From Polyangiales bacterium (GTDB taxonomy: Bacteria > Myxococcota_A > Polyangia > Polyangiales > Polyangiaceae), in assembly GCA_038231275.1 (NCBI GenBank), contig JBBRLQ010000004.1, positions 320,001-384,000 of the forward strand: a DNA stretch of 64,000 nt, written 5' to 3'. This document shows, one piece after another, positions 1 to 64,000 of the stretch. Position 1 is the stretch's first letter, and each line of letters starts with the position of its first letter. Made by a program: the position numbers and the translations under genes. The notes beneath the pieces were generated by a model. It saw only the letters and a program-made list of their open reading frames with translations. It was not told the origin of the DNA and ran no database searches.

Positions 1-1417
1 TAAACCACTCGTCGTAGACGATCGCGACCTTCACGCCCGCGCTCAGGCGCTGGATGTCGGCCGGCTTCGGCTGCGTGTCGAGGCTCATCCCCTTCACGCG
101 CGCCATGTCGAGCGACGCGAGGCCCATGAGATCGAGCATCGGCTCGTCGCCTAGCCACGCAACGGCGCCGATGTCGTTCACCGCGACGCGATCTTTCGGG
201 AAATACTCGGCCAGAAAACGTGCACTCTGCATCTGTTGTTCGAAGATGTTCCGGCACGCGGTGGGCGTCTGATCGTCGGCGCGCGCAGCGCGAACGCGCA
301 GCGGCATGGCGAAGAGGAAGACGACGAGCACCGCCGCAGCCCCCGTCACCGGCGCCGCGCGCAGCTTCGCGACGATGTCCCGCGGCGCCGGCAGGAGCGA
401 GCCCAGCGCCAACGCGGAGAAGAGAATGCCGGTGGCGAGCAGGTAGGACTCGTAGCGGAAGAACCATCCGACGCTCGCGAGCTCGAGATGCATCAGGGTC
501 ATGCCGGTGGTGATCCCGAGGGCGAGACCCAACGCCGACAGCGCGCGCCCGCGCGTGATCAAGAACCCGAGCAGCGCGCACGCGAGGACGACGGCCAGCA
601 CGGCGCCTTCGGTCCCGAGGCGGTCCATCAGATCAACGCCGAGCACGTCGCCGAGGTGCGACCAGTCGAGGTGACGACCCTTGAGCACCACCGGCGTCGG
701 CAAGAAAAGCCCGCCCTTCGCCTTTGCGTACGCTCCGAAGAGGAAGATCGGCGCCGCGCCCACCGCCGACACGATCGCCCCCTCCTTGAAGCGCCCTCGA
801 CGCCACGCGATGAGCGCGACCAGCGCCACCGGGAACGCCCCTTCGTACCGCCACAAGGTCGTCGCCGCCGCGCACAAGGCGACGGGCCACACGCGCCCGC
901 GCTCGTCCTTCGCCAGCCACGCGCTCGCCATCGCGACGAACGCGATCGTCGCGGTCGCGTGCGCGGTGTGCTCCATCCCGAGCACTACGACCGTAGGCAG
1001 CGGCGTGAGCACCACCACCGCGAGCCCGGCGAGGAGCCGCCCGAGCGGCGTGACCTCCGGCAGCACGCGCCGCGCCGCCCGATCGGCGATGAACAAGAGC
1101 GCCACGCCGCACACGAGGTTGATGGCCAAGGGCAGCCACGCGTGCACGCCAAAAATCTTCATGGCGAGCGCGAGCAAGAGCGGCCAGCCGATCGACGACG
1201 ACGCCGCGGTAAACTCCCGCGCCGAGACCCCGTACACCCCGTCGAGCGCGATGTGCTTTGCCAGCGCGAGGTGAATGAAGGCGTCGTCGACGGGATACGA
1301 GATCACGCCGCCGGTGTGCCGCAGCGCCGCCTTGTACATAAGCGCGACGTGCGCCGAGAGCACCGCCGCGGGGAGCACGGGTACCCACGACGAGAGCTTG
1401 CTCCACGCGGTCGTCAC
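1..1417 (-). CDS. Polytopic membrane protein, GT-C-fold glycosyltransferase-like (3' end runs off the window)
   Basis: Not in the ORF track. Manual translation from GTG at 1417, which overlaps the upstream stop (GTGA), gives MTTAWSKLSSW...ISYPVDDAFIHLALAKHIALDGVYG...ASSSIGWPLLL followed by hydrophobic helices. A DD pair after the first TM helix is typical of GT-C enzymes. Confidence 0.6.
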   Translation of the reverse strand, partial: MTTAWSKLSSWVPVLPAAVLSAHVALMYKAALRHTGGVISYPVDDAFIHLALAKHIALDGVYGVSAREFTAASSSIGWPLLLALAMKIFGVHAWLPLAINLVCGVALLFIADRAARRVLPEVTPLGRLLAGLAVVVLTPLPTVVVLGMEHTAHATATIAFVAMASAWLAKDERGRVWPVALCAAATTLWRYEGAFPVALVALIAWRRGRFKEGAIVSAVGAAPIFLFGAYAKAKGGLFLPTPVVLKGRHLDWSHLGDVLGVDLMDRLGTEGAVLAVVLACALLGFLITRGRALSALGLALGITTGMTLMHLELASVGWFFRYESYLLATGILFSALALGSLLPAPRDIVAKLRAAPVTGAAAVLVVFLFAMPLRVRAARADDQTPTACRNIFEQQMQSARFLAEYFPKDRVAVNDIGAVAWLGDEPMLDLMGLASLDMARVKGMSLDTQPKPADIQRLSAGVKVAIVYDEWF

Positions 1418-3486
1418 GGAGCGCGCTCCAGGTCCAGCACCACCATACCAGCCTCGTCGTGGAGGTGCTTCCGTGACGCTCCCAGTGCGGCCAGATTGTC
1501 GATGACGTCAACGAAGTATGGCGCGTAGATGCGCCAGATTTCTTCCGGATCGTACGCGTGATCGAGCCACACGCTTCGGCGGTACTGGAACGTCGAGTGC
1601 TCGGACTCGACGTACGCGACGTACCGGATCCCCAGTCCCGCGAAATAGGCGGCAAGCGGCTCGGGTCCGGAGAAGCAGGGGAGACTCGGGGGCGGGCTGG
1701 AGGCGCCGGGCATGTCGAGGTTCCACACCTCGTTCCGACCGAAGTCCAAATAAAATGGCTGATCGACCATCACAAGAAGGCGAGCGCCTGCAGGCACGGC
1801 CTCCTGGATGCGGCGGTAGGCTCCGGCGATCGGCGGCTCGCGCTGGGGAGGGACCGTTCGACGCATCATCTCGTCGAGATCGCGTAAACGGCCATCGAAC
1901 ATCGTCAGGGTACGTGCCGCGTTGCCCTCGAGACACGCAAGCAGGCCGAAGAGCGCCACGCCCGCGAGAAGAAGCGCACGGAGAGAGGACGACTCGCGCC
2001 ACCGCACGCCGGTCGCCGTCACATGCCACGTCGAGAAGCTCGCGGCGGCGAGAAAGCCGTGGTCGTAGCGCGCGAGATCCACGACGTTCGAGAGGCTGAA
2101 CCCCCACGCGAGGAACACGACGGAAACCAGTCCGGCGACCCAGGCGCTGACGAGGACCCGCCGCGACGACGCCTCCCGCAACGACAGGCCAACGAACGCG
2201 AGGAGCGGGATCGTGGATATCGGCTCGGTGGAGAACCAGATCTTGACGCAGAACCGGGCGACTTTGCCGACGGTCATTCCCTCGGCCTGCATCCGCAGCC
2301 CGGCGCGAAACGTCCCTCGCACAACGGGAAAGAGAAACGTCAGATTGGATCGGTAGAGGAGGACGAGCCACGGCGCGACGAGCAAGGCGGTCAAAACCAG
2401 CGCCACGATCGGCTCCACTAGGCGCGCGCGAAACGGCCGCCGCACACGCGAGAGCGCGAACCCATACGAGAGGAGGACGACGAGCGCGACCGTCACCTGG
2501 TAGTTCTGCCGTAAGGTGCACGTTGCCGCGCTGACCAACGCCAGCGGCAGCGTGCGGCGCACCGCCGCGCGCACGTCCGTCGACAGCGTGTCCGGCATCG
2601 CGTCGAGCGTCTGCACGAGAGCCAGAAAGAAGACGACGCCCGAGACGAAGCTTGCCGTGTTGATGCTCGTGTTGGGAAGACACACGAAGAAGAGAACGCT
2701 CACGATCCGCACGAGAGTGGGAACCTTGGCGCCACGGATGCGGTGGGTGGCGAGCAACCCGACCACGAGCAGCAGGCACACGCCGCGGTCGAAGACGTTC
2801 AGGTGCTCGACGCCGATTCGCGCCAGGAGCATCGCGTGGAAGAGTGCCTGCCCGCCGAGCGTGCTCATGCGGCGGAAGCTGAACGGATCGAGGAGCGTGC
2901 CGCGCTCGAGGAGCTGCTTGGCGAAGGGGTAGTAGGAGATGTCGTCGTCGAACGGGTTCGAGGAGACGTCACTGGCGCCGCCGAGGTAGAGGACTGCAAT
3001 GGCGATTGCCACGAAGGTGACGATCGCCGCGAGTGGAGGATGCGCGCGCATCGCACGAAATCGCGCGCGGAGCTCGTGGACGAGGATGACCCGCGCCACA
3101 GGGCGGCTCCAGGTCCAGCCGAGCACGAGGTGGCCGCCCGCTACCGACAAGAGGAGCAACGGCCGCGAGATCATGTCGACGCTCGCGAGGACGCCGCCAG
3201 CACACACCATCGCGCTCGCGCCCCACACCGCAGAGAGCGGCAACGACACGCGCTGCGTCGGCCAGCACGCGCGCGCGACGAGGGAGCCCCACCCCGCGAA
3301 GGCGCAGAGCAACGCGAGGCCCCACACGCTTGTGCGCACGAGCTCGTCCTTCGGCAGCCATCCTAGGAAGGGCACGCCGTAGAGCGCCGCGAGCGCCGCG
3401 CAAAGGACAGCCGCGACGACCTTTCCGTCGCGCTGGGTCCGTCGCGCCCGCAGTCTCTCCAACGTCGCGGCGCCCGCGGCGGTCAT
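1414..3486 (-). CDS. Large polytopic membrane protein, possible GT-C glycosyltransferase
   Basis: Many TM segments and an NPFDDDISYYPFAKQLL acidic loop. ATGA overlap with the upstream gene places the start at 3486. Confidence 0.6.
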   Translation of the reverse strand: MTAAGAATLERLRARRTQRDGKVVAAVLCAALAALYGVPFLGWLPKDELVRTSVWGLALLCAFAGWGSLVARACWPTQRVSLPLSAVWGASAMVCAGGVLASVDMISRPLLLLSVAGGHLVLGWTWSRPVARVILVHELRARFRAMRAHPPLAAIVTFVAIAIAVLYLGGASDVSSNPFDDDISYYPFAKQLLERGTLLDPFSFRRMSTLGGQALFHAMLLARIGVEHLNVFDRGVCLLLVVGLLATHRIRGAKVPTLVRIVSVLFFVCLPNTSINTASFVSGVVFFLALVQTLDAMPDTLSTDVRAAVRRTLPLALVSAATCTLRQNYQVTVALVVLLSYGFALSRVRRPFRARLVEPIVALVLTALLVAPWLVLLYRSNLTFLFPVVRGTFRAGLRMQAEGMTVGKVARFCVKIWFSTEPISTIPLLAFVGLSLREASSRRVLVSAWVAGLVSVVFLAWGFSLSNVVDLARYDHGFLAAASFSTWHVTATGVRWRESSSLRALLLAGVALFGLLACLEGNAARTLTMFDGRLRDLDEMMRRTVPPQREPPIAGAYRRIQEAVPAGARLLVMVDQPFYLDFGRNEVWNLDMPGASSPPPSLPCFSGPEPLAAYFAGLGIRYVAYVESEHSTFQYRRSVWLDHAYDPEEIWRIYAPYFVDVIDNLAALGASRKHLHDEAGMVVLDLERAP

Positions 3487-4052
3487 TCGTTCGAGCCGAT
3501 CGGCTTCCAAAGGAACCCCGTCGTCGAGAAGCCGAGATCGCGCAGCTCGCCGGGAGGGCGCGCGGTGTTAGCGACGGTGATCGCGAGATCGACCCACTCG
3601 GAGCTTGCGAGGAGCCATCTAGGGACGCGGAGCGTCTGCACGAACGAATGGTTCGGTGGTTCGAGCCGCGCGAGCACGTGCCCATTCACCGCGAACTCCA
3701 TGTGGCAAGAACGAAAGCCCACGTGCTCCCAGGGCACCCAACCGTGGATCTGGAGCTCCATGTCTTGGAGCGGCTGATTCATCGGCTTGGTGCGCAGCCG
3801 CACGATGCCGCGCTTGCCCATCCATCGCCACGCGCCGCCGGTCTTGGGATCGTTCTCGATGCCGTGCCAGCCGTCGTAAAAGACGAGGTCGGGCGAGCCG
3901 TTGAGGACGTCGCGGAGGACCATCTGGCCCTCGACCGCCTTTGCGCGCGTCCACGCAGGGCGCGTCATCCGGTCCTGGTCCACCGACTCGCCGCAGCCCG
4001 CGACGGCGGCGGCCAGCAAGGCGATGACCAGCGGAAAGCGAGGCTGCCCCAT
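3483..4052 (-). CDS. Hypothetical lipoprotein
   Basis: Signal peptide and lipobox (LLAAAVAG-C); beta-rich body (GWHGIE..WRWMG); coupled to the downstream gene. Confidence 0.7.
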   Translation of the reverse strand: MGQPRFPLVIALLAAAVAGCGESVDQDRMTRPAWTRAKAVEGQMVLRDVLNGSPDLVFYDGWHGIENDPKTGGAWRWMGKRGIVRLRTKPMNQPLQDMELQIHGWVPWEHVGFRSCHMEFAVNGHVLARLEPPNHSFVQTLRVPRWLLASSEWVDLAITVANTARPPGELRDLGFSTTGFLWKPIGSNE

Positions 4053-4062
4053 AGCTGCGGTC

Positions 4063-4815
4063 TCAGCGGCCCATGCCCCAGACCTCGCCCGTCACCCACG
4101 TCGCGTCCAAGAGCGCGAGGACGACGTGCACGACCTCCTCCGCTGTGCCGAATCGGCCGAGGAGCGAGCGCGTCGCGAGGCGGTGGGTTCGGAGCGGATC
4201 CTTGTCGGCCTCGGGGTCGGCGACGATGCCGAGCTGGACGACGTTGACGCGCACGTCCGGCGCCAGCTCCGCAGCGAGCGCGCGAAGGCCCGTTTGCACA
4301 GCGCCCTTCGCGACGAGGTAGGCGACATGGTTCGTGTACGGCTTGGTGGTGCCCGCGTCGCCGAGCGCCACGACGGCTCCCTTCGCGCGCGCGAGATCTC
4401 CGGACAGCGCGTGCACCAAGAGAAGAGGCGCGACGGCGTGGACCGTGAAAGTGCGCTCGAGATCCTCACGCCGGAGCTCATCGAACGGGGTCCGCGGGAA
4501 GGGGCCGCACGCGAGGACCACGTCGTCGATGGGGCCAATCCCGTTCTGGAGGCCGGCCACGATGCGCTCGACGGCGTCAGGGTGGGAGAGATCCGACGTG
4601 ACGAACGGCGGCGGCCTCTCCCCCTCGCCCGACTTGCCGGCGCTAGCAACCTTGCCGAGCTCCGCCGACAACGCCGCGAGCTTGTTGGGATCACGCGCCG
4701 TCAGGACGACCTTGTCCCCGCGCGCCACGAGCGCGTGCGCGATCGCCACACCTAGCCGGCCCGTGGCCCCGACGACGAGGATCGTGCGTCCGTGCGCGGC
4801 GCTGGGCGGGACCAT
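4063..4815 (-). CDS. SDR family oxidoreductase (pteridine reductase-like)
   Basis: GATGRLG Rossmann motif, YLVAK (YxxxK), VRVN, C-terminal WVTGE. Confidence 0.85.
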   Translation of the reverse strand: MVPPSAAHGRTILVVGATGRLGVAIAHALVARGDKVVLTARDPNKLAALSAELGKVASAGKSGEGERPPPFVTSDLSHPDAVERIVAGLQNGIGPIDDVVLACGPFPRTPFDELRREDLERTFTVHAVAPLLLVHALSGDLARAKGAVVALGDAGTTKPYTNHVAYLVAKGAVQTGLRALAAELAPDVRVNVVQLGIVADPEADKDPLRTHRLATRSLLGRFGTAEEVVHVVLALLDATWVTGEVWGMGR

Positions 4816-4946
4816 CCACTTTCCTATACCGCGCTCGCCCGGCCAGGTGAGCGCAAAACGAGGGGGGCCCGGTGGTCCGACCCCACGGCAACCATGCGCA
4901 TTTGCGTAGGCACTCGGGCGAAAACTCGACTACGTATGAGGAGAAG

Positions 4947-5246
4947 ATGAGCGACAAGCGCTCCCCGAATGACTCGGTTACTTCCGGCGACACGTCGCCC
5001 GGCGCGATCCCGCACGTCTTGAGCGACGCCGACGTGACCAAGCTATGGGACCGCTTCAAGGGGGGCTTCGTGGTCCGATGCCCGAAGGACGACGCGCCGC
5101 TGGCACTCGCCGTCGACGGCGCCGCCAAGAGCTACCGCCTCGTGTGCACGCGATGTGGAAACGCGTCGCTCTGGTTCGAGACCAACGGCGGCGTCATCCA
5201 AGTGCGCAACGCCGACGAGCCCGTCGGCCCCGGCGCCGACGACTGA
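4947..5246 (+). CDS. Small putative zinc-ribbon protein
   Basis: GAGGAG RBS before ATG 4947; CPKD...CTRC pair; 99 aa. Confidence 0.6.
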   Translation: MSDKRSPNDSVTSGDTSPGAIPHVLSDADVTKLWDRFKGGFVVRCPKDDAPLALAVDGAAKSYRLVCTRCGNASLWFETNGGVIQVRNADEPVGPGADD

Positions 5247-5298
5247 ATCGAAACGCGACTTGCGTCGCGGCTGAAACCGCGCGCGCCGCGTAGCCACC

Positions 5299-5346
5299 TT
5301 GACAGGATCGTCCGTCGTACCCAAATAGAGTACTAGATACTCTTTT
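5299..5346 (+). promoter_or_regulatory. Sigma70-type -35 (TTGACA) plus candidate NrtR operator
   Basis: TTGACA at 5299-5304. Palindrome AGAGTA-CTAGA-TACTCT at 5327-5343 contains GT-N7-AC and lies 12 bp before the operon's first ATG. Confidence 0.7.
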
Positions 5347-5355
5347 CGAGGTACG

Positions 5356-6138
5356 ATGTCATACCCCCTCCCCCCCTCCAACTTCGCCGCGCTCGGCGGC
5401 TCCGTGATCGGAAGCGATCATCGGCGCGCGCTGCGGAACAATCAGGACGGCCTCGCGTTCGCGAGCGACGACGGCTTCATCGTCGCCGTCGTGACCGACG
5501 GGTGCTCGTCGGGGCGGGCCAGCGAGGTCGGCGCGCGGCTCGGCGCGGCGTACCTCGCGGCGCGGACGCTCGACGTCGCTCCCCGCGCGCTGGACGCGCA
5601 GGCGACGGCGTCGAGCGTGGCGGCGGCGGTGACGGAATGGTTGGACGATGTCGCCTCTGCGTTCGGCGCGCGCCGAAAAGACGCGATCGCGGACATGCTC
5701 CTCTTCACGTTCCTCGTGGCGGTCGTCGGCCCCACGCGCGCGTTCGTCTTCGGCGTCGGCGACGGCGTCGTATCACTCAACGGGCTCACCCTGGCGCTCG
5801 ATGCCGGGCCCGACAACGCGCCCGCCTACGCCGCGTACGGTCTCCTCGGCGCCGCGCCGCCCCCGATCGTCCACGTCGACGTCCCGACGCCGCTCGTCCG
5901 CTCCCTCGCCATCGCGACCGACGGCGCCCTCGATCTCCTCGCGCGCGCCGACGAAGCGCTCGACGGCGGCGCCCCGCAGCGCGGGCTCGACCAGTTCGAG
6001 GACGATCCCGTCTACCTCAAGAACCCGTCGCTCCTCCAGAAGCGCCTCGTCGTCATCGGCGAGCGCAACGCTCGACTTCGGGACGACACGACCGTCGCCC
6101 TCGTACGCCGAAGGGATGTGCCGCCGTGCGTGTCGTGA
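5356..6138 (+). CDS. PP2C-family protein phosphatase (TerY-P triad type)
   Basis: SVIGSDH..NNQD, VVTDGCSSG..SEVGA, GVGDG, IATDG and DDTT metal-binding motifs. Confidence 0.85.
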   Translation: MSYPLPPSNFAALGGSVIGSDHRRALRNNQDGLAFASDDGFIVAVVTDGCSSGRASEVGARLGAAYLAARTLDVAPRALDAQATASSVAAAVTEWLDDVASAFGARRKDAIADMLLFTFLVAVVGPTRAFVFGVGDGVVSLNGLTLALDAGPDNAPAYAAYGLLGAAPPPIVHVDVPTPLVRSLAIATDGALDLLARADEALDGGAPQRGLDQFEDDPVYLKNPSLLQKRLVVIGERNARLRDDTTVALVRRRDVPPCVS

Positions 6139-7871
6139 TCGAAGGAGAGCTGGTCACGCTCGACGACGCGTCGATCCTCGGACAAGGAGGAGAGGGGCGC
6201 GTCTACCGACTCGGCGCCCGCGCCGTGAAGATCTTCCACGCAATCTCGAAGGAGAAGGCGCAGAAGCTCGAGGCGTTTCCTCGCGGCCTCCCGCGCGGCG
6301 TCGTCGCGCCGATTCATCTCGTGCGCGATCCGAAGAGCGACGCGATCGTCGGCTACACGATGGAGCTCGTGGCCGGCGCGACGGACGCGATGCGCCTCTC
6401 GTCGCGGCGCTTCCGGCAGGGGGCCATCAGGAACGACGTCGTGTGCGCCATCCTGCGACGCTTGCACGCGCTGGTCGGGCAGGTCCACGCGCGCGACGTG
6501 ATCGTCGGCGACCTGAACGACGGCAACGTGGTCTTCACCGGCACGCAGCCGTGGCTGATCGACACCGACTCGATGCAGCTCCGCGGGCACCTCTGCACCG
6601 TCGCGCACGAGCGCTTCCTCGACCCTCGCCTCTTCGGCGCCGATCTCACGCGCGCCCCGGCGTTCGACGCGGCGAGCGATTCGTACGCGCTGGCGGTCAT
6701 GGCGTTCGCGAGCCTCCTCTACGTTCACCCGTACGGCGGCCAGCACAAGACGATCCCGACGATGCTGCGCCGCGCCGAGGCGAGTCACAGCGTGCTGCGG
6801 TCCGACGTCGCCTACCCGCGCGCCGCGACGCCGTTCGCGGTCCTCACGGACGATCTCCTCCATCATTTTTCTCGGACGTTCGATCACGGCGCGCGCTCTC
6901 CGATCTCCGAGGCGCTGCTCTCGCCGCGCTGGACGACGTGCTCGTGCGGCATCGAGCACGCGCGCGTGAAGTGCCCCGTGTGCGCGACGCGGGCGCACGT
7001 GCCGGGTCCGGTCGCTGCAGGGGTTCGCGTCATGCGTGTCTTCGCCACGAAGGGGCGGATCGTCGCGGCGGCCGTGCAGGGCCGCGTCCTCGCGTACGCA
7101 CACGTCGACGACGCCGACGTTCTCCGTCGGGAAGACGGTATCGCGATCCCCGTCGCCCTCTCGCCCACGGCGCGCGTGAGGATCGCCGGCGCCAGCACGT
7201 GGATCCACGACGGCGGCGTCGCTGTCCAGGTCGTGCGCGGCGAAATCGTCCTACGCGCCGAGGCTGCGGCGATGGGTGCCGGCCTCGCCGGCGTGTTTCT
7301 GGCCAACGGTGACTGGCTCACGGACGCCACCACCACCGCGCGGGTAGGGCAAGTCCTCGCGGGGACCACCTGGCTCGAGGTCGGCGATCGCTTCGGCGTC
7401 GGCTTCTACCGCGCGGGCGCCATCACGGTCGGGTTCGTCGTTCGCCCCGGGCGCGGAATGCTCCGCGTGGAGCTGCCGGTCATTCACGGGCGCCTCGTCG
7501 ACGCGTCGGTCACGTTCGACGGCGCGCGCGCCCTCCTCGGCATCGCCACCGAGACGGGCGGTCACGTCTCTCACGCGCTCCACGTGGTGCAAGACGACGG
7601 CGAAATCCTCGCACGCGCCAGCGGCTCGCCCGAGTCGCGTCCGCTCCTGGCGAGCGTCTTCGGCAAGTGCATGGCTGGCGGCGCGATCGTCTCGGCCACC
7701 GACGATGGGCTCGTCCTCGCGCGTCCCGATCTCGCGACCGGCGATCTCGAAGAGACCCGCACCTTTCCCGCGACGCGCGATTTCGTCGCCGCGGGCGTCG
7801 ACATCCTTGCGGGGCCGCAGGGCTCCGTTTACCTCGTCCAGACGGGCGAGATCCTTCAGCTCACCATTTGA
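6126..7871 (+). CDS. Atypical Ser/Thr protein kinase with Zn ribbon and beta-rich C-terminal domain (TerY-associated type)
   Basis: LGQGGEGRVY, AVKIF, VGDLNDGN, IDTDS; CSC..H....CPVC. GTG 6126 overlaps the PP2C stop. Confidence 0.85.
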   Translation: MRVVIEGELVTLDDASILGQGGEGRVYRLGARAVKIFHAISKEKAQKLEAFPRGLPRGVVAPIHLVRDPKSDAIVGYTMELVAGATDAMRLSSRRFRQGAIRNDVVCAILRRLHALVGQVHARDVIVGDLNDGNVVFTGTQPWLIDTDSMQLRGHLCTVAHERFLDPRLFGADLTRAPAFDAASDSYALAVMAFASLLYVHPYGGQHKTIPTMLRRAEASHSVLRSDVAYPRAATPFAVLTDDLLHHFSRTFDHGARSPISEALLSPRWTTCSCGIEHARVKCPVCATRAHVPGPVAAGVRVMRVFATKGRIVAAAVQGRVLAYAHVDDADVLRREDGIAIPVALSPTARVRIAGASTWIHDGGVAVQVVRGEIVLRAEAAAMGAGLAGVFLANGDWLTDATTTARVGQVLAGTTWLEVGDRFGVGFYRAGAITVGFVVRPGRGMLRVELPVIHGRLVDASVTFDGARALLGIATETGGHVSHALHVVQDDGEILARASGSPESRPLLASVFGKCMAGGAIVSATDDGLVLARPDLATGDLEETRTFPATRDFVAAGVDILAGPQGSVYLVQTGEILQLTI

Positions 7872-7904
7872 CGCATCATCTGAAACCGACCGGAGGTAAA
7901 CGCC

Positions 7905-8876
7905 ATGACTCTTCCCATCCCCGCGATCTACGAAAAGAAGCTGGTCTCGGAGGTCTACATCGAGCGCGCGAGCGTCGTCGCCGATCTCGCCGAGGAGCAC
8001 GCCAAGAAGTACGGAGTGCTCCCTGCCGCGCAGGACAAGTTCCGCATCTGCGCGTTCGGCATCGACGCGCAGGTCGGCTTCTGCACGCCAGGCGCGAGCC
8101 TGTTCGTCCCCGGCGCGGTCGAGGACACCGATCGCGCGATCCGTTTCATCTACCAGAACCTCGACAAGATCACGGCGCTCCACTTCTCGATGGACACGCA
8201 CCGCGTCTTCCAGATTTTTCACCCTGCTTTCTGGATCGACGCGCATGGCAAGCACCCGGGGCCCTTCACGCCGATCTCGCATGAGGACGTGAAGACCGGG
8301 AAATGGCAGCCGATCAGCCATCCAAAAGAGGCGCTCGAGTATACGAAGAAGCTCGAGACGAGCGGCAAGTACACGCTCAATGTGTGGCCCTACCACACGC
8401 TGCTCGGCGGCCTATCGCACGCGCTCGTGCCGGCTCTCATGGAGGCGTCCATCTTTCACGCGGTCGCGCGGCGCCACCAGACGCACTTCGAGACGAAAGG
8501 GACCCACGCGATGACCGAGAACTACTCGGTCCTGTCGCCCGAAGTGCAGGAGCTCGGCGGCAAGGCGGTCGGCGGCTTCAACACGGCGTTCTTCCGGATG
8601 CTCATGGAGTACGACCGCATCTACGTGTACGGGCAGGCCAAGTCGCACTGCGTGCTGTCGACGCTGAACGACATGCGCGATCACATCCGCTCCGTGGATC
8701 CCGCGCTCATGGACAAGGTGTGGATCCTGGAGGACGCGATGAGCCCGGTGCCGGCGCCGCCCATCGATCCGCTACCTCCGTCGCTCGACTTTCCGAAGAT
8801 CGCCGAGCGCGCCATCGCCGACCTTGCCCGCGCGGGCATGCACGTCGTCAAGACCACCGATCCCATCGTGATTTGA
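7905..8876 (+). CDS. Isochorismatase-superfamily cysteine hydrolase, nicotinamidase (PncA)-like
   Basis: IDAQVGFC (Asp), MDTH and WPYH (metal ligands), TKG (Lys), GQAKSHCV (Cys nucleophile); GGAGG RBS. Confidence 0.8.
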   Translation: MTLPIPAIYEKKLVSEVYIERASVVADLAEEHAKKYGVLPAAQDKFRICAFGIDAQVGFCTPGASLFVPGAVEDTDRAIRFIYQNLDKITALHFSMDTHRVFQIFHPAFWIDAHGKHPGPFTPISHEDVKTGKWQPISHPKEALEYTKKLETSGKYTLNVWPYHTLLGGLSHALVPALMEASIFHAVARRHQTHFETKGTHAMTENYSVLSPEVQELGGKAVGGFNTAFFRMLMEYDRIYVYGQAKSHCVLSTLNDMRDHIRSVDPALMDKVWILEDAMSPVPAPPIDPLPPSLDFPKIAERAIADLARAGMHVVKTTDPIVI

Positions 8877-8890
8877 GAAGGAGCAACGCC

Positions 8891-9685
8891 ATGACGACAT
8901 CCACGGAAATTGCGGAGATTCAGGCACTCCTCTCGAACGCCCAGGCCGCCGGCACGATCGGCGCGGCCACGTCCTATGCGCTGTCCGGTCACCTCGGCGC
9001 GGTCGTCGTCGCGGGGGCGGCGGGGCTCGCGATGGAAGACATCGCGTCGAGCGATGTGACGCTCGTGACGGTCCTCATCGACGCGTCGTCGAGCATCCAT
9101 TCGCGCGGGCTCGAGGACGCGGTGCGTGAGGGGCAGAACCTCCTCGTCGACGCGTTCGACAAGGCCAAGGAGAAGGACAGCGTGCTCATGGCGCTTTGGA
9201 CCTTCAACGACGAGCTCCGGGTTCATCACGCGTACGTGCCGGTCGACACGTGCAGCCGCCTCGATCCGTCGACGTACGCCGGCGTCGGCGGCACGCGCCT
9301 TTACGACACGTGGTGCGACGCGCTCGCCGCGAACGTGGCCTACGCGCAGCGCCTTCGCGACGGAGGAACACCGTGCAAGAGCGTGGTCGTGGTGATCACC
9401 GATGGCGAGGACTGCGGCTCACGGAGGACCGCGAAGGACTGCGAGAAGCTCAGTCGCGAGCTGCTGGCCAGCGAGCAGTTCACGCTGGCATTCGTGGGCG
9501 TGGGCAGCGACGTGGACTTTCGCGCGGTCGCCAAGCGAATGGGCGTGCCGGACGGGAGCGTCGCGGTGCAGGCCAACACGTCACCTGCGGCGCTGCGGCA
9601 GATGTTCCACATGGTGAGTCAGTCGGCGATCCGCGCGAGCCGCGCCAACGTCACGCCGGGCGGCACGGGCTTCTTCGGTCCGTAG
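8891..9685 (+). CDS. vWA domain protein (TerY-like)
   Basis: MIDAS motif: LIDASSS, GGTRLYD, VITDGED; AAGGAG RBS. Confidence 0.85.
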   Translation: MTTSTEIAEIQALLSNAQAAGTIGAATSYALSGHLGAVVVAGAAGLAMEDIASSDVTLVTVLIDASSSIHSRGLEDAVREGQNLLVDAFDKAKEKDSVLMALWTFNDELRVHHAYVPVDTCSRLDPSTYAGVGGTRLYDTWCDALAANVAYAQRLRDGGTPCKSVVVVITDGEDCGSRRTAKDCEKLSRELLASEQFTLAFVGVGSDVDFRAVAKRMGVPDGSVAVQANTSPAALRQMFHMVSQSAIRASRANVTPGGTGFFGP

Positions 9686-9726
9686 ACGTCGCGAAGGGCC
9701 GCCGGCATCGGGTATGGTGACGGCGC

Positions 9727-10446
9727 ATGTCGACCTCGGAGAGGAAGTTCCTCGCGGCCTACCGCCCCGGCCGCTTTCCCAGGCCGGCGGTGACGGTGGA
9801 CGTCGTCGTCTTCACGCTGCGCGACGCGGTGCTCCAGGTGCTGCTCGTTCAGCGCGGCGAGCACCCCTTCAAGGGGCGCTGGGCGATCCCGGGGGGCTTC
9901 GTGCGCGTCACCGAGGAGCCGGCCGATCAAGGAGAGGATCTCGACGCCGCGGCTGCGCGCGAGCTCGAGGAGGAGACGGGCCTCGGGACGCGCGCGCACA
10001 GCCTGCCGCTCGAGCAGCTGCGCGCGTTCGGCGCGGCGGGGCGCGATCCTCGGATGCGTGTCATCAGCGTCGCCTACTACGCGCTCGTCACGCCCGATCT
10101 CGCGCCGCTCGTTCGCGCCGGCGGCGACGCAGCGCACGCGGCGTGGCACCCGATCGAAGCCGCGCGCCTGCTGCCCCTCGCGTTCGATCACCGCGACATT
10201 CTCGAAGCCGCCACCGAGCGTCTCCGCACCGACATCGACAGGCTCGCCCGCGCGCTCGTGCCCGAGACCTTCAGCATCGCCGAGCTGCGCGCGGTCCACG
10301 AGGCCGTGCTCGGTCGCGCGCTCGATCCGGGCAACTTTCGGAAGCGCGTTCTTCGCATGCTCGAAGACCGCGTCCTCGAGACTGCGCCGGGCAAACGGGT
10401 CACCGCATCGAAGCCCGCCCGCGTCTACCGCTTTGCCAAACGGTAA
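9727..10446 (+). CDS. nrtR: NrtR-family transcriptional regulator (Nudix + winged HTH)
   Basis: PAVTVDVVVF, WAIPGGFV, AARELEEETGL, GRDPRMRVISVAY, LAFDH; C-terminal FSIAEL..LDPGNFRKR..KPARVYRF. Confidence 0.85.
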   Translation: MSTSERKFLAAYRPGRFPRPAVTVDVVVFTLRDAVLQVLLVQRGEHPFKGRWAIPGGFVRVTEEPADQGEDLDAAAARELEEETGLGTRAHSLPLEQLRAFGAAGRDPRMRVISVAYYALVTPDLAPLVRAGGDAAHAAWHPIEAARLLPLAFDHRDILEAATERLRTDIDRLARALVPETFSIAELRAVHEAVLGRALDPGNFRKRVLRMLEDRVLETAPGKRVTASKPARVYRFAKR

Positions 10447-10478
10447 TTGGTTACCACTTAAGTGGTAACCAGGTTACC
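10442..10478. promoter_or_regulatory. Cluster of GGTAAC/GTTACC half-sites including a perfect 24-bp palindrome
   Basis: TGGTTACCACTTAAGTGGTAACCA at 10448-10471, overlapping GGTAAC-CAG-GTTACC at 10464-10478. Confidence 0.7.
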
Positions 10479-10550
10479 TTTTAGACCGCGTAAACTATCG
10501 ACAACATGTTTGGATCGCTTCCTGCGTAGAGCTGGCGCGGAGGCGTTCAA

Positions 10551-11993
10551 ATGGTAACTTATGGTCACGGTGCATCCTCGATCCTCGTGCTCGGCGGTCT
10601 CTTCGCGGTGGCGTGCGGTACGCTCGCGCCCATCGGATCGGACCCTTCTCACGCGGCCGCTCAAGACCCCGACGCGTCCATCCCCGCCACGGCGACCGTG
10701 CCCGGCGCGTACATCCCCGGCTCGACGACGCCCGAGGCGAAGTACCCGGGCCACGGCTTCATCGTTCACGAGTGGGGGACGAACACGATCGTCGTCGGCT
10801 CCGACGGATCGGTGCAGCGCGGCCTTCACCACGAAGAAGAAGACCTCCCGGCCTTCGTTTACGACCGCATCAAGGCGGGCGGGGTGACGGGCTCGGTGGA
10901 AGTGAAGATGGAGACGCCTGTCCTCTACTTCTATTCGGACGCTGCGCTCGACGCCGAGGTCCAGGTGTCGTTCCCCGCCGGCGTGATGACGCAGTGGTAT
11001 CCGTCGGCGCGCGGCTTCACGCCGATGCTGGCGGACATCGCAGGGAGCGTCGTCGATCCGGTGATGGACCCGAAGTTCTCGCCGAAGCTCGACGCGTGCA
11101 TCCAACGGTTCTCCGACGGCAAGGCGATTGAAAACGGGCAGCTCGACTGGGGCACCGTGCACATCGGCGCGCGCACCGATCGCCTGACCGCGCCCGACGC
11201 GCCGCTCGCCCAGTACACGTGGAGCCACGCCCGCGCGGTCGACGCGAACCCGCTGCGCGTGCAAAAGCCCGGCGCGGCCGTCGACCACGAGGAGGAGCGC
11301 TTCCTCTTTTACCGCGGCCTCGGGAACTTCGCGCTGCCGGCGCGGATCACGAGCGGCGGACCGGGCTCGTACGAGGGGAGCGGCGTTTCGATCCTCGATC
11401 GCGACGGCGCCAACCCGCTCGGGTCGACGTTCGTGCTCGACGTCGGCGCGACCTCGGCCAAATTCGCCGTTCACCCGGAGGGGCTCGCGGCCAGCCACGG
11501 CGCGCTGATCGAGTCGCTCTCTGGCGCGACGTCGATGCCGCTCGACGCGTACGCCGACGCGCTCGCGGCCGCGATGACCGCCGAGCTCGACAAGACGGGG
11601 CTCTACCACGACGAGGCCGTGGGGATGGTGAGCACGTGGCGTCGTCAGTGGTTCCGGACGCCGGGCCTTCGCGTCCTCTACTTCGCGCCGCAGGCGTGGA
11701 CCGACACGCAGATCCCTCTCGCCATCACGCCGAAGCCCGATCGCATCACGCGCGTCATGGTGATCCGCACCGAGGTGATCACGACGGAGCTCGAGTGGGT
11801 CGACGTCGCGGCGGTGCGCGGGATCAACGCGGGCGACGCGACGGCGACGGCGCATTTCGACGGGCTCGGGCGCTTCGCGGAGCCTCGTCTGCGACGCGCG
11901 CGTCAGCTCGTTGGCGACGCGGGGCCGTCTGCTGCGGCGACGCTGCTCGCGAAGATCTCCGGCGCGAACACCACCCTCGGTACCGGCGAATGA
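10551..11993 (+). CDS. Hypothetical lipoprotein
   Basis: Lipobox LFAVA-C; motifs HEWGT, METPVLYFYS, TQWYP, FLFYRGLG, GLY.DEA. Exact start uncertain. Confidence 0.75.
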   Translation: MVTYGHGASSILVLGGLFAVACGTLAPIGSDPSHAAAQDPDASIPATATVPGAYIPGSTTPEAKYPGHGFIVHEWGTNTIVVGSDGSVQRGLHHEEEDLPAFVYDRIKAGGVTGSVEVKMETPVLYFYSDAALDAEVQVSFPAGVMTQWYPSARGFTPMLADIAGSVVDPVMDPKFSPKLDACIQRFSDGKAIENGQLDWGTVHIGARTDRLTAPDAPLAQYTWSHARAVDANPLRVQKPGAAVDHEEERFLFYRGLGNFALPARITSGGPGSYEGSGVSILDRDGANPLGSTFVLDVGATSAKFAVHPEGLAASHGALIESLSGATSMPLDAYADALAAAMTAELDKTGLYHDEAVGMVSTWRRQWFRTPGLRVLYFAPQAWTDTQIPLAITPKPDRITRVMVIRTEVITTELEWVDVAAVRGINAGDATATAHFDGLGRFAEPRLRRARQLVGDAGPSAAATLLAKISGANTTLGTGE

Positions 11994-14900
11994 CGGCGAG
12001 CGCCCCTCCCCTTCGCCTCGATCACCCGCGCTACGAGGCGGGCGAGGCGCTCGGGCAGGGCGCGCAAGGTCACGTGCTGCGCGTGCGCGACCGGGAAAAT
12101 CCTGGGCGCGCGCTCGTCGCGAAGGTGCTGCGGGGAGCGGCAGAGGGGTCGCTCGACGCCGAGTTTGCGCTGCTCGCGAGGCTCCGGATCGAGGGCCTCG
12201 CGCGCGCGCACGACCTGGCGCGCGACACGTCGAGCGGGGTCCTCTTCTTGGTCGAGGACTTCATCGACGGGCCCGACGCGGCCCGCCACGTTGCGGCGGA
12301 GCCGACGCCGGCGTCGAAGAACCGCGCGCTGGCGCGCATCCTCGCCGATCTCGCGCGGACCCTCGGCGCGCTCCATGAGGCGGGGTTCGTGCACGGCGAT
12401 CTCAAGCCCGAGCACGCGCGCGTGACGCCCGCGCGGACGATGCTGCTCGATCTGGGCGCGGCGATCGCGCGGACGGGCGATGCGCGCCCGGAGATGGTGA
12501 CGCGCGCGTACGGCGCGCCCGAAGTGCTCGCGGGAGGCGCGGCGTCTCCCAGCGCCGACCTCTTCGGGCTCGGCGCGCTCGCGTGGGGCGTCGCGACGGG
12601 AAGGCCGCCGCGCGGGGGCACCGGCGCGCTGCGTGACCACGCGCCATGGGTCGCACCGAGCCTCGCGGCCACGATCGAAGCGCTGCTCGCCGCGCACCCC
12701 GCCGACCGACCTCGCTCCGCGAGCGAAGTGCTCGCGCGACTCGGCGCGTGCGTCGATCTCGGCGCATGGCAGGCGTCGTCGGGCGCGCCGGCGGGGCGCG
12801 CGAGAGAGTGGGCCGAGGCGGCGCGCAACCGCGCGCACGTCCTCTACGTGACCGGCCCTTCCGGCGCGGGAAAGAGCCATCTGGTGCGGGAGCTCGTCGC
12901 GACGACGCTCCTCGAAGGTCGCCCCGCGCGTGCGTTGGCGTTTCCGAGCGAGGACGGTCGTCTGCTCCCGCGCCTCACGGCGTTCTTCCGAGGAGAGCGC
13001 GACGCGTTTCCGTTTCACGTCGCCGATGGCGGTGGCGGCGTCGGGGAGCCAGTCCTGCTCGTCCTCGACGATCTCGACGCGGCGCGCCCGGAGGTCCGTA
13101 CGGCGCTCGAGGCTCTGCGTTGCCGGGGCGGTGATCCGCTCGTCCGCGTCGTCGCGACGTGCCGCCGCGCGCCGAGGGGTGCGATCACGCTGGAGCTGGC
13201 GCCGCTCGCGGCAGATGCGTTCGAAGAGCTCGCCGTGAGCATGGGTGTGCCGGCGGACGAGGCGCGCGCGCTCCATACGTCGTGCGAAGGCCTGCCCGGC
13301 TGGCTCGTCGCCGCGCGCGGTCGCGTGCCGTTGACGCGCGACACGGCGCTGGCGCGGACGAAGTCGCTGTCGACCGACGCGCGAGATCTCCTCGCGGTGA
13401 TCGCGCTGCTCGGTGGGGAGGCCACGCGCGCGCAGCTCGCACGATCGACGACGCTCGAAGTGTTTGCGCCGCTCGCCGAGCTCGCTCGTGCCGGGCTCGT
13501 CTCGCGGCGAAGGGCCGAAGGCGGTCAAGAGGAGGCGAACGCCACGCTCGCCTCGCCGGGAATCGCGCGGGATCTCGCCGCCGCGCTCTCGACCTACGAT
13601 CTCGCCGATCGAGCGGCGGAGGCGGCGCTGGGAGACGGCGTGCCGGCCGCGACGCTGCTCTCGGTCGCGCTTTGTCCGACCCCTCCGCGGCGCCGCGCGG
13701 AGCTGCTCGCGGCCGCCGCGACGCGCGCGCGCGCCACCGGAGCGCGAAGTGACGAGCTCGACGCGCTGCTCGCGTCGGCGGCCGATCCGGCGGCGCGGAC
13801 TGCTCCGCTGCTCCTCCGCCTCGAACGCCTCACGCGCGATCTCGGCGCCGCGAACGCGCATCCGCAAGTTCTGGTCTGGCTCGATGCGCTCGGCGACCAG
13901 GACGCAAGCGTCCGTCCGCTCGCGCTTCGCCGTCGCGCCGAGGCGAAGGCGCGGGCCGGAGCCGCAGACGACGCGCGCGCGACGGCGGCGCTCGCCCGCG
14001 AGGCCGCAAGGGCGCGCGGGGACGCGGCGCTCGAGGCGCTCTCTCTGGCGACAGCCGGGGCGGTGGCGCTGTTCCGCGCGGACTGGCCGGAGGCGGAGCG
14101 CGCGCTGATCGAAGCGCGATCCCTGGCGTCCGCATTTCCGCCCGACGATCCCGAAGAGCTCGCGCGGCTCGATCACAACCTCGGGGTCGTCCTCTTGTAT
14201 CGGAACCGTCACGCCGAGGCGGCGCACGCGTTCGAGCGCGCGTTGGCGGTGAAGCGCGCGCTCGGAGATTCGGCGGGCTGCCGCGCGTGTCTCCTCAACC
14301 TCGGGCTCGCGTGGACGCGCGAGGGGCGATTCGAGGAGGCCGAGCGCGCGCTGACCGAAGCCACGCTCCTCGCGGAGTCGCTCGAGCAGACGACGGGACG
14401 CGCGTGGACGCTCGCCGCGCGCGCGGATCTCGAGATCCGGCGGCGCCGACCGCGCGACGCCGAGCGCTTCACTGCAGAGGCCGAGGCGTCCAGTGACGCG
14501 CTCCCGCCGGCCGTTCGCGCGGACCTCGCGCTGCTGCGCGCGGAGATCGGGCTCGAGGACGGGGATGGTCGGGCCGCGCTCGCGGCGCTCGATGCGCTCG
14601 ATACGTCGCTGCGCGCCGACGACGCGCTGATCGACGCCCGCGCGCACGTCCTCACGTCCCGCGCGTTCATGGCCATGGTGCCTCCCGAGCCGAGACGCGC
14701 GGCGCGAGCTGCCGTCGCCGCGCTTCGGCGATCGCGCGAGGCCGCCCTCGCCGAGCAGGAGGCCGCCGCCGCGATCGCCCTCACGCAGGCGCGCACGCGC
14801 GCGCGATCGGCCGCGCGGTGCTACGAAGCGCGTGCGATGCCGGTCTCCGCCACGCCCGCTACGCCGTCGACCCCTCGCGACGCCCCGCTCTGGGCGTGGC

Positions 14901-16372
14901 TCGTCGAGCTCGGCAACGGCGCGCCGGTCGACGGGGCGGGAACGTCGCTCGCGCTCGCCATCGTCCGCGCCGCCGGAGCGGAGCGCGCGTTCGTCGCGGT
15001 CGTCGGGAATGACGGCGCGGTGCGCGTGGCGTGGGGCGCCGATCTCGATGGGCTACCCCTGCAAGACGCCAAGGATCGAATCGACGCCGCGGCGCTCGCC
15101 GGCGCGCTGCGCGCGGAGGGGCCTCTTTACCAACGCAACGTCGAAGGCCCCGCCGGCACCGGCTCGCGCTTGGCGATCGCGTCCCGCGGCGGCGATCCGC
15201 GCGCGGTCGTCGTCGTCGAGCATCGGTTCGCCCCCGCGCGATTCGACGGCGTCGATGGGGAGCTCGCGTCAAGGTGGGGGACGATGGCTTCGGTCCTCGC
15301 GCGGACCCACGCGAGCTCCGCAAGCCCCACATCCACGAGCGGCGGCGGCCTCAGCGCCGTCACCCAATCTTCTCGCATGCCCGTCTCCGCGGCGCGCGAG
15401 CTCGAGTCGAGCTCCGCGCCACTCCGAGAGGCGCGACGCGAGTATCCGACCATCCTCGGCGAGAGCCGCGTCCTCCGCCGTGCGCTCGCCCGCCTCGACG
15501 CGGCGGTCGACAGCGATCTGCCCGTCCTCTTGACCGGCGAGACCGGCACCGGCAAGGAGGTCTTTGCGCGCGCGCTGCACGATCACGGCGCGCGCGCTGG
15601 CCGACCCTTCGTGGCGGTGGACTGCGCGTCGCTCCCCGACGCGCTCTTCGAGGCGGAGCTCTTCGGCCACGCGCGCGGATCGTTCACCGGGGCCGAGCGC
15701 CCGCGCGCCGGACTCTTCGCACGCGCCGGCGAGGGGACGCTCTTCCTCGACGAGGTCGGCGAGCTCCCACTCCAGAGGCAGGCGTCGCTTCTGCGCGTGC
15801 TCGAGACGCGGCGTTTTCGCGCCGTGGGGAGCGACGAAGAGCAGACGTTCTGCGCGCGCGTCGTCGCGGCGACGAACCGGGATCTCGAGGAGGCGGTCCG
15901 CGCCGGGACCTTCCGGCAAGACCTCCTCTATCGTCTCAGGGTCCTGGACGTGACCGTCCCTGCCCTTCGCGCGCGCGCGGACGATATCCCGATGCTCGCC
16001 GCCGCGTTCCTCGCGCGCGCGGGCAGCGACGGGACGCTGGCGCCCGACGCCGTGGACGCGCTCACGGCGTACGCGTGGCCCGGGAACGTCCGCGAGCTGC
16101 TCCATCACATGCAGCGCCTCGCCGCCGCGGGCCTCGAGCGCGTCGAGATCGAGCACCTCCCGCGCGATCTGCGCGGCGCGATCCCGCTTCATTCGCGGCG
16201 TGACGACGCCTCGCGCGAGTCGCGGGAGCGCGCCGAGGTGACGCGCGCCCTCGCGGCGACCGGGGGAAACATCACCCACGCCGCCGCGCGCTTGGGGCTC
16301 ACGCGTCACGGCCTCAAGAAGCGAATGTTGCGGCTCGGCATGCGCGCCGCGCTTCCGGTTGGTAAGAGATAG
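11990..16372 (+). CDS. Multidomain sigma54-dependent enhancer-binding protein: kinase - P-loop ATPase - TPR - GAF-like - sigma54 AAA+ - Fis HTH
   Basis: GQGAQG, HGDLKPEH, DLG; GPSGAGKS, LVLDD; TPR-like helices (HNLGVVL, LNLGLAW); GETGTGKE, GSFTGA, LFLDEVGE, WPGNVREL; NITHAAARLGL. ATGA overlap at 11990. Confidence 0.85.
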   Translation: MTASAPPLRLDHPRYEAGEALGQGAQGHVLRVRDRENPGRALVAKVLRGAAEGSLDAEFALLARLRIEGLARAHDLARDTSSGVLFLVEDFIDGPDAARHVAAEPTPASKNRALARILADLARTLGALHEAGFVHGDLKPEHARVTPARTMLLDLGAAIARTGDARPEMVTRAYGAPEVLAGGAASPSADLFGLGALAWGVATGRPPRGGTGALRDHAPWVAPSLAATIEALLAAHPADRPRSASEVLARLGACVDLGAWQASSGAPAGRAREWAEAARNRAHVLYVTGPSGAGKSHLVRELVATTLLEGRPARALAFPSEDGRLLPRLTAFFRGERDAFPFHVADGGGGVGEPVLLVLDDLDAARPEVRTALEALRCRGGDPLVRVVATCRRAPRGAITLELAPLAADAFEELAVSMGVPADEARALHTSCEGLPGWLVAARGRVPLTRDTALARTKSLSTDARDLLAVIALLGGEATRAQLARSTTLEVFAPLAELARAGLVSRRRAEGGQEEANATLASPGIARDLAAALSTYDLADRAAEAALGDGVPAATLLSVALCPTPPRRRAELLAAAATRARATGARSDELDALLASAADPAARTAPLLLRLERLTRDLGAANAHPQVLVWLDALGDQDASVRPLALRRRAEAKARAGAADDARATAALAREAARARGDAALEALSLATAGAVALFRADWPEAERALIEARSLASAFPPDDPEELARLDHNLGVVLLYRNRHAEAAHAFERALAVKRALGDSAGCRACLLNLGLAWTREGRFEEAERALTEATLLAESLEQTTGRAWTLAARADLEIRRRRPRDAERFTAEAEASSDALPPAVRADLALLRAEIGLEDGDGRAALAALDALDTSLRADDALIDARAHVLTSRAFMAMVPPEPRRAARAAVAALRRSREAALAEQEAAAAIALTQARTRARSAARCYEARAMPVSATPATPSTPRDAPLWAWLVELGNGAPVDGAGTSLALAIVRAAGAERAFVAVVGNDGAVRVAWGADLDGLPLQDAKDRIDAAALAGALRAEGPLYQRNVEGPAGTGSRLAIASRGGDPRAVVVVEHRFAPARFDGVDGELASRWGTMASVLARTHASSASPTSTSGGGLSAVTQSSRMPVSAARELESSSAPLREARREYPTILGESRVLRRALARLDAAVDSDLPVLLTGETGTGKEVFARALHDHGARAGRPFVAVDCASLPDALFEAELFGHARGSFTGAERPRAGLFARAGEGTLFLDEVGELPLQRQASLLRVLETRRFRAVGSDEEQTFCARVVAATNRDLEEAVRAGTFRQDLLYRLRVLDVTVPALRARADDIPMLAAAFLARAGSDGTLAPDAVDALTAYAWPGNVRELLHHMQRLAAAGLERVEIEHLPRDLRGAIPLHSRRDDASRESRERAEVTRALAATGGNITHAAARLGLTRHGLKKRMLRLGMRAALPVGKR

Positions 16373-16379
16373 GAGTCCC

Positions 16380-17534
16380 ATGCGCGCGCTCGCCATCGCC
16401 CTCACGCTGTCCGCTCCGCCGCTCGCCTTCGCGTGCAGCGTCGCAAAGAGCACGGTCACGCCGGGCGCCGGCGCCGACGGCGGAGGGATCGCAGCAGAGG
16501 ACGCGAGCGCGGTCGACGCCGGGGATCCCTCCCCTGCGGCGACGTGCAGCGCGCCGCTCCCCGCGGGCATTCTCCTCCCAAGCGTCGACCTCCTCGGGCA
16601 TCCCCCCTATGCCGCCGACGGGTGCACGCTCGTCTACGTGGCCAGCGCGGCCTCCGGCGCCGGCGAGCTCCGCGCGCGCGATCTCACGACCGGCGCGGAG
16701 ACGGTCCTCGCCCCCGCCTCCGAGTCACCGCGAAGGCCGACGATCGCCGGCGACGTGATCGCGTGGGAGGCCATGGACGGCGCGACGGCGATCGTGCGCG
16801 TCCGTACGGCGGGCGCGACGTTCACCGTGTCGGGCCCGTTCGATCACGCGGGCGAGGCACGCGCTGCCGCGGACGCCGTCGTCTTCACGGGGTGGCGCAG
16901 CGCAGACCCGGTCGGCGATACCGACGTGTTCGTCGTCGACGCCGTGACGCGTGCCGCGCGACTGGTCCTCGGAGGTCCGGGACAGCAGCGCTTCGCGGAC
17001 ATCTCGAGAGGCGCGATCGCGGCGACGGATTTTTCGGAGGATCCCGACGGGACCTTCAACGACAACGAGACCGACCTCGCCGACGTCGTCCTCTTCGATC
17101 GCGCGACGTCGCAAGTCACGCGGCGTCCGCGCACGGGAAAACAAGCCTTTCCGATGATCGCGTCGCCGACCCGCCTCGGCTACCTCGACTGGGCCACGGT
17201 GCACCCCGAGCCGAAGCTGGCGGCGTACGTTCTTCGCGTTGGAGACATGGCCGGTCCTGCGGAGGCCGACGTCACCCTCGCCACCGTGACCGACGCGAGC
17301 GGGCAGTACGTCCTACCGTCGGGCCGCAACGGCGTCATCGAGTGGGTGCAGAGGCCGATGGGCGCTAGCCCCGCATTGTTCAAGGCGCCCGCCGATCTCT
17401 CGAGCCCCGCCGCCGCCGTCCCCGGGCTCGACGGCCTCGAGCTCTTCGCGCCTGCGCTGGCGGCGTCGTTCACCCTGCTCGGCACGCGCGCGTCGGGCTC
17501 GACCGACGTGGTCCTCACGGCGATCGCGCGCTGA
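16380..17534 (+). CDS. Lipoprotein, probably beta-propeller/TolB-like
   Basis: AGGAG RBS, lipobox LAFA-C, repeated P.I.G..IAW-like strands. Confidence 0.65.
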   Translation: MRALAIALTLSAPPLAFACSVAKSTVTPGAGADGGGIAAEDASAVDAGDPSPAATCSAPLPAGILLPSVDLLGHPPYAADGCTLVYVASAASGAGELRARDLTTGAETVLAPASESPRRPTIAGDVIAWEAMDGATAIVRVRTAGATFTVSGPFDHAGEARAAADAVVFTGWRSADPVGDTDVFVVDAVTRAARLVLGGPGQQRFADISRGAIAATDFSEDPDGTFNDNETDLADVVLFDRATSQVTRRPRTGKQAFPMIASPTRLGYLDWATVHPEPKLAAYVLRVGDMAGPAEADVTLATVTDASGQYVLPSGRNGVIEWVQRPMGASPALFKAPADLSSPAAAVPGLDGLELFAPALAASFTLLGTRASGSTDVVLTAIAR

Positions 17535-18678
17535 TCTGGCCGCGCCGCGCGACGAACGAGTCGCTCTTCCCCGCGCCCGCCACCGGCACCATCCTCCCGC
17601 GCACCTCGTCCGCCGCGAGCTCGAGGAGGACGAAATGCGTCGTCCCCTCGACGAACACCTTCGTCCCCGCGTCGCGCGTCGCGGGCGCCGCCTCGTGATG
17701 GAACGGAGCCCCTCCCCCGCCCGTGATGATGTGCGTCACGGCGTGACCACCGCGCCCTGGATGCTCGAGGCGCTCGTACGCGTGCGAGTGACCCGCGACG
17801 ACGAGCGCGATGTCGTGCTTGTCGAGGATCTCCTCGGCGATCCGCGTCCGCACCGTCGGCGACGGCTCGTCCTCTGCGGTCGAGGAGTACGCGGGCAGGT
17901 GCATCGCCACGATCGACCTGAGCCCCTTTGCGTCGGCGTCGGCGAGGCTCGCCTCGAGCCACTTCAGCTGGCGGCCGCCGGCATCGATCGGATCGAGATC
18001 GCCGAAGAGATCGTCGCCGGTGTCGAGCGCGTGGACACGGTAACCACCAATTTCTACTGAAAAGAAGAGACCGACGTCACCTCGATCGGGCGTTTCGTTC
18101 GAAACGAAGAGCCGCGCCAGCTCGCGCCGATCGGCCTGGTGGTACTCGTCGTGGTTGCCAGGCACGAACACGAACGGAACGCGATCGGAGAGCCGCAGCG
18201 GCGCCGTGTCCGCGAGAAAGCCATTCCAGCCATCGGCATCGCGCGGAGGCGCGAACGGACGCCCGATCGTCTCGTGAATGAGCGCCGGAAACGGCACGAG
18301 CGACGCGAGCATCACGACGGGGTAGCCGCGCTGGACCTGCGGCCAGAACGGCAGGAGGTACGTCGCGAGACCGAAGTCGGGCATGTGCCCGACGGGATAA
18401 CAACGGAGCGCGTCCCCGGTGAACACGACGAGATCGGGTCGGGCGGCGCGAATGGCCTCGACGACGGCGCGGTGCTTCTCACGTTCGCCGCGTACGTCTC
18501 CATAAACGGCGACGCGCACGGGCTCGGCGCTCGTGCGGGCCGCGACCGGGACGGACGCACGGCCGGTGAACGGATCGAGCCAACGAGGATCCGTCGCCAC
18601 GTGCGTGAGCGGTCCGCCGCATGCGACGACGAACGTCGAGACGACAGCCGCTCCGGTCAGACGCCAGACTCTCCGCAT
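17515..18678 (-). CDS. Metallophosphoesterase lipoprotein (purple acid phosphatase-like)
   Basis: YGD, TGD, PGNHD, MHLP, GHSHAYER; lipobox VVA-C. Confidence 0.85.
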   Translation of the reverse strand: MRRVWRLTGAAVVSTFVVACGGPLTHVATDPRWLDPFTGRASVPVAARTSAEPVRVAVYGDVRGEREKHRAVVEAIRAARPDLVVFTGDALRCYPVGHMPDFGLATYLLPFWPQVQRGYPVVMLASLVPFPALIHETIGRPFAPPRDADGWNGFLADTAPLRLSDRVPFVFVPGNHDEYHQADRRELARLFVSNETPDRGDVGLFFSVEIGGYRVHALDTGDDLFGDLDPIDAGGRQLKWLEASLADADAKGLRSIVAMHLPAYSSTAEDEPSPTVRTRIAEEILDKHDIALVVAGHSHAYERLEHPGRGGHAVTHIITGGGGAPFHHEAAPATRDAGTKVFVEGTTHFVLLELAADEVRGRMVPVAGAGKSDSFVARRGQISARSP

Positions 18679-18756
18679 CGCACTTACGTTCGACGGTCCG
18701 TTCGCGCCTGTCACCACAATTTCATTTTCGAGCGCGCGCCGCGACGGCTCGACCGC

Positions 18757-18785
18757 TTGACGAAGGCGATCTCGCGAACCATGTT
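18757..18785 (+). promoter_or_regulatory. Putative sigma70 promoter for the leader peptide/MATE unit
   Basis: TTGACG - 17 bp - CATGTT. Confidence 0.45.
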
Positions 18786-18805
18786 GGAGCAAAGGTAGAC
18801 GACCG

Positions 18806-18904
18806 ATGACCGCCCGCGCACTCCAGCCCAACTGTCTCATCCCCGTTTGCGGGATGGACACGAGCTGCGCGAGCGGCTCGAGCCCGCGTACGCGCGGGCA
18901 GTAG
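18806..18904 (+). CDS. Putative 32-aa leader peptide (MTARALQPNCLIPVCGMDTSCASGSSPRTRGQ)
   Basis: AAAGG upstream of ATG. The stop lies 10 nt before a long hairpin covering the MATE RBS. Confidence 0.45.
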   Translation: MTARALQPNCLIPVCGMDTSCASGSSPRTRGQ

Positions 18905-18913
18905 TCGTCGCCC

Positions 18914-19002
18914 ACGTCCTCTCCGAACACGGAGCCCCCGAGACGCCTGGCGATGTGAGCCTGGTGGACGGTGGACTTCGGGGCTCCGCGGAAGAGAGAC
19001 GT
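18914..19002 (+). promoter_or_regulatory. RBS-sequestering hairpin (candidate translational attenuator)
   Basis: CGGAGCCCC (18930-38) pairs with GGGGCTCCG (18980-88). Outer arm ACGTC/CTCT/CCG pairs with CGG/AGAG/GACGT, covering the purine-rich GGAAGAGAG before ATG 19007. Confidence 0.5.
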
Positions 19003-19006
19003 CGTC

Positions 19007-20470
19007 ATGCCTCGGTGGACTCTGTTGCATCGTCTGAAACGAAGGGTCGCTGTCGCGCGCCGAGCAAGGCGGTGGGCGCGCGGGCGACCCGAAAAGGCCC
19101 TATTTTACCGCGCGGCGGCGGAGGTCTCACGCCTCGCGTGGCCCATCGCGGCCGCCATGTTGGGCGAAGTAGCGATCGGCCTCGTCGATACGAAGCTCGT
19201 CGGAGCCCTCGGCGCGGAGGCGATCGGCGGCGTCGGCGTCGCGAACGTCCTGATGTTCCTCGGGTACTCGATCGTCTTCGGGTTGATGCGCGGCGTGAAG
19301 ATACGGACCGCGTACTCCGTAGGCCGCGGCGCACCCGAGGAGGGTGCTCGGTACGCGCTCGCCGGCGTCGTGATGGGCGGCGCGATCGGGACCGTCCTCT
19401 TCGTCCTCGCGCGCGATGCGTCTCCCGTGCTCACGCTGCTCGGCGTCGACGGGGCGCTCGTGCCGTACGGCCGCGACTTCTTGGCGGCGGTCACCTGCGG
19501 CGCGCCGGCGACGTGCGCGCTCACGGCGCTGGTTCAACATCGGCAGGGCGTCGGTGATTCTCGTACGCCGATGATCGTCGGACTCGCCGGCAACCTCGTG
19601 AACGCAATGCTGGCGTGGTCGCTCATTTACGGCCACTTGGGCCTACCTGCGCTCGGCGTGAGTGGCGGCGGCTACGGCACCGCGATCACCGAGTGGCTCG
19701 AGCTCGTCGTGATGCTCGGCCTCCTGTTGCGAGACGCGCGGCGCGACAGCCACGCGATCCGTGTCTCGTCTCGTGTCTCGGCCCGCGCTAGCCGCCTCTC
19801 CCTCCGCGTCGCCGCGCGCGAGGTCTGCGAGCTGGGATTGCCGACCGGCGCGCAGTTCGGCGCGGAGATGCTCGCGTTCACCGCCTTCACCGCGATCCTA
19901 GGCGGACTCGGCCGCGTCGAGATTGCGGCGCACCAGATCGCGCTCGCGACGATCCGCGTCTCGTTCCTCCCCGGCATCGCGATCGGAGAGGCCGCGAGCG
20001 TCCTCGTCGGCCAAGCGCTGGCGACCCGAAGGCTCGCAAGCGCCGATCGCATCACCGGCGCGGCCGTCGCGGTCGCGGTCGCGTTCATGGCGGCGTGTGG
20101 AATCGCCTTCGCGACGCTCGGCAGCGTGATCGCGCGCGCGTTCACGCCCGACGCGGAGGTCAGGCACGTCGTCGTGCGCCTTCTCATGGTCGCCGCGGTG
20201 TTCCAGGTGCTCGACGCGGCAAACATCGTCCTCCGCGGCGCGCTGCGCGGAGCGAAGGACGTGCGCGTGCCGGCGTACATCGGAATCGGCGTCATCTGGA
20301 CGTGCGTACCGACCGCCGCGTACGTCCTCGGCAAGCTCGCCGGCTGGGGCGCGGTCGGCGGCTGGGTCGGCTTCATCGGAGAGACCGTCTTCGCGACGAT
20401 CCTTTTCACCTGGCGCTGGCGACGGGGCGCGTGGCGGCTCGCAGAAAACTTGCGATCGGAGGCGAGGTGA
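19007..20470 (+). CDS. MATE family efflux transporter
   Basis: LAWPI, VDTKLVGALG, GDSRTPM, LGVSGGG..T, GLPTG, IAAHQIA, GALRGAKD; about 12 TMs. Confidence 0.9.
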   Translation: MPRWTLLHRLKRRVAVARRARRWARGRPEKALFYRAAAEVSRLAWPIAAAMLGEVAIGLVDTKLVGALGAEAIGGVGVANVLMFLGYSIVFGLMRGVKIRTAYSVGRGAPEEGARYALAGVVMGGAIGTVLFVLARDASPVLTLLGVDGALVPYGRDFLAAVTCGAPATCALTALVQHRQGVGDSRTPMIVGLAGNLVNAMLAWSLIYGHLGLPALGVSGGGYGTAITEWLELVVMLGLLLRDARRDSHAIRVSSRVSARASRLSLRVAAREVCELGLPTGAQFGAEMLAFTAFTAILGGLGRVEIAAHQIALATIRVSFLPGIAIGEAASVLVGQALATRRLASADRITGAAVAVAVAFMAACGIAFATLGSVIARAFTPDAEVRHVVVRLLMVAAVFQVLDAANIVLRGALRGAKDVRVPAYIGIGVIWTCVPTAAYVLGKLAGWGAVGGWVGFIGETVFATILFTWRWRRGAWRLAENLRSEAR

Positions 20471-20728
20471 GCCGTTGTAGATCCATCGTGGATCCTGTAC
20501 GGTGCAAAACTACAGTGTCAGCGGTGAAATCCCTGCCTGGTTTGTAGTCTCGTAACGATACATGGATCCAGGGCTTTTCGCCGCAGCGTGCAAGGTGCGC
20601 GGTACTGCGGGGGGTGTGGCACGAGCCCTGCTTATGTCCGACTCAGTGGGTGTACATCCTACACTGAGCGACATGGGTGGGCCACGAGTGACGATGATGC
20701 GGGCAGTCGGGCCCGCACGGAGAAGATC

Positions 20729-22249
20729 ATGAAATCGATTCGTAGCCTCGCGTTTCGTTTCGGCCTCAGCACGCTCGCCGTGGCGGCCACCTCGCTGGTC
20801 GGGGGCGCCGCTCGCGCGGACAGCACGCCGAGCCCGTCGGGGAAATGCGAGACCACGCTCCAGTGCTCGTCGGGGAACGCGTCGCTTCGCGCCCAGGGCC
20901 GCGGACCGTTCGTCACGACTGTGAGCACCGGATGGCTGCCGGCGTGCACGACGCCCGATCCGAAGGGCCACTGCATCGGGGATCAGGACCTCCAGTTCCG
21001 CGCGGACATCGCGCTCAACGCGCCCGAGGATCCGGCGCAGATGCTCTACGACGTCGACATGCGCAAGGGCGCGATCGTCGACGTGACGTGGCCCGACACC
21101 GACTCACTCACGCTGAAGCTCGCGGGCGGCGCGCAGACGGACGGCAACTTCGTCATCCAGCACACGCTCACGCCGAACGTCGGCGTCTACGTCGGCAAGG
21201 TCGGTCCCTTCAGCCTCGATAAGGAGTGGAACTGGGACGCGTCGGTGCTCGTTCAAGGCGCACCCGGCGCGCACTGGAACTACCTCGGCACCGGCACCTC
21301 GCAGTTCCTGCCGTGGGCGCTCGGCGGCACGTCGGTCGACGTAAAGGGACCCGATCTTGCCAACTCCCAGCTCTTCTCGGTCCCGCTCCAGAGCCTGCCC
21401 GGTCTGAGCGGGATCCTCGAAGGCACGCTCGGCATGAGCGCGACCACCTCGCCGACGTTCACGTACAAGACGACGAAGGTGAACTTCACCGGCGTCGGCA
21501 CGACGATCACCCAGGCGACCCCGAGCGCGAAGATCAAGGTGCAGAACGCCGACGCGATCGATCTCTTCGCGAGTGTCGAAGGTGAGCTCACGTTCACGGG
21601 AACGATGGAAGTCCTCCCCGTCCTGACGATCACGAAGATCTACTCGCTCGCGATCAACATCCAGATCCCGATCAGCATCGGCGCCAAGACCGACTACGAC
21701 AGCGGCAAGACGCCGTACGTTGTGACGTTCCCCGGCACCAAGATCCACGTGCCGCTCCCGAACCTCTCCGTGCCGAACGACCTCATCGACTTCGGGACGA
21801 TCAAGACGGGATCCCAGGCAGAGAAGAAGATCACCGTCAACAACACCGGCGAGCTCGGCGCGATCCTCAGCATCGAGAGCTCGGACCCGGCGTTCGTCGT
21901 CCCGTCGCCGCAAGCGCAGATGACGCAGAAGTCCACGTCCGATCTCGTCGTGCGCTACCAGCCGACCAAGGACGGGCCGGCGACGGCGACCATCACGGTG
22001 AAGTCGAACGATCCCGACGCGCCGGTCCAGACTTTCGACGTGAAGGGCAACGCCGAGCCGACCGCCGCCGCGCCGCCGCCCGGCAACACCGGTACGACGG
22101 AGCCGCCGGTGCCTGCCGCGCAGCCCGCCTCGAACAGCGGATGCGGCTGCCGCGTGACCTCGCCGACGATGTCCGGCGAAGCCGGGACGGCACTCCTCGG
22201 CCTCGCGGCCCTCGCGATCGTCCGCCGCCGCCGCACGTCGAAGAAGTAA
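20729..22249 (+). CDS. Exported surface protein with Ig-like (ASH/choice-of-anchor D) domain and MYXO-CTERM
   Basis: Signal peptide ending AARA; IDFG..ITVNNTG..SNDPD; C-terminal SGCGCRV...LLGLAALAIVRRRR. Confidence 0.8.
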   Translation: MKSIRSLAFRFGLSTLAVAATSLVGGAARADSTPSPSGKCETTLQCSSGNASLRAQGRGPFVTTVSTGWLPACTTPDPKGHCIGDQDLQFRADIALNAPEDPAQMLYDVDMRKGAIVDVTWPDTDSLTLKLAGGAQTDGNFVIQHTLTPNVGVYVGKVGPFSLDKEWNWDASVLVQGAPGAHWNYLGTGTSQFLPWALGGTSVDVKGPDLANSQLFSVPLQSLPGLSGILEGTLGMSATTSPTFTYKTTKVNFTGVGTTITQATPSAKIKVQNADAIDLFASVEGELTFTGTMEVLPVLTITKIYSLAINIQIPISIGAKTDYDSGKTPYVVTFPGTKIHVPLPNLSVPNDLIDFGTIKTGSQAEKKITVNNTGELGAILSIESSDPAFVVPSPQAQMTQKSTSDLVVRYQPTKDGPATATITVKSNDPDAPVQTFDVKGNAEPTAAAPPPGNTGTTEPPVPAAQPASNSGCGCRVTSPTMSGEAGTALLGLAALAIVRRRRTSKK

Positions 22250-22343
22250 GCGCGCACCTTCGCGCTCGTTTTGCGGTACGGGCTGCCTCTTCGTGAGGCG
22301 GCCCGTTCGCGTATCTGGCGCCCGTCGCTTTGCTCCGAACTGC

Positions 22344-22356
22344 GTAACCAGGTTAC
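22344..22356. promoter_or_regulatory. Candidate GntR operator GTAAC-CAG-GTTAC
   Basis: Inverted repeat immediately before the GntR start; identical 13-mer at 10465-10477. Confidence 0.65.
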
Positions 22357-22368
22357 TCTGTGAGCACG

Positions 22369-23091
22369 ATGCCGCGCCCCGCCGCCGTGAAGCCGCCGCC
22401 TCTCGAGTGGGCGCAGCCTCCCGAGTCGCAGGCGCGGATGCGCGCGGCCGATCACGTCTTCGAGGCCGTCGCTGGCGCCATCCTCCAAGGCAAGGTGGCG
22501 CCGGGTGACGCGCTTCCGCCGGAGCGCGAGCTGGCGATGCGCTTCGACATCTCGCGCGTGCTCGTGCGTGAGGCGATCCACAAGCTGAAGGAGCTGGGTC
22601 TGGTCCGCGTTCGGCAAGGCGGGCAGACGATCGTCCTCGATCCGGAGCTCTCGACCGACCCGCGCGTGACGATGCTCAACTTCGAGCTCGCCGCGCCGAT
22701 GGGCGCCGCGGTGCGCGACATGGCCGAGCGCCAGCTCGTGCAGGGAATGGTGCTCCTCGAGCTCGCGGAGCCGAGGTGCGTGACCGCCAACATCGACGAG
22801 CTAGACAAGACGATCGACGACTACGCAGCGGCGGGCACAGAGGCGGCGCCGATGTTCATCATGCAGTTCTGGACGACGGTCGCGAAGGCCACGCAGAACC
22901 AGATCCTGCTTCGCGAGACGCGCTTCTGGTTCCAGCTCGCGTCGCGACGAATGGGCGGCGCGCCTCCCGGAATGTCGCTCACCCACGAAGAGCGCCTCGC
23001 GATGCACCGCGGCGTCACCGAGCGCCTGCGCCGTCGCGGGGGCGCCTCCGATTACTACATGTCGATCATGCGAAAGCACCTCGCGCGCTGA
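22369..23091 (+). CDS. GntR/FadR-family transcriptional regulator
   Basis: PGDALPPERELAMRFDISRVLVREAI..L..LGLV wHTH; FCD-like C-terminus (ATQNQIL). Confidence 0.9.
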   Translation: MPRPAAVKPPPLEWAQPPESQARMRAADHVFEAVAGAILQGKVAPGDALPPERELAMRFDISRVLVREAIHKLKELGLVRVRQGGQTIVLDPELSTDPRVTMLNFELAAPMGAAVRDMAERQLVQGMVLLELAEPRCVTANIDELDKTIDDYAAAGTEAAPMFIMQFWTTVAKATQNQILLRETRFWFQLASRRMGGAPPGMSLTHEERLAMHRGVTERLRRRGGASDYYMSIMRKHLAR

Positions 23092-23215
23092 TCGAACCGT
23101 CGCGTTCGAATTTTACACGCCCGGCTGCAGCGCGGACTGGACATGGTGATCCAGTTTGCATGGAGGCCGCGAGGGCGAGACGCGTAAAAGAAGCGCAAAC
23201 TCCCTAAAAACAGGC

Positions 23216-23231
23216 TGGCGCGCCGGTTGCT
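23216..23231 (+). promoter_or_regulatory. Sigma54 (-24/-12) promoter
   Basis: TGGCGCG-CCGG-TTGCT gives GG-N10-GC, preceded by A-tracts. Confidence 0.7.
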
Positions 23232-23259
23232 GAGGACCCTTCAGTGAAAGAGGGTAACC

Positions 23260-23745
23260 ATGTTGCGCTGCTGGAAAATTCTCGGAGGAGCCGCGTGGTT
23301 GGCTGCGACAGGATGCTCGTCGCCCGATCCGTCGCAGCTCTTGTCCTCCTCGTCGCGGGGGCCTGGCCGCGCGGGGACCTCGGCGCCGCAGGACGCAGGC
23401 ACGCAAGGCGCGACGACGACGCCTTCCACTCCACCGAGCGCGCCGCCACCCCCTTCCCTCCCGAGCACGGACGCGAGCGCGGGCGGCGTTCCGCTGACCG
23501 CCGATGCTTCGCCCCCGCCGCCGACTCCCAACGGATCGTGCGCCACGCCGAAATGCGGCGCGACCACCGACGGGTGCGGCTGCGTCGCCAAGACGGATCA
23601 AGGCGACGTGGTCGTCCTCGGCTGCGATGGGACGGGCTGCGTGTGCGGCCGCGGACAGACCGTCGATCAACAATTCGCGCAAAGCGGCGCGTGCGACTCC
23701 GACGCGACGATGCTCGCGGCGTGGGCGAGCTGCACCTGCCCCTGA
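23260..23745 (+). CDS. Cys-rich lipoprotein with Pro/Ser linker
   Basis: Lipobox LAATG-C; small C-terminal Cys-rich domain. Confidence 0.65.
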   Translation: MLRCWKILGGAAWLAATGCSSPDPSQLLSSSSRGPGRAGTSAPQDAGTQGATTTPSTPPSAPPPPSLPSTDASAGGVPLTADASPPPPTPNGSCATPKCGATTDGCGCVAKTDQGDVVVLGCDGTGCVCGRGQTVDQQFAQSGACDSDATMLAAWASCTCP

Positions 23746-23882
23746 AACGCGCACGCTCCGGCCCTACACCGCTCCATTCGAAAAGAGACGAGAAGTGGAC
23801 GAAGTGCCCCGCTTTGCAGCGTTTTCGGGCGCCGCGGCGACGAAGTGCTAGAGCTTGGATCTTGCGAACGCACGGATCCAGC

Positions 23883-24674
23883 TTGAGGCGTAGCCTCTCC
23901 CTTCTCGTGGTCGCCGCGTGCGGGGGTACGACGCACATCGTCATCGACGGGGACGGCGGCTCCACCCCTCCGCCTCCTCCCCCGAACGACGCAGGGGCGG
24001 ACTCGACGACGCCTCCACCGGACAGCGGCCCCACGCCCGACGGCGGCCCCGGTGACGACGCCGGACCCAAGGACTCTGGACCCGCGCCAACCGGCTGGGA
24101 CGGCGGATTTCCGGGACCGATCACGTGCCCGGGCCCCGGAACGTGGATCAACAACGGCGGCGCCGGCTGCGGCGCGGAGCGCTGGACGATCAAGACCGGC
24201 ACCGACACGGCCGCCGCGGGCATCAGCCTCCTCCCGAAGCTGACGACGATCCAGGATTTGCAGCTGATTCCCGCGCCCACCACCTTCCCGCAGACGACGC
24301 GCATCGCGCCAACGGAGAAGACGGTCTTCGCGCTCAAGGACGTGCGCCTCGCGTTCGGGCGCCTCGAAGGCGACAGCGACTATCACCTGATGCTGAGCGA
24401 TCTGGTCCGGACGATCATCACGGAAATTCCCTTCCCCGGGGGCTGCACGGACGGCAGCTCGTGGCAGTGCCTCATCTCCCACGCGCGCTCCACCGTCGAC
24501 GCGCAGAATCTCGGCATCACGAGCGCCGGGAAGAACTTCAACACGGTCGTATCGGTCATCGGCGTCGGATTTTTCGATCCGGAGCACGGCCAGTACGGAG
24601 CCGCGCCGAACACCATCGAGCTTCACCCGCTGCTCGGCATCTGCTTCGGGGCCGGCTGCGATCCCAGCAAGTGA
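23883..24674 (+). CDS. Hypothetical lipoprotein (Pro-rich linker plus beta/OB-like domain)
   Basis: LVVAA-C; CGAERWTIKT, EGDSDYHL, GVGFFD.EHGQ, IELHP. Start uncertain (TTG 23862 or 23883). Confidence 0.6.
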   Translation: MRRSLSLLVVAACGGTTHIVIDGDGGSTPPPPPPNDAGADSTTPPPDSGPTPDGGPGDDAGPKDSGPAPTGWDGGFPGPITCPGPGTWINNGGAGCGAERWTIKTGTDTAAAGISLLPKLTTIQDLQLIPAPTTFPQTTRIAPTEKTVFALKDVRLAFGRLEGDSDYHLMLSDLVRTIITEIPFPGGCTDGSSWQCLISHARSTVDAQNLGITSAGKNFNTVVSVIGVGFFDPEHGQYGAAPNTIELHPLLGICFGAGCDPSK

Positions 24675-24684
24675 CGAGTCGTTC

Positions 24685-25092
24685 GTGCGACCGGCGACCG
24701 TTCTCGGGGTGATCGCGGCCGCGGCGTTGCTCCTCGGGGCGATCGTCGGCGTCCGGCGGTGCAGCGACGACGCGAAGGCCGCCAAGCTGAAGGCGGTCGA
24801 CGTCGAGGTCGCCTGTCCCGACGCGCGCCCCCTCGGGCCGGATTGCGCGCCGTGCATCGCCGCATTTTGCTGCGCGGAAATGCGCGTGTGCTACGGATCC
24901 AGCGATTGCATCGACCTGAATGACTGCTACGTCCGTTCAGGTGAAAATGAGGGGCAGGCAGGGACTCAGGGGTCCCGCGCTGCCGCGTGTTTGCGCGAAC
25001 ATTCGACTTCTGCAACGTCCTTCTTGGCATGGGACGGATGTGCGCGTAAGAACTGCGAGGACGTCTGCCCCCGCGGACCCGAGGAGGATTGA
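24685..25092 (+). CDS. Membrane-anchored Cys-rich protein
   Basis: N-terminal TM; C-x2-C-x4-CC-x5-C-x5-C-x5-C pattern. Confidence 0.65.
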   Translation: MRPATVLGVIAAAALLLGAIVGVRRCSDDAKAAKLKAVDVEVACPDARPLGPDCAPCIAAFCCAEMRVCYGSSDCIDLNDCYVRSGENEGQAGTQGSRAAACLREHSTSATSFLAWDGCARKNCEDVCPRGPEED

Positions 25093-25095
25093 GCC

Positions 25096-25899
25096 GTGCC
25101 GACGAACAAGACTCTGTTTTTTGGGCTTCTCGCCGCTTGCGCCCTCTTTCCCCGCGCCGCGCTCGCGGACGGTCCGGCGACGAGCGACACGCCGGAGCCG
25201 CCGGTCATCACGCGTGACGTCAAGACGGAGATCCCGAACGTCGCGTACGCGTACCAGGCGCACGGGGTCTCGGCGCGGAACGTCGGCGTGATGGCCTACG
25301 GCGTCGGCCTCGGTGGACGCGGCCAGAAAGCGACCCTCGGCGGCGGCGGCGCCGTGTGGGGCTCGCCGATCGATCGGCTGACGCTCATCGGTGACGGCTC
25401 GCGGAACGTCGTCGGCAACTTCTCTCCGTCGATCGCCGCCGTCTTCCGCATCCTCGGCACGCCCAACGACGGGTTCACGCTCGGCGCGCTCGGCAAGTAC
25501 AAGGTCGAAGGCTTCGGCACCGGGCCCGGCGGCGAAACCGAGTCGGAGATCGAAGGCGGCCTCCTCCTCTCGTACGCAAAGTACGGCTGGCACATGGACC
25601 TGAACGCCATCAGCGGCTTCGGGACCGGCGACGACGGCGAGATCGACGGCGAGGGGCGCTTCCGCCTGAACCACGAGATCGGCCGTTACGTGCGGCTCGG
25701 CGTCGACAGCCAGGCGCGCTACCGCATGGCCGGCGACAGGAAGCTCCCGGGCAACCGAAACGGCGACTTCGCGGCCGGCCCGCAGGTGATCATCGGCTCG
25801 AGCAACTTCTTCGGCTCGGTCACGACCGGCGCGGCTACGACGGGCATCGTCAACCAGGTCGGGTGGACGAGCATCCTCTCGATCGGCGGCAGCACCTAG
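25096..25899 (+). CDS. Exported protein, possible outer-membrane beta-barrel
   Basis: Signal peptide ending ALA; alternating Gly/aromatic amphipathic strands. Confidence 0.6.
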   Translation: MPTNKTLFFGLLAACALFPRAALADGPATSDTPEPPVITRDVKTEIPNVAYAYQAHGVSARNVGVMAYGVGLGGRGQKATLGGGGAVWGSPIDRLTLIGDGSRNVVGNFSPSIAAVFRILGTPNDGFTLGALGKYKVEGFGTGPGGETESEIEGGLLLSYAKYGWHMDLNAISGFGTGDDGEIDGEGRFRLNHEIGRYVRLGVDSQARYRMAGDRKLPGNRNGDFAAGPQVIIGSSNFFGSVTTGAATTGIVNQVGWTSILSIGGST

Positions 25900-25994
25900 A
25901 GCGGGCGCACCGCACGGTTTGGCGCGCACGATCTGCGTGCCTGTACAAGTTGGCCGAACGTGCGCATGTTGTCGCGGTGACGGAGACGTCCACC

Positions 25995-26198
25995 ATGGCG
26001 ACCTACGAAATTCAGGGCATGACGTGCCAGCACTGCGTCCGCTCGGTGGAGCGCGCGCTCGCGAAGGTTCCGGGCGTGGTCCGCGTCGACGAGGTCAACC
26101 TGGAGCGTGGCGTTGCGCGCATCGAAGGCGGCGCCACCGATGAGGCGGTGCTTCGCGCGATCGAGGACGAGGGATACCGCGCGCGGCGCGCGAGCTGA
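25995..26198 (+). CDS. copZ: Copper chaperone (HMA domain)
   Basis: GMTCQHC; 67 aa; directly upstream of the P1B ATPase. Confidence 0.9.
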
Positions 26199-26200
26199 GC

Positions 26201-28459
26201 GTGGCCGTGGAGCCGTCGGAGCTCACGTTCGAAGTGCACGGCATGACGTGCGCGAGCTGCGTCGGGCGCGTGGAGCGTGCGCTCCGCAAGGTCGATGGCG
26301 TCGCAGGCGCGAGCGTGAACCTGGCGACCAACCGCGCCACGGTGACGAGCGCGGGCGAGCGCGGTCCGTCTGCGTTGCGGCCGCTCCTCTACACGGCCGT
26401 TCACGACGCCGGCTACGAGGCCGCCGACGTCCCAAAGACCGCCGACGAGGCCGCCCACGCGGAGGAGACGGAGCTCAGGCTCGCGCGCCGTGACGCGCTC
26501 GTCGCCGGCGCGTTCGCGCTTCCGCTCGTCGTGCTCTCGATGGTCCCGATGGCGGTGCCGGCGCTTCACGCGCTGCTGCACCCGCTCCCCGAGATTCTGA
26601 TGGGATGGGGCGGCCTCGCGCTCGCGGCGCCGGTGCAGCTCTGGGCGGCGCGCCATTTCTACGTGCGCGCGTGGTCGGAGGTCAGGCAGGGGAGCCTAGG
26701 AATGAGCACGCTCGTCGCGCTCGGTAGCTCGGCGGCGTTCGGATACTCGCTCGTCGCGCTCGTGGCGCCCGGCGCGTTTCCGCCGGGGACCGCGCACACG
26801 TACTTCGAAGCGTCGGCGTCGATCGTCGCGTTGATCCTCCTCGGAAAGTACTTCGAGGCGCGCGCGAAAGGGCGGTCCGCCGCGGCGCTGACGAAGCTGC
26901 TCCGCCTCGGCGCGAAGACAGCGCGCGTACGGCGCGACGGGGTCGAGAGCGATCTGCCCATCGACGACGTCGTCGTGGGCGACGAGATCGCGGTGGTACC
27001 GGGAGAGCGTGTGCCCACCGATGGGGTGATCCTCGAAGGCGAGAGCTTCGTCGACGAGTCAATGATCACCGGAGAGCCCACGCCGGTGGAAAAGGGTCCG
27101 GGCGCGCAGGTCACAGGTGGCACGGTGAACGGCAACGGCGCGTTCAGCTTCCGCGCGACGCGCGTGGGCAAAGAGACGCTCCTCGCGCGCATCGTGCACG
27201 CCGTCGAGAGCGCGCAGGCCGGCAAGCCGCGCGTGCAGGAGCTCGCCGATCGGATCGCCGCGGTGTTCGTGCCGGCGGTCCTCGCCGCGGCGGCGCTCAC
27301 CTTCGCGGCGTGGTGGTTCTTCGGGCCGGCGCCTGCGCTGTCGCGCGCGTTCGTCGCCGCGGTCTCGGTCCTCGTCATCGCGTGCCCTTGCGCCATGGGC
27401 CTCGCGACGCCGACCGCGGTCCTCGTGGCCACCGGCCGCGCCGCCGAGCTAGGCGTGCTGTTTCGGAAAGGCGCGGCGCTGGAGGGGCTCGCCGCCGCGA
27501 CCACGGTCCTTCTGGACAAGACGGGCACGTTGACCGAAGGGCGGCCCGCGCTCACCGACGTCCACGCGGTCGGCGACGTCGCCGAAGCCGACGCGCTCCG
27601 ACTGATCGCAGCGGCCGAGGCGCGCAGCGAGCACCCGATCGGCCGCGCCATCGTGTCCGGCGCGAAGGCGCGTTCACTCACGCTTCCGAAAGCGGAGGGC
27701 GTGAAGGCCGAGGCGGGGCTCGGCTTCACCGCCATGGTCGAAGGACGACGCGTGCAGGTCGGCGCCGCGCGCTTCATGGAGCGCCTCGGGATCGCGCTCG
27801 ACGACCACGCCGCGCTCCTCGCGCGCTTGGCAAACGAGGCGAAGACCCCCGTGCTCGCTGCCATCGACGGCAAGCTCGCGGCGATCCTCGCGGTGTCCGA
27901 TCCCGTGCGGGCCGAGAGCGCCGAGATGGTCCGCGCGCTCGAGGCTTCGGGGCTCGAGGTCGGCATGGTGACCGGAGACGATCGACGCACGGCCGACGCC
28001 GTCGCGGGCGCGCTCGGGATTCGGACCGTGCACGCCGAGATGCTGCCGGTCGCCAAAGCAGAGGAGATCGCGCGACTTCAGGCGGCCGGTCGCCGCGTCG
28101 TGTTCGTCGGCGACGGCGTCAACGACGCGCCCGCCCTCGCGCGCGCCGATGTGGGCGTCGCGATGGGAGGCGGCACCGACGTCGCCATCGAGTCGGGCGA
28201 CGTCGTCCTCGTGCGCGGAAACCTGCGCGCGCTTCTCGACGCCCACGCCCTGAGCCGCCGCGCGGTGGCGACGATCCGTCAGAATTTCTTCTGGGCCTAT
28301 GCCTACAACGTGGCCCTCGTGCCGCTCGCGGCAGGGGCCTTCTATCCGCTCGTTCAGATGATGCTGTCGCCGGTGCTCGCGGCGGCGGCGATGAGCTCGA
28401 GCAGCCTGTTCGTCGTCGGCAACAGCTTGCGTCTGCGCCGCTTCACACGAAGCGCCTGA
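26201..28459 (+). CDS. copA: Cu(I)-translocating P1B-type ATPase
   Basis: GMTCASC, TGE, CPC, DKTGT, SEHP, GDGVND, YN, MSSSS. Confidence 0.95.
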
Positions 28460-28518
28460 GCCGGCGCCCATGCGCCGCGCCCGGCCCAGCCGCGCTACGT
28501 CCCCATCCCGGGATTCAA

Positions 28519-28556
28519 CCGTTCCTGTACGAAGTCTCCGAAAAGTACAGGAACGG
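28519..28556. terminator. Hairpin between convergent copA and tRNA-Pro
   Basis: CCGTTCCTGTAC ... GTACAGGAACGG: 12-bp perfect stem, 14-nt loop, no clear U-tract. Confidence 0.5.
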
Positions 28557-28600
28557 CAGAAGCCTCGAGGATGTCTGCGGCCTGCGGCCCGTCAGAAATA

Positions 28601-28676
<76 letters not shown>

Positions 28677-28751
28677 AACCGCCGTCGCCGAAGCGGCAGC
28701 CCCGGGAACCTCGCACATGGGGTGGGCTCTCCGCAAGCCCGATCGCAAGGC

Positions 28752-29123
28752 TCAGCCGCTCAAGGTGACCGCGTAGGCCTCCGGCCGGAAGCCGACGAGG
28801 ACCGCGAGGCCTGGCCCCTCGACGACGAGCACCGGCCGTTTCACGAGCTTGCCGTCGCGCGTGAGCCAGGCGGTGACCTCCGCGTCGGACGCGGCGTCGA
28901 CCTTCTCCTTGCCGAGCGCGCGGTAGCTCTGGCCGCTCGTGTTCAGCCACTTTCGCACCGAGAGGCCGCTGGCGGGCACCCACGCACGGAGCTCCGCGGC
29001 GGTGGGCGGCTCTTCGACGATGGGACGCAGCGTGTATTTTACACCCTTATCGGAGAGCCACTTCAGGGCCTTCTTGCAGGTGCTGCAGCCGGCGTAGGCG
29101 AGGACGGTGACGGCTTGGGCCAT
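28752..29123 (-). CDS. ArsC/Spx/YffB family protein
   Basis: CSTCKKALKWL, NTSGQSYR, LVKRP. Confidence 0.9.
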   Translation of the reverse strand: MAQAVTVLAYAGCSTCKKALKWLSDKGVKYTLRPIVEEPPTAAELRAWVPASGLSVRKWLNTSGQSYRALGKEKVDAASDAEVTAWLTRDGKLVKRPVLVVEGPGLAVLVGFRPEAYAVTLSG

Positions 29124-31708
29124 GCCGCGTTCATAGCCGGTCTCGCGCGCCGACGACCAAGCGATTCGCCGTCGCCGTTCGCGTCGACCCAGATCGCGCC
29201 GGTCATGGCGAAGGGAGCAGTCTCCTTCGCTTCGCCCGAGAGCACCGGCGTCATCGGGGTCGATCCTTCGACGATCACGACCACCGCGTCGTCCTCCGCG
29301 AAGCGGACGGTGGCGGTGAGGTCTTGCCCCACGGCGGACGACGGGAGCGGCGCAGGCCTCCACGACAGCGCCGGGGACGTCACGAGCGCATCGCCGGTCC
29401 GCGCCGAGACCAGGCGCACCCTCTCGAGGGTGATCCATGGCGCGTGCTCGACGTGAATGGCGAAGCTGACGCTCGGCCCCTTCGCGACGCCGCCGATGGG
29501 CGCGCCGTTGGCGGACACACGAAGAAACGGGCCGTTGGTCAGTACCACGTCGCGCAGCTCACGAACGCCGCGCACGAGATCGGCGGTGCGCGCGGGGCTC
29601 CACGCCTCGAGGTGCGCGTCGTCGGGCACGCGGACGTACGTGCGCGGGTAGCCGGCCTCTTGGCCGACGACGCCGTGCGTGTCGGTGTCGGCGGTGGCCG
29701 TCACCGGATGCCGCGTGCGAAGGAGGGCGAAGAAATCAGCGAGCACCTTGTCGCGCGCGTCCACGTTGCGTCCGTTCCACACTTCGAGCGCGTCGAAATC
29801 GGGATCGTAGCCGGGGTCCTTCCCTACCCCGGTCTTCGCGTCGAAGCCGAGCTGGTCGAAGTAGCCGGTGACGCCGGTGCGCGGGTGGTTGATCTGGAAG
29901 ATGGGCGCGGGGGTGAGGTGGCGCGCGCGGAGCTCCGCGAAGATCTCTCGCGCGCTGCGATCGCGGACCTCGGGCGCGCCGCCACGCGGCTTGTCGGGCT
30001 CTTCGGGGAGCGGGAACACGTTCGCGTGGCCCCACGGCTTCTTGCTCGAGTCGGTCGTCAGCTCGTCGCCGGGAATCGTGACCAGCGACGACTCGAGCTT
30101 CAGATCGCGCACCAGGCCCGACAGATCGACCACGACGTTGTGCTCGCTGGCGACCGCGACCTCGAGCCCCTCCGCCGCGTTCGACACGAGCCGATCGCGC
30201 AGGCCCACCGGCGAGTCGGCGCCGAGCATCGTGTGCTGATGAAAATCGGTCGAGACGTACCCGGTGGTGTCGACGACGCGCGCGAGGGCGACATCGGAAG
30301 CGGCGATCGTCCACGTCTCGCCGGCGCGAACGGTCGCGGCGAACGCGCGCGTCGCGTATTCGGGGCCGCGCGACAAGGTCACGGCGTACGTGCCGACGGC
30401 GACCGGCACGTCCACCTTGCCGTCGTGCGTCGTCACTTGGTTGCGCGCGGGGCCGGCGGCGTGCGCGGGACCGAAGTCCGGCGTCGTCGTCCCGCCGGTG
30501 CCTTCGAGCGTCACCTTGCACGGCGCACCGCACGAAAACGCGACGCGTCCGGGGCGCGTGACGGCGAGAAGCGCGGTCGTCACGCTGTCCTTCGCGACGA
30601 CGATCGGCAGACGGGGTCCGGCGCTCGCGCGGCCACCCCCCGACGCATACGCCACCTCGTATTTTCCCGGAGGGAGGTCGCCGGCGAGGACCTTCGCAGG
30701 CCCGGCGCCGGTGAGCGTGAGCACCTCCCCGCCGCCCGGCACGAAGAGAGACGCCTTGGCGCCGAGGAACGACGGCGTCGCCTTGTCCTCCTCACGCAGC
30801 TCGAGCTCGAGCCTCCCCAGCTCCGCCCCGGGCGACGCGAGGATCAGCTCGGCGACCAGGCTCGACGTGTCGGGGCGCTCGCCGACGACGAAGACGCGTG
30901 CATACTGCACACTTTCGCCCGGCTTCAGAACGACGTCCTTGCGCTGCTCGGTGTCGGTCCACGATCCGCCGCTGACCGCGTCGATCTCGCCGTCGGTCGA
31001 CGTGATGGCATAGCTCACGAGCCTCCCGACGCCACCGACGTATGGGCCGTGCGATTTTCCACGGAAGCCCACCGATTTTCCGGGCGCGACCTTCTCGGCG
31101 CCACCCCACTGGATCGCGTCGCCGAGGCCGAGCTTGTCGATGGCGCGATCGCTGGTGTTCGTCAGCGTCGTCTCGAGGAGGAGCGCGCGATCGCCAGGGG
31201 CGAGCGTGTAGCGCGTCGTGACCTCGAGATCCTTCTCGTACAGCTCGTGGCCCTTCGCTTCGACCCACGCTACGCCGCCGTCGCCGGCGCCGCTGGTGAT
31301 GCGGCCGTACACGCCCTGTCGGGGGAAGGTGCCGAAGTACGTGAACACCATCCCGAGCTCGTCTTTGCGCGCGCCCGCGTCGGCGGCGTCGACGAGGTTG
31401 CCGCCGCTCTCGGCGAAGCCGGCACCTCCGCCGAGCTGGTCGATGACGAAGACCACGTCCTCGTTCTCCAGCACGATGTCGCCGGGCCTGCCGACCGCGT
31501 TGGGGCCGCCGAGCTCTTGTCCCTTGGCGAGCGGATGCACGCGCGCGGGCTTCGCGGCGGTCTTGGCGGCGTCGCGGCGTGCGCGGCTGGGGATGAGGCT
31601 GATGCGCTGCGCGGCACCGGGCGACACTTCGATCTGTGGTGTCACGTCTTCCTTGGGCGGGCACGCGGTCCCGAAGAGGACGAGCGCGACCGGGAGCGCA
31701 CGACGCAT
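29063..31708 (-). CDS. PHP-domain metallohydrolase lipoprotein (CehA/McbA-like)
   Basis: LFGTA-C lipobox; DFHQHT, SEHN, GDE..GHAN, NHPR, EVWNG, DTDTH. Start could be 31762. Confidence 0.8.
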   Translation of the reverse strand: MRRALPVALVLFGTACPPKEDVTPQIEVSPGAAQRISLIPSRARRDAAKTAAKPARVHPLAKGQELGGPNAVGRPGDIVLENEDVVFVIDQLGGGAGFAESGGNLVDAADAGARKDELGMVFTYFGTFPRQGVYGRITSGAGDGGVAWVEAKGHELYEKDLEVTTRYTLAPGDRALLLETTLTNTSDRAIDKLGLGDAIQWGGAEKVAPGKSVGFRGKSHGPYVGGVGRLVSYAITSTDGEIDAVSGGSWTDTEQRKDVVLKPGESVQYARVFVVGERPDTSSLVAELILASPGAELGRLELELREEDKATPSFLGAKASLFVPGGGEVLTLTGAGPAKVLAGDLPPGKYEVAYASGGGRASAGPRLPIVVAKDSVTTALLAVTRPGRVAFSCGAPCKVTLEGTGGTTTPDFGPAHAAGPARNQVTTHDGKVDVPVAVGTYAVTLSRGPEYATRAFAATVRAGETWTIAASDVALARVVDTTGYVSTDFHQHTMLGADSPVGLRDRLVSNAAEGLEVAVASEHNVVVDLSGLVRDLKLESSLVTIPGDELTTDSSKKPWGHANVFPLPEEPDKPRGGAPEVRDRSAREIFAELRARHLTPAPIFQINHPRTGVTGYFDQLGFDAKTGVGKDPGYDPDFDALEVWNGRNVDARDKVLADFFALLRTRHPVTATADTDTHGVVGQEAGYPRTYVRVPDDAHLEAWSPARTADLVRGVRELRDVVLTNGPFLRVSANGAPIGGVAKGPSVSFAIHVEHAPWITLERVRLVSARTGDALVTSPALSWRPAPLPSSAVGQDLTATVRFAEDDAVVVIVEGSTPMTPVLSGEAKETAPFAMTGAIWVDANGDGESLGRRRARPAMNAAWPKPSPSSPTPAAAPARRP

Positions 31709-31796
31709 GAAGCGTGAGACCGACTGGCGCCGGGATCCTTGGAGCCTGGCGGTCATGGTCATGGCGTCCTCACGTCCTCGCGATCTCGTCATCAGG

Positions 31797-32960
31797 TCAT
31801 CGCGTGGCGAGGAAGCGCGCGAGGGCCTGGGCTTTCAAGAGGAGCGTGAACACCTCGATCTGCTCGTCCTTCGTGTGAAAGCCGATACCACGCGGACCCA
31901 AGCCATCGATCGACGCGATCCCGATCGCGCTCGACGTGCTCGCGTCCGAGCCTCCGCCGATGAGCGCGGCTTCGCCGTCGCCGAGCCCCGACGCGCGCGC
32001 TGCCTTTCCGTAGGAGGCCATGAGCGCCGCGCTGGCGTCGGTTCGCTCGAGCGGGAAGCGCGCGATGCCGCCCGAGAGCTCGATGCGGGTGCCGGGGACG
32101 GACGCGGCCGCCTCGTCCGCCGCGTCGCGCACGGCGTTCACGAGCGCCTCGCCGTCGGCGCGCGTGACGAAGCGCAGATCGATCAGCGCCTCGGCGCGAT
32201 CGGGGATGGTGTTCTTGCCCTGCCCGCCCGTGAATTTTCCGACCGTGAGCGTGACGCCGCGATCGTAGTCCGTGAGGCCTTGGATGCGATCGACGAAGCG
32301 CGCGAGCGCCCAGATCGCGTTTGCGCCTTCCTTGTGGTTGTTCCCGGCGTGCGCGGCCTTCCCGTGCGCGACCGCCGTCATGCCGCCGGTCCCCTTGCGG
32401 CGCGTGATGATGGCGTCGGCCTTGCGCCCGGCCTCGAAGACGAGCGCCCCCGACGCGCCGGCGATCTCGCGCGCCAGGATCGACTGTCCCTCTGGCGATC
32501 CGACCTCTTCGTCCGCGACGATCACGAGGCGCAGCGGCGCGATCGCATCGAGGCTGGCGGTCTCCGCGAGTGCGCGAAGGGCCCATGCGACGACGACGAG
32601 GCCGCCCTTCATGTCGAGCACGCCGGGGCCGCGCCGGAGATCGCCGTCCTTCGTGAAGCCCTCGAAGGTCCCCGGCGGAAAGACCGTGTCGAGGTGGCCG
32701 ATGAGCGCGACGGGCGGCGCCCCTGCGCGTCCCTTGCTCGAGAAGACGAGGTGATCGGCGAAGCGCGTGCTCGCCTCCACGCGCGCGTCGAGGCCGGCGA
32801 TGCGAAAGACGGTGTCGCGAAGCATCGCGCCGACCTTGCGGCCTCCGTCGGTGTTGTCGGTGAAGGAGTTCACCTCGACGAGCTCGGCGAGTGCGGTCTC
32901 CATGGCGGCGCCTTGCTCGGCGAGCCAGCGTGCGGCGTCTTCGGCGGGATCTCGGATCAT
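31797..32960 (-). CDS. M20 metallopeptidase (carboxypeptidase G2-like)
   Basis: GHLDTVF, GPGVLDMKGG, DEEVGS, HAG, GGGSDA, DGLGP..FH..E. Confidence 0.9.
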   Translation of the reverse strand: MIRDPAEDAARWLAEQGAAMETALAELVEVNSFTDNTDGGRKVGAMLRDTVFRIAGLDARVEASTRFADHLVFSSKGRAGAPPVALIGHLDTVFPPGTFEGFTKDGDLRRGPGVLDMKGGLVVVAWALRALAETASLDAIAPLRLVIVADEEVGSPEGQSILAREIAGASGALVFEAGRKADAIITRRKGTGGMTAVAHGKAAHAGNNHKEGANAIWALARFVDRIQGLTDYDRGVTLTVGKFTGGQGKNTIPDRAEALIDLRFVTRADGEALVNAVRDAADEAAASVPGTRIELSGGIARFPLERTDASAALMASYGKAARASGLGDGEAALIGGGSDASTSSAIGIASIDGLGPRGIGFHTKDEQIEVFTLLLKAQALARFLATR

Positions 32961-32998
32961 GCGGCGGTCATCCTAGATCGCGGGGAGGGCGCGGGCAT

Positions 32999-33051
32999 TC
33001 AACGAACGTTCGTTCGATCGGACGCGAAACTCAACGAACGTTCGTTCGATC
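32999..33051. promoter_or_regulatory. Tandem palindromic operators (TetR-like)
   Basis: TCAACGAACGTTCGTTCGATC at 32999-33019 and 33031-33051, each containing the perfect palindrome AACGAACGTTCGTT. Confidence 0.7.
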
Positions 33052-33094
33052 ATCTGAAGGTTGCGTTCTGTAAAAACAGAATGTAGAGAATCTC

Positions 33095-33844
33095 ATGGCA
33101 AAGACTCCGCCGCCCCCCCTCGAGCGCACTGTCGCCGCCCGCGCGCGCGCCCGCGAGAAGCTCATGGCCCGGATCCCCAGCTGGTACAGCCCCTGGGGCC
33201 ACCTCAGCGCGACGACCGGCATCGGCCTCGCGATCCTCGCCCTCGCCCTCCACGAGCTCCACGCGGTGCGCGCGATCGAGCTCCTCGTCATACCCGCCGT
33301 GTTCCTCGTTTCGAACGCCTTCGAGTGGCGCGTCCACAAGGACGTCCTTCATCGTCGCCTCTGGCCGGTCGAGGTCATCTACCAACGCCACACGCCCGAG
33401 CATCACGCCGTCTACATGACCAACGACATGGCGATCCGCTCGACGAAGGAGTTCCGCCTCGTCCTCATGCCGGCGATGGGCATCCTCGGCATCGTCCTCG
33501 CCGCGACGCCGATGGCGTTCCTGGTCCGCGTCCTGTTCAGCGAGAACTGCGGCTGGCTCTTCCTCGTCTCGTCGGCGCTCTACATGGTGCTCTACGAGGT
33601 CTCGCACCTCTCCTACCACTTGCCGGAGACGACGTGGATCGGGCGGCGGCGGCTCGTCAAGTCGCTCCGAGAACACCACGCGCGGCATCACGATCCGCGC
33701 CTCATGCAGAAGTGGAACTTCAACGTGACCATCCCGCTCTTCGACTTGATCCACGGGACGATCGCGAAGAAGACCGCCGAGAGCCTCACGGACGACACGA
33801 CGGCGAAAGCGAGCGATCTGCCCACCGAGGGTGCGCTCCGCTGA
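33095..33844 (+). CDS. Fatty acid hydroxylase/sterol desaturase family protein
   Basis: His boxes HKDVLH, HTPEHH, HLSYH, HHARHH; four TMs. Confidence 0.85.
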   Translation: MAKTPPPPLERTVAARARAREKLMARIPSWYSPWGHLSATTGIGLAILALALHELHAVRAIELLVIPAVFLVSNAFEWRVHKDVLHRRLWPVEVIYQRHTPEHHAVYMTNDMAIRSTKEFRLVLMPAMGILGIVLAATPMAFLVRVLFSENCGWLFLVSSALYMVLYEVSHLSYHLPETTWIGRRRLVKSLREHHARHHDPRLMQKWNFNVTIPLFDLIHGTIAKKTAESLTDDTTAKASDLPTEGALR

Positions 33845-33883
33845 CGCGTGTTTTTCGCGAACGCGGTGCTACCCTCTCCGGCC

Positions 33884-34939
33884 ATGTCGAAGCGATTCAA
33901 GGCCGCCGTCATCGGCGGTAGCGGGTACGGCGGCGCCGAGCTCATTCGCCGTTTGCTCCTTCATCCGGACGTCGAGCTCGTGCGCGTCGCGTCCGTCGAT
34001 TTCATCGGCGAGCCGCTCGCCGCGGTGCACCCCAACCTCGAGGGGCAGACCGACTTGAAGTTTGAGGAGATCCCTGCGGGCGAGGCGGCGAAGGGCATGG
34101 ACGTCGTCCTCCTCGGCCTCCCGCACAAGGTCAGCGCGCACAAGATGCCCGAGCTCATCGCGAGCGGCGCGCGCGTCGTGGATCTGTCCGGCGATTTTCG
34201 GCTGCGCGATCCCGCCGTGTACAAGCGCTACTACGGCGCCGATCACCCCTGCCCCGACAAGCTGAAGGGTGACTTCGTGTACGGCCTCCCGGAGCTCAAT
34301 CGCGAGGCGATCAAGAAGGCGAAGTACGTCGCGTCGCCCGGCTGCTTCGCGACGACGATCGAGCTCGCGCTCCTGCCGCTCGCCAAGAAGGGCCTCCTCG
34401 AAGGGGCGGTCGAGGTCGTCGGCATCACCGGGTCTTCGGGCAGCGGCATCGCGCCGTCTGCGGGCACCCACCACCCGACGCGCGCGGTGAACCTGCGCAC
34501 GTACAAGCCGCTCGATCACCAGCACATCCCCGAGATCGTCCAAACGCTCCAGGACGCCGGCGCGAAGAACCTCACGATCCGCTTCGTCCCCGTGAGCGCG
34601 CCCCTGTCGCGCGGCATCTTCGCGACGAGCTTCGCGCACGTCCCCGAGCGCGTCACCGCCGACGCCATACGTGCACTCTACACAGAGGCCTTCGCCGGCG
34701 AGCCGTTCGTCCGCGTGCCGAAGAAGCGCCTGCCGGAGGTCGCCGCGGTGAGCGGGACCAACTACGCGGAGGTCGGCGTGCAGCCGGGGGACGTGTCGGG
34801 CGGCCTCCGCACCATCGCGTGCTTCAGCGCGACCGACAACCTCATCAAGGGCGGCGCCGGGCAGGCCATCCAGTCGATGAACCTGATGCTCGGCCTCGAC
34901 GAGCGCCTGACCTTGGAAGACCCGGGGGGCTGGCCGTGA
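33884..34939 (+). CDS. argC: N-acetyl-gamma-glutamyl-phosphate reductase
   Basis: GGSGYGGAEL, DLSGDFRL, YGLPE, PGCF, HQHIPEI, DNLIKGGAGQAIQ. Confidence 0.95.
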   Translation: MSKRFKAAVIGGSGYGGAELIRRLLLHPDVELVRVASVDFIGEPLAAVHPNLEGQTDLKFEEIPAGEAAKGMDVVLLGLPHKVSAHKMPELIASGARVVDLSGDFRLRDPAVYKRYYGADHPCPDKLKGDFVYGLPELNREAIKKAKYVASPGCFATTIELALLPLAKKGLLEGAVEVVGITGSSGSGIAPSAGTHHPTRAVNLRTYKPLDHQHIPEIVQTLQDAGAKNLTIRFVPVSAPLSRGIFATSFAHVPERVTADAIRALYTEAFAGEPFVRVPKKRLPEVAAVSGTNYAEVGVQPGDVSGGLRTIACFSATDNLIKGGAGQAIQSMNLMLGLDERLTLEDPGGWP

Positions 34940-35757
34940 GCGCAGGACCCGTCGTCCTCAAGCTGGGCGGCGAGGTCGTCGTGGGGCCACACATGGCCGC
35001 GATCGCCGCGGACGTGGCGGAGATGCGCAAGGGGCAGCCCGTCGTCGTCGTGCACGGCGGGGGGCCGCAGGCGACCGAGCTCCAGAAGAAGCTCGGGCAA
35101 ACGCCCAACATCGTGGCCGGTCGCCGCATCACCGATCGCGACGCCCTCGAGGTCATGAAGATGATCGTCGCGGGGAAGATCAACGTCGATCTCTGCTCCG
35201 CCCTCCTGGCCGCCGGCGCGCGGCCGGTGGGGCTCCACGGCGCGAGCTCGCTCGCCGTGCACGCGAAGAAGCGGCCGCCCAAGATCGTCGCCGGCGGCGG
35301 GCCCGATCCGATCGACTTCGGTCACGTCGGAGACGTCGTGTCCGTCAACAAGGACCTCATCGCGCTGCTGCTCGACGCCGGGTATTTGCCGGCGATCGCG
35401 TGCCTCGGCGCCGACGAGGCGGGAAACGTCTTCAACATCAACGCGGACATCGTCGCGAACAAGATGGCGATCGCGCTCGACGCGCAAGCACTGGTCCTCG
35501 TGTCGGACGTGCCCGGCGTCCTCCGCGACGTGAAGGATCCGTCGTCGCGCATCGCGCGCATGACCCTCGCGGACGGCAAGAAAGCGATCGCCGATGGCGT
35601 CGTCACCAAGGGGATGATCCCGAAGCTCGAGGAGTCGTTCGAAGCCATCGGGCAAGGCGTCCGCGCGGTCCACATCGTGGGCCGGCTCGAGCGCGGCCAC
35701 CTCGCGCGAGAGGTGGCCGAGCCCGGGAGCGTCGGTACGGTTCTCGTTAGCGCGTGA
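34936..35757 (+). CDS. argB: Acetylglutamate kinase
   Basis: VLKLGG, VVHGGGPQ, GRRITD, NINAD, DVPG, GMIPK; GTGA overlap with argC. Confidence 0.92.
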   Translation: MSAGPVVLKLGGEVVVGPHMAAIAADVAEMRKGQPVVVVHGGGPQATELQKKLGQTPNIVAGRRITDRDALEVMKMIVAGKINVDLCSALLAAGARPVGLHGASSLAVHAKKRPPKIVAGGGPDPIDFGHVGDVVSVNKDLIALLLDAGYLPAIACLGADEAGNVFNINADIVANKMAIALDAQALVLVSDVPGVLRDVKDPSSRIARMTLADGKKAIADGVVTKGMIPKLEESFEAIGQGVRAVHIVGRLERGHLAREVAEPGSVGTVLVSA

Positions 35758-35760
35758 CGA

Positions 35761-37032
35761 TCAGGTCTTTCCGCCGACGCTGCCGCTCGCCGAGGCCTTC
35801 ACCTCGACCGACACGCTGACATTGGCCTTCAAGCTGCCCGCCGCCTTCATGACGCCGGCGAACGGCTCGGCGACACACGCCGTGAGCTGCGCGCCGCTGA
35901 CCGCGTTGGCGCTCGCCGCGCTCTTCACGCTGGCCTCGAGGCCCTGGACGATGCCCGACACGTTGCCGCTCATCTTGACGCTGGCTTCGCCGAGGCCGAT
36001 CGCGATCTTGAGCACGAGCGGGAGGTTCTTCTCGAGCGCCACCTTGTACGACTCGGCGACCTTGGCGTCCGCCGCGCCGTCGACGCGAATGGCGACCTTG
36101 GCGGGCGAGCACTCGGCGTGCGACTGAACCTGCGCGCTGCACTTGGCCTTGCACTCGCCGCTCATCTCCGGCGGCTTGACCTCGCCGCGGCACTTCGGCT
36201 CCTTCATCTCGACCGAGCACTTGCCGGTGCAGGTCCCCTCGCACTTGGCGGTCGCTTGCATCTTGCACGAGCCGCCGCATTTTCCGCCGCACGTGGCCTC
36301 GACGTTGCCGTCGCACTTGCCGTCGCAGGTGCCGGCGCACGCGCCTTTGCCGTCTTTGCCGTCGCACTTGCCGTTGCACGTGCCGTTGCACTTGCCTTTG
36401 ATGGCGACGTCGCACGAGCCGTGACACGTGCCCTCGCACTTGGCGGCGGCGCTCATGTCGCAGGTGCCTTCGCAGTTGCCGCTGCAGGAGCCGGCCAGGT
36501 GGCCGGGCTCGCACTCGACCTTCGCAGTGCCGGGCTTCACGTTCACGTCGCACTTGCCGGCGCAGTCGGCCATGACGCTCATCTGCGCTTCGCAGTGCGG
36601 CGGCACGATGTCGATCGCGATCTGCGCCTTCGCGCCGAGCTTCCCCTTCGCGTCGCCAATCGCCTTCACGGCGAGCTTGCACGCCTCGTCGCCGCTCTTC
36701 GGCTCGCCGGCGGCGCCGAGATCCTTGGCGATGCCGCCGCACGCGGTCTTCAGATCCGCGTCGACCTTCGCGGCGAACTGCTCGAGCTCGAGCGACGCGA
36801 CGAGGCCCGCCTTGATCTTGCCGCCAACTTCGGGGGCGAGCTTGAAGTTCGAGACGAAGTCGAACGACGCGACCTCCTCGATGTTCGCCATGTTCGGGCA
36901 CTTGCCGGTGAGGCCCTCCGCACCCGGCACGTTCGCGAGGCCGGGGACACCGCCCGCGCCGCCGCAGTTCGTCAGCACCGGCCCCAGGGCCCCCAGACCG
37001 ATCAACGAGATGAATCGCCACGCGTTTGTCAT
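35761..37032 (-). CDS. Lipoprotein with CxGxCxGxC repeats
   Basis: AAGGAG RBS, VLTN-C lipobox, six CxGxCxGxC units. Confidence 0.75.
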   Translation of the reverse strand: MTNAWRFISLIGLGALGPVLTNCGGAGGVPGLANVPGAEGLTGKCPNMANIEEVASFDFVSNFKLAPEVGGKIKAGLVASLELEQFAAKVDADLKTACGGIAKDLGAAGEPKSGDEACKLAVKAIGDAKGKLGAKAQIAIDIVPPHCEAQMSVMADCAGKCDVNVKPGTAKVECEPGHLAGSCSGNCEGTCDMSAAAKCEGTCHGSCDVAIKGKCNGTCNGKCDGKDGKGACAGTCDGKCDGNVEATCGGKCGGSCKMQATAKCEGTCTGKCSVEMKEPKCRGEVKPPEMSGECKAKCSAQVQSHAECSPAKVAIRVDGAADAKVAESYKVALEKNLPLVLKIAIGLGEASVKMSGNVSGIVQGLEASVKSAASANAVSGAQLTACVAEPFAGVMKAAGSLKANVSVSVEVKASASGSVGGKT

Positions 37033-37092
37033 GAGCAGCTCCTTCGCCACGACGGGTATCACGACCCGCGTGTCGTGTGCTATCGACACTTG

Positions 37093-37725
37093 GTGAGGAT
37101 CGCGGTCTGCGACGTCGGGCTCGGCAACCTGCGCAGCGTCGAGCGGGCGCTTTCGCGGGCGGCGAGCGACGCGGGCGTGTCGGCGACGATCACGCGGACG
37201 ACCGATCCCGAAGCGCTCCAGGCGGCCGACAAGATCGTGGTGCCGGGACAGGGCGCATTTCGGGACTGCGCGGTCGCAATGGGCCGCGGGATGGGTGACG
37301 CCGTGAAGGAGGCGATCCGCGCAGGCACGCCGTACCTCGGCATCTGCCTGGGTCTCCAGGTTCTCTTCGAAGCGAGCGCCGAGGCCGACGGGTGCGAAGG
37401 ACTCGGCGTCCTCAAGGGAAAAGTCGAGCGGCTGACCGGCGGAGTCGACGCCTTCACCGGCGCCGCGCTGAAGATCCCTCACATGGGATGGAATCGCGTG
37501 GACCCGTACGGCGCGTCGCTCTTGCCGCCGGACGCGGCGTCGTTCTACTTCGTCCACAGCTACGCGGTGGTACCCGCCGATCCGAGCGTCGTCGTCGCGA
37601 TGACGGACTATGGCGGCCCGTTCGTCAGCGCCGTCGCGAAGGACAACGTCTTCGCCTGCCAGTTCCACCCCGAGAAGAGCCAGGCGGTAGGCCTCGCGCT
37701 CCTCACGCGCTTCGTCCGCGCGTGA
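37093..37725 (+). CDS. hisH: Imidazole glycerol phosphate synthase, glutaminase subunit
   Basis: GNLRSV, PGQGAF, GICLGLQ, PHMGWN, YFVHSY, QFHPEKS. Confidence 0.95.
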   Translation: MRIAVCDVGLGNLRSVERALSRAASDAGVSATITRTTDPEALQAADKIVVPGQGAFRDCAVAMGRGMGDAVKEAIRAGTPYLGICLGLQVLFEASAEADGCEGLGVLKGKVERLTGGVDAFTGAALKIPHMGWNRVDPYGASLLPPDAASFYFVHSYAVVPADPSVVVAMTDYGGPFVSAVAKDNVFACQFHPEKSQAVGLALLTRFVRA

Positions 37726-37759
37726 GCGATCTTCGGCCGCTCAAGGCGTGACCCGAAAT

Positions 37760-38776
37760 TCAGAAGCTGTAGACCTTGCCCATCCACTCGAGGGCCTGGA
37801 CGAGGCCCTTCATCGGCAGCTCGTCGGCGTTCAGCATGATGAGGTAGCCGGCCTTGCCGCCTCGGGCAGCGCCGCGCGGATCGTAGAGGAGCCAGTCGTT
37901 CGGCTGACCGAGGTTCGCGATCGGGAAGCAGTCGTCGAGGCCGGTGGCACCGTACGCCACGCCGTCCGCGATGAAGCGGTGCGCGCTGCCCATCACCTTG
38001 CCGCCCGCCCAGTCGGCGGTGCCGAGGATGACGTTGTCGTAGAGCGTGATGCCGTCGTGCATCGTGAGCAGGGCGCGGTAGTCGTTCGGGAAGCTGACCT
38101 TTGCCTTCTTCTCCGCAGCAGCGATGCGCGAGAGCGCCGCCGGCTTTCCGTACTTGACCGCGTGGCCGCGCTTCTCGAACGGACGCGCGGCGACGGCGAG
38201 CGCCTTCTTCACCGACGCGACGTGCGGCTTGACGGCGACCTTGATCGGCTTCGGCGCGAAGGCGGCGAGGAGCTTCTTCACATTGGGCTTGTCGGCGGCG
38301 CGACGGAGATCGTCGTCCCCCTGAATCTGCTTGGGCGACACGCCCGCGCGGAGCGCGCGATCCATCGCGGTGAGCATGCCCTTCTCGTCGCCGACGAGCG
38401 CCGCCGCGCACGCCAGGTTGAAGACGAGCTGCGCCTCCACCTTTCCCTTGGGGATGTGCGCGCCGAGCGCCGCGTAGCGCGCGGCATCCTTGCCGATCGC
38501 CGCGAGCGCGTTGCGCAGCAGCTCCTCGGCGTGGAACCCGCGCTGCGGGAGGCCCGACCATCGCGCGAGGACCAGATCGACGATCTCCCGCACTTCGCGC
38601 CCGCCCCGGGCCTGCGTGCCGAAGCGCGCGAGAAGCAGCGTCGCGCAGGAGAGGAACGCCTCGGCGTCTTCTTTGCCGATGCGACCCGTCAGGCCGTTCG
38701 CCATCTTCGTGAAGCCGCCGACGGGCCGCGCGCTCTGGAGGATGTCGAGGACCTGGTCCCGCTTCGTAGTGCTCAT
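37760..38776 (-). CDS. SMI1/KNR4 (SUKH) domain protein with N-terminal TPR-like region
   Basis: IAAAEKK.KVSFPNDYRALLTMHDG; FPIA; FNLACAAALVG..D.DL. Confidence 0.75.
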   Translation of the reverse strand: MSTTKRDQVLDILQSARPVGGFTKMANGLTGRIGKEDAEAFLSCATLLLARFGTQARGGREVREIVDLVLARWSGLPQRGFHAEELLRNALAAIGKDAARYAALGAHIPKGKVEAQLVFNLACAAALVGDEKGMLTAMDRALRAGVSPKQIQGDDDLRRAADKPNVKKLLAAFAPKPIKVAVKPHVASVKKALAVAARPFEKRGHAVKYGKPAALSRIAAAEKKAKVSFPNDYRALLTMHDGITLYDNVILGTADWAGGKVMGSAHRFIADGVAYGATGLDDCFPIANLGQPNDWLLYDPRGAARGGKAGYLIMLNADELPMKGLVQALEWMGKVYSF

Positions 38777-38804
38777 GGTCGAGGGTTGCTTGTACCATGT
38801 CCGC

Positions 38805-39524
38805 GTGCTCGTCCTGCCTGCGATCGATCTGCTCGGCGGAAAAGCCGTGCGCCTCCACCAGGGCGACTACGGCGCGGTCACGGTCTACGACGATGATCCG
38901 CCCGCCCGCGCGCGCGGGTGGCGGGGGAAGGTGCCGCGCCTCCACGTGGTGGACCTCGAAGGAGCCAAGGCGGGACGCGCCGTTCAGGCGGACGCCGTCC
39001 GCGCGATCGTGGCTGCGTTCGGACCCGGCGTGCAGATCGGCGGCGGCGTGCGGACGCGCGAGGCCTTCGAGAGCTACCTGGCGCTGGGCGTCGACAGGAT
39101 CGTGCTGGGGAGCGCCGCGCTCGAGGACCCTGCCCTCGTGCGCGCGCTGGCCCGTGAGCACCCGGGCCGCGTGATCCTGGCGGTGGACGCCAAGGACGGA
39201 ATGGTGGCTACAGACGGCTGGACCGCCGTGAGCGCCACCACCGCGAGCGATCTCGCGTGCGCGTTCGCGGACGTGCCGCTCGCGGAGCTCCTCTACACCG
39301 ACGTCGCGCGGGACGGGACGCTGGTGGGCCCCAACGTCGAGATGACCGCACGCCTCGCGCGCGAGGGGACGGTTCCGGTGCTCGCGTCGGGCGGGGTCGG
39401 GACGCTCGCGCACCTCCGGGCCCTCGCCGCGCACGCAGGGATCTCCGGCGCCATCGTCGGGCGCGCGATCTACGAAGGCAGCATCACCCTCGAAGACGCC
39501 GTCGCCGCCGCCGTCACTCCTTGA
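38805..39524 (+). CDS. hisA: ProFAR isomerase
   Basis: PAIDL.GGKAVRL.QG, HVVDLEGA, GGGVR, YTDVARDGTL.GPN, ASGGV, GAIVGRAIY. Confidence 0.95.
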   Translation: MLVLPAIDLLGGKAVRLHQGDYGAVTVYDDDPPARARGWRGKVPRLHVVDLEGAKAGRAVQADAVRAIVAAFGPGVQIGGGVRTREAFESYLALGVDRIVLGSAALEDPALVRALAREHPGRVILAVDAKDGMVATDGWTAVSATTASDLACAFADVPLAELLYTDVARDGTLVGPNVEMTARLAREGTVPVLASGGVGTLAHLRALAAHAGISGAIVGRAIYEGSITLEDAVAAAVTP

Positions 39525-40149
39525 CGGGTTCTTTCGTGTCCTTGACGAGGGACAGCTTGGCGACGAGCTCTGTGGCGGCGTCTTTTCCGAGGACCTCTTT
39601 TGCGACGATGTCCTTCGCGACGACCTCTTTGACGATGTCCTTCGCCACGTCCTTCACCGGCCAGCGGAACGCTTCGGCCGCCGGAGCGATGAGCTCCCAC
39701 TCCGCGTGGGCCTTCATCGCGTCTTGCACGTTCATGCCCTTCGCGATCGCCCCGTTCACCTTCTCCTTCGCGGCGGCGGTGAGGCGCTTAGGCTGCGGCT
39801 CCCCTTCGACGCGGCGAATGACCTCCTTGGAGAGCCACCCGCAAAATTCCTTCAGGATCGCGTCGTCCTTCGCCGCGACGTACCAGTCGTACTGCGGGCG
39901 CGCGCGGAAGTTCTCGAGGTTGAATTTGCGGTTCGCCTCGTCCTGGCGGTCGTGGACGAAGACGAGGAGGCCCGCCGGCTTCTTCTTCGCGAACCAGCCG
40001 GTCGTGATCGAGCCGGCGTCGTCCTCGTCGGTGTCCCCCTCGTCGCTGAAGATCGCGCGGAGGATGCGGTACGGCGCGCGCAGCCGGCCTTTGGCGGTGA
40101 GGCCCACGGCGGTGCTGCTGCGATCGATGCGCCACTCGGAGACGGCCAT
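39514..40149 (-). CDS. Hypothetical protein
   Basis: ATG 2 nt after the gpx stop; GC3-biased codons; V-A-K-D/E repeats near the C-terminus. Confidence 0.6.
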   Translation of the reverse strand: MAVSEWRIDRSSTAVGLTAKGRLRAPYRILRAIFSDEGDTDEDDAGSITTGWFAKKKPAGLLVFVHDRQDEANRKFNLENFRARPQYDWYVAAKDDAILKEFCGWLSKEVIRRVEGEPQPKRLTAAAKEKVNGAIAKGMNVQDAMKAHAEWELIAPAAEAFRWPVKDVAKDIVKEVVAKDIVAKEVLGKDAATELVAKLSLVKDTKEPVKE

Positions 40150-40151
40150 GA

Positions 40152-40646
40152 CTAACCCGCGAGCGCCTTCTCGACGGCGGCCTTCACCTCGGCGCTCGTC
40201 GGCTCGATCTTGTGCTCGAAGCGGGCGACGACCTGGCCATCCTTGCCCACCAGGAACTTCCCGAAGTTCCACTTGATGGCACCGCCGAACTTTGGATTCG
40301 TGTCGGTGCTCTGGAGAAAATCGAAGAGCGGCTCCATCCCCTCCCCCTTCACGCGCACCTTGGCGAACATGTCGAAGGTGACGCCGTAGTTCTTGGTGCA
40401 GAAGGCCTTGATGTCCGCCTCGGTGCCCGGCTCTTGTGCGCCGAAGTCGTTGGCCGGAAATCCGAGCACGCGGAGGCCCTTGCCCTTGTACGCCTCGGAC
40501 AGCGCCTCGAGCCCCGCATACTGCGGCGTGTATCCGCACTCCGACGCGACGTTCACGACGAGCATCACCTGGCCCTTGTAGTCGGCCAGGCTCTTCGATT
40601 GACCGTCGATGGTGCGAACGGTGAAGTCGTGGAGGGTCTTACCCAT
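40152..40646 (-). CDS. Glutathione peroxidase (Cys type)
   Basis: VNVASECGYTPQY, GFPANDFGAQEPG, KWNF.KFL. Confidence 0.95.
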   Translation of the reverse strand: MGKTLHDFTVRTIDGQSKSLADYKGQVMLVVNVASECGYTPQYAGLEALSEAYKGKGLRVLGFPANDFGAQEPGTEADIKAFCTKNYGVTFDMFAKVRVKGEGMEPLFDFLQSTDTNPKFGGAIKWNFGKFLVGKDGQVVARFEHKIEPTSAEVKAAVEKALAG

Positions 40647-40662
40647 ATCCCGCTGGCGTATC

Positions 40663-41688
40663 CTAAACGCCGACCGGGTGCCAGACGGTCTTCGTTTCGA
40701 GGAAGCGCTCGATCCAGCCGAGACCCTGACCCGAGCGCTCGTCGAGCCAACCGGCGGTCTTGAGAGGAGCGTGGGTCTTGACGCGCTTGACGTTGTCGGC
40801 GCCCTCCTTCTCGAGCGTCGCGCGCAGGTCGGCGTCGTCGGTCCACGCGTCGACGGCGATGACCTCGCGGTGCTTGGCGAGCGCCGGGGCGAGCTCCTTC
40901 GCGTGACCGAGGAGGACGTTGGCGACGCCGCCCGGCAGATCGCTGGTCGCCAAGCACTCGCAGAAGACGACGGCGGTGCGCGGATCGGCGTCGCTGGCGA
41001 CCACGACCGCGGTGTTGGCGCCGGTGAGGACCGGCAAGAGCGTCGAGACCAGGCCGAGCAACGCGGGCCGCTCGGGCGCGAGGACCGCGACGACGCCCAT
41101 CGGCTCGGGGATGGAGAAGCCGAAGTGCGGCCCGGCGACCGGGTTATGCGACGCGACGAGCGCGTGCACCTTGTCGCAGAATCCGGCGTAGTAGACGACG
41201 CGATCGATCGCGCGAAGGACCTCCTCGGTGGCGGCCGCGTCGCTCTCGCCGCTCCGCACGAGCGAGAGGCGGAGCTCCTCTTTGCGTGACTCCATCACCT
41301 CGGCGAGCCGGTAGAGGATCTGCCCGCGATTGAACGCCGTTCGCGACGCCCAACCGGCGTGCGCGTTCTTCGCGGCGAGCACCGCGTCGCGCGCGTCTTT
41401 GCGCGAGCCGCGCGGGACGTTGACCGTGTCGGGATCGACGCCGACGCCACCTTCGCCGCCCTTCACCTGGAAGTACCTCCCCGATTCGCTGCGCACGAAC
41501 GCGCCGCCGACGTACATCTTGTACGCCTTGTTGACGGTGACGCGCCCTTGCTCGGCGCCGCGCCCGAGGACACGCGCGAGCGCGCCGTTGTCGGAGTAGG
41601 TGTCGCTGACGAGATCCTCGTGCGCGCGCGTCTCGACGGTCTGCGTTGCCGCAGGCGCCGGCGGCGGAGCGTGCTTCTTCGATGCCAT
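40663..41688 (-). CDS. Truncated aldehyde dehydrogenase-like protein (Rossmann part, no catalytic domain)
   Basis: KMYVGGAFVRSESGRY, NRGQILYR.AE, EPMGVV, DLPGGVAN, KTVWHP; lacks ELGGK and the catalytic Cys. Confidence 0.8.
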   Translation of the reverse strand: MASKKHAPPPAPAATQTVETRAHEDLVSDTYSDNGALARVLGRGAEQGRVTVNKAYKMYVGGAFVRSESGRYFQVKGGEGGVGVDPDTVNVPRGSRKDARDAVLAAKNAHAGWASRTAFNRGQILYRLAEVMESRKEELRLSLVRSGESDAAATEEVLRAIDRVVYYAGFCDKVHALVASHNPVAGPHFGFSIPEPMGVVAVLAPERPALLGLVSTLLPVLTGANTAVVVASDADPRTAVVFCECLATSDLPGGVANVLLGHAKELAPALAKHREVIAVDAWTDDADLRATLEKEGADNVKRVKTHAPLKTAGWLDERSGQGLGWIERFLETKTVWHPVGV

Positions 41689-41691
41689 GGC

Positions 41692-43209
41692 TTACTCCAG
41701 CTCCACGTATGCGGAGAGGCCCTGGCGGCCGCCCTCGCGACCGAAGCCGCTCTCCTTGTACCCGCCGAACGGCGAGCTCGGATCGAACTTGTTGTACGTG
41801 TTGCCCCAGACGACGCCGGCTTGAAGGCGCGTCGCCATCCAGAAGATCTTGGCGCCTTTGTCGGTCCAGATGCCGGCGGAGAGGCCGTACATCGTGTTGT
41901 TCGCCTTCTCGATCGCCTCGTCGGGCGTGCGGAACGTGAGCACCGTGAGGACCGGGCCGAAGATCTCCTCGCGCGCGATGCGTGACGACTGGCTGACGCC
42001 GGTGAAGAACGTGGGCGGGAACCAGTAGCCCTTCTGCGGGATCGCGCAGGGCGCGCTGTAGCGCTGCGCGCCCTCGTGCTCGCCCGCTTCGACGAGCTGC
42101 TTGATTTTGTCGAGCTGCATCTTCGAGTTGATGGCGCCGACGTCGGTGTTCTTGTCGAGCGGGTCGCCGAGGCGGAGGGTCTGGAGGCGGTCGCGGAGCT
42201 TCTTCACGACGATGTCGTGAACGCTCTCTTCGACGAGGAGGCGCGAGCCCGCGCAGCAGACGTGTCCTTGGTTGAAGTAGATGCCGTTGACGATCCCCTC
42301 GATCGCCTGATCGAGCGGCGCGTCGGCGAAGACGATGTTCGCGGCCTTTCCGCCGAGCTCCAACGTGAGGCGCTTGTTCGATCCGGCGAGCGCGCGTTGG
42401 ATGCGTTTGCCGACGCCGGTGCTGCCCGTGAAGGCGACCTTGTTCACGTCCGGGTGGCCCGCGACGGCGGCGCCGGTCTCGCCCGCGCCGGTGACGATGT
42501 TGACGACGCCGGCCGGCAGCTCCGCTTCTTCGAAGATCTGCGCGAGGAGGAGCGCAGTGAGCGGCGTCGTCTCCGCGGGCTTCAGCACCACCGTGTTGCC
42601 GCAGGCGAGCGCCGGCGCGATCTTCCACGCCGCCATGAGCAGCGGGAAGTTCCAAGGGATGATCTGACCTGCGACGCCGAGCGCGCGATGGCGGCGCCCG
42701 TGGAACGCGTAGTCGAGCTTGTCGGCCCAGCCAGCGTGGTAGAAAAAGTGCGCAGCCGCGAGCGGCACGTCGACGTCGCGTGATTCCTTGATCGGCTTTC
42801 CGCCGTCCATCGACTCGACGATCGCGAGCTCGCGCGCCTTCTCCTGAATCGCGCGCGAAATGCGGAAGATGTACTTCGCCCGCTCGGCGGGCTTCATCTT
42901 GCTCCAGACCTTGTCGTAGGCCTGGCGTGCGGCCCTGACGGCCAAGTCAACGTCGGCGGCGTTGCCCTCGGCGACCTCGGAGAGCACTTGCTCGGTCGAC
43001 GGGCTGATCGTCTGGAAGTACTTGCCACTCTTCGGCGCGCGCCATTTGCCACCGATGAAGAGCTCGTAGCGCGGCTGAATCTTGACGTGATCGGTGGCCT
43101 CGGGCGCCGGCGCGTAGTCCCACGCGTGACCGAAATCGAGCGCAGGCGAGGTGTCCTTCGCGGCCGCGCTCGTCATCGACTTGGCAGGCTTGATGATCTC
43201 GTTGCTCAT
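41692..43209 (-). CDS. Aldehyde dehydrogenase (probably acetaldehyde)
   Basis: IIPWNFP, KPAE, FTGST, ELGGK, NQGHVCCAGSR, EEIFGPV, GGYKESG. Confidence 0.92.
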   Translation of the reverse strand: MSNEIIKPAKSMTSAAAKDTSPALDFGHAWDYAPAPEATDHVKIQPRYELFIGGKWRAPKSGKYFQTISPSTEQVLSEVAEGNAADVDLAVRAARQAYDKVWSKMKPAERAKYIFRISRAIQEKARELAIVESMDGGKPIKESRDVDVPLAAAHFFYHAGWADKLDYAFHGRRHRALGVAGQIIPWNFPLLMAAWKIAPALACGNTVVLKPAETTPLTALLLAQIFEEAELPAGVVNIVTGAGETGAAVAGHPDVNKVAFTGSTGVGKRIQRALAGSNKRLTLELGGKAANIVFADAPLDQAIEGIVNGIYFNQGHVCCAGSRLLVEESVHDIVVKKLRDRLQTLRLGDPLDKNTDVGAINSKMQLDKIKQLVEAGEHEGAQRYSAPCAIPQKGYWFPPTFFTGVSQSSRIAREEIFGPVLTVLTFRTPDEAIEKANNTMYGLSAGIWTDKGAKIFWMATRLQAGVVWGNTYNKFDPSSPFGGYKESGFGREGGRQGLSAYVELE

Positions 43210-43227
43210 TCTTGTTCCGCTGCTCCG

Positions 43228-44199
43228 TCAGTCCTTCGAGAAGTCTTCGCCCGCCTGGTAGTTCCCCGTGCGCTCTTTCTCGAGCTGCATCAGGACGTCG
43301 TTCAAGAGCGCGCTCGCGCCGAAGCGGAAGAGATCCGGCGTGAGCCACGCGTCGCCGAGCGTCTCTTTGACGAGGACCAGGTAGTGGAGCGCCTGCTTCG
43401 CCGTGCGGACGCCGCCCGCGGGCTTCATGCCGATCTTGCGGCCGGTCGCGTAGAAGTGATCGCGGATCGCCTCGAGCATCACGAGGGTGACGGGAGGCGT
43501 CGCGGCGGGCTGAATTTTCCCGGTCGACGTCTTGATGAAGTCGCCGCCGGCCGCGATCGCGATCTCGCTCGCGCGCCGCACGACGTCGTAGCTCCCGAGC
43601 TCGCCGGTCTCGAGGATGACCTTCAGGTGCGCGGCGCCCGACGCCTCCTTCGTGGCGGCGATCTCGTCGTATACCTTCGCGTAGTCGCCAGCGAGCATCG
43701 CGCCGCGATCGATGACCATGTCGATCTCGTCGGCGCCGAGGTCCACGGCGCGGCGCGTGTCCTCGAGCTTTACGGACAGCGGCGACTGGCCACTGGGGAA
43801 TGCCGTGGCGACGCTCGCGACCTTCACGCCCGAGCCGGCGAGGGCTTGCTTCGCGGTGGGCACCAGGTTCGGGTAGACGCAGATCGCGGCGCAAGGGCCG
43901 ATGCTCGGATCCTTGTCGAGCGGCAGCATCGCCTTGTTGCAGAGGGCGCGCACCTTGCCGGCGGTGTCTTTGCCCTCGAGCGTCGTCAGATCCATCATGC
44001 GGATCGCGAGCCGGAGGCCGGCGACCTTGGTCGCCTTCTTGATGCTGCGCTTCGCCAGGGAAGCCGCCCGCTCCTCCACCGCGACCTGGTCGACGGGCGG
44101 AGGGGGCGAAGTGAAGAGAGGATAAACCGGCGCGCGAGGGCCCCCGTTTCCGGAGGAGCGCGCGCCGTGGCCGTTGCCATTGCCGAGGATGGAGCTCAC
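43228..44199 (-). CDS. deoC: Deoxyribose-phosphate aldolase (long type)
   Basis: DLTTLEG, AICVYP, SVATAFPSGQ, GADEIDMVI, LKVILETGEL, FIKTSTGK, KPAGGVR, FRFGAS. Confidence 0.95.
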   Translation of the reverse strand: MSSILGNGNGHGARSSGNGGPRAPVYPLFTSPPPPVDQVAVEERAASLAKRSIKKATKVAGLRLAIRMMDLTTLEGKDTAGKVRALCNKAMLPLDKDPSIGPCAAICVYPNLVPTAKQALAGSGVKVASVATAFPSGQSPLSVKLEDTRRAVDLGADEIDMVIDRGAMLAGDYAKVYDEIAATKEASGAAHLKVILETGELGSYDVVRRASEIAIAAGGDFIKTSTGKIQPAATPPVTLVMLEAIRDHFYATGRKIGMKPAGGVRTAKQALHYLVLVKETLGDAWLTPDLFRFGASALLNDVLMQLEKERTGNYQAGEDFSKD

Positions 44200-44283
44200 G
44201 CGGGTGAGCCTACCTCAAACGAAGCCAGAAGAGAGCTGCAAAGAACCGCGAAACGCCTGGAAAGACCGCGAAAACGCGCGATC

Positions 44284-44520
44284 TCAGGGCGTCTTCGGCG
44301 GCGCGGCGTCCATCTTCGCGCGCTTGCGACGGCGACGAGCGGCCTCTGCCTGCTTCTTGCGGCGCTTCACGCTCGGCTTCATGTAGTGGCGACGCATCTT
44401 CAGCTCGCGGAGCACGCCTTCGGAGGCGAGCTTACGCTTGAGCATCTTGATGGCGCGCTCGATTCCCCGGTCGCTGACGACGACCTCGAGGGGCTTGCAC
44501 TGAATCGCATCACTCGGCAT
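44284..44520 (-). CDS. rpsU: 30S ribosomal protein S21
   Basis: IERAIKMLKRK...EGVLRELKMRRHYMKPSVKRRKK. Confidence 0.9.
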   Translation of the reverse strand: MPSDAIQCKPLEVVVSDRGIERAIKMLKRKLASEGVLRELKMRRHYMKPSVKRRKKQAEAARRRRKRAKMDAAPPKTP

Positions 44521-44661
44521 GGCTTCTCTCTGGTAAGGGAACTTCGCGGTCCCAGCGGGATCGGCGAACGCGGGCTCTTAGCACCGCGCTTTTCGGGTGT
44601 CCAACCGAAACGTAGCAGAATGGCGCGGGAAAACGGCAGCCTTTCCGCAGGTTCCGCGGGC

Positions 44662-45102
44662 TCAGCCCTTTGCGCGCTTCGAGTCGCGGGCGAAGTAGGT
44701 GGTCGCGCGCTTCTGGCCTTCCTTGACGATGCGCTTCTTGGAGAGGGCCTCGGCGATCGGGCGCGGAAGCTCCTTGGCCTGGAGCTTGAGCTTGCCGCGG
44801 ATCTCTTCGGCGCGGAGGCCGGTCTGGTGCTTCTCGAGGAGGCTGACGATCTTGTCGACGACGCCCGCGATGTCGTCCGTCGAGCGACGCGCGAGGCGCC
44901 CGCCCTTCTTGCCTCCCGCGGCGCGCGGGGCAGCGACGGCAGCGCCGGCCGCACGACCCCGGCCCCTGCTCGAACTGCCCCCGCCGGTCTCGTGGAGAAT
45001 CTCTTCGAGCGAATGCCCGCGGATGGCGCGGAGGATGCTCGTCGCAAATTCGGTCGCGAGGTCGTTCAGGGTGGAGCGGAGAGTGGACGTCATGGGGGAC
45101 AT
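44662..45102 (-). CDS. Small basic DNA-binding protein with C-terminal winged helix (nucleoid-associated candidate)
   Basis: N-terminal helix, Gly/Arg/Ala linker (RGRGR), GLRAEEIR..L...IVKEGQKRATTYF. Confidence 0.65.
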   Translation of the reverse strand: MSPMTSTLRSTLNDLATEFATSILRAIRGHSLEEILHETGGGSSSRGRGRAAGAAVAAPRAAGGKKGGRLARRSTDDIAGVVDKIVSLLEKHQTGLRAEEIRGKLKLQAKELPRPIAEALSKKRIVKEGQKRATTYFARDSKRAKG

Positions 45103-45431
45103 CTGTGTCAGCCAATCATCTAGGCGTCAATCCAATAGTTGGGAATCGCCCGAGTCCCATTTGGTGAATGCAGAATTCGCACTAACGGCGACGGCGGAGT
45201 CAAGCGATGCTGAATTTGGCCGATTTTTCAAAAAATTGGTCACCGCTGGGGGAGAACGGTCAACGGACTTTCGTATCCGCTAATCCGGAAGCGGAGAGGG
45301 GGGGCCGAAGCATCCTTTTTTTCTACCTCATGAGACGACGCAGCCCCATCGCGAAACGCAGTTCCCCTTCTTCTCCATCCGCGGCGTGAAATACGCTGCC
45401 TCCTCTGAACCCCTATCAAGGAGATACGACC

Positions 45432-46076
45432 ATGGCAGCTTCGACGCGCATCGCCGTCATCGGCGCAGGCCACGTGGGCGGAAACCTGGGCACGCGCCTC
45501 TCGCAGTCAGGCTTCGCGGTCCGCTTCGGCGTTCGCGAGGGCACAGACACGAAGGCGTTGCTCGCGGCGTGCAAAGACGCGACCTCGGCGACGCCCGCTG
45601 AAGCGGCGGCGTGGGGCGACGTCGTCTTCTTGGCGGTCCCGGGCAATGTGGCGCTCGACGTCGCGCGCTCCCTCGCGGCGATGCTCGCCGGAAAGATCGT
45701 CGTCGACTGCAACAACCCCCTCACGTGGAAGGACGGCCCCGTTTGGGCGCCGCCGCCCGAGGGCTCGCTCGCCGCGGCGATCGCGAAGGCAGCACCTGGC
45801 GCGCGCGTCCTCAAGGGCTTCAACACGTTCGGCGCGGAGTTCCACGGGGATCCATGCCGCGCGGGCGTCCCCGCAAACGTGTTCCTCGCGGGCGACGACG
45901 CAGACGCGAAGAAGGTCGTCATCGACGTCGCGAACGCGAGCGGGTTCGCCGCCGTCGACGCCGGACCGCTGCGCAACGCCAGCGTCCTCGAGAACGTCGC
46001 GATGCTATGGATCCACCTCGCGATGGTCGGCGGCCAGGGACGCGACTTCGTCCTCACCATGACGAGGGCGAAATGA
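45432..46076 (+). CDS. NADPH-dependent F420 reductase family oxidoreductase
   Basis: IGAGHVG, VVFLAVP, DCNNP, KGFNT, AGDD..AK, DAGPL; AAGGAG RBS. Confidence 0.88.
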   Translation: MAASTRIAVIGAGHVGGNLGTRLSQSGFAVRFGVREGTDTKALLAACKDATSATPAEAAAWGDVVFLAVPGNVALDVARSLAAMLAGKIVVDCNNPLTWKDGPVWAPPPEGSLAAAIAKAAPGARVLKGFNTFGAEFHGDPCRAGVPANVFLAGDDADAKKVVIDVANASGFAAVDAGPLRNASVLENVAMLWIHLAMVGGQGRDFVLTMTRAK

Positions 46077-46332
46077 AGCTCGCCGGCGCGAAGCTCGTGG
46101 TCTTCGGCGTCGGCCTCGCGTCGGCCAAGCTCCTCGCGACCGAGGGCGCGGAGCTCGTCGTGACCGATCACGGCGGCTTCCTCCTCGATCTCTCACTCGC
46201 GAAGTTCCGCGCGACGGTCGACGGAAAATGCTGGGTGCAGGTCACCCTCGCGCATTGTTCCTCGTCACGACGGGCTACGTGACGGGGACCGTCTTCGCGG
46301 TCGACGGGCTGCCGCACGCGACGGCGATCTAA
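46073..46332 (+). pseudogene. Internally deleted, frameshifted SDR remnant
   Basis: MKLAGAKLVVFG-VGLASAKLLATEGA (Gly loop collapsed), then the SDR C-terminal GYVTGTVFAVDG in another frame, all within 260 bp. Confidence 0.6.
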
Positions 46333-46369
46333 CGACGATCCGCGACCCCTCGCCGCGCGTAGTCCAGAG

Positions 46370-47089
46370 ATGAAGGCGCTCGTCTTCGCCGTGCTCGCGC
46401 TGGTGGGCTGCGCTCAGGCGCAATCGCCCGCCGTGATTCCTGACGGCGGGGTGGCTGCTACGCCGACTCGCGACGCGGGCGCCGAAGGGGCCTCGCAGCG
46501 GTACCTCGCGCTCGGCGACTCGTTTACGATCGGGACCGGCACGACGCCCGATCGATCGATGCCCGCGCGTCTCACGTCGCGATGGCAGGCCGCGGGGTGC
46601 GCCGTGGTCCTCAAGAACCTCGGCGTGAACGGGTACACGACCGACGACCTCATCGCCGACGAGCTTCCCCGGGTGAAGGCCTTCGCGCCCACGCGCGTCA
46701 CCCTCGCGATCGGCGCCAACGACATCGTGCAGGGAAGCACGCCCGACGAGTACCGCGCGCGCGTGAAGAGCATCCTCGCCGCGCTCGTGAACGATGGCGT
46801 CACCCCTTCGCGCATCTTCGTCTTGCCGCAACCCGAATGGTCACGATCGCCCGCGGCGCACGGCATCGGCTCCGAGGCCGATCTCACTGCGCAGATCACG
46901 CTCTACAACCAAATCCTGCGCGACGAGGCGACCGCCGGAGGCGCGCGCTGGGTCGATCTCACCGCGCGCATGCATCAGCAAGCCGACGCGAAGATGCTCG
47001 CGTCGGACGTTCTCCACCCAAACGCCGACGCGTACGACGAGTGGGCCTCCGACCTCGCCGCGCTGGGCACGCCCTGCGACGATTCGTGA
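46370..47089 (+). CDS. SGNH/GDSL hydrolase lipoprotein
   Basis: LVG-C lipobox; LGDSF, G, GAND, DVLHP. Confidence 0.9.
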   Translation: MKALVFAVLALVGCAQAQSPAVIPDGGVAATPTRDAGAEGASQRYLALGDSFTIGTGTTPDRSMPARLTSRWQAAGCAVVLKNLGVNGYTTDDLIADELPRVKAFAPTRVTLAIGANDIVQGSTPDEYRARVKSILAALVNDGVTPSRIFVLPQPEWSRSPAAHGIGSEADLTAQITLYNQILRDEATAGGARWVDLTARMHQQADAKMLASDVLHPNADAYDEWASDLAALGTPCDDS

Positions 47090-47128
47090 GCCCGAGCGCG
47101 AGCGCCTTGGCGGCGCTGCGTCACTCTC

Positions 47129-47215
47129 TGGTACCGAAGATCGGACTTGAACCGATACGAGGGGTTACCTCGGCGGATTTTGAATCCGCTGCGTCTACCA
47201 TTCCGCCACTTCGGC
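47129..47215 (-). tRNA. tRNA-Leu (CAA), CCA encoded
   Basis: GCCGAAGTGGCGGAATGGTAGACGCA-GCGGA TT CAA AA TCCGC-long variable arm-GGTTCAAGTCC...TTCGGTACCA. Confidence 0.95.
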
Positions 47216-47259
47216 TCGCCCCGCGCGCGGGACGCGAACACTCCTATCACACGCAGGAA

Positions 47260-47288
47260 CGTTTCGCTCCGCTGCGCTTCGCTCCACT
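47260..47288 (-). repeat. 29-bp interspersed repeat, copy 1
   Basis: AGTGGAGCGAAGCGCAGCGGAGCGAAACG on the minus strand, 2 nt after the kinase stop. Confidence 0.8.
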
Positions 47289-47290
47289 CC

Positions 47291-48691
<1,401 letters not shown>

Positions 48692-48821
48692 GTCACGCCG
48701 ACCTTAGAGCAACCGTCCTTTGGAGGGAACGATTGCTCTACCTTCTTGTGCTCGACACTCTTGGCGAACGGCCTCCACGTGGACGACGCGTCGTCGCCCG
48801 GATCGGGGTAGCCTCGCCGTC

Positions 48822-49670
48822 ATGCGGAACGTTTCGATCGGCGCCGTCGTCCTCCTTTGCGCGGTGGCGCTCGGCGGATGCAAAGACAAGGGCAAAGAGA
48901 GCGCGCAGAAGGCGCAGGAGAACGTGTCTGCCCTCGTGACGCTCGCGCAGAAGGACGTCGAGGAGATCCAGCGCGGATTGCCGGAGGGGGCCAAGCGTAT
49001 GGCGAGCCTGGTGGAGAAGCGCGAGCCGCTCGAGCCGCCGGTCGTCCGCCTGCGCCTCCAGAAGACGCGTCGCGACGTGCCCGATCTCAACATCGCCAAA
49101 TCGACGTTCTTCGCGCTCGCTGACGAAAAGGGCGTCGCAGTGCGAAACGATCTCGAGGTCGACACGATGGCGGGGCAGAACCTCGCGCAGATCTTCCCCG
49201 ACCTCACGAAGGCGCTCGGCGGCGCGTACGTCGAAACGAACGGGGCGTTCCCGGGACCCGCAGGTCCGCAGGGGCCGGATCGCGATTGGATCGCGGCGGC
49301 GCCGATCGTGAGGCCCGACGGGACGGTCGGCGGCGTCTTCTTGACCGGCTGGACGTATCGCAAATTCGCATATCACCTCCAGGAGCAGCTCAAACACGAC
49401 ATGGGCGAGGCGCTCCTCAAGTCGAAGGACACCGGCAAGCTCCCCGTCCTCTACGTCGCGCTCTTCGACAAGTCCGGCGTCTACGCCGCGAGCCAGACTC
49501 CTCAGGTGAACGAGAAGGCGCTCGACGGCGAGAAGCTCTTCGACAAGACGGCGAACGGCCCGGTGCAGGCGGTCATCTCGATCACCGAGCGCGAGTTCGG
49601 GTACGCGGCGGGGCGGGTGACCAAGCTCGGCGCCGAGGTCGGCGTCGTCGTGCTCCGAAGCGAGATCTAG
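48822..49670 (+). CDS. Hypothetical lipoprotein (Cache-like sensor fold possible)
   Basis: ALGG-C lipobox; WIAAAPI..GTVGG. Confidence 0.65.
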   Translation: MRNVSIGAVVLLCAVALGGCKDKGKESAQKAQENVSALVTLAQKDVEEIQRGLPEGAKRMASLVEKREPLEPPVVRLRLQKTRRDVPDLNIAKSTFFALADEKGVAVRNDLEVDTMAGQNLAQIFPDLTKALGGAYVETNGAFPGPAGPQGPDRDWIAAAPIVRPDGTVGGVFLTGWTYRKFAYHLQEQLKHDMGEALLKSKDTGKLPVLYVALFDKSGVYAASQTPQVNEKALDGEKLFDKTANGPVQAVISITEREFGYAAGRVTKLGAEVGVVVLRSEI

Positions 49671-49677
49671 GGATCGA

Positions 49678-49887
49678 CTAGCGCTCGACCCCTACGTCCT
49701 CGGACGCCCGACCGAACGTGTGGAGGCCGTACACGAGCAGGATCCAGCCTCCGAGGACGACCCAGCTCCCGAGCGCGTTGCTCGACGTGCCGACGATCGC
49801 GAGGCCCACGGTCTGCACGATCGCGCCGGCGACGAGGAGCTTGCGACCACGCGCAGCGCGCGACTCGGCGGTTTCTTTCGGGGGCAT
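49678..49887 (-). CDS. Small two-TM membrane protein
   Basis: 69 aa with two hydrophobic helices; fills the gap between neighbours. Confidence 0.55.
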   Translation of the reverse strand: MPPKETAESRAARGRKLLVAGAIVQTVGLAIVGTSSNALGSWVVLGGWILLVYGLHTFGRASEDVGVER

Positions 49888-49935
49888 GAAAATGCAGCCT
49901 AGCGGGCAAGCTCGACTGTCGCTAGAACGGAAGGG

Positions 49936-51657
49936 ATGCCTCGTTTTGCAGCACTCGACGTAGGCTCCAACGCGCTCCGGTTGCGCGTGATCGAGGCGCA
50001 GGCCCCGTCCCGCGCGGTCGATCGATCCCAGCTGACGCTCCTCCCCTCGGAGAAAGAGAGCCCCACCGGCTGGCGCGAGCTCCTCAGCCTGCGCGCGCCC
50101 GTGCGACTCGGCAGCGAAGTGTTCGTTTCGGGCCGGCTCGCCCCCGCGTCGATCGGCCAGGCGTGCGCGGCGCTCCGGCAATTTCGCGACGCGATGGACC
50201 AGCTCGGCGTCGACGCCTACCGCGCGACCGCCACGAGCGCCGTTCGCGAGGCCCAGAACGGCGCCACGTTGGTCGAGCGCGCACGTCGCGAGGCGCGCAT
50301 CGAGCTCGAGGTCATCGAGGGCGTCGAAGAGGCGCGCCTCATTCAGCTCGCGGTGGTCCGTCGGCTCAGGCTGGAAGAGCGGCGCGCGCTGCTCGTCGAT
50401 GTCGGCGGCGGCTCGACCGAGGTGACCTTCCTCGATCGCAGCCAGGGCATCTTCGCGATGAGCCTATCGATGGGGACCGTGAGGCTGCTGGAGACGTTCA
50501 TCAACGGCGACCGCAAGCGCCGGAACGACACGCCGACGTCGGGGCGCGTCGATCGCGAGCAGATGAAGCTGATGGGCGAGACGATCGATCGCGCGTTCGC
50601 CGACGTCGTGCCTCACATCAAGCGGACGAGCGAGCTGCTCGTGGGGACCGGCGGCAACGTCGAGACCCTCGCCGAGCTGTGCCCGGTGCGCGGCGCGATG
50701 CCCGGCGCGCCCCGCGCGATCGACGTCGCGCAGATGCGCGCGCTCATCGCCAAGATGGCGACGATGTCGACCGAAGAGCGACGCGCGACGTACTCGCTGC
50801 GTCCCGATCGCGCCGACACGATCATCCCTGCGTCGCTCATCTTTTTGAAGGCGGCAGAGGCGTTCCGCCTCGCGAGCGTCACGGTCCCCGGCGCCGGGCT
50901 CAAGGAGGGGATCCTCGAGGAGCTCGTCGACAAGTACTTCGACGTATGGGACGAGGCCGGCGAGGCGAAGAGCGTGCTCCTCGCGTGCCGTCGCCTCGGC
51001 GCGCGCTACTCGTTCGACGAGGCGCACGCCGAGCACGTGGCCCGCTTCGCGACGCAGCTCTTCGACGATCTCCAGCCGATGCACGCGTTCACGCCGCGCG
51101 ATCGGATGCTCCTGCAAGCGGCGGCGCTGCTGCACGACATCGGCGACTACGTCCGGTACGACGGGCACCACAAACACAGCTACTACCTGGTGATGCACGC
51201 GGAGATCCTCGGGCTCCTCCCCGAAGAGCGCGCCGTCGTCGCGAACATCGCGCGCTACCACCGCAAGAGCCCGCCCGACATCGATCACCCGAATTTCCGC
51301 GAGCTCGACAAGGTCTCGCGCGGCAAGGTGCGCGGACTCTCGGCGCTGCTCCGCGTCGCCGACGCGCTCGATCGCGAGCACCGCGGCAAGGTGCAGGACG
51401 CCCGCGCCGAGCTCGACACGACCAAGCGCCGCGTGCTCCTCCACCTCGACGGCCCCGAAGAGCGCGAGCTCGAAGAGTGGACGGTCAAGAACAAGAGCGA
51501 GCTCTTTCGCGACGTTTTCGATCTCGACGTGAACATCGCGCCGCGCGAGGGCGGCGCAAAGAGCTCACGCGACGGCCGCGCCGACCGCGAAGAGCCAGGC
51601 AGCGGCGAGACGGTCGTGGCTGCAGCGGCGCCCCCGAAGCAGAAGACCGCGAGCTAG
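49936..51657 (+). CDS. ppx: Ppx/GppA exopolyphosphatase with HD domain
   Basis: DVGSN, ATSAVREA, EEARL, DVGGGSTE, GTGG, DRAD, LHDIG, HHKHS. Confidence 0.92.
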   Translation: MPRFAALDVGSNALRLRVIEAQAPSRAVDRSQLTLLPSEKESPTGWRELLSLRAPVRLGSEVFVSGRLAPASIGQACAALRQFRDAMDQLGVDAYRATATSAVREAQNGATLVERARREARIELEVIEGVEEARLIQLAVVRRLRLEERRALLVDVGGGSTEVTFLDRSQGIFAMSLSMGTVRLLETFINGDRKRRNDTPTSGRVDREQMKLMGETIDRAFADVVPHIKRTSELLVGTGGNVETLAELCPVRGAMPGAPRAIDVAQMRALIAKMATMSTEERRATYSLRPDRADTIIPASLIFLKAAEAFRLASVTVPGAGLKEGILEELVDKYFDVWDEAGEAKSVLLACRRLGARYSFDEAHAEHVARFATQLFDDLQPMHAFTPRDRMLLQAAALLHDIGDYVRYDGHHKHSYYLVMHAEILGLLPEERAVVANIARYHRKSPPDIDHPNFRELDKVSRGKVRGLSALLRVADALDREHRGKVQDARAELDTTKRRVLLHLDGPEERELEEWTVKNKSELFRDVFDLDVNIAPREGGAKSSRDGRADREEPGSGETVVAAAAPPKQKTAS

Positions 51658-51680
51658 AAGTTCTGTATCGTCCCGCACGC

Positions 51681-52307
51681 ATGCGGCTCGCGGTCTTCGT
51701 CCTCTCCGGCGCCTTCGCCACGGCGGCAGTCGGCTGCGCTGGGCAAGGCGTCCCCGACCCTCGGTCGGCGGCGAACGACTACGCGGCGGCGGCGGCGCGC
51801 GGCGATTCGGACGCGATCTACGGGATGATGACCGCGAGCGCGCAGAAGAGCCGGAGCCGTGACGACGTAAAAAAGATCGTGGCCTCGGAGCGCGAGGAGC
51901 TGGCCGAGCAAGCCGCGGCGCTTCGCTCGAAAGACGCGCGCGCGCAGGCCACGGCCCGCCTCAAGTTCGACGACGGCGAAGAGGCCGCGCTCGATCTCCA
52001 CGACGGGCGATTCTGGGTGACGAGCGCCGGCGCGCTTCCGGGCGGAGCGCGCACGCCGGAGCAGGCGCTCGATCAGCTCCGGCGCGTGGTGGCGCGTCGC
52101 TCGTACGCCGGCCTCATGCGCGTCCTGTCGCCGGCGACGCGCGCGGCGATCGAGCAGGACTTGCGCTCGCTCGTCGTCGGCCTCGACAAGCCGGACACGC
52201 TTCAAATTCAGGTCACCGGCGACAACGCCGTCGTCAACGTTCCCGGCGGCCACCACGTGCGCCTGAAGCGCGAGGGCGGCGTCTGGCGTGTAGACGACTT
52301 CGACTAG
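51681..52307 (+). CDS. Hypothetical lipoprotein (tandem NTF2-like folds possible)
   Basis: AAVG-C lipobox; two P..A..L / L..E.G.W.V units. Confidence 0.65.
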   Translation: MRLAVFVLSGAFATAAVGCAGQGVPDPRSAANDYAAAAARGDSDAIYGMMTASAQKSRSRDDVKKIVASEREELAEQAAALRSKDARAQATARLKFDDGEEAALDLHDGRFWVTSAGALPGGARTPEQALDQLRRVVARRSYAGLMRVLSPATRAAIEQDLRSLVVGLDKPDTLQIQVTGDNAVVNVPGGHHVRLKREGGVWRVDDFD

Positions 52308-52334
52308 TGGAGCGAAGCGCAGCGGAGCGAAACG
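52306..52334 (+). repeat. 29-bp interspersed repeat, copy 2
   Basis: Identical to copy 1; overlaps the TAG stop at 52305-52307. Confidence 0.8.
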
Positions 52335-52343
52335 GTCCGCGCT

Positions 52344-53141
52344 ATGCTTCTGCGCGTGAAGCGCGCCCCTCTCGCACTGGTCGCCGCGATCCTCGTGGCG
52401 CTCGCGCTCGCCTTGCCTAGGCCGGCGCGCGCGTTCGGCGATCAGGGCGCGTTCGATCCGCGCGTGCTCCTCGTCGGCGGACAGACGGGCGCCGCGCGTC
52501 CCAACGCGCCGGCGCGGTGGTCGTGGGAGCTGGTCCAGCGCACGAGCGCTCCCGCGCGCCTCAAGCCGGGGACGGTCCGCGCCGAGGATCCCGCGATCAC
52601 CGACGGCCCCTTCCTCTATTGGAGCGGCGACGCGCAGGTCCCGACGCTCACGACGGCGGAGGTCGCGGGGCTCCGGCGCTTCTTCTCGCTCGGCGGCGTC
52701 ATGCTCGTCGACGACGCCGGCGTCTCGGCAGAGGGGGAGCCTGGCGCGTTCTCCAAATCCGCGCGCCGCGAGATCGCGCGCGTCCTTCCGGAGTCGACGC
52801 CGATCACGATCGGCGAGGAGCACGTGGTCTTCCGGAGCTTCTACTTGCTAAGGCGCGCGGAAGGTCGCGTCGCAGGAACCAAGACCCTCGACGCCATCGT
52901 CCGTGGCGGACAGGCTCAGGTCATCTTCTCGTCGCACGATCTCGGAGGCGCGCTCGCGCGAGGGCCCACCGGGCTGTGGGAGCAGACCGTCGTCCCGGGA
53001 GGCGACGCGCAACGGGAGCGCGCGATCCGCCTCGCCGTCAACGTCGCGATGTACGTACTCTGCTCGAACTACAAGGACGACCAAGTACACGCCCCCTTCC
53101 TCATGCGACGGCGCGCGATGGCGCCCACGGTCCTTCCATGA
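52344..53141 (+). CDS. DUF4159 domain protein
   Basis: PFLYWSG, LRRF...GG.MLVDD, HVVFRSFYLL, DLGGA, AIRLAVN.AMYVLC.NYK.DQVH. Confidence 0.8.
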   Translation: MLLRVKRAPLALVAAILVALALALPRPARAFGDQGAFDPRVLLVGGQTGAARPNAPARWSWELVQRTSAPARLKPGTVRAEDPAITDGPFLYWSGDAQVPTLTTAEVAGLRRFFSLGGVMLVDDAGVSAEGEPGAFSKSARREIARVLPESTPITIGEEHVVFRSFYLLRRAEGRVAGTKTLDAIVRGGQAQVIFSSHDLGGALARGPTGLWEQTVVPGGDAQRERAIRLAVNVAMYVLCSNYKDDQVHAPFLMRRRAMAPTVLP

Positions 53142-55897
53142 AGCGTCCTCCCTCGCGGCTCGTCGCCGGTCTTTTGATCGCGACGGCCACCGTCACCGTC
53201 GCGTGTGGCTCGAAGAGCTCCGGCACCACCCCGCCCCCCGACGACACCGACCTGCCTTCGTTCATCACGGCGCCGGAGTCGTGCGCGTACTCGTGCCCGG
53301 TCACCGACTGCGCCGAGGCGACGGCGCCGTACGCGTGCCCGAGCATGCCCGAGTGGTCGAAGATCCCGCACGCCGACACGTGTGCGCCGTGGGACGGCAA
53401 GTACCCCGCGCCGCAGCAGGGGCAGTGCACCGTGAGCGCGCCGACCGGCGACGCCGCGAAATACGCGGGCGCCGACGGCAACGCGATCATCTTGCCGGAT
53501 GGGCGACGCATTCGTCCCTCGGGAAGCGAGTGGGCGTTCGCAGAGGCGGACCTCCTTGGCGGTCTGACGAGCGCGGTGCTGCACGTTCCGCAGACGAGCT
53601 TCGTGCTCACCGTCGACACCGGTCCGGGAGTCCACGCGGTCCGCGTCGTCGACACCGCGAAGCTTGGAAGCGGCAACCCCGTCACGAGCTACGTCGCGTT
53701 CCCCCCGACATCCACGTTGAACAGCGGCATCGCCTTCGTGGCGCCCGATCTCGTCTACGTGGCGACCGCCGACGGCATCGTGCAAGCGCTGAAGCTCGAC
53801 ACGCAGACCGGGCAGCTCACGAAGGACGACGCGCGGACGATCACACTCGACGCGACGCGCGACGCGAACGGCAACCCGGCCAAGTGGTACGTGTCGGGCG
53901 TCGCGGTGTCGCCGGACAAGACACGCCTCGTCGTCACCCCCGTGCTCCAGACGACGCTCTTCGTCTACGACGTCGCGGCCGGCTCCGCGACCTTCGGCAA
54001 GAAGCTCGGTCAAGTGGAGCTCCCTTCGAGCGACTCGTACGGCGCGTGGTTCGACCCCGCAGATCCTGCGCATGCGTACGTCACGATGTGGGCGTCGCAC
54101 GCGGTCGTCGAAGTGGACGTGTCGACGCCCGCGACGCCGAAGATCAGCCGCAAGTTCGCCACCGACAAGGACCCCACGCAGGTCGCGTTCCTCGACGCGC
54201 GCTGGATGGCCGTCGCGAACGATCTCGGCGACACGATCTCGCTCGTCGATCGCGCGAGCGGCGCCGTGAGGAGCCTGCCCATCGAGTCGGACGGCCTCAA
54301 TGGCGTCGAACCGAGCGCCCTCGGCTGGGACGCGACGCACAAGCGCCTGTACGCGACGCTTGCGGGAGTGAACGCGGTGGCCGCGTACGACGTCGACCTC
54401 ACGAAGGATCCGCCCTCAATCACGCCGGCCGGGCGACTGGCAACGGGATGGTGGCCTTCAGGAGTGACGACGCTCGACGACGGGAGCGTCGTCATCTCGA
54501 GCCTCCGCGGACACGGCGCCGGACCCAGGCCCCTCCACTTCGCGATCGACGACAACGACACCTCCGATCGCATGCGCGGCAGCATCCAGAAGGTCCCCGT
54601 CGACGTCGCGCTCGCCGCCGCCGATGCCGCGGCGATCGACGCGAACAATTCCGTCGGCGCGCTGCCCGGTCATCCCTCCCTCACCTGCCCCTCAGGCGTG
54701 AGCGACTTCCCGATCCCGGCGACGAACGCCGAGGGCCCGTCCAAAAGCCTCCAGCACGTCTTCTTCATCGTCCGCGAGAACAAGGGCTTCGACGGGATCT
54801 TCGGCGATTTCCCGGGCGCCGAGGGGCACGCGGACCTGACGTTCAAGACCGGGGCCGGGGAGATGGACGCGATTTGGCAGAACCTCCGCGGCCTCGCCCG
54901 CGACTTCGCGATGAGCGACAACTATTACACCGACGCCGTCTACTCGACGCAAGGTCACAACTGGACGGTGTACGGGCGCGCGACCGACTTCGACGAGCGC
55001 ACGTGGGCGATCTCCGGCGGCGGCCACGACGGCCGACCAGTCCCCGGCGGCGGGGTCACAGACGTCGGCATGCCGGTCGAGGGCTCGCTCTTCGATTGGC
55101 TCTACAAGAACCAGGTTCAGTACGATCTGCTCGGCGAGATCGTCGGCAGCCCCAAGACCACCGATCCCGCCCACCCGTCGATCGACATCCGGTACCCGGG
55201 CGGTCCGTTCCAGAACATCTTCTATCCGGACCTGAAGAAGGCTTGTTACACGGCGGGCCGGGTGCGCGTGCTCTGCAACGTCGCGAGCTTCGTCTACATG
55301 ACGATCTCGAACGATCACTCGCGCGGCGTGCACCCCGACGCGCCGACGCCGGAGACCTACTGCGCAGTGAACGACGAGGCGACGGGGATGATCGTCGACG
55401 CGATCAGCCACAGCCCCATCTGGCAGAGCTCGCTCATCCTGATCACCGAGGACGATCCGTCGCAGGGCGGTGAGCACATCGACTCGCACCGCGCGCCGTT
55501 CGTCGCCATCTCTCCGTGGGTGAAGCGCGGGTACGTGTCGAAGACGCACATCGACGTCGCGAGCGCGCACAAGCTCTTCGCGCACGTCTTCGGCAAGCCG
55601 TACAACAACCGCACCGTCGCGAACGCCGGGTTGCCGCTCGATCTCTTCACGTCGACGCCGGATTTCGCGCCGTACACGTACAAGCCGCGATCGGTGCCGC
55701 TCAAGTGCGGCAACGGCGCGAAGCTCGGGGAGAAATCGCTGAGCGAGTCGTGGGACCTGACGGAGGCCGACGAGCAACCGGGGCTCGACGCGCAGGTCAC
55801 GCGATGGATGCGCGGCGTGCAGTTCGAGACGTTGCCGCCGAATCTGCGCGCGCGCGTCGAGATGCGCGCCGAGCAGCGGGCGCTGCGCGGGGACTGA
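53138..55897 (+). CDS. YncE-like beta-propeller + phosphoesterase (alkaline phosphatase-like) lipoprotein
   Basis: VTVA-C lipobox; propeller repeats; HVFFIVRENKGFD, DNYY, S..GHNW, NDH, ITEDD.SQG..HIDSHR, ISPW.KRG.V. Confidence 0.8.
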   Translation: MKRPPSRLVAGLLIATATVTVACGSKSSGTTPPPDDTDLPSFITAPESCAYSCPVTDCAEATAPYACPSMPEWSKIPHADTCAPWDGKYPAPQQGQCTVSAPTGDAAKYAGADGNAIILPDGRRIRPSGSEWAFAEADLLGGLTSAVLHVPQTSFVLTVDTGPGVHAVRVVDTAKLGSGNPVTSYVAFPPTSTLNSGIAFVAPDLVYVATADGIVQALKLDTQTGQLTKDDARTITLDATRDANGNPAKWYVSGVAVSPDKTRLVVTPVLQTTLFVYDVAAGSATFGKKLGQVELPSSDSYGAWFDPADPAHAYVTMWASHAVVEVDVSTPATPKISRKFATDKDPTQVAFLDARWMAVANDLGDTISLVDRASGAVRSLPIESDGLNGVEPSALGWDATHKRLYATLAGVNAVAAYDVDLTKDPPSITPAGRLATGWWPSGVTTLDDGSVVISSLRGHGAGPRPLHFAIDDNDTSDRMRGSIQKVPVDVALAAADAAAIDANNSVGALPGHPSLTCPSGVSDFPIPATNAEGPSKSLQHVFFIVRENKGFDGIFGDFPGAEGHADLTFKTGAGEMDAIWQNLRGLARDFAMSDNYYTDAVYSTQGHNWTVYGRATDFDERTWAISGGGHDGRPVPGGGVTDVGMPVEGSLFDWLYKNQVQYDLLGEIVGSPKTTDPAHPSIDIRYPGGPFQNIFYPDLKKACYTAGRVRVLCNVASFVYMTISNDHSRGVHPDAPTPETYCAVNDEATGMIVDAISHSPIWQSSLILITEDDPSQGGEHIDSHRAPFVAISPWVKRGYVSKTHIDVASAHKLFAHVFGKPYNNRTVANAGLPLDLFTSTPDFAPYTYKPRSVPLKCGNGAKLGEKSLSESWDLTEADEQPGLDAQVTRWMRGVQFETLPPNLRARVEMRAEQRALRGD

Positions 55898-55906
55898 GCG
55901 CCGCGA

Positions 55907-58150
55907 ATGCCGACGTCGCACCTCGCACCGAGCGCCGATCTGCCCCCGTGGGCGGGCGCCCTCGCGGCGCTCCTGGTCCTCGTGAGCCTGGGGCTGCTCG
56001 TCGTCGAGATGCGTCGGCGCGAGCGCGGGGGCGTCGCGATCCTCGCGAGCGGCGTCTTCGCGCTCTTGGCGCTCCTCGCGGCGGTGCTGCGACCGGTGCG
56101 CATCGCGGCGCGCGAGAGCGTCGTGGGCGCGCGCGTCGTGGTGCTCGCAGACGCGTCGCGCTCCATGGCGCTGAAGGACGGCGGGCGCGCGCGAAGGGAC
56201 GCACGTGACAAGACGCTCGCCGAGCTGGCGCGGACCGGCAAGGACGCGCGGCTCCTCGTGCTCGGGTTCGGCGACGGAGCGCCACGTCCGCTCGCGGTCG
56301 GCGACGGCGCGGGCGACGCGAACGCGCGGGCGCCGCGGAGCGATCTCGGCGCCGCGCTGCGCGCGCTGGCGGCGGCGCCCGACGAGAGGCCCGCGGCGAT
56401 CGTCGTCGTGAGCGACGGCCGACTCGATGATCCGCCGGAGGACGCGTCTCCCGCGACGCTCAAGGCGCTGAGCGAGACGCTGCACGTTCCGGTGCACACG
56501 ATCGCGACGACGCGCGACGCGCCTGCCGACGCGAGCGTACGTCGCGTGGCGGCGGCGGGGGCCGCGGTGGCGCACGTGCCGCTGCCGCTCCGCGTCGAGA
56601 TCGGGTGCGCGGGCGGCCTCTCCTGCGACGAGATGACCGTGACCGCGCGAGAGCTGCGTGAGGACGGCCCCCCTGCCCTCCTCGCCACCGGCCTCGCCCA
56701 CTTGAAGGACGGCAAGGGCACCCTCGACCTGACCGTGACGCTCGAGCGCGCGGGCTCGCGCATCCTCGAGATCGCCATCACGCCTCCCGGCGGCGATGTG
56801 ATCCCGGAGAACGATCGCCGGCTCGTCACCTTCAACGTCGCACGGGAGCGCGTGCGTGTGCTGCACGTGGCGGGCCGACCGACGAACGACACGCGCGCGC
56901 TGCGCCGGTGGCTCAAGAGCGATGCGTCGGTGGACGTCGTCGCGTTCTTCATTTTGCGGACGCCGGCCGACAACCCGCTCGCCACACAGGAAGATCTCGC
57001 ACTCATCCCCTTCCCGGTCGACGAGCTCTTCAGCGAGCACCTGCCGTCGTTCGACGCGGTGGTGCTTCAGGACTTCGACGCGCAGCCGTACGGCCTCGAG
57101 AAGCACCTCCCGGCGCTCGCGCGCTACGTGAAAGCGGGCGGCGGGCTCATCATGGTCGGCGGTCCGAACTCGTTCGTCGCGGGCGGATATGCGGGGACGG
57201 CGATCGCCGACGTGCTTCCGGTCGGGCTCGACGCGTCGCCGGGCTCGACGGCGGCGGATACCGCACCGTTCGTGCCGCAGACGAGCGATCAGGGACGCGC
57301 GGCGCCGCTCCTCGGACCTTTGCGCGGCGTGGTCGGTGACGAGCTGCCGCAGATGCCGGGCGCCAACGTCCTCGGCGACGTGCGGCCGGGGGGCGTCGTG
57401 TTGTGGACGCACCCGACTCGCACGACGAAGAGCGGCGCGCCGATGCCGGTCCTCGCGATCGGTGACGTGGGCGACGGGCGCACGATCGCGATGGGCGCCG
57501 ACGGCGGGTGGCTCCTCGAGTTCTCGGCGCTCGGCGCGCGGACGTCGGGGCGCGGGCACGGCGCGCTGTGGGATGGCCTCCTCGGCTGGCTCATGCGCGA
57601 CCCACGTTTCGAGCCGGCGCAGCTCGAGCTCGGCGCGGGATGCACGGGCGGTCTCCCGACCCCTGTGCGTGCGCACCTCTTGCCCGCGGCGCCGGGGGCG
57701 AAGCAGGCGCAGCAGGAGGTTGTCGTCCTCGATGTCGCGAGGCTCGACAAGCAAGGGGCACCGATTCACCTCACCGCTCCGCGCCCGTCAGCGGGTACCA
57801 GCGATCCGACCGTCGAGCTGACGGTGCCGCCGCTCGAGGCGGGAGGCTTCGCCGCGCGCATGCGTGTGGGCTCGGGCCCGGCGACGCGACGCGATTTCGC
57901 GTGCGAGGCAGGCGGCGACGAGTGGGCGGACTCCCGACCCGATCCCGAGCGCCTCCGCGCGCTCGCGGCGGCGACCGGCGGGACGTTCGCGTGGGCCGAC
58001 GATCCGACGACGCTTCCCCTCCCCAAGCCGACGGTGGTGAGCGCGGAGCGGCACGTCGTGCCGGTCGCGCCGCCCTGGCTCTGGACGCTGGCGGCCGCGC
58101 TCGCGTTCGGCGCGCACTGGTTCGCGCGGCGTCGAAGCGGGCTCGTCTAG
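55907..58150 (+). CDS. Membrane protein with vWA-like and GATase1-like domains
   Basis: DASRSM, VVSDG, RVLHVAGRP, FFILRT, LIPFPVDELF, GGGLIMVGG; terminal TMs. Confidence 0.8.
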   Translation: MPTSHLAPSADLPPWAGALAALLVLVSLGLLVVEMRRRERGGVAILASGVFALLALLAAVLRPVRIAARESVVGARVVVLADASRSMALKDGGRARRDARDKTLAELARTGKDARLLVLGFGDGAPRPLAVGDGAGDANARAPRSDLGAALRALAAAPDERPAAIVVVSDGRLDDPPEDASPATLKALSETLHVPVHTIATTRDAPADASVRRVAAAGAAVAHVPLPLRVEIGCAGGLSCDEMTVTARELREDGPPALLATGLAHLKDGKGTLDLTVTLERAGSRILEIAITPPGGDVIPENDRRLVTFNVARERVRVLHVAGRPTNDTRALRRWLKSDASVDVVAFFILRTPADNPLATQEDLALIPFPVDELFSEHLPSFDAVVLQDFDAQPYGLEKHLPALARYVKAGGGLIMVGGPNSFVAGGYAGTAIADVLPVGLDASPGSTAADTAPFVPQTSDQGRAAPLLGPLRGVVGDELPQMPGANVLGDVRPGGVVLWTHPTRTTKSGAPMPVLAIGDVGDGRTIAMGADGGWLLEFSALGARTSGRGHGALWDGLLGWLMRDPRFEPAQLELGAGCTGGLPTPVRAHLLPAAPGAKQAQQEVVVLDVARLDKQGAPIHLTAPRPSAGTSDPTVELTVPPLEAGGFAARMRVGSGPATRRDFACEAGGDEWADSRPDPERLRALAAATGGTFAWADDPTTLPLPKPTVVSAERHVVPVAPPWLWTLAAALAFGAHWFARRRSGLV

Positions 58151-58200
58151 GCGAGGTCTAGGCGAGCTCTAAGCGAGGCCTAGGCGACGTCTAGGCGCGG
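58146..58200. repeat. 11-bp tandem repeat x5 (TCTAGGCGAGG consensus)
   Basis: TCTAGGCGAGG, TCTAGGCGAGC, TCTAAGCGAGG, CCTAGGCGACG, TCTAGGCGCGG; the first unit holds the upstream TAG. Confidence 0.85.
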
Positions 58201-58244
58201 ACGACCGGCGCAACGGCCCGCGGCTCCCGTGCTACCTTTTGCCG

Positions 58245-60716
58245 GTGCGTCGCGCCGCGTTCATCTTCGTCGCCCTCGCGCCTGCGCTCCTCGCGCCCGC
58301 TCCCGCCCGGGCCCTCGTGTGGCCGGACGTGCCGGAGCGCGTCGAGAAGGATCTGACCTCGCCCGACGCGCTCACGCGGAGGGTGGCCGCGCGACAGCTC
58401 TCCGAGCTCGGCCTCGGCCGCGGCGCGCCGCTGATCGTCCGCGCGCTCGCCGACACCGACACCGAAGTGCGCTTGGTGGCGGCGCAGTCGGCGATTCGAC
58501 TTCGGGTCCCCGCGGCGCTCGACGGCGTGTTGCCATGGCTCGGCGACCGCGATCCGCGCCTGCGCATTGCGGCGTGCGAGGTCGCGCGCGCTGTGCCGGA
58601 CGCGCCGCGGACGGTGCCCCCCCTCGCGCGCGCGCTGGGCGACTCCGACGCCAGCGTGCGCGTCGCGGCGGCGGACGCGCTGGGGTCGCAGTCGTCGACG
58701 GATGCGGTGGCGCCGCTCCTCGGGAAGCTCGACGACCCGAGCCCCACTGTGCGCATTCAGATCGCGCGCGCGCTCGCCCGGCTCGGCGACGGACGCGCCG
58801 TGGAGCCGCTCGCCGGCAAGGTGCAAGACTCGGTGCCGGAGGTGCGGCAGGCGGTGGCGCGCGCGCTCGGCGAGCTCGGAGACCTGCGCGCCACGCAAGC
58901 GCTCCTCTTGCAGTTGCGCGACGGCGTGCAGGAGGTGCGTGTGGAGGCCCTCGGCGCGCTCGGCCGCCTGCGCGCGCCCGACGCCGCGAGCGCGATCGGT
59001 CCGCTCGCCGCCGAGCGTACGCTCGCGATCCGGCTCGCGGCGATGACCGCGCTCGGTCGCATCGCGACGCCGGACGCGGTGCGCGCGCTCACGGCGCTCC
59101 TCGGTCAAGGAGACGACGCGGGCGGCGGGCTGGAGCGAACCCCGGTCCGCGAGGCGCTCGTCGCGTGCGGAGCGCCGGCCATCGGCGATCTCGCCGCGAT
59201 CCTCGAGCGCCCACCGACGACCGCCATCGCCACGAGCGCCGCGTGGGTGCTCGGCGAGCTGCACGCGCGGAAGAAGGCGCCCGACATCGTGCAGGCGATG
59301 CGACGTGGCGCGCTGCCCGTCGCGGCCGCGCTGCGTGCGCTCGGAGGCACCGGCTCCGGCAACGAGGTGCCGATCGTGCTCGAGTTCGCGTCGGATCCGA
59401 GCCAGGTCGTGCGCGCCGAGGCGGTCCGCGCCGCGACCGCGCTGCTCGACCCATCGCGCCCCGACGGTCGCGCGGTCGAGCCCCTCGCGGCGGCGCTTCG
59501 CGACGCGCGTCTCTCCACGGGCGAGCGCGCGGACCTGGCGACGCTTCTCGGCAGAACGGGAGCGCCGCGCGCCGCGCCGATCCTGGCGGGCCTCGCGAGC
59601 GCGAAGGAGCCGGTCCTGAAGCTCGCGGCGATCGACGCGCTCGGCACGCTCGGCCCGGCGGGCGCCGACGACGCGCTCCTCGACCGCCTGACCGACGCCG
59701 ATCCGCAGGTGCGCCTACACGCGGCGATCGCGCTGGCCGACGCCGGGAGCCCCGCCGCCGAGGCGCGCCTCCTGGCGAAGCTCGACGGCGTCGAAGAGGT
59801 CGACCGCGCGAGCGTGCTCTCGGCGCTGGCAGGCATCCTCGCGCGGTCCCCCTCGGAGCCCGCGATCGCCCGACTGTCGCGCGCGCTGGAGCTCGCGGCC
59901 GGTGCCGAGCGCGACGCGCTGCTCGAGGCGATCGGCCGTTCGCGGTCGCCGGCGGCGTTGCGCGCCCTCGTGGCCGCCGCCGCTGGAGACGCCGACGACC
60001 GCCGCGCCGTCGCGACGCTCCTCTCCTTGCACGAGGGGCGAACCGAGGCGAACGCGCTCGCCACGAAGCTCCTCGGCGATCCCGACGCGACCGTGCGCGC
60101 GCAAGCGGCGTGGTCGCTGGGCGCGCTCGGCGACGGTGCGAGCATTCCCGCGCTCGCCGCGCTCCTCGCCCGCGCCGAGCTCGATCCCGCCGCCGACGCC
60201 GCCGCCTCGATCGGTAGAATCGCCGCGCGCGCGAAGAGTCCGACCGCCGCCGCTCAGAACCTGTGCCCGGCGGCGCGCGACTTGCGCGCCCTCGTCCGCG
60301 CCAACGCGCTCGCCGGCCTCTCGCTCGCGGGCGCGCGCTGCGAAGGCGGCGCCGCCGAGAGGCGCGCGCTCGACGCCGACCCGAGCGACGCGGTTAGGCG
60401 CGCCGCCGCGTTCGCGATCGCCAAGAGTGGCGCCGCGTCGGCCGAAGATCGCCGCGCCCTCGAGCGATGCGCCGCGATGGATCGCTCTGGGGCGGTCGCG
60501 CAAGCGTGCCGCGCGCTTCCGTCGTCGACCGGCGCCCCGCGCTCGGTCACCATTTATCCGGTGGCCGAAGGGGTCGGCGCGCCGCGGCCCCACGCGACCT
60601 ACGCAGTCTCGCTCGCCGACGGGACCGTGCACGCCGGCACCGCCGATCGCCGCGGGGCCGCCTTCGAGGCCAGCGCACCCGCCGGCGAGCTCTCCCTCGT
60701 CCGCGCGGGTCGGTGA
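58245..60716 (+). CDS. Exported HEAT/PBS-lyase repeat protein
   Basis: Signal peptide ending ARA; many L.D.D..VR..AA.ALG repeats. Confidence 0.85.
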   Translation: MRRAAFIFVALAPALLAPAPARALVWPDVPERVEKDLTSPDALTRRVAARQLSELGLGRGAPLIVRALADTDTEVRLVAAQSAIRLRVPAALDGVLPWLGDRDPRLRIAACEVARAVPDAPRTVPPLARALGDSDASVRVAAADALGSQSSTDAVAPLLGKLDDPSPTVRIQIARALARLGDGRAVEPLAGKVQDSVPEVRQAVARALGELGDLRATQALLLQLRDGVQEVRVEALGALGRLRAPDAASAIGPLAAERTLAIRLAAMTALGRIATPDAVRALTALLGQGDDAGGGLERTPVREALVACGAPAIGDLAAILERPPTTAIATSAAWVLGELHARKKAPDIVQAMRRGALPVAAALRALGGTGSGNEVPIVLEFASDPSQVVRAEAVRAATALLDPSRPDGRAVEPLAAALRDARLSTGERADLATLLGRTGAPRAAPILAGLASAKEPVLKLAAIDALGTLGPAGADDALLDRLTDADPQVRLHAAIALADAGSPAAEARLLAKLDGVEEVDRASVLSALAGILARSPSEPAIARLSRALELAAGAERDALLEAIGRSRSPAALRALVAAAAGDADDRRAVATLLSLHEGRTEANALATKLLGDPDATVRAQAAWSLGALGDGASIPALAALLARAELDPAADAAASIGRIAARAKSPTAAAQNLCPAARDLRALVRANALAGLSLAGARCEGGAAERRALDADPSDAVRRAAAFAIAKSGAASAEDRRALERCAAMDRSGAVAQACRALPSSTGAPRSVTIYPVAEGVGAPRPHATYAVSLADGTVHAGTADRRGAAFEASAPAGELSLVRAGR

Positions 60717-61189
60717 TGGCCAAGCTGAAGCGCCGGAAGCGGCTGCACATGCCGGAGGGCCTCGATGGTGTCCTCAGCCGCGCAGGCGAGAACCGCTACG
60801 CGAAGACGAAGCCGCCGGTGAGCGAGGAGGTCTGGACCCAAGCGGTCGGCCACCGCATCGCCGAGCGCGCGCGCCCGGTCGGCCTCGAGCGCGGCATCCT
60901 CACGGTGCGCGCGGCGACGGCGGTGTGGTCGAGCGAGCTGTCGCTCCTCTCGGACGCGCTCCTCGAGCGCCTGCGCGCGTGCGGCGTCGAGGTGAAGGAG
61001 CTGCGCTTCCGCGTCGGGCCGCTCGATCCGCCGCGCAGCCTCGCTGAGGTGCGCACGTCGCGAAGGATTCCGTCGCCCGCCGCGATCACGGAGGAGCTCG
61101 CCGAGGCGATCGACGGGATCGCCGACGATGAGCTCCGCGCGATCGTCAAAGGTGCCGCGAGCGCGAACCTCGCGTGGCAAAAAAAATAG
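60716..61189 (+). CDS. DUF721/DciA family protein
   Basis: W..AVG.RIA.RARP..LERGILTV....VWSSEL..L..L..RL...VKELRFRVG. Confidence 0.8.
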   Translation: MAKLKRRKRLHMPEGLDGVLSRAGENRYAKTKPPVSEEVWTQAVGHRIAERARPVGLERGILTVRAATAVWSSELSLLSDALLERLRACGVEVKELRFRVGPLDPPRSLAEVRTSRRIPSPAAITEELAEAIDGIADDELRAIVKGAASANLAWQKK

Positions 61190-61213
61190 AACCAGGGCCT
61201 CTCCGTCAGGAGT

Positions 61214-61252
61214 CGTTTCGCTCCTCTGCGCTTCGCTCCACTCCGCTCCACT
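61214..61252 (-). repeat. 29-bp interspersed repeat, copy 3 (one mismatch, plus 10-bp duplication)
   Basis: Minus strand TGA-GTGGAGCGG-AGTGGAGCGAAGCGCAGAGGAGCGAAACG following the FHA gene stop. Confidence 0.8.
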
Positions 61253-62106
61253 CACCGCAGCGCGGCAAGCCGCTCGAGCCCCTCGAGCCGTTGCAACAGG
61301 AAGCGCTCGGCCGGACCGAAGGCGCCGAGCTGACCGCGAAGCTGCTCGATGTACCCGCGCAGACGCGCCAGATCGATCGCCGTGACCTTTCGCATCGCCT
61401 GGTACAGCTCGTCGATGACCGACGCCGGACACGGCCGCCCCTGCGCCGCGTACAGCTCGATGACGTAGTCGGCCCAGCCGCCCTTTCCGGTCGCCGTCGC
61501 CAGCTTCGCGCTGAACTTCGCCGCCTGATCGACGAGCGACGGCGGCACGCTGCGCCCCTGGCGCGTCGTCTCGATGACGTCGGCGAGTGCGGAGGCAAGG
61601 AGCCGCTCCGCCTCTGCTGCGCGCCCCATCGCGAGCGCCTTCTCCGCGACTCCGCCGAGGAGCTTGAACGCGTCGGCGCGCCGCACCATGCTCGGCTCGG
61701 GCTCGCTGTCGACTGGCTGGCTTGACGGCACTTCCACTTGGCGAACCGCCGCCGCCATCTTCGGCAAGGTCAGCTTCGCGGCGGCTTGCGGCGGTCCCAC
61801 CGGCGCGCCGCTCGGACCTCCATCGTCGCGCGCGTGCAGCAGGGTCAGCTCTTGTCCGCCGATGAGGATCTTGTCGCCGGCGCGCAGCTCGACGCGTCCC
61901 TCGATGCGCTGGCCGTTGACGAGCACGCCGTTGCGACTGCCGAGGTCTTCTACGAGGACGCCGTCACGGCTCACGTAGAGGATCGCGTGCCTGCGCGAGA
62001 CGAGCGGATCGTCGAGCGAGAGCTGGCAGCTCGCGTTGCGGCCGACGGCGAACTGGCCCTCGCTGAGCTCGAGGTCGTGCTGGAGATAGCGCAGGCGGAA
62101 GCGCAT
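61252..62106 (-). CDS. FHA domain protein
   Basis: VGR, VSRRHA, DLGSRNG; helical C-terminal domain. Confidence 0.88.
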   Translation of the reverse strand: MRFRLRYLQHDLELSEGQFAVGRNASCQLSLDDPLVSRRHAILYVSRDGVLVEDLGSRNGVLVNGQRIEGRVELRAGDKILIGGQELTLLHARDDGGPSGAPVGPPQAAAKLTLPKMAAAVRQVEVPSSQPVDSEPEPSMVRRADAFKLLGGVAEKALAMGRAAEAERLLASALADVIETTRQGRSVPPSLVDQAAKFSAKLATATGKGGWADYVIELYAAQGRPCPASVIDELYQAMRKVTAIDLARLRGYIEQLRGQLGAFGPAERFLLQRLEGLERLAALR

Positions 62107-62276
62107 CGTCCTACGCGACCCGTCCGCGCGAAAACCTCAACGATTCGGCGGTTGGACGTCCGAGCTCTGGCATCGCCTGCGCGGATCCTACCGGACGAGC
62201 GCGGCCGGGATCCACTTACCGCGGACTAGGGCACAAAGACGGCGAAAACACGGCGCGCGAGGGTGGTCCAGAGGCC

Positions 62277-63182
62277 TCAGGAAGGCCGCGGATCAGGCGC
62301 CGAGCGTGGGTTGCTTCGCAGCTCGGCGAGGCTCGCCCGGAGCTGCTCGAGTCGCGAGATGACCTCGGTCTCGTCGTCCGCGAGCGGCCGGGTGAGCGAC
62401 CGGCAATGCAGGACGAGCGCCTCGATCGACTCGGCGACCTCGGGGTGGCGCGGACCGAGCTGGGCGAGCCGCTCGATCACCTCCGCGGGGGGAATGAACT
62501 GCACGCGACGGTACACTTGCGCCGTCCATGAGCCCCAGGTCGGATCGTCGGACTCCGTCGCTACCCGCGTCGCGGCCACCGCAAGCGTGGCGAGCTGTCG
62601 AGGGTCCACTTGCTCGTGCGAGACGATGCGCTCTTCCACCTGCGCGGTCGCCCGTCGCAGGATGCGCTCGGCGTCGGCGACGCGCGAGAGCGACAGCGCC
62701 TTCTCGAGGACCTCGATCAAGAGCTGGACGCTCCACGAGCCTTGCGACGCGGCGCCGAACTGGCCGCTCAAGGTCTCCTCGTCCATCTGCTCCGTCGCCC
62801 CGCAGTTCGGGCACGCGATGACCTCCTGCGGGTACGGAAGCCTGCATTTCGCGCAGTGGCGCAGGAAGCCGGTCGTCTTCGCCGCGACATTCGCCACCTG
62901 CTCGACACGACAGAACACGAGCTCCTGCGTTCCAACGCGGAGCCGGTCGCCGTCCTTGAGCTTCGCCGCGCCGCGGATGGGCGCGCCGTTGAGCTTCACC
63001 CCGTTGCGGCTCCCGAGGTCCTGGAGCGTGGCGTCGTCGCCGTCGATCACGATGCGCGCGTGCTGCCTCGAAACGAGCGGATCCTCGATGGTCACGTGAC
63101 AATCCGAGCTCCGCCCGATCAAGGTGGCGCCGCGAGGGAGATCGAACTCTTGCAGCAAGAAGCGGAGCCGGTACCTCGCCAC
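62277..63182 (-). CDS. FHA domain protein with Zn ribbon
   Basis: IGR, VSRQHA, DLGSRNG; CAKC..CPNC; GGAGG RBS before GTG 63182. Confidence 0.85.
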   Translation of the reverse strand: MARYRLRFLLQEFDLPRGATLIGRSSDCHVTIEDPLVSRQHARIVIDGDDATLQDLGSRNGVKLNGAPIRGAAKLKDGDRLRVGTQELVFCRVEQVANVAAKTTGFLRHCAKCRLPYPQEVIACPNCGATEQMDEETLSGQFGAASQGSWSVQLLIEVLEKALSLSRVADAERILRRATAQVEERIVSHEQVDPRQLATLAVAATRVATESDDPTWGSWTAQVYRRVQFIPPAEVIERLAQLGPRHPEVAESIEALVLHCRSLTRPLADDETEVISRLEQLRASLAELRSNPRSAPDPRPS

Positions 63183-63396
63183 GCTCACCTCCGGAGGCGC
63201 AGGGCGAACGCCGTGCGCGACTCGAACAGCATTGAAGTATACGGCGAAAGCTTTTCGATTTGTCGCGCCATTCCCCAGAGAAGCCCCTAGCGCCGAAAAA
63301 AGGCGCGGGCATGTGGGCACAGGTGCGGGCGGGCGCGACGGGTGCAGCCCGTTCGCCGTTCCGCCGGGCGCTCGTGATAAGGTGGCCGCTCGCTTC

Positions 63397-63666
63397 ATGG
63401 CCGACTCCCCCGCCGACATGATTTTTCGAGCGTGCCGCGATCAACTCGCGCCCCTCGTACGCGCGGACGGCGGAGTTCTCTACGTGGTCGCCGCGTCCAC
63501 CGACGACGTGCATCTGCACCTCGCGGGCACCTGCGCAGGTTGCCCGGGCGCGACGATGACGCGCGATCGCCTCATTTCGCCGGCGGTGAAGGCGATCCTC
63601 CCGAAGGCGCAGCTCCGCGTTACGACGGGCTGGCGTGTGCCCGAAGGTGCGCGGAAGGTCGAGTAA
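63397..63666 (+). CDS. NifU/Nfu-like Fe-S scaffold domain protein
   Basis: PLVRADGG, LAGTCAGCPG. Confidence 0.85.
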   Translation: MADSPADMIFRACRDQLAPLVRADGGVLYVVAASTDDVHLHLAGTCAGCPGATMTRDRLISPAVKAILPKAQLRVTTGWRVPEGARKVE

Positions 63667-63685
63667 GGCGGCTTCGCCCGCTGCT

Positions 63686-63740
63686 TTGCCGCGCGCTACG
63701 TGCGTGCTGCTTGCCGCGCGCTACGTGCGCGCTACTTGCG
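63686..63740. repeat. 25-bp tandem duplication
   Basis: TTGCCGCGCGCTACGTGCGTGCTGC / TTGCCGCGCGCTACGTGCGCGCTAC / TTGCG. Confidence 0.7.
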
Positions 63741-64000
63741 GGGGGGCGGCGGGTTGGCCTTCTTCCCGCTGGCGCTCGCGGAGCCACTGCCGCCCGCCTT
63801 GTTCGGATCGCTGATGCCGCCCTTGGTGACGGCGAGGATGGACTGATCCATCGCGAGCGGATCCTCGGCCTTCACCATGCGGAGGCGCTCGAGGTTGGCC
63901 AGCGTCTGTCGCTCTTCGAGGACGATCGCGCAAATGCGCTTTCGATCGAGCGCGCGAAGGTGCGAGGTCGCGTCCTGCCAATCGACGGTCGTCGTGATGA
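63732..64000 (-). CDS. C-terminus of a hypothetical protein (5' end outside the window)
   Basis: Open frame ...ITTTVDWQDATSHLRALDRKRICAIVLEER...PPPPRK-TAG with GC3-biased codons. Confidence 0.55.
   Translation of the reverse strand, partial: ITTTVDWQDATSHLRALDRKRICAIVLEERQTLANLERLRMVKAEDPLAMDQSILAVTKGGISDPNKAGGSGSASASGKKANPPPPRK

Follow-up and report, generated by a model that had tools for sequence, protein, structure and literature searches.

The TerY-P triad is reportedly to be credited to Anantharaman et al. 2012. Section 9 of PMC11090510 defines it by three components, a TerY-like vWA protein, a PP2C and a Ser/Thr kinase whose Zn ribbon follows the kinase domain, and YegL, PphC and YegI of E. 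coli are made up of the same three parts (bioRxiv 10.1101/819920). NrtR regulons of NAD salvage (nrtR-pncA-pncB; Rodionov et al. 2008, PMC2330246) place nicotinamide salvage genes under a Nudix plus winged-helix repressor encoded in or near the regulated operon, and the promoter palindrome is described there with a GT-N7-AC core (section 14). In the ARG-centric systems, which have Nudix-HTH or WYL regulators and are predicted to counter viral ADP-ribosylation (Iyer et al. 2022, PMC9503650, section 3.8), the Nudix-HTH repressor is a presumed ADP-ribose sensor controlling ADP-ribose-releasing hydrolases, and a vWA protein is a presumed peptide-binding partner accompanied by a coupled phosphatase.

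The window analysed here is a stretch of 64,000 nucleotides from a Polyangiales bacterium (contig JBBRLQ010000004.1), in which a first-pass annotation had described an operon of five co-directional genes at 5299..10446, with small gaps or overlaps and intact catalytic motifs. The gene coordinates and the reading of the junctions confirmed this layout, and the features are given below with the evidence used for each.

5299..5304, plus strand: TTGACA, a -35-like hexamer (read directly)
5327..5343, no strand: palindrome AGAGTA-CTAGA-TACTCT, 17 bp, candidate NrtR operator (read directly)
5356..6138, plus strand: PP2C-type Ser/Thr phosphatase, 260 aa (PF13672 and conserved metal-binding Asp)
6135..7871, plus strand: Ser/Thr kinase with Zn ribbon and C-terminal all-beta domain, 578 aa (alignment, AF2, Foldseek)
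7905..8876, plus strand: long nicotinamidase-like cysteine hydrolase of isochorismatase fold, 323 aa (Foldseek, VIA, invariant residues)
8891..9685, plus strand: vWA protein with complete MIDAS motif, 264 aa (PF00092, invariant residues)
9727..10446, plus strand: NrtR-family regulator, Nudix and winged helix, 239 aa (NUDIX and NrtR_WHD)
10447..10482, plus strand: intrinsic-terminator-like hairpin of 11 pairs (10447-10472) with T-rich tail (terminator scan)

The PP2C and kinase genes overlap by 4 nt, the GTG start of the kinase lying within a GTGA that overlaps the PP2C stop, and the following junctions are gaps of 33, 14 and 41 nt. The hairpin 3' of the nrtR stop was the sole plus-strand terminator-like site between 4800 and 10800. 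The sigma-70 consensus scan called no promoter and gave no -10 box matching the TTGACA at 5299, so that the promoter at this position is a predicted one only. Three of the five reading frames were listed by the GC3 filter, and those of the kinase and vWA protein rest on homology. As part of the best explanation as a whole, it appears somewhat probable that the five genes, from the promoter/operator region (5299-5343) to the terminator (10447-10472), form a single transcription unit.

The PP2C matched PF13672 with E = 1.2e-15 (58.1 bits against a cut-off of 24), and R24, Q30, D31, D48, G49, D136, D189, G190, D243 and D244 were each retained by ≥95% of the 57 sequences aligned. Matches of the kinase to sequence families were weak, but the GxGGE loop, K32, GDLNDGN (D126, N131) and IDxDS (D143) were invariant among 27 sequences. 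The kinase domain covers approximately residues 1-255 and is followed by a CxC..CxxC Zn ribbon (C269, C271, C280, C283) and an all-beta domain (295-578), which has about seven blades in the AF2 model (pLDDT 91.0); the top Foldseek matches of this model were the LRRK2 kinase-WD40, CK2, AMPK and the WD40 proteins Fbw7 and U3-55K. The vWA protein matched PF00092 (E = 7.4e-8), and its MIDAS residues D64, S66, S68, T135 and D171 were invariant in 24 sequences. The TerY-P-like architecture suggested in the first-pass annotation thus fits the definition given in section 9 of PMC11090510. The likeness to the TerY-P triad and to YegL-PphC-YegI lies in these three parts, all with catalytic or MIDAS residues intact. 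Several traits set the window operon apart: in its order PP2C-kinase-X-vWA an enzyme gene separates the kinase gene from the vWA gene, the kinase has an additional beta-propeller beyond the Zn ribbon, and tellurite-resistance or restriction genes are absent near the operon. YegI is described as a membrane protein (bioRxiv 10.1101/819920), whereas no membrane segment was noticed among the features of the window kinase.

The enzyme encoded at position X gave no match to Pfam or NCBIfam models, nor to PDB sequences, and was only weakly aligned by hhalign with an isochorismatase of the same genome (E = 0.062); PF00857 was reached by its relatives, though missed in the window subgroup. All nine Foldseek matches of its model at E≤1e-3 were nicotinamidases. 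VIA Z scores against isochorismatase-like hydrolases were 10.5-12.7, and in these alignments nicotinamidases tied with further cysteine hydrolases, among them maleamate amidase, RutB and biuret hydrolase. The model is of moderate confidence (pLDDT 74.8), falling below 50 at residues 57-67, 163-174 and 199-223, segments that contain or border on H164 and K198 of the proposed active site. D54, K198 and C249 did not vary among 19 sequences with identities as low as 34%, and neither did D97, H99, W161, P162 and H164. We take D97, H99 and H164 to be the PncA metal site and D54, K198 and C249 to correspond to the PncA triad. With the PncA/Pnc1 structures 2wta, 3v8e, 3r2j, 1ilw, 3o93 and 9u8m the protein shares the isochorismatase-like fold, the Asp-Lys-Cys triad and, on this presumed mapping, the Asp-His-His metal positions, and a genomic pairing with NAPRTase is common to both groups. 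It differs from them in sequence (about 11-22% identity in structural alignments), in a 44-residue N-terminal extension and an insertion of ~60 residues, both lacking from the short solved enzymes, in belonging to a subgroup undetectable by PF00857, and in being always or nearly always packaged with vWA and kinase genes. The amidase probably recycles vitamin B3, nicotinamide being its putative substrate.

PP2C, kinase, amidase and vWA genes were together in 51/51 related loci with room for all four, and NrtR orthologues (59-63% identity) were present in all five genomes of relatives checked, lying 8-9 kb downstream of the vWA gene in three Myxococcaceae genomes. In a phylum-wide sample all four core genes were found in 9/31 loci, at an amidase identity of only 37-43%, and amidase-vWA-kinase in a further 10; the triad was absent from the remaining 12 and is therefore not obligatory. 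Triad-less salvage contexts (pncB-amidase-nrtR, pncB-amidase or amidase-nrtR) made up 8/31 loci, with pncB-amidase-nrtR operons in five and amidase-nrtR only in two that are syntenic (L107 and L116). Among the related loci, a pncB-like NAPRTase gene was directly upstream of the PP2C gene in 41/67. In the annotated part of the window there was no pncB, nadV or nadE beside the operon; the two NAPRTase-family genes of this genome are on other contigs, and a NAPRTase gene elsewhere in the genome adjoins a second NrtR. The absence of these genes, from which the first-pass annotation had argued that this is not an ordinary salvage operon, thus holds for this genome alone, and the argument is not supported, given the pncB-like gene in so many relatives and the existence of triad-less salvage operons.

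The regulator matched NUDIX (E = 1.9e-20) and NrtR_WHD (E = 2.8e-13); against NF050029 it reached E = 1.3e-49 but 168.8 bits, which is under the 400-bit equivalog cut-off. The palindrome at 5327-5343 is perfect, lies 13 nt ahead of the PP2C start codon and has the GT-N7-AC core of the described NrtR motif (PMC2330246, section 14). In 44/56 relatives a similar palindrome was located between -250 and +40 relative to the operon's first gene, and none was found at ≤2 mismatches in the other 12; the background was four matches over 633,932 nt of other locus DNA, and two of these four are genuine sites preceding pncB-like genes (L030 and L062). These findings support the proposed control by NrtR, which would be the protein binding the candidate operator, with ADP-ribose as its putative effector. 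Relative to the regulons described in PMC2330246, with which it shares repressor type, palindrome, salvage target and the position of nrtR, the window operon differs in the kinase, PP2C and vWA genes that flank the amidase, in the long, divergent and Pfam-missed amidase itself, and in an operator common to PARG and ARH genes; the words Myxococcus, deltaproteobacteria, phosphatase and von Willebrand do not appear in the main text of that paper.

A genome-wide operator search seeded with the window palindrome alone gave 20 matches, a raw count not above those of control patterns (6-33), and hence only the placement of the palindromes is telling. The two other best copies were at the 5' ends of the only two PARG-family genes of the genome (a single PF10021 and a single PF05028 gene), for which the chance expectation is, by our own arithmetic, ~5e-4. 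In relatives the palindrome was upstream of PARG in G005 and of orthologous ARH (ADP-ribosylglycohydrolase) genes in G003 and G001, the latter being only 2/12 ARH loci examined; the exact palindrome was absent from G002 and G005. The link to ADP-ribose and NAD drawn in the first-pass annotation is therefore supported. A Nudix repressor presumed to respond to ADP-ribose, ADP-ribose-releasing hydrolases controlled by it, a vWA protein and a coupled phosphatase are also parts of the ARG-centric systems as presented in PMC9503650, but there the ADP-ribosylglycohydrolase is inside the operon and central to it, and the phosphatases are rhodanese-, calcineurin- or HD-type, whereas here the operon enzyme is an amidase and PARG/ARH genes are located apart from it. 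The words nicotinamidase, PncA and PP2C are absent from the main text of PMC9503650.

The interpretation of the first-pass annotation was partly supported overall, and the best reading, to which we give a probability of roughly 55%, is that of a nicotinamide salvage enzyme derepressed through NrtR and gated by a TerY-P-type phospho-switch. NrtR on the palindrome overlapping the promoter would keep the operon off. NAD consumption by ADP-ribosylating or NAD-cleaving enzymes would raise free ADP-ribose, part of it released by the two PARG-family enzymes carrying the same operator, and NrtR would then leave the DNA. The amidase would convert the co-product nicotinamide to nicotinate, to be returned to NAD by way of NAPRTase. 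Kinase, phosphatase and vWA protein may act post-translationally to gate the amidase or a complex of which it is part, with the propeller of the kinase as a possible input domain and the MIDAS site binding a phosphorylated or acidic partner. On this reading the operon points to a so far undescribed level of control over NAD recycling in this myxobacterium of soil or sediment, and not to a plain salvage operon or a demonstrated anti-phage system; our literature search found no paper describing an NrtR-nicotinamidase operon with a phospho-switch.

An unlikely alternative, which takes up the response to NADase or ADP-ribosylating attack raised in the first-pass annotation, is a stand-alone defence or counter-defence system, in which the triad senses phage, an NADase or an ADP-ribosylating toxin, and nicotinamidase and PARGs act together to replenish NAD or clear nicotinamide. 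Phage protection by TerY-P-like triads with an OB-fold kinase (Gao 2020 as cited in PMC11090510), the predicted role of Nudix-HTH regulators, ADP-ribosylglycohydrolases and vWA 'chaperones' against viral ADP-ribosylation (PMC9503650, section 3.8), the operator common to PARG and ARH genes and the patchy occurrence of the amidase over the phylum (32/301 genomes) all fit such a role. However, PADLOC gave weak matches only (PDC-M21C, PD-T4-6, MkoA and PDC-S07; best E 2.8e-4), left the amidase and vWA protein unmatched and named no TerY-P model, and no nuclease, TIR, SIR2 or other effector was annotated within the operon. Its neighbours are ordinary genes (SDR, sigma-54 activator kinase, MATE pump), its chromosomal position is stable, with an ECF-sigma-like gene at its side in 33 loci, the amidase and vWA protein change slowly (median identities 69% and 62%), unlike typical conflict genes, and the triad-less forms sit in plain pncB-amidase-nrtR operons. 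Stable synteny, slow change, ordinary neighbourhood and weak PADLOC matches lean against mobile defence DNA only.

Equally improbable is that the hydrolase acts as a cysteine amidohydrolase on an amide other than nicotinamide, or serves as a scaffold without catalysis, with the triad controlling other chemistry and the NAD genes loosely associated. The missing family match, the fold scores that fail to separate nicotinamidases from the other hydrolases, the unmatched extension and insertion and the motif WPYHT of the subgroup, where remoter relatives have WPPHC, would allow this, but the Foldseek matches to nicotinamidases, the invariant residues fitting the presumed PncA triad and metal site, the label 'nicotinamidase' given to relatives in source annotations and the position of the amidase gene beside NAPRTase-family genes or NrtR in most lineages speak for nicotinamide. 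Less probable still is an independent triad that signals to targets elsewhere in the cell and has no part in controlling NAD salvage, its only tie to the amidase being a common promoter. Myxobacteria encode many Ser/Thr kinases, a large one being located next to the operon at 11219-16372, and for YegI, the related kinase of E. coli, no substrates are known according to bioRxiv 10.1101/819920. Against this, the amidase gene separates the kinase gene from the vWA gene, and so sits within the triad, at every one of the 51 loci, the pairing persists at amidase identities of 37-43% and in the changed order amidase-vWA-kinase, and strong vWA relatives in the phylum sample (E<1e-45) adjoined an amidase gene in 10/10 cases.

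The operon in the window is best described as a probable salvage regulon of the NrtR type joined to a TerY-P-type triad, i.e. a set of vWA, PP2C and kinase genes. Its five genes are all encoded on the + strand and span 5356-10446, with a 4-nt overlap at the first junction followed by gaps of 33, 14 and 41 nt. The features are as follows (window coordinates).

from 5299, TTGACA box, read from the sequence
5327-5343, palindrome, candidate NrtR operator
5356-6138, + strand, PP2C gene
6135-7871, + strand, kinase gene, with a GTG start within the GTGA overlap with the PP2C stop
7905-8876, + strand, amidase gene
8891-9685, + strand, vWA gene
9727-10446, + strand, nrtR gene
10447-10472, + strand, hairpin of 11 pairs with a T tail, directly 3' of the nrtR stop

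The five-gene operon described in the first-pass annotation was borne out in its coordinates, junctions and motifs. The hairpin was the sole + strand terminator-like site within 4800-10800 in a terminator scan, and no complete sigma-70 promoter was called in a promoter scan of the operon region. G+C content across the window was 66-76%; a GC3 filter picked up three of the five operon frames, and the kinase and vWA frames were assigned on the basis of homology. The genome containing the window (G000) comprises 9.28 Mb in 164 contigs and is 94% complete, and the closest relatives of the proteins came from Myxococcota MAGs. The neighbours of the operon in the window encode an SDR, uncharacterised proteins, a sigma-54 activator kinase and a MATE pump, and those in related loci include pncB-like (NAPRTase-family), ECF sigma and glnS-like genes. 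Just 5' of the operon is a 124-aa ORF at 4872-5246 (+ strand) without Pfam match, followed by a hairpin at 5254-5269; homologues of this ORF adjoin amidase-nrtR or PP2C genes in five loci (L001, L029, L067, L107 and L116).

The amidase is a 323-aa protein for which no match was found in Pfam (including PF00857 at E<=0.01), NCBIfam or PDB sequences, and both single-sequence and profile searches against PDB gave chance matches only. Among 8000 candidates scored, 2884 proteins were related to it at E<=1e-3, and the names given to these relatives in the source databases were 'nicotinamidase-related amidase' (JGI) and 'nicotinamidase' (NCBI). A comparison of the amidase profile with 1.84 billion cluster representatives gave 3813 clusters at E<=1e-3, of which 1318 matched at E<=1e-30, and this shows the family to be a large one. 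Two relatives, P0122 (42.7 bits) and P0260 (29.9 bits), exceeded the PF00857 cut-off of 27 bits, and other relatives had sub-threshold PF00857 matches at both ends of the profile. The structural model of the amidase was of moderate quality (pLDDT 74.8), with three low-confidence segments near the proposed active site. When this model was used in a Foldseek search, all nine matches at E<=1e-3 (7e-6 to 1e-3) were nicotinamidase chains, with the structures 2wta, 3v8e, 2h0r, 2wt9, 3r2j and 1ilw among them. Using VIA-align, residues 44-323 of the model were aligned to isochorismatase-like cysteine hydrolases with Z of 10.5-12.7, and nicotinamidases tied with maleamate amidase, RutB, biuret hydrolase and others. 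On these structural comparisons, the fold of the amidase can be considered settled and its substrate not.

Within the amidase family (n = 19, down to 34% identity) the residues D54, Q56, F59, D97, H99, W161, P162, H164, K198, G199 and C249 were invariant, and distant members carried LLIDVQKDFC, MDTH, LWPPHCLLG and AGQAxSHCV, which we take to be the PncA triad and metal-site motifs. D54, K198 and C249 are the predicted Asp-Lys-Cys triad of the amidase: D54 and K198 presumably belong to it by their resemblance to PncA-type motifs, and C249 aligned, weakly (E=0.062), to the Cys motif of a Pfam-validated isochorismatase from the same genome. The invariant D97/H99 and W161-P162-x-H164, of which H164 falls within a low-confidence segment of the model, resemble what we assume to be the PncA metal-site motifs DxH and WPxH(C). 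An Asp/His/His metal site distinguishes nicotinamidases from other isochorismatase-family members. The genome of a Corallococcus strain was reported to contain a pncA homologue, and nicotinamide feeding of this strain led to more nicotinate-containing myxochelins (PMC8400222); these data are compatible with an active nicotinamidase in the group and carry no tie to the window amidase gene. Two kinds of fusion were observed among the relatives of the amidase. P0225 (1629 aa) has ankyrin repeats together with an ion-transport (channel) domain, and the amidase profile matches it in five stretches; it could represent a channel whose sensor domain is nicotinamidase-like. In P0125, P0129, P0134, P0135, P0140 and P0142 (583-613 aa) an N-terminal region of about 250 residues without Pfam match precedes the amidase domain.

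The PP2C protein matched PF13672 at 1.2e-15 (58.1 bits vs a cut-off of 24), and the metal-binding residues D31, D48, D136, D189, D243 and D244 were retained in at least 95% of 57 sequences, as expected for a protein with the predicted PP2C (PPM) fold and its metal aspartates. The vWA protein matched PF00092 and has a complete MIDAS with the invariant residues D64, S66, S68, T135 and D171. For the kinase there was no match to Pfam Pkinase, and the family matches (TCAD9 at 1.4e-4, the LanL kinase region at 2.2e-9, and Bud32) as well as the matches to PDB sequences (E>=0.06) were weak. In an alignment of 27 kinase sequences the glycine loop, K32, D126, N131 and D143 were all invariant and the CxC..CxxC Zn ribbon (C269, C271, C280 and C283) was retained in at least 90%. 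In the AlphaFold model of the kinase (pLDDT 91.0), the kinase domain and the ribbon are followed by an all-beta C-terminal domain at 295-578, which is modelled as approximately seven four-stranded blades. Foldseek ranked LRRK2 kinase-WD40 structures first, followed by CK2, AMPK and the WD40 proteins Fbw7 and U3-55K.

According to the definition in section 9 of PMC11090510, TerY-P comprises a TerY-like vWA, a PP2C and a Ser/Thr kinase with a C-terminal Zn ribbon, and all three parts were found together in the window operon; on this definition the TerY-P-like architecture proposed earlier, with vWA, PP2C and Zn-ribbon kinase co-encoded, holds. The operon differs from TerY-P in that an enzyme gene is inserted within the triad, the kinase bears an extra propeller, tellurite-resistance and restriction genes are absent beside it and the PADLOC matches are weak. 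The PADLOC library presumably contains TerY-P models; the matches obtained with it at E<=0.01 were PDC-M21C, PD-T4-6, MkoA and PDC-S07, all at weak E-values, with no match for the vWA protein at this threshold. Neither tellurite-resistance nor DNA restriction/processing genes were found among the window neighbours of the operon or the flanking genes of its relatives. We regard a role of the operon in defence, which had also been raised, as possible but disfavoured. By architecture, the characterised relative of the triad is yegL-pphC-yegI of E. coli (bioRxiv 10.1101/819920; 10.1101/303594), and the substrates of its YegI-type kinase are described as unknown in the first of these reports (bioRxiv 10.1101/819920).

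The Nudix regulator matched PF00293 at 1.9e-20 (residues 24-160) and PF21906 NrtR_WHD at 2.8e-13 (residues 177-236), both above the cut-offs, and NF050029 at E=1.3e-49 over residues 2-237 with 168.8 bits, below the 400-bit cut-off. By its predicted domains it is a member of the NrtR family, and it is not called an equivalog. The sequence AGAGTACTAGATACTCT (AGAGTA-CTAGA-TACTCT) at 5327-5343, located 13 nt 5' of the PP2C start, forms a perfect palindrome whose core is GT-N7-AC. NrtR operators are palindromes of about 21 bp and most of the NrtR motifs described in section 14 of PMC2330246 have a GT-N7-AC core. Similar sites were searched for between -250 and +40 of the first operon gene, allowing at most two mismatches with the core obligatory, and were found in 44 of the 56 loci with upstream DNA. 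In the remaining locus sequence (633,932 nt) there were four matches, two of which were actually 5' of pncB-like genes (L030 and L062) that had been left unlinked by the adjacency rule. The Myxococcaceae version of the palindrome is AGAGTC-TTGAC-GACTCT and therefore contains a -35-like TTGAC. Judged from the sequence, we infer that the window NrtR binds the palindrome at 5327-5343. The suggested control of the operon by NrtR is supported by the Nudix and winged-helix domains and by the GT-N7-AC palindrome at the promoter that is kept in these relatives.

A second NrtR paralogue is encoded directly 5' of a NAPRTase gene on contig C1 of the same genome and a further NAPRTase-family gene is present on contig C6; the step after the amidase is therefore encoded outside the operon. 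This paralogue (43% identical) is at C1 336026-339152 (7026-10152 of locus L073), between the genes for an ArsA-like ATPase and the NAPRTase, and the candidate palindrome 5' of this region is a different one (GTGT-N7-ACAC), again built on a GT-N7-AC core.

A search for related loci from the window yielded 67 loci, and the genes PP2C-kinase-amidase-vWA were found in that order in 51 out of 51 loci in which the DNA extends far enough to either side. The identities of the proteins are given below.

Median identity to the window proteins in related loci (near-identical locus L001 excluded)
amidase, 69%, 66 loci
vWA, 62%, 62 loci
kinase, 42%, 62 loci
PP2C, 40%, 58 loci

The nrtR gene was located inside the fetched locus in 13/67 cases, with an additional partial copy at the end of L001, and an nrtR orthologue (59-63% identity) was present in all five relatives' genomes searched. 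The idea that NrtR is missing from the Myxococcaceae versions was ruled out, given that in the three genomes of this group nrtR is non-adjacent, yet present 8-9 kb 3' of vWA in the same orientation. A divergent NAPRTase-family gene (TIGR01513 at 7.5e-33, below cut-off; PF04095 at 7e-5) was found directly 5' of PP2C in 41/67 loci, and an ECF-sigma-like gene adjoined 33 loci.

To this set was added a sample of 301 genomes evenly drawn from the phylum, in which the amidase (counted at E<=1e-20) was present in 32 genomes. The gene arrangements in 31 loci from 30 of these genomes are listed below.

Gene arrangements around the amidase in the phylum sample (31 loci; G302 and the genome of the window excluded)
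PP2C-kinase-amidase-vWA, 9/31 loci, amidase identity 37-43% in most
amidase-vWA-kinase with a short (~265-aa) amidase, 10/31 loci, PP2C not found with the queries used
pncB-like-amidase-nrtR, 5/31 loci
pncB-amidase, 1/31 loci
amidase-nrtR, 2/31 loci (L107 and L116)
amidase with none of triad, pncB or nrtR, 4/31 loci

Amidase and triad stay paired in two gene orders and over amidase identities ranging from 37% to 90%. In the phylum sample, nrtR was within the locus in 16/31 cases and all ten vWA relatives with E<1e-45 adjoined the amidase (10/10). The two amidase-nrtR loci L107 and L116 adjoin a homologue of the 124-aa ORF of the window, and L107 also a homologue of the window SDR, and from this synteny with the window flanks the triad is therefore a module that has been acquired or lost around a core of amidase and nrtR. 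The statement in the first-pass annotation that this is not an ordinary salvage operon did not stand, given the pncB-like gene upstream in most of the 67 loci and the pncB-amidase-nrtR operons without triad. In locus L024 (8747-10123), a 459-aa protein with an NMN-adenylyltransferase-like N-terminus fused to a class I SAM methyltransferase is encoded directly 3' of nrtR.

The whole of G000 was scanned with the window palindrome as the only seed and at most one mismatch per arm. The scan gave 20 matches as compared with 6-33 for control patterns, which rules out a genome-wide enrichment; it is the placement of the palindromes, not their number, that is telling. The best two sites besides that of the operon were C1:528937, which runs up to the ATG of the sole PF10021 microbial PARG gene in the genome, and C37:58538, which overlaps the 5' end of the sole PF05028 PARG gene, itself followed by an MFS transporter gene. 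By an arithmetic estimate, chance alone would give about 5e-4 co-locations of this kind. With a weight matrix built from the three sites these scored 27-30 bits and the next site 19 bits, a comparison that is circular and shows separation only.

In the related genome G003 there were five exact palindromes vs none for the reversed control, and these precede a pncB-like operon, an ADP-ribosylglycohydrolase (ARH) gene (PF03747), a DUF4291 gene, an SPFH and NAD-kinase-like pair and one uncharacterised gene. A site was also found at the single PARG gene of G005 and at the G001 ARH gene orthologous to that of G003; among the ARH loci examined only 2/12 had the site. Genome scans gave no exact palindrome in G002 or G005 and one in G004, without a clear gene adjoining. 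The operator is common to the PARG genes of G000 and some PARG/ARH genes of relatives, and with this the link of the operon to ADP-ribose was upheld. With such a shared operator, the scope of NrtR regulons would reach beyond NAD synthesis and include the reversal of ADP-ribosylation, which is of relevance to ongoing research into NAD-depleting immunity and phage ADP-ribosyltransferases. Across the G003 and G001 loci L078, L079, L081, L082 and L085, the form AGAGTC-N5-GACTCT was seen upstream of four gene sets: DUF4291, SPFH/Band7 with NAD-kinase-like (in both genomes), 2OG-Fe(II) oxygenase with ornithine-cyclodeaminase-like, and an uncharacterised 398-aa ORF.

For the operon, motifs, co-conservation and operator observed, a mechanism can be proposed in which NrtR would repress the operon and an accumulation of ADP-ribose, as the probable effector, would turn it on. 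The amidase would then clear the co-product nicotinamide, its predicted substrate, into the Preiss-Handler route, and a TerY-P-type phospho-switch would act on the amidase. Gating of the amidase is suggested because its gene sits inside the triad, with the kinase gene on one side and the vWA gene on the other, in every related locus with sufficient DNA, because the pairing with the triad outlasts deep divergence and a change in gene order, and because strong vWA relatives were never found apart from it. PncA/PncB NAD salvage is textbook metabolism and its control is thought to be mainly transcriptional. If a nicotinamidase is accompanied across deep divergence by a kinase, a phosphatase and a vWA protein of its own, this would imply that nicotinamide removal is controlled post-translationally.

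A more extended reading, to which we tentatively assign a probability of about one in four, is that the operon and the PARG/ARH genes sharing its operator constitute one ADP-ribose-triggered circuit that polices the ADP-ribosylation cycle, with the kinase-PP2C-vWA switch gating the nicotinamidase. In such a circuit PARG/ARH would strip ADP-ribose from targets and the regulon would be induced, and the switch, reading via the propeller a protein or metabolite that signals NAD attack or developmental ADP-ribosylation, would decide when nicotinamide is destroyed by the nicotinamidase. Nicotinamide is a product inhibitor of sirtuins, ADP-ribosyltransferases and NADases. If true, the circuit would be the equivalent in bacteria of the Pnc1-Sir2 axis known from yeast, and would be controlled by phosphorylation.

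The closest published concept is that of the ARG-centred systems with Nudix-HTH regulators, phosphatases and vWA chaperones, which were predicted to counter viral ADP-ribosylation (Iyer et al. 2022; PMC9503650, section 3.8); the words nicotinamidase, PncA and PP2C are absent from the main text of that paper. No published description of the cassette was found in the literature searched, and Anantharaman 2012 or de Souza & Aravind 2012 might mention such neighbourhoods. Gating of the amidase, if true, would tie Ser/Thr signalling to bacterial NAD and ADP-ribose homeostasis and provide a concrete, assayable client enzyme for the widespread and functionally opaque TerY-P-type triads. The operon would then offer such a testable client together with a new control point in NAD recycling.

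Two further ORFs were observed 3' of the operon. A 480-aa ORF at 10551-11993 (+ strand) has a hydrophobic N-terminus and no Pfam match, and no conserved adjacency to the operon was found for it among the relatives' loci. It is overlapped by a 1717-aa ORF at 11219-16372 (+ strand; apparent start), in which a Ser/Thr kinase domain is joined to a STAND-like NTPase containing TPR repeats, an AAA+ domain for sigma-54 interaction and an HTH of the Fis type.
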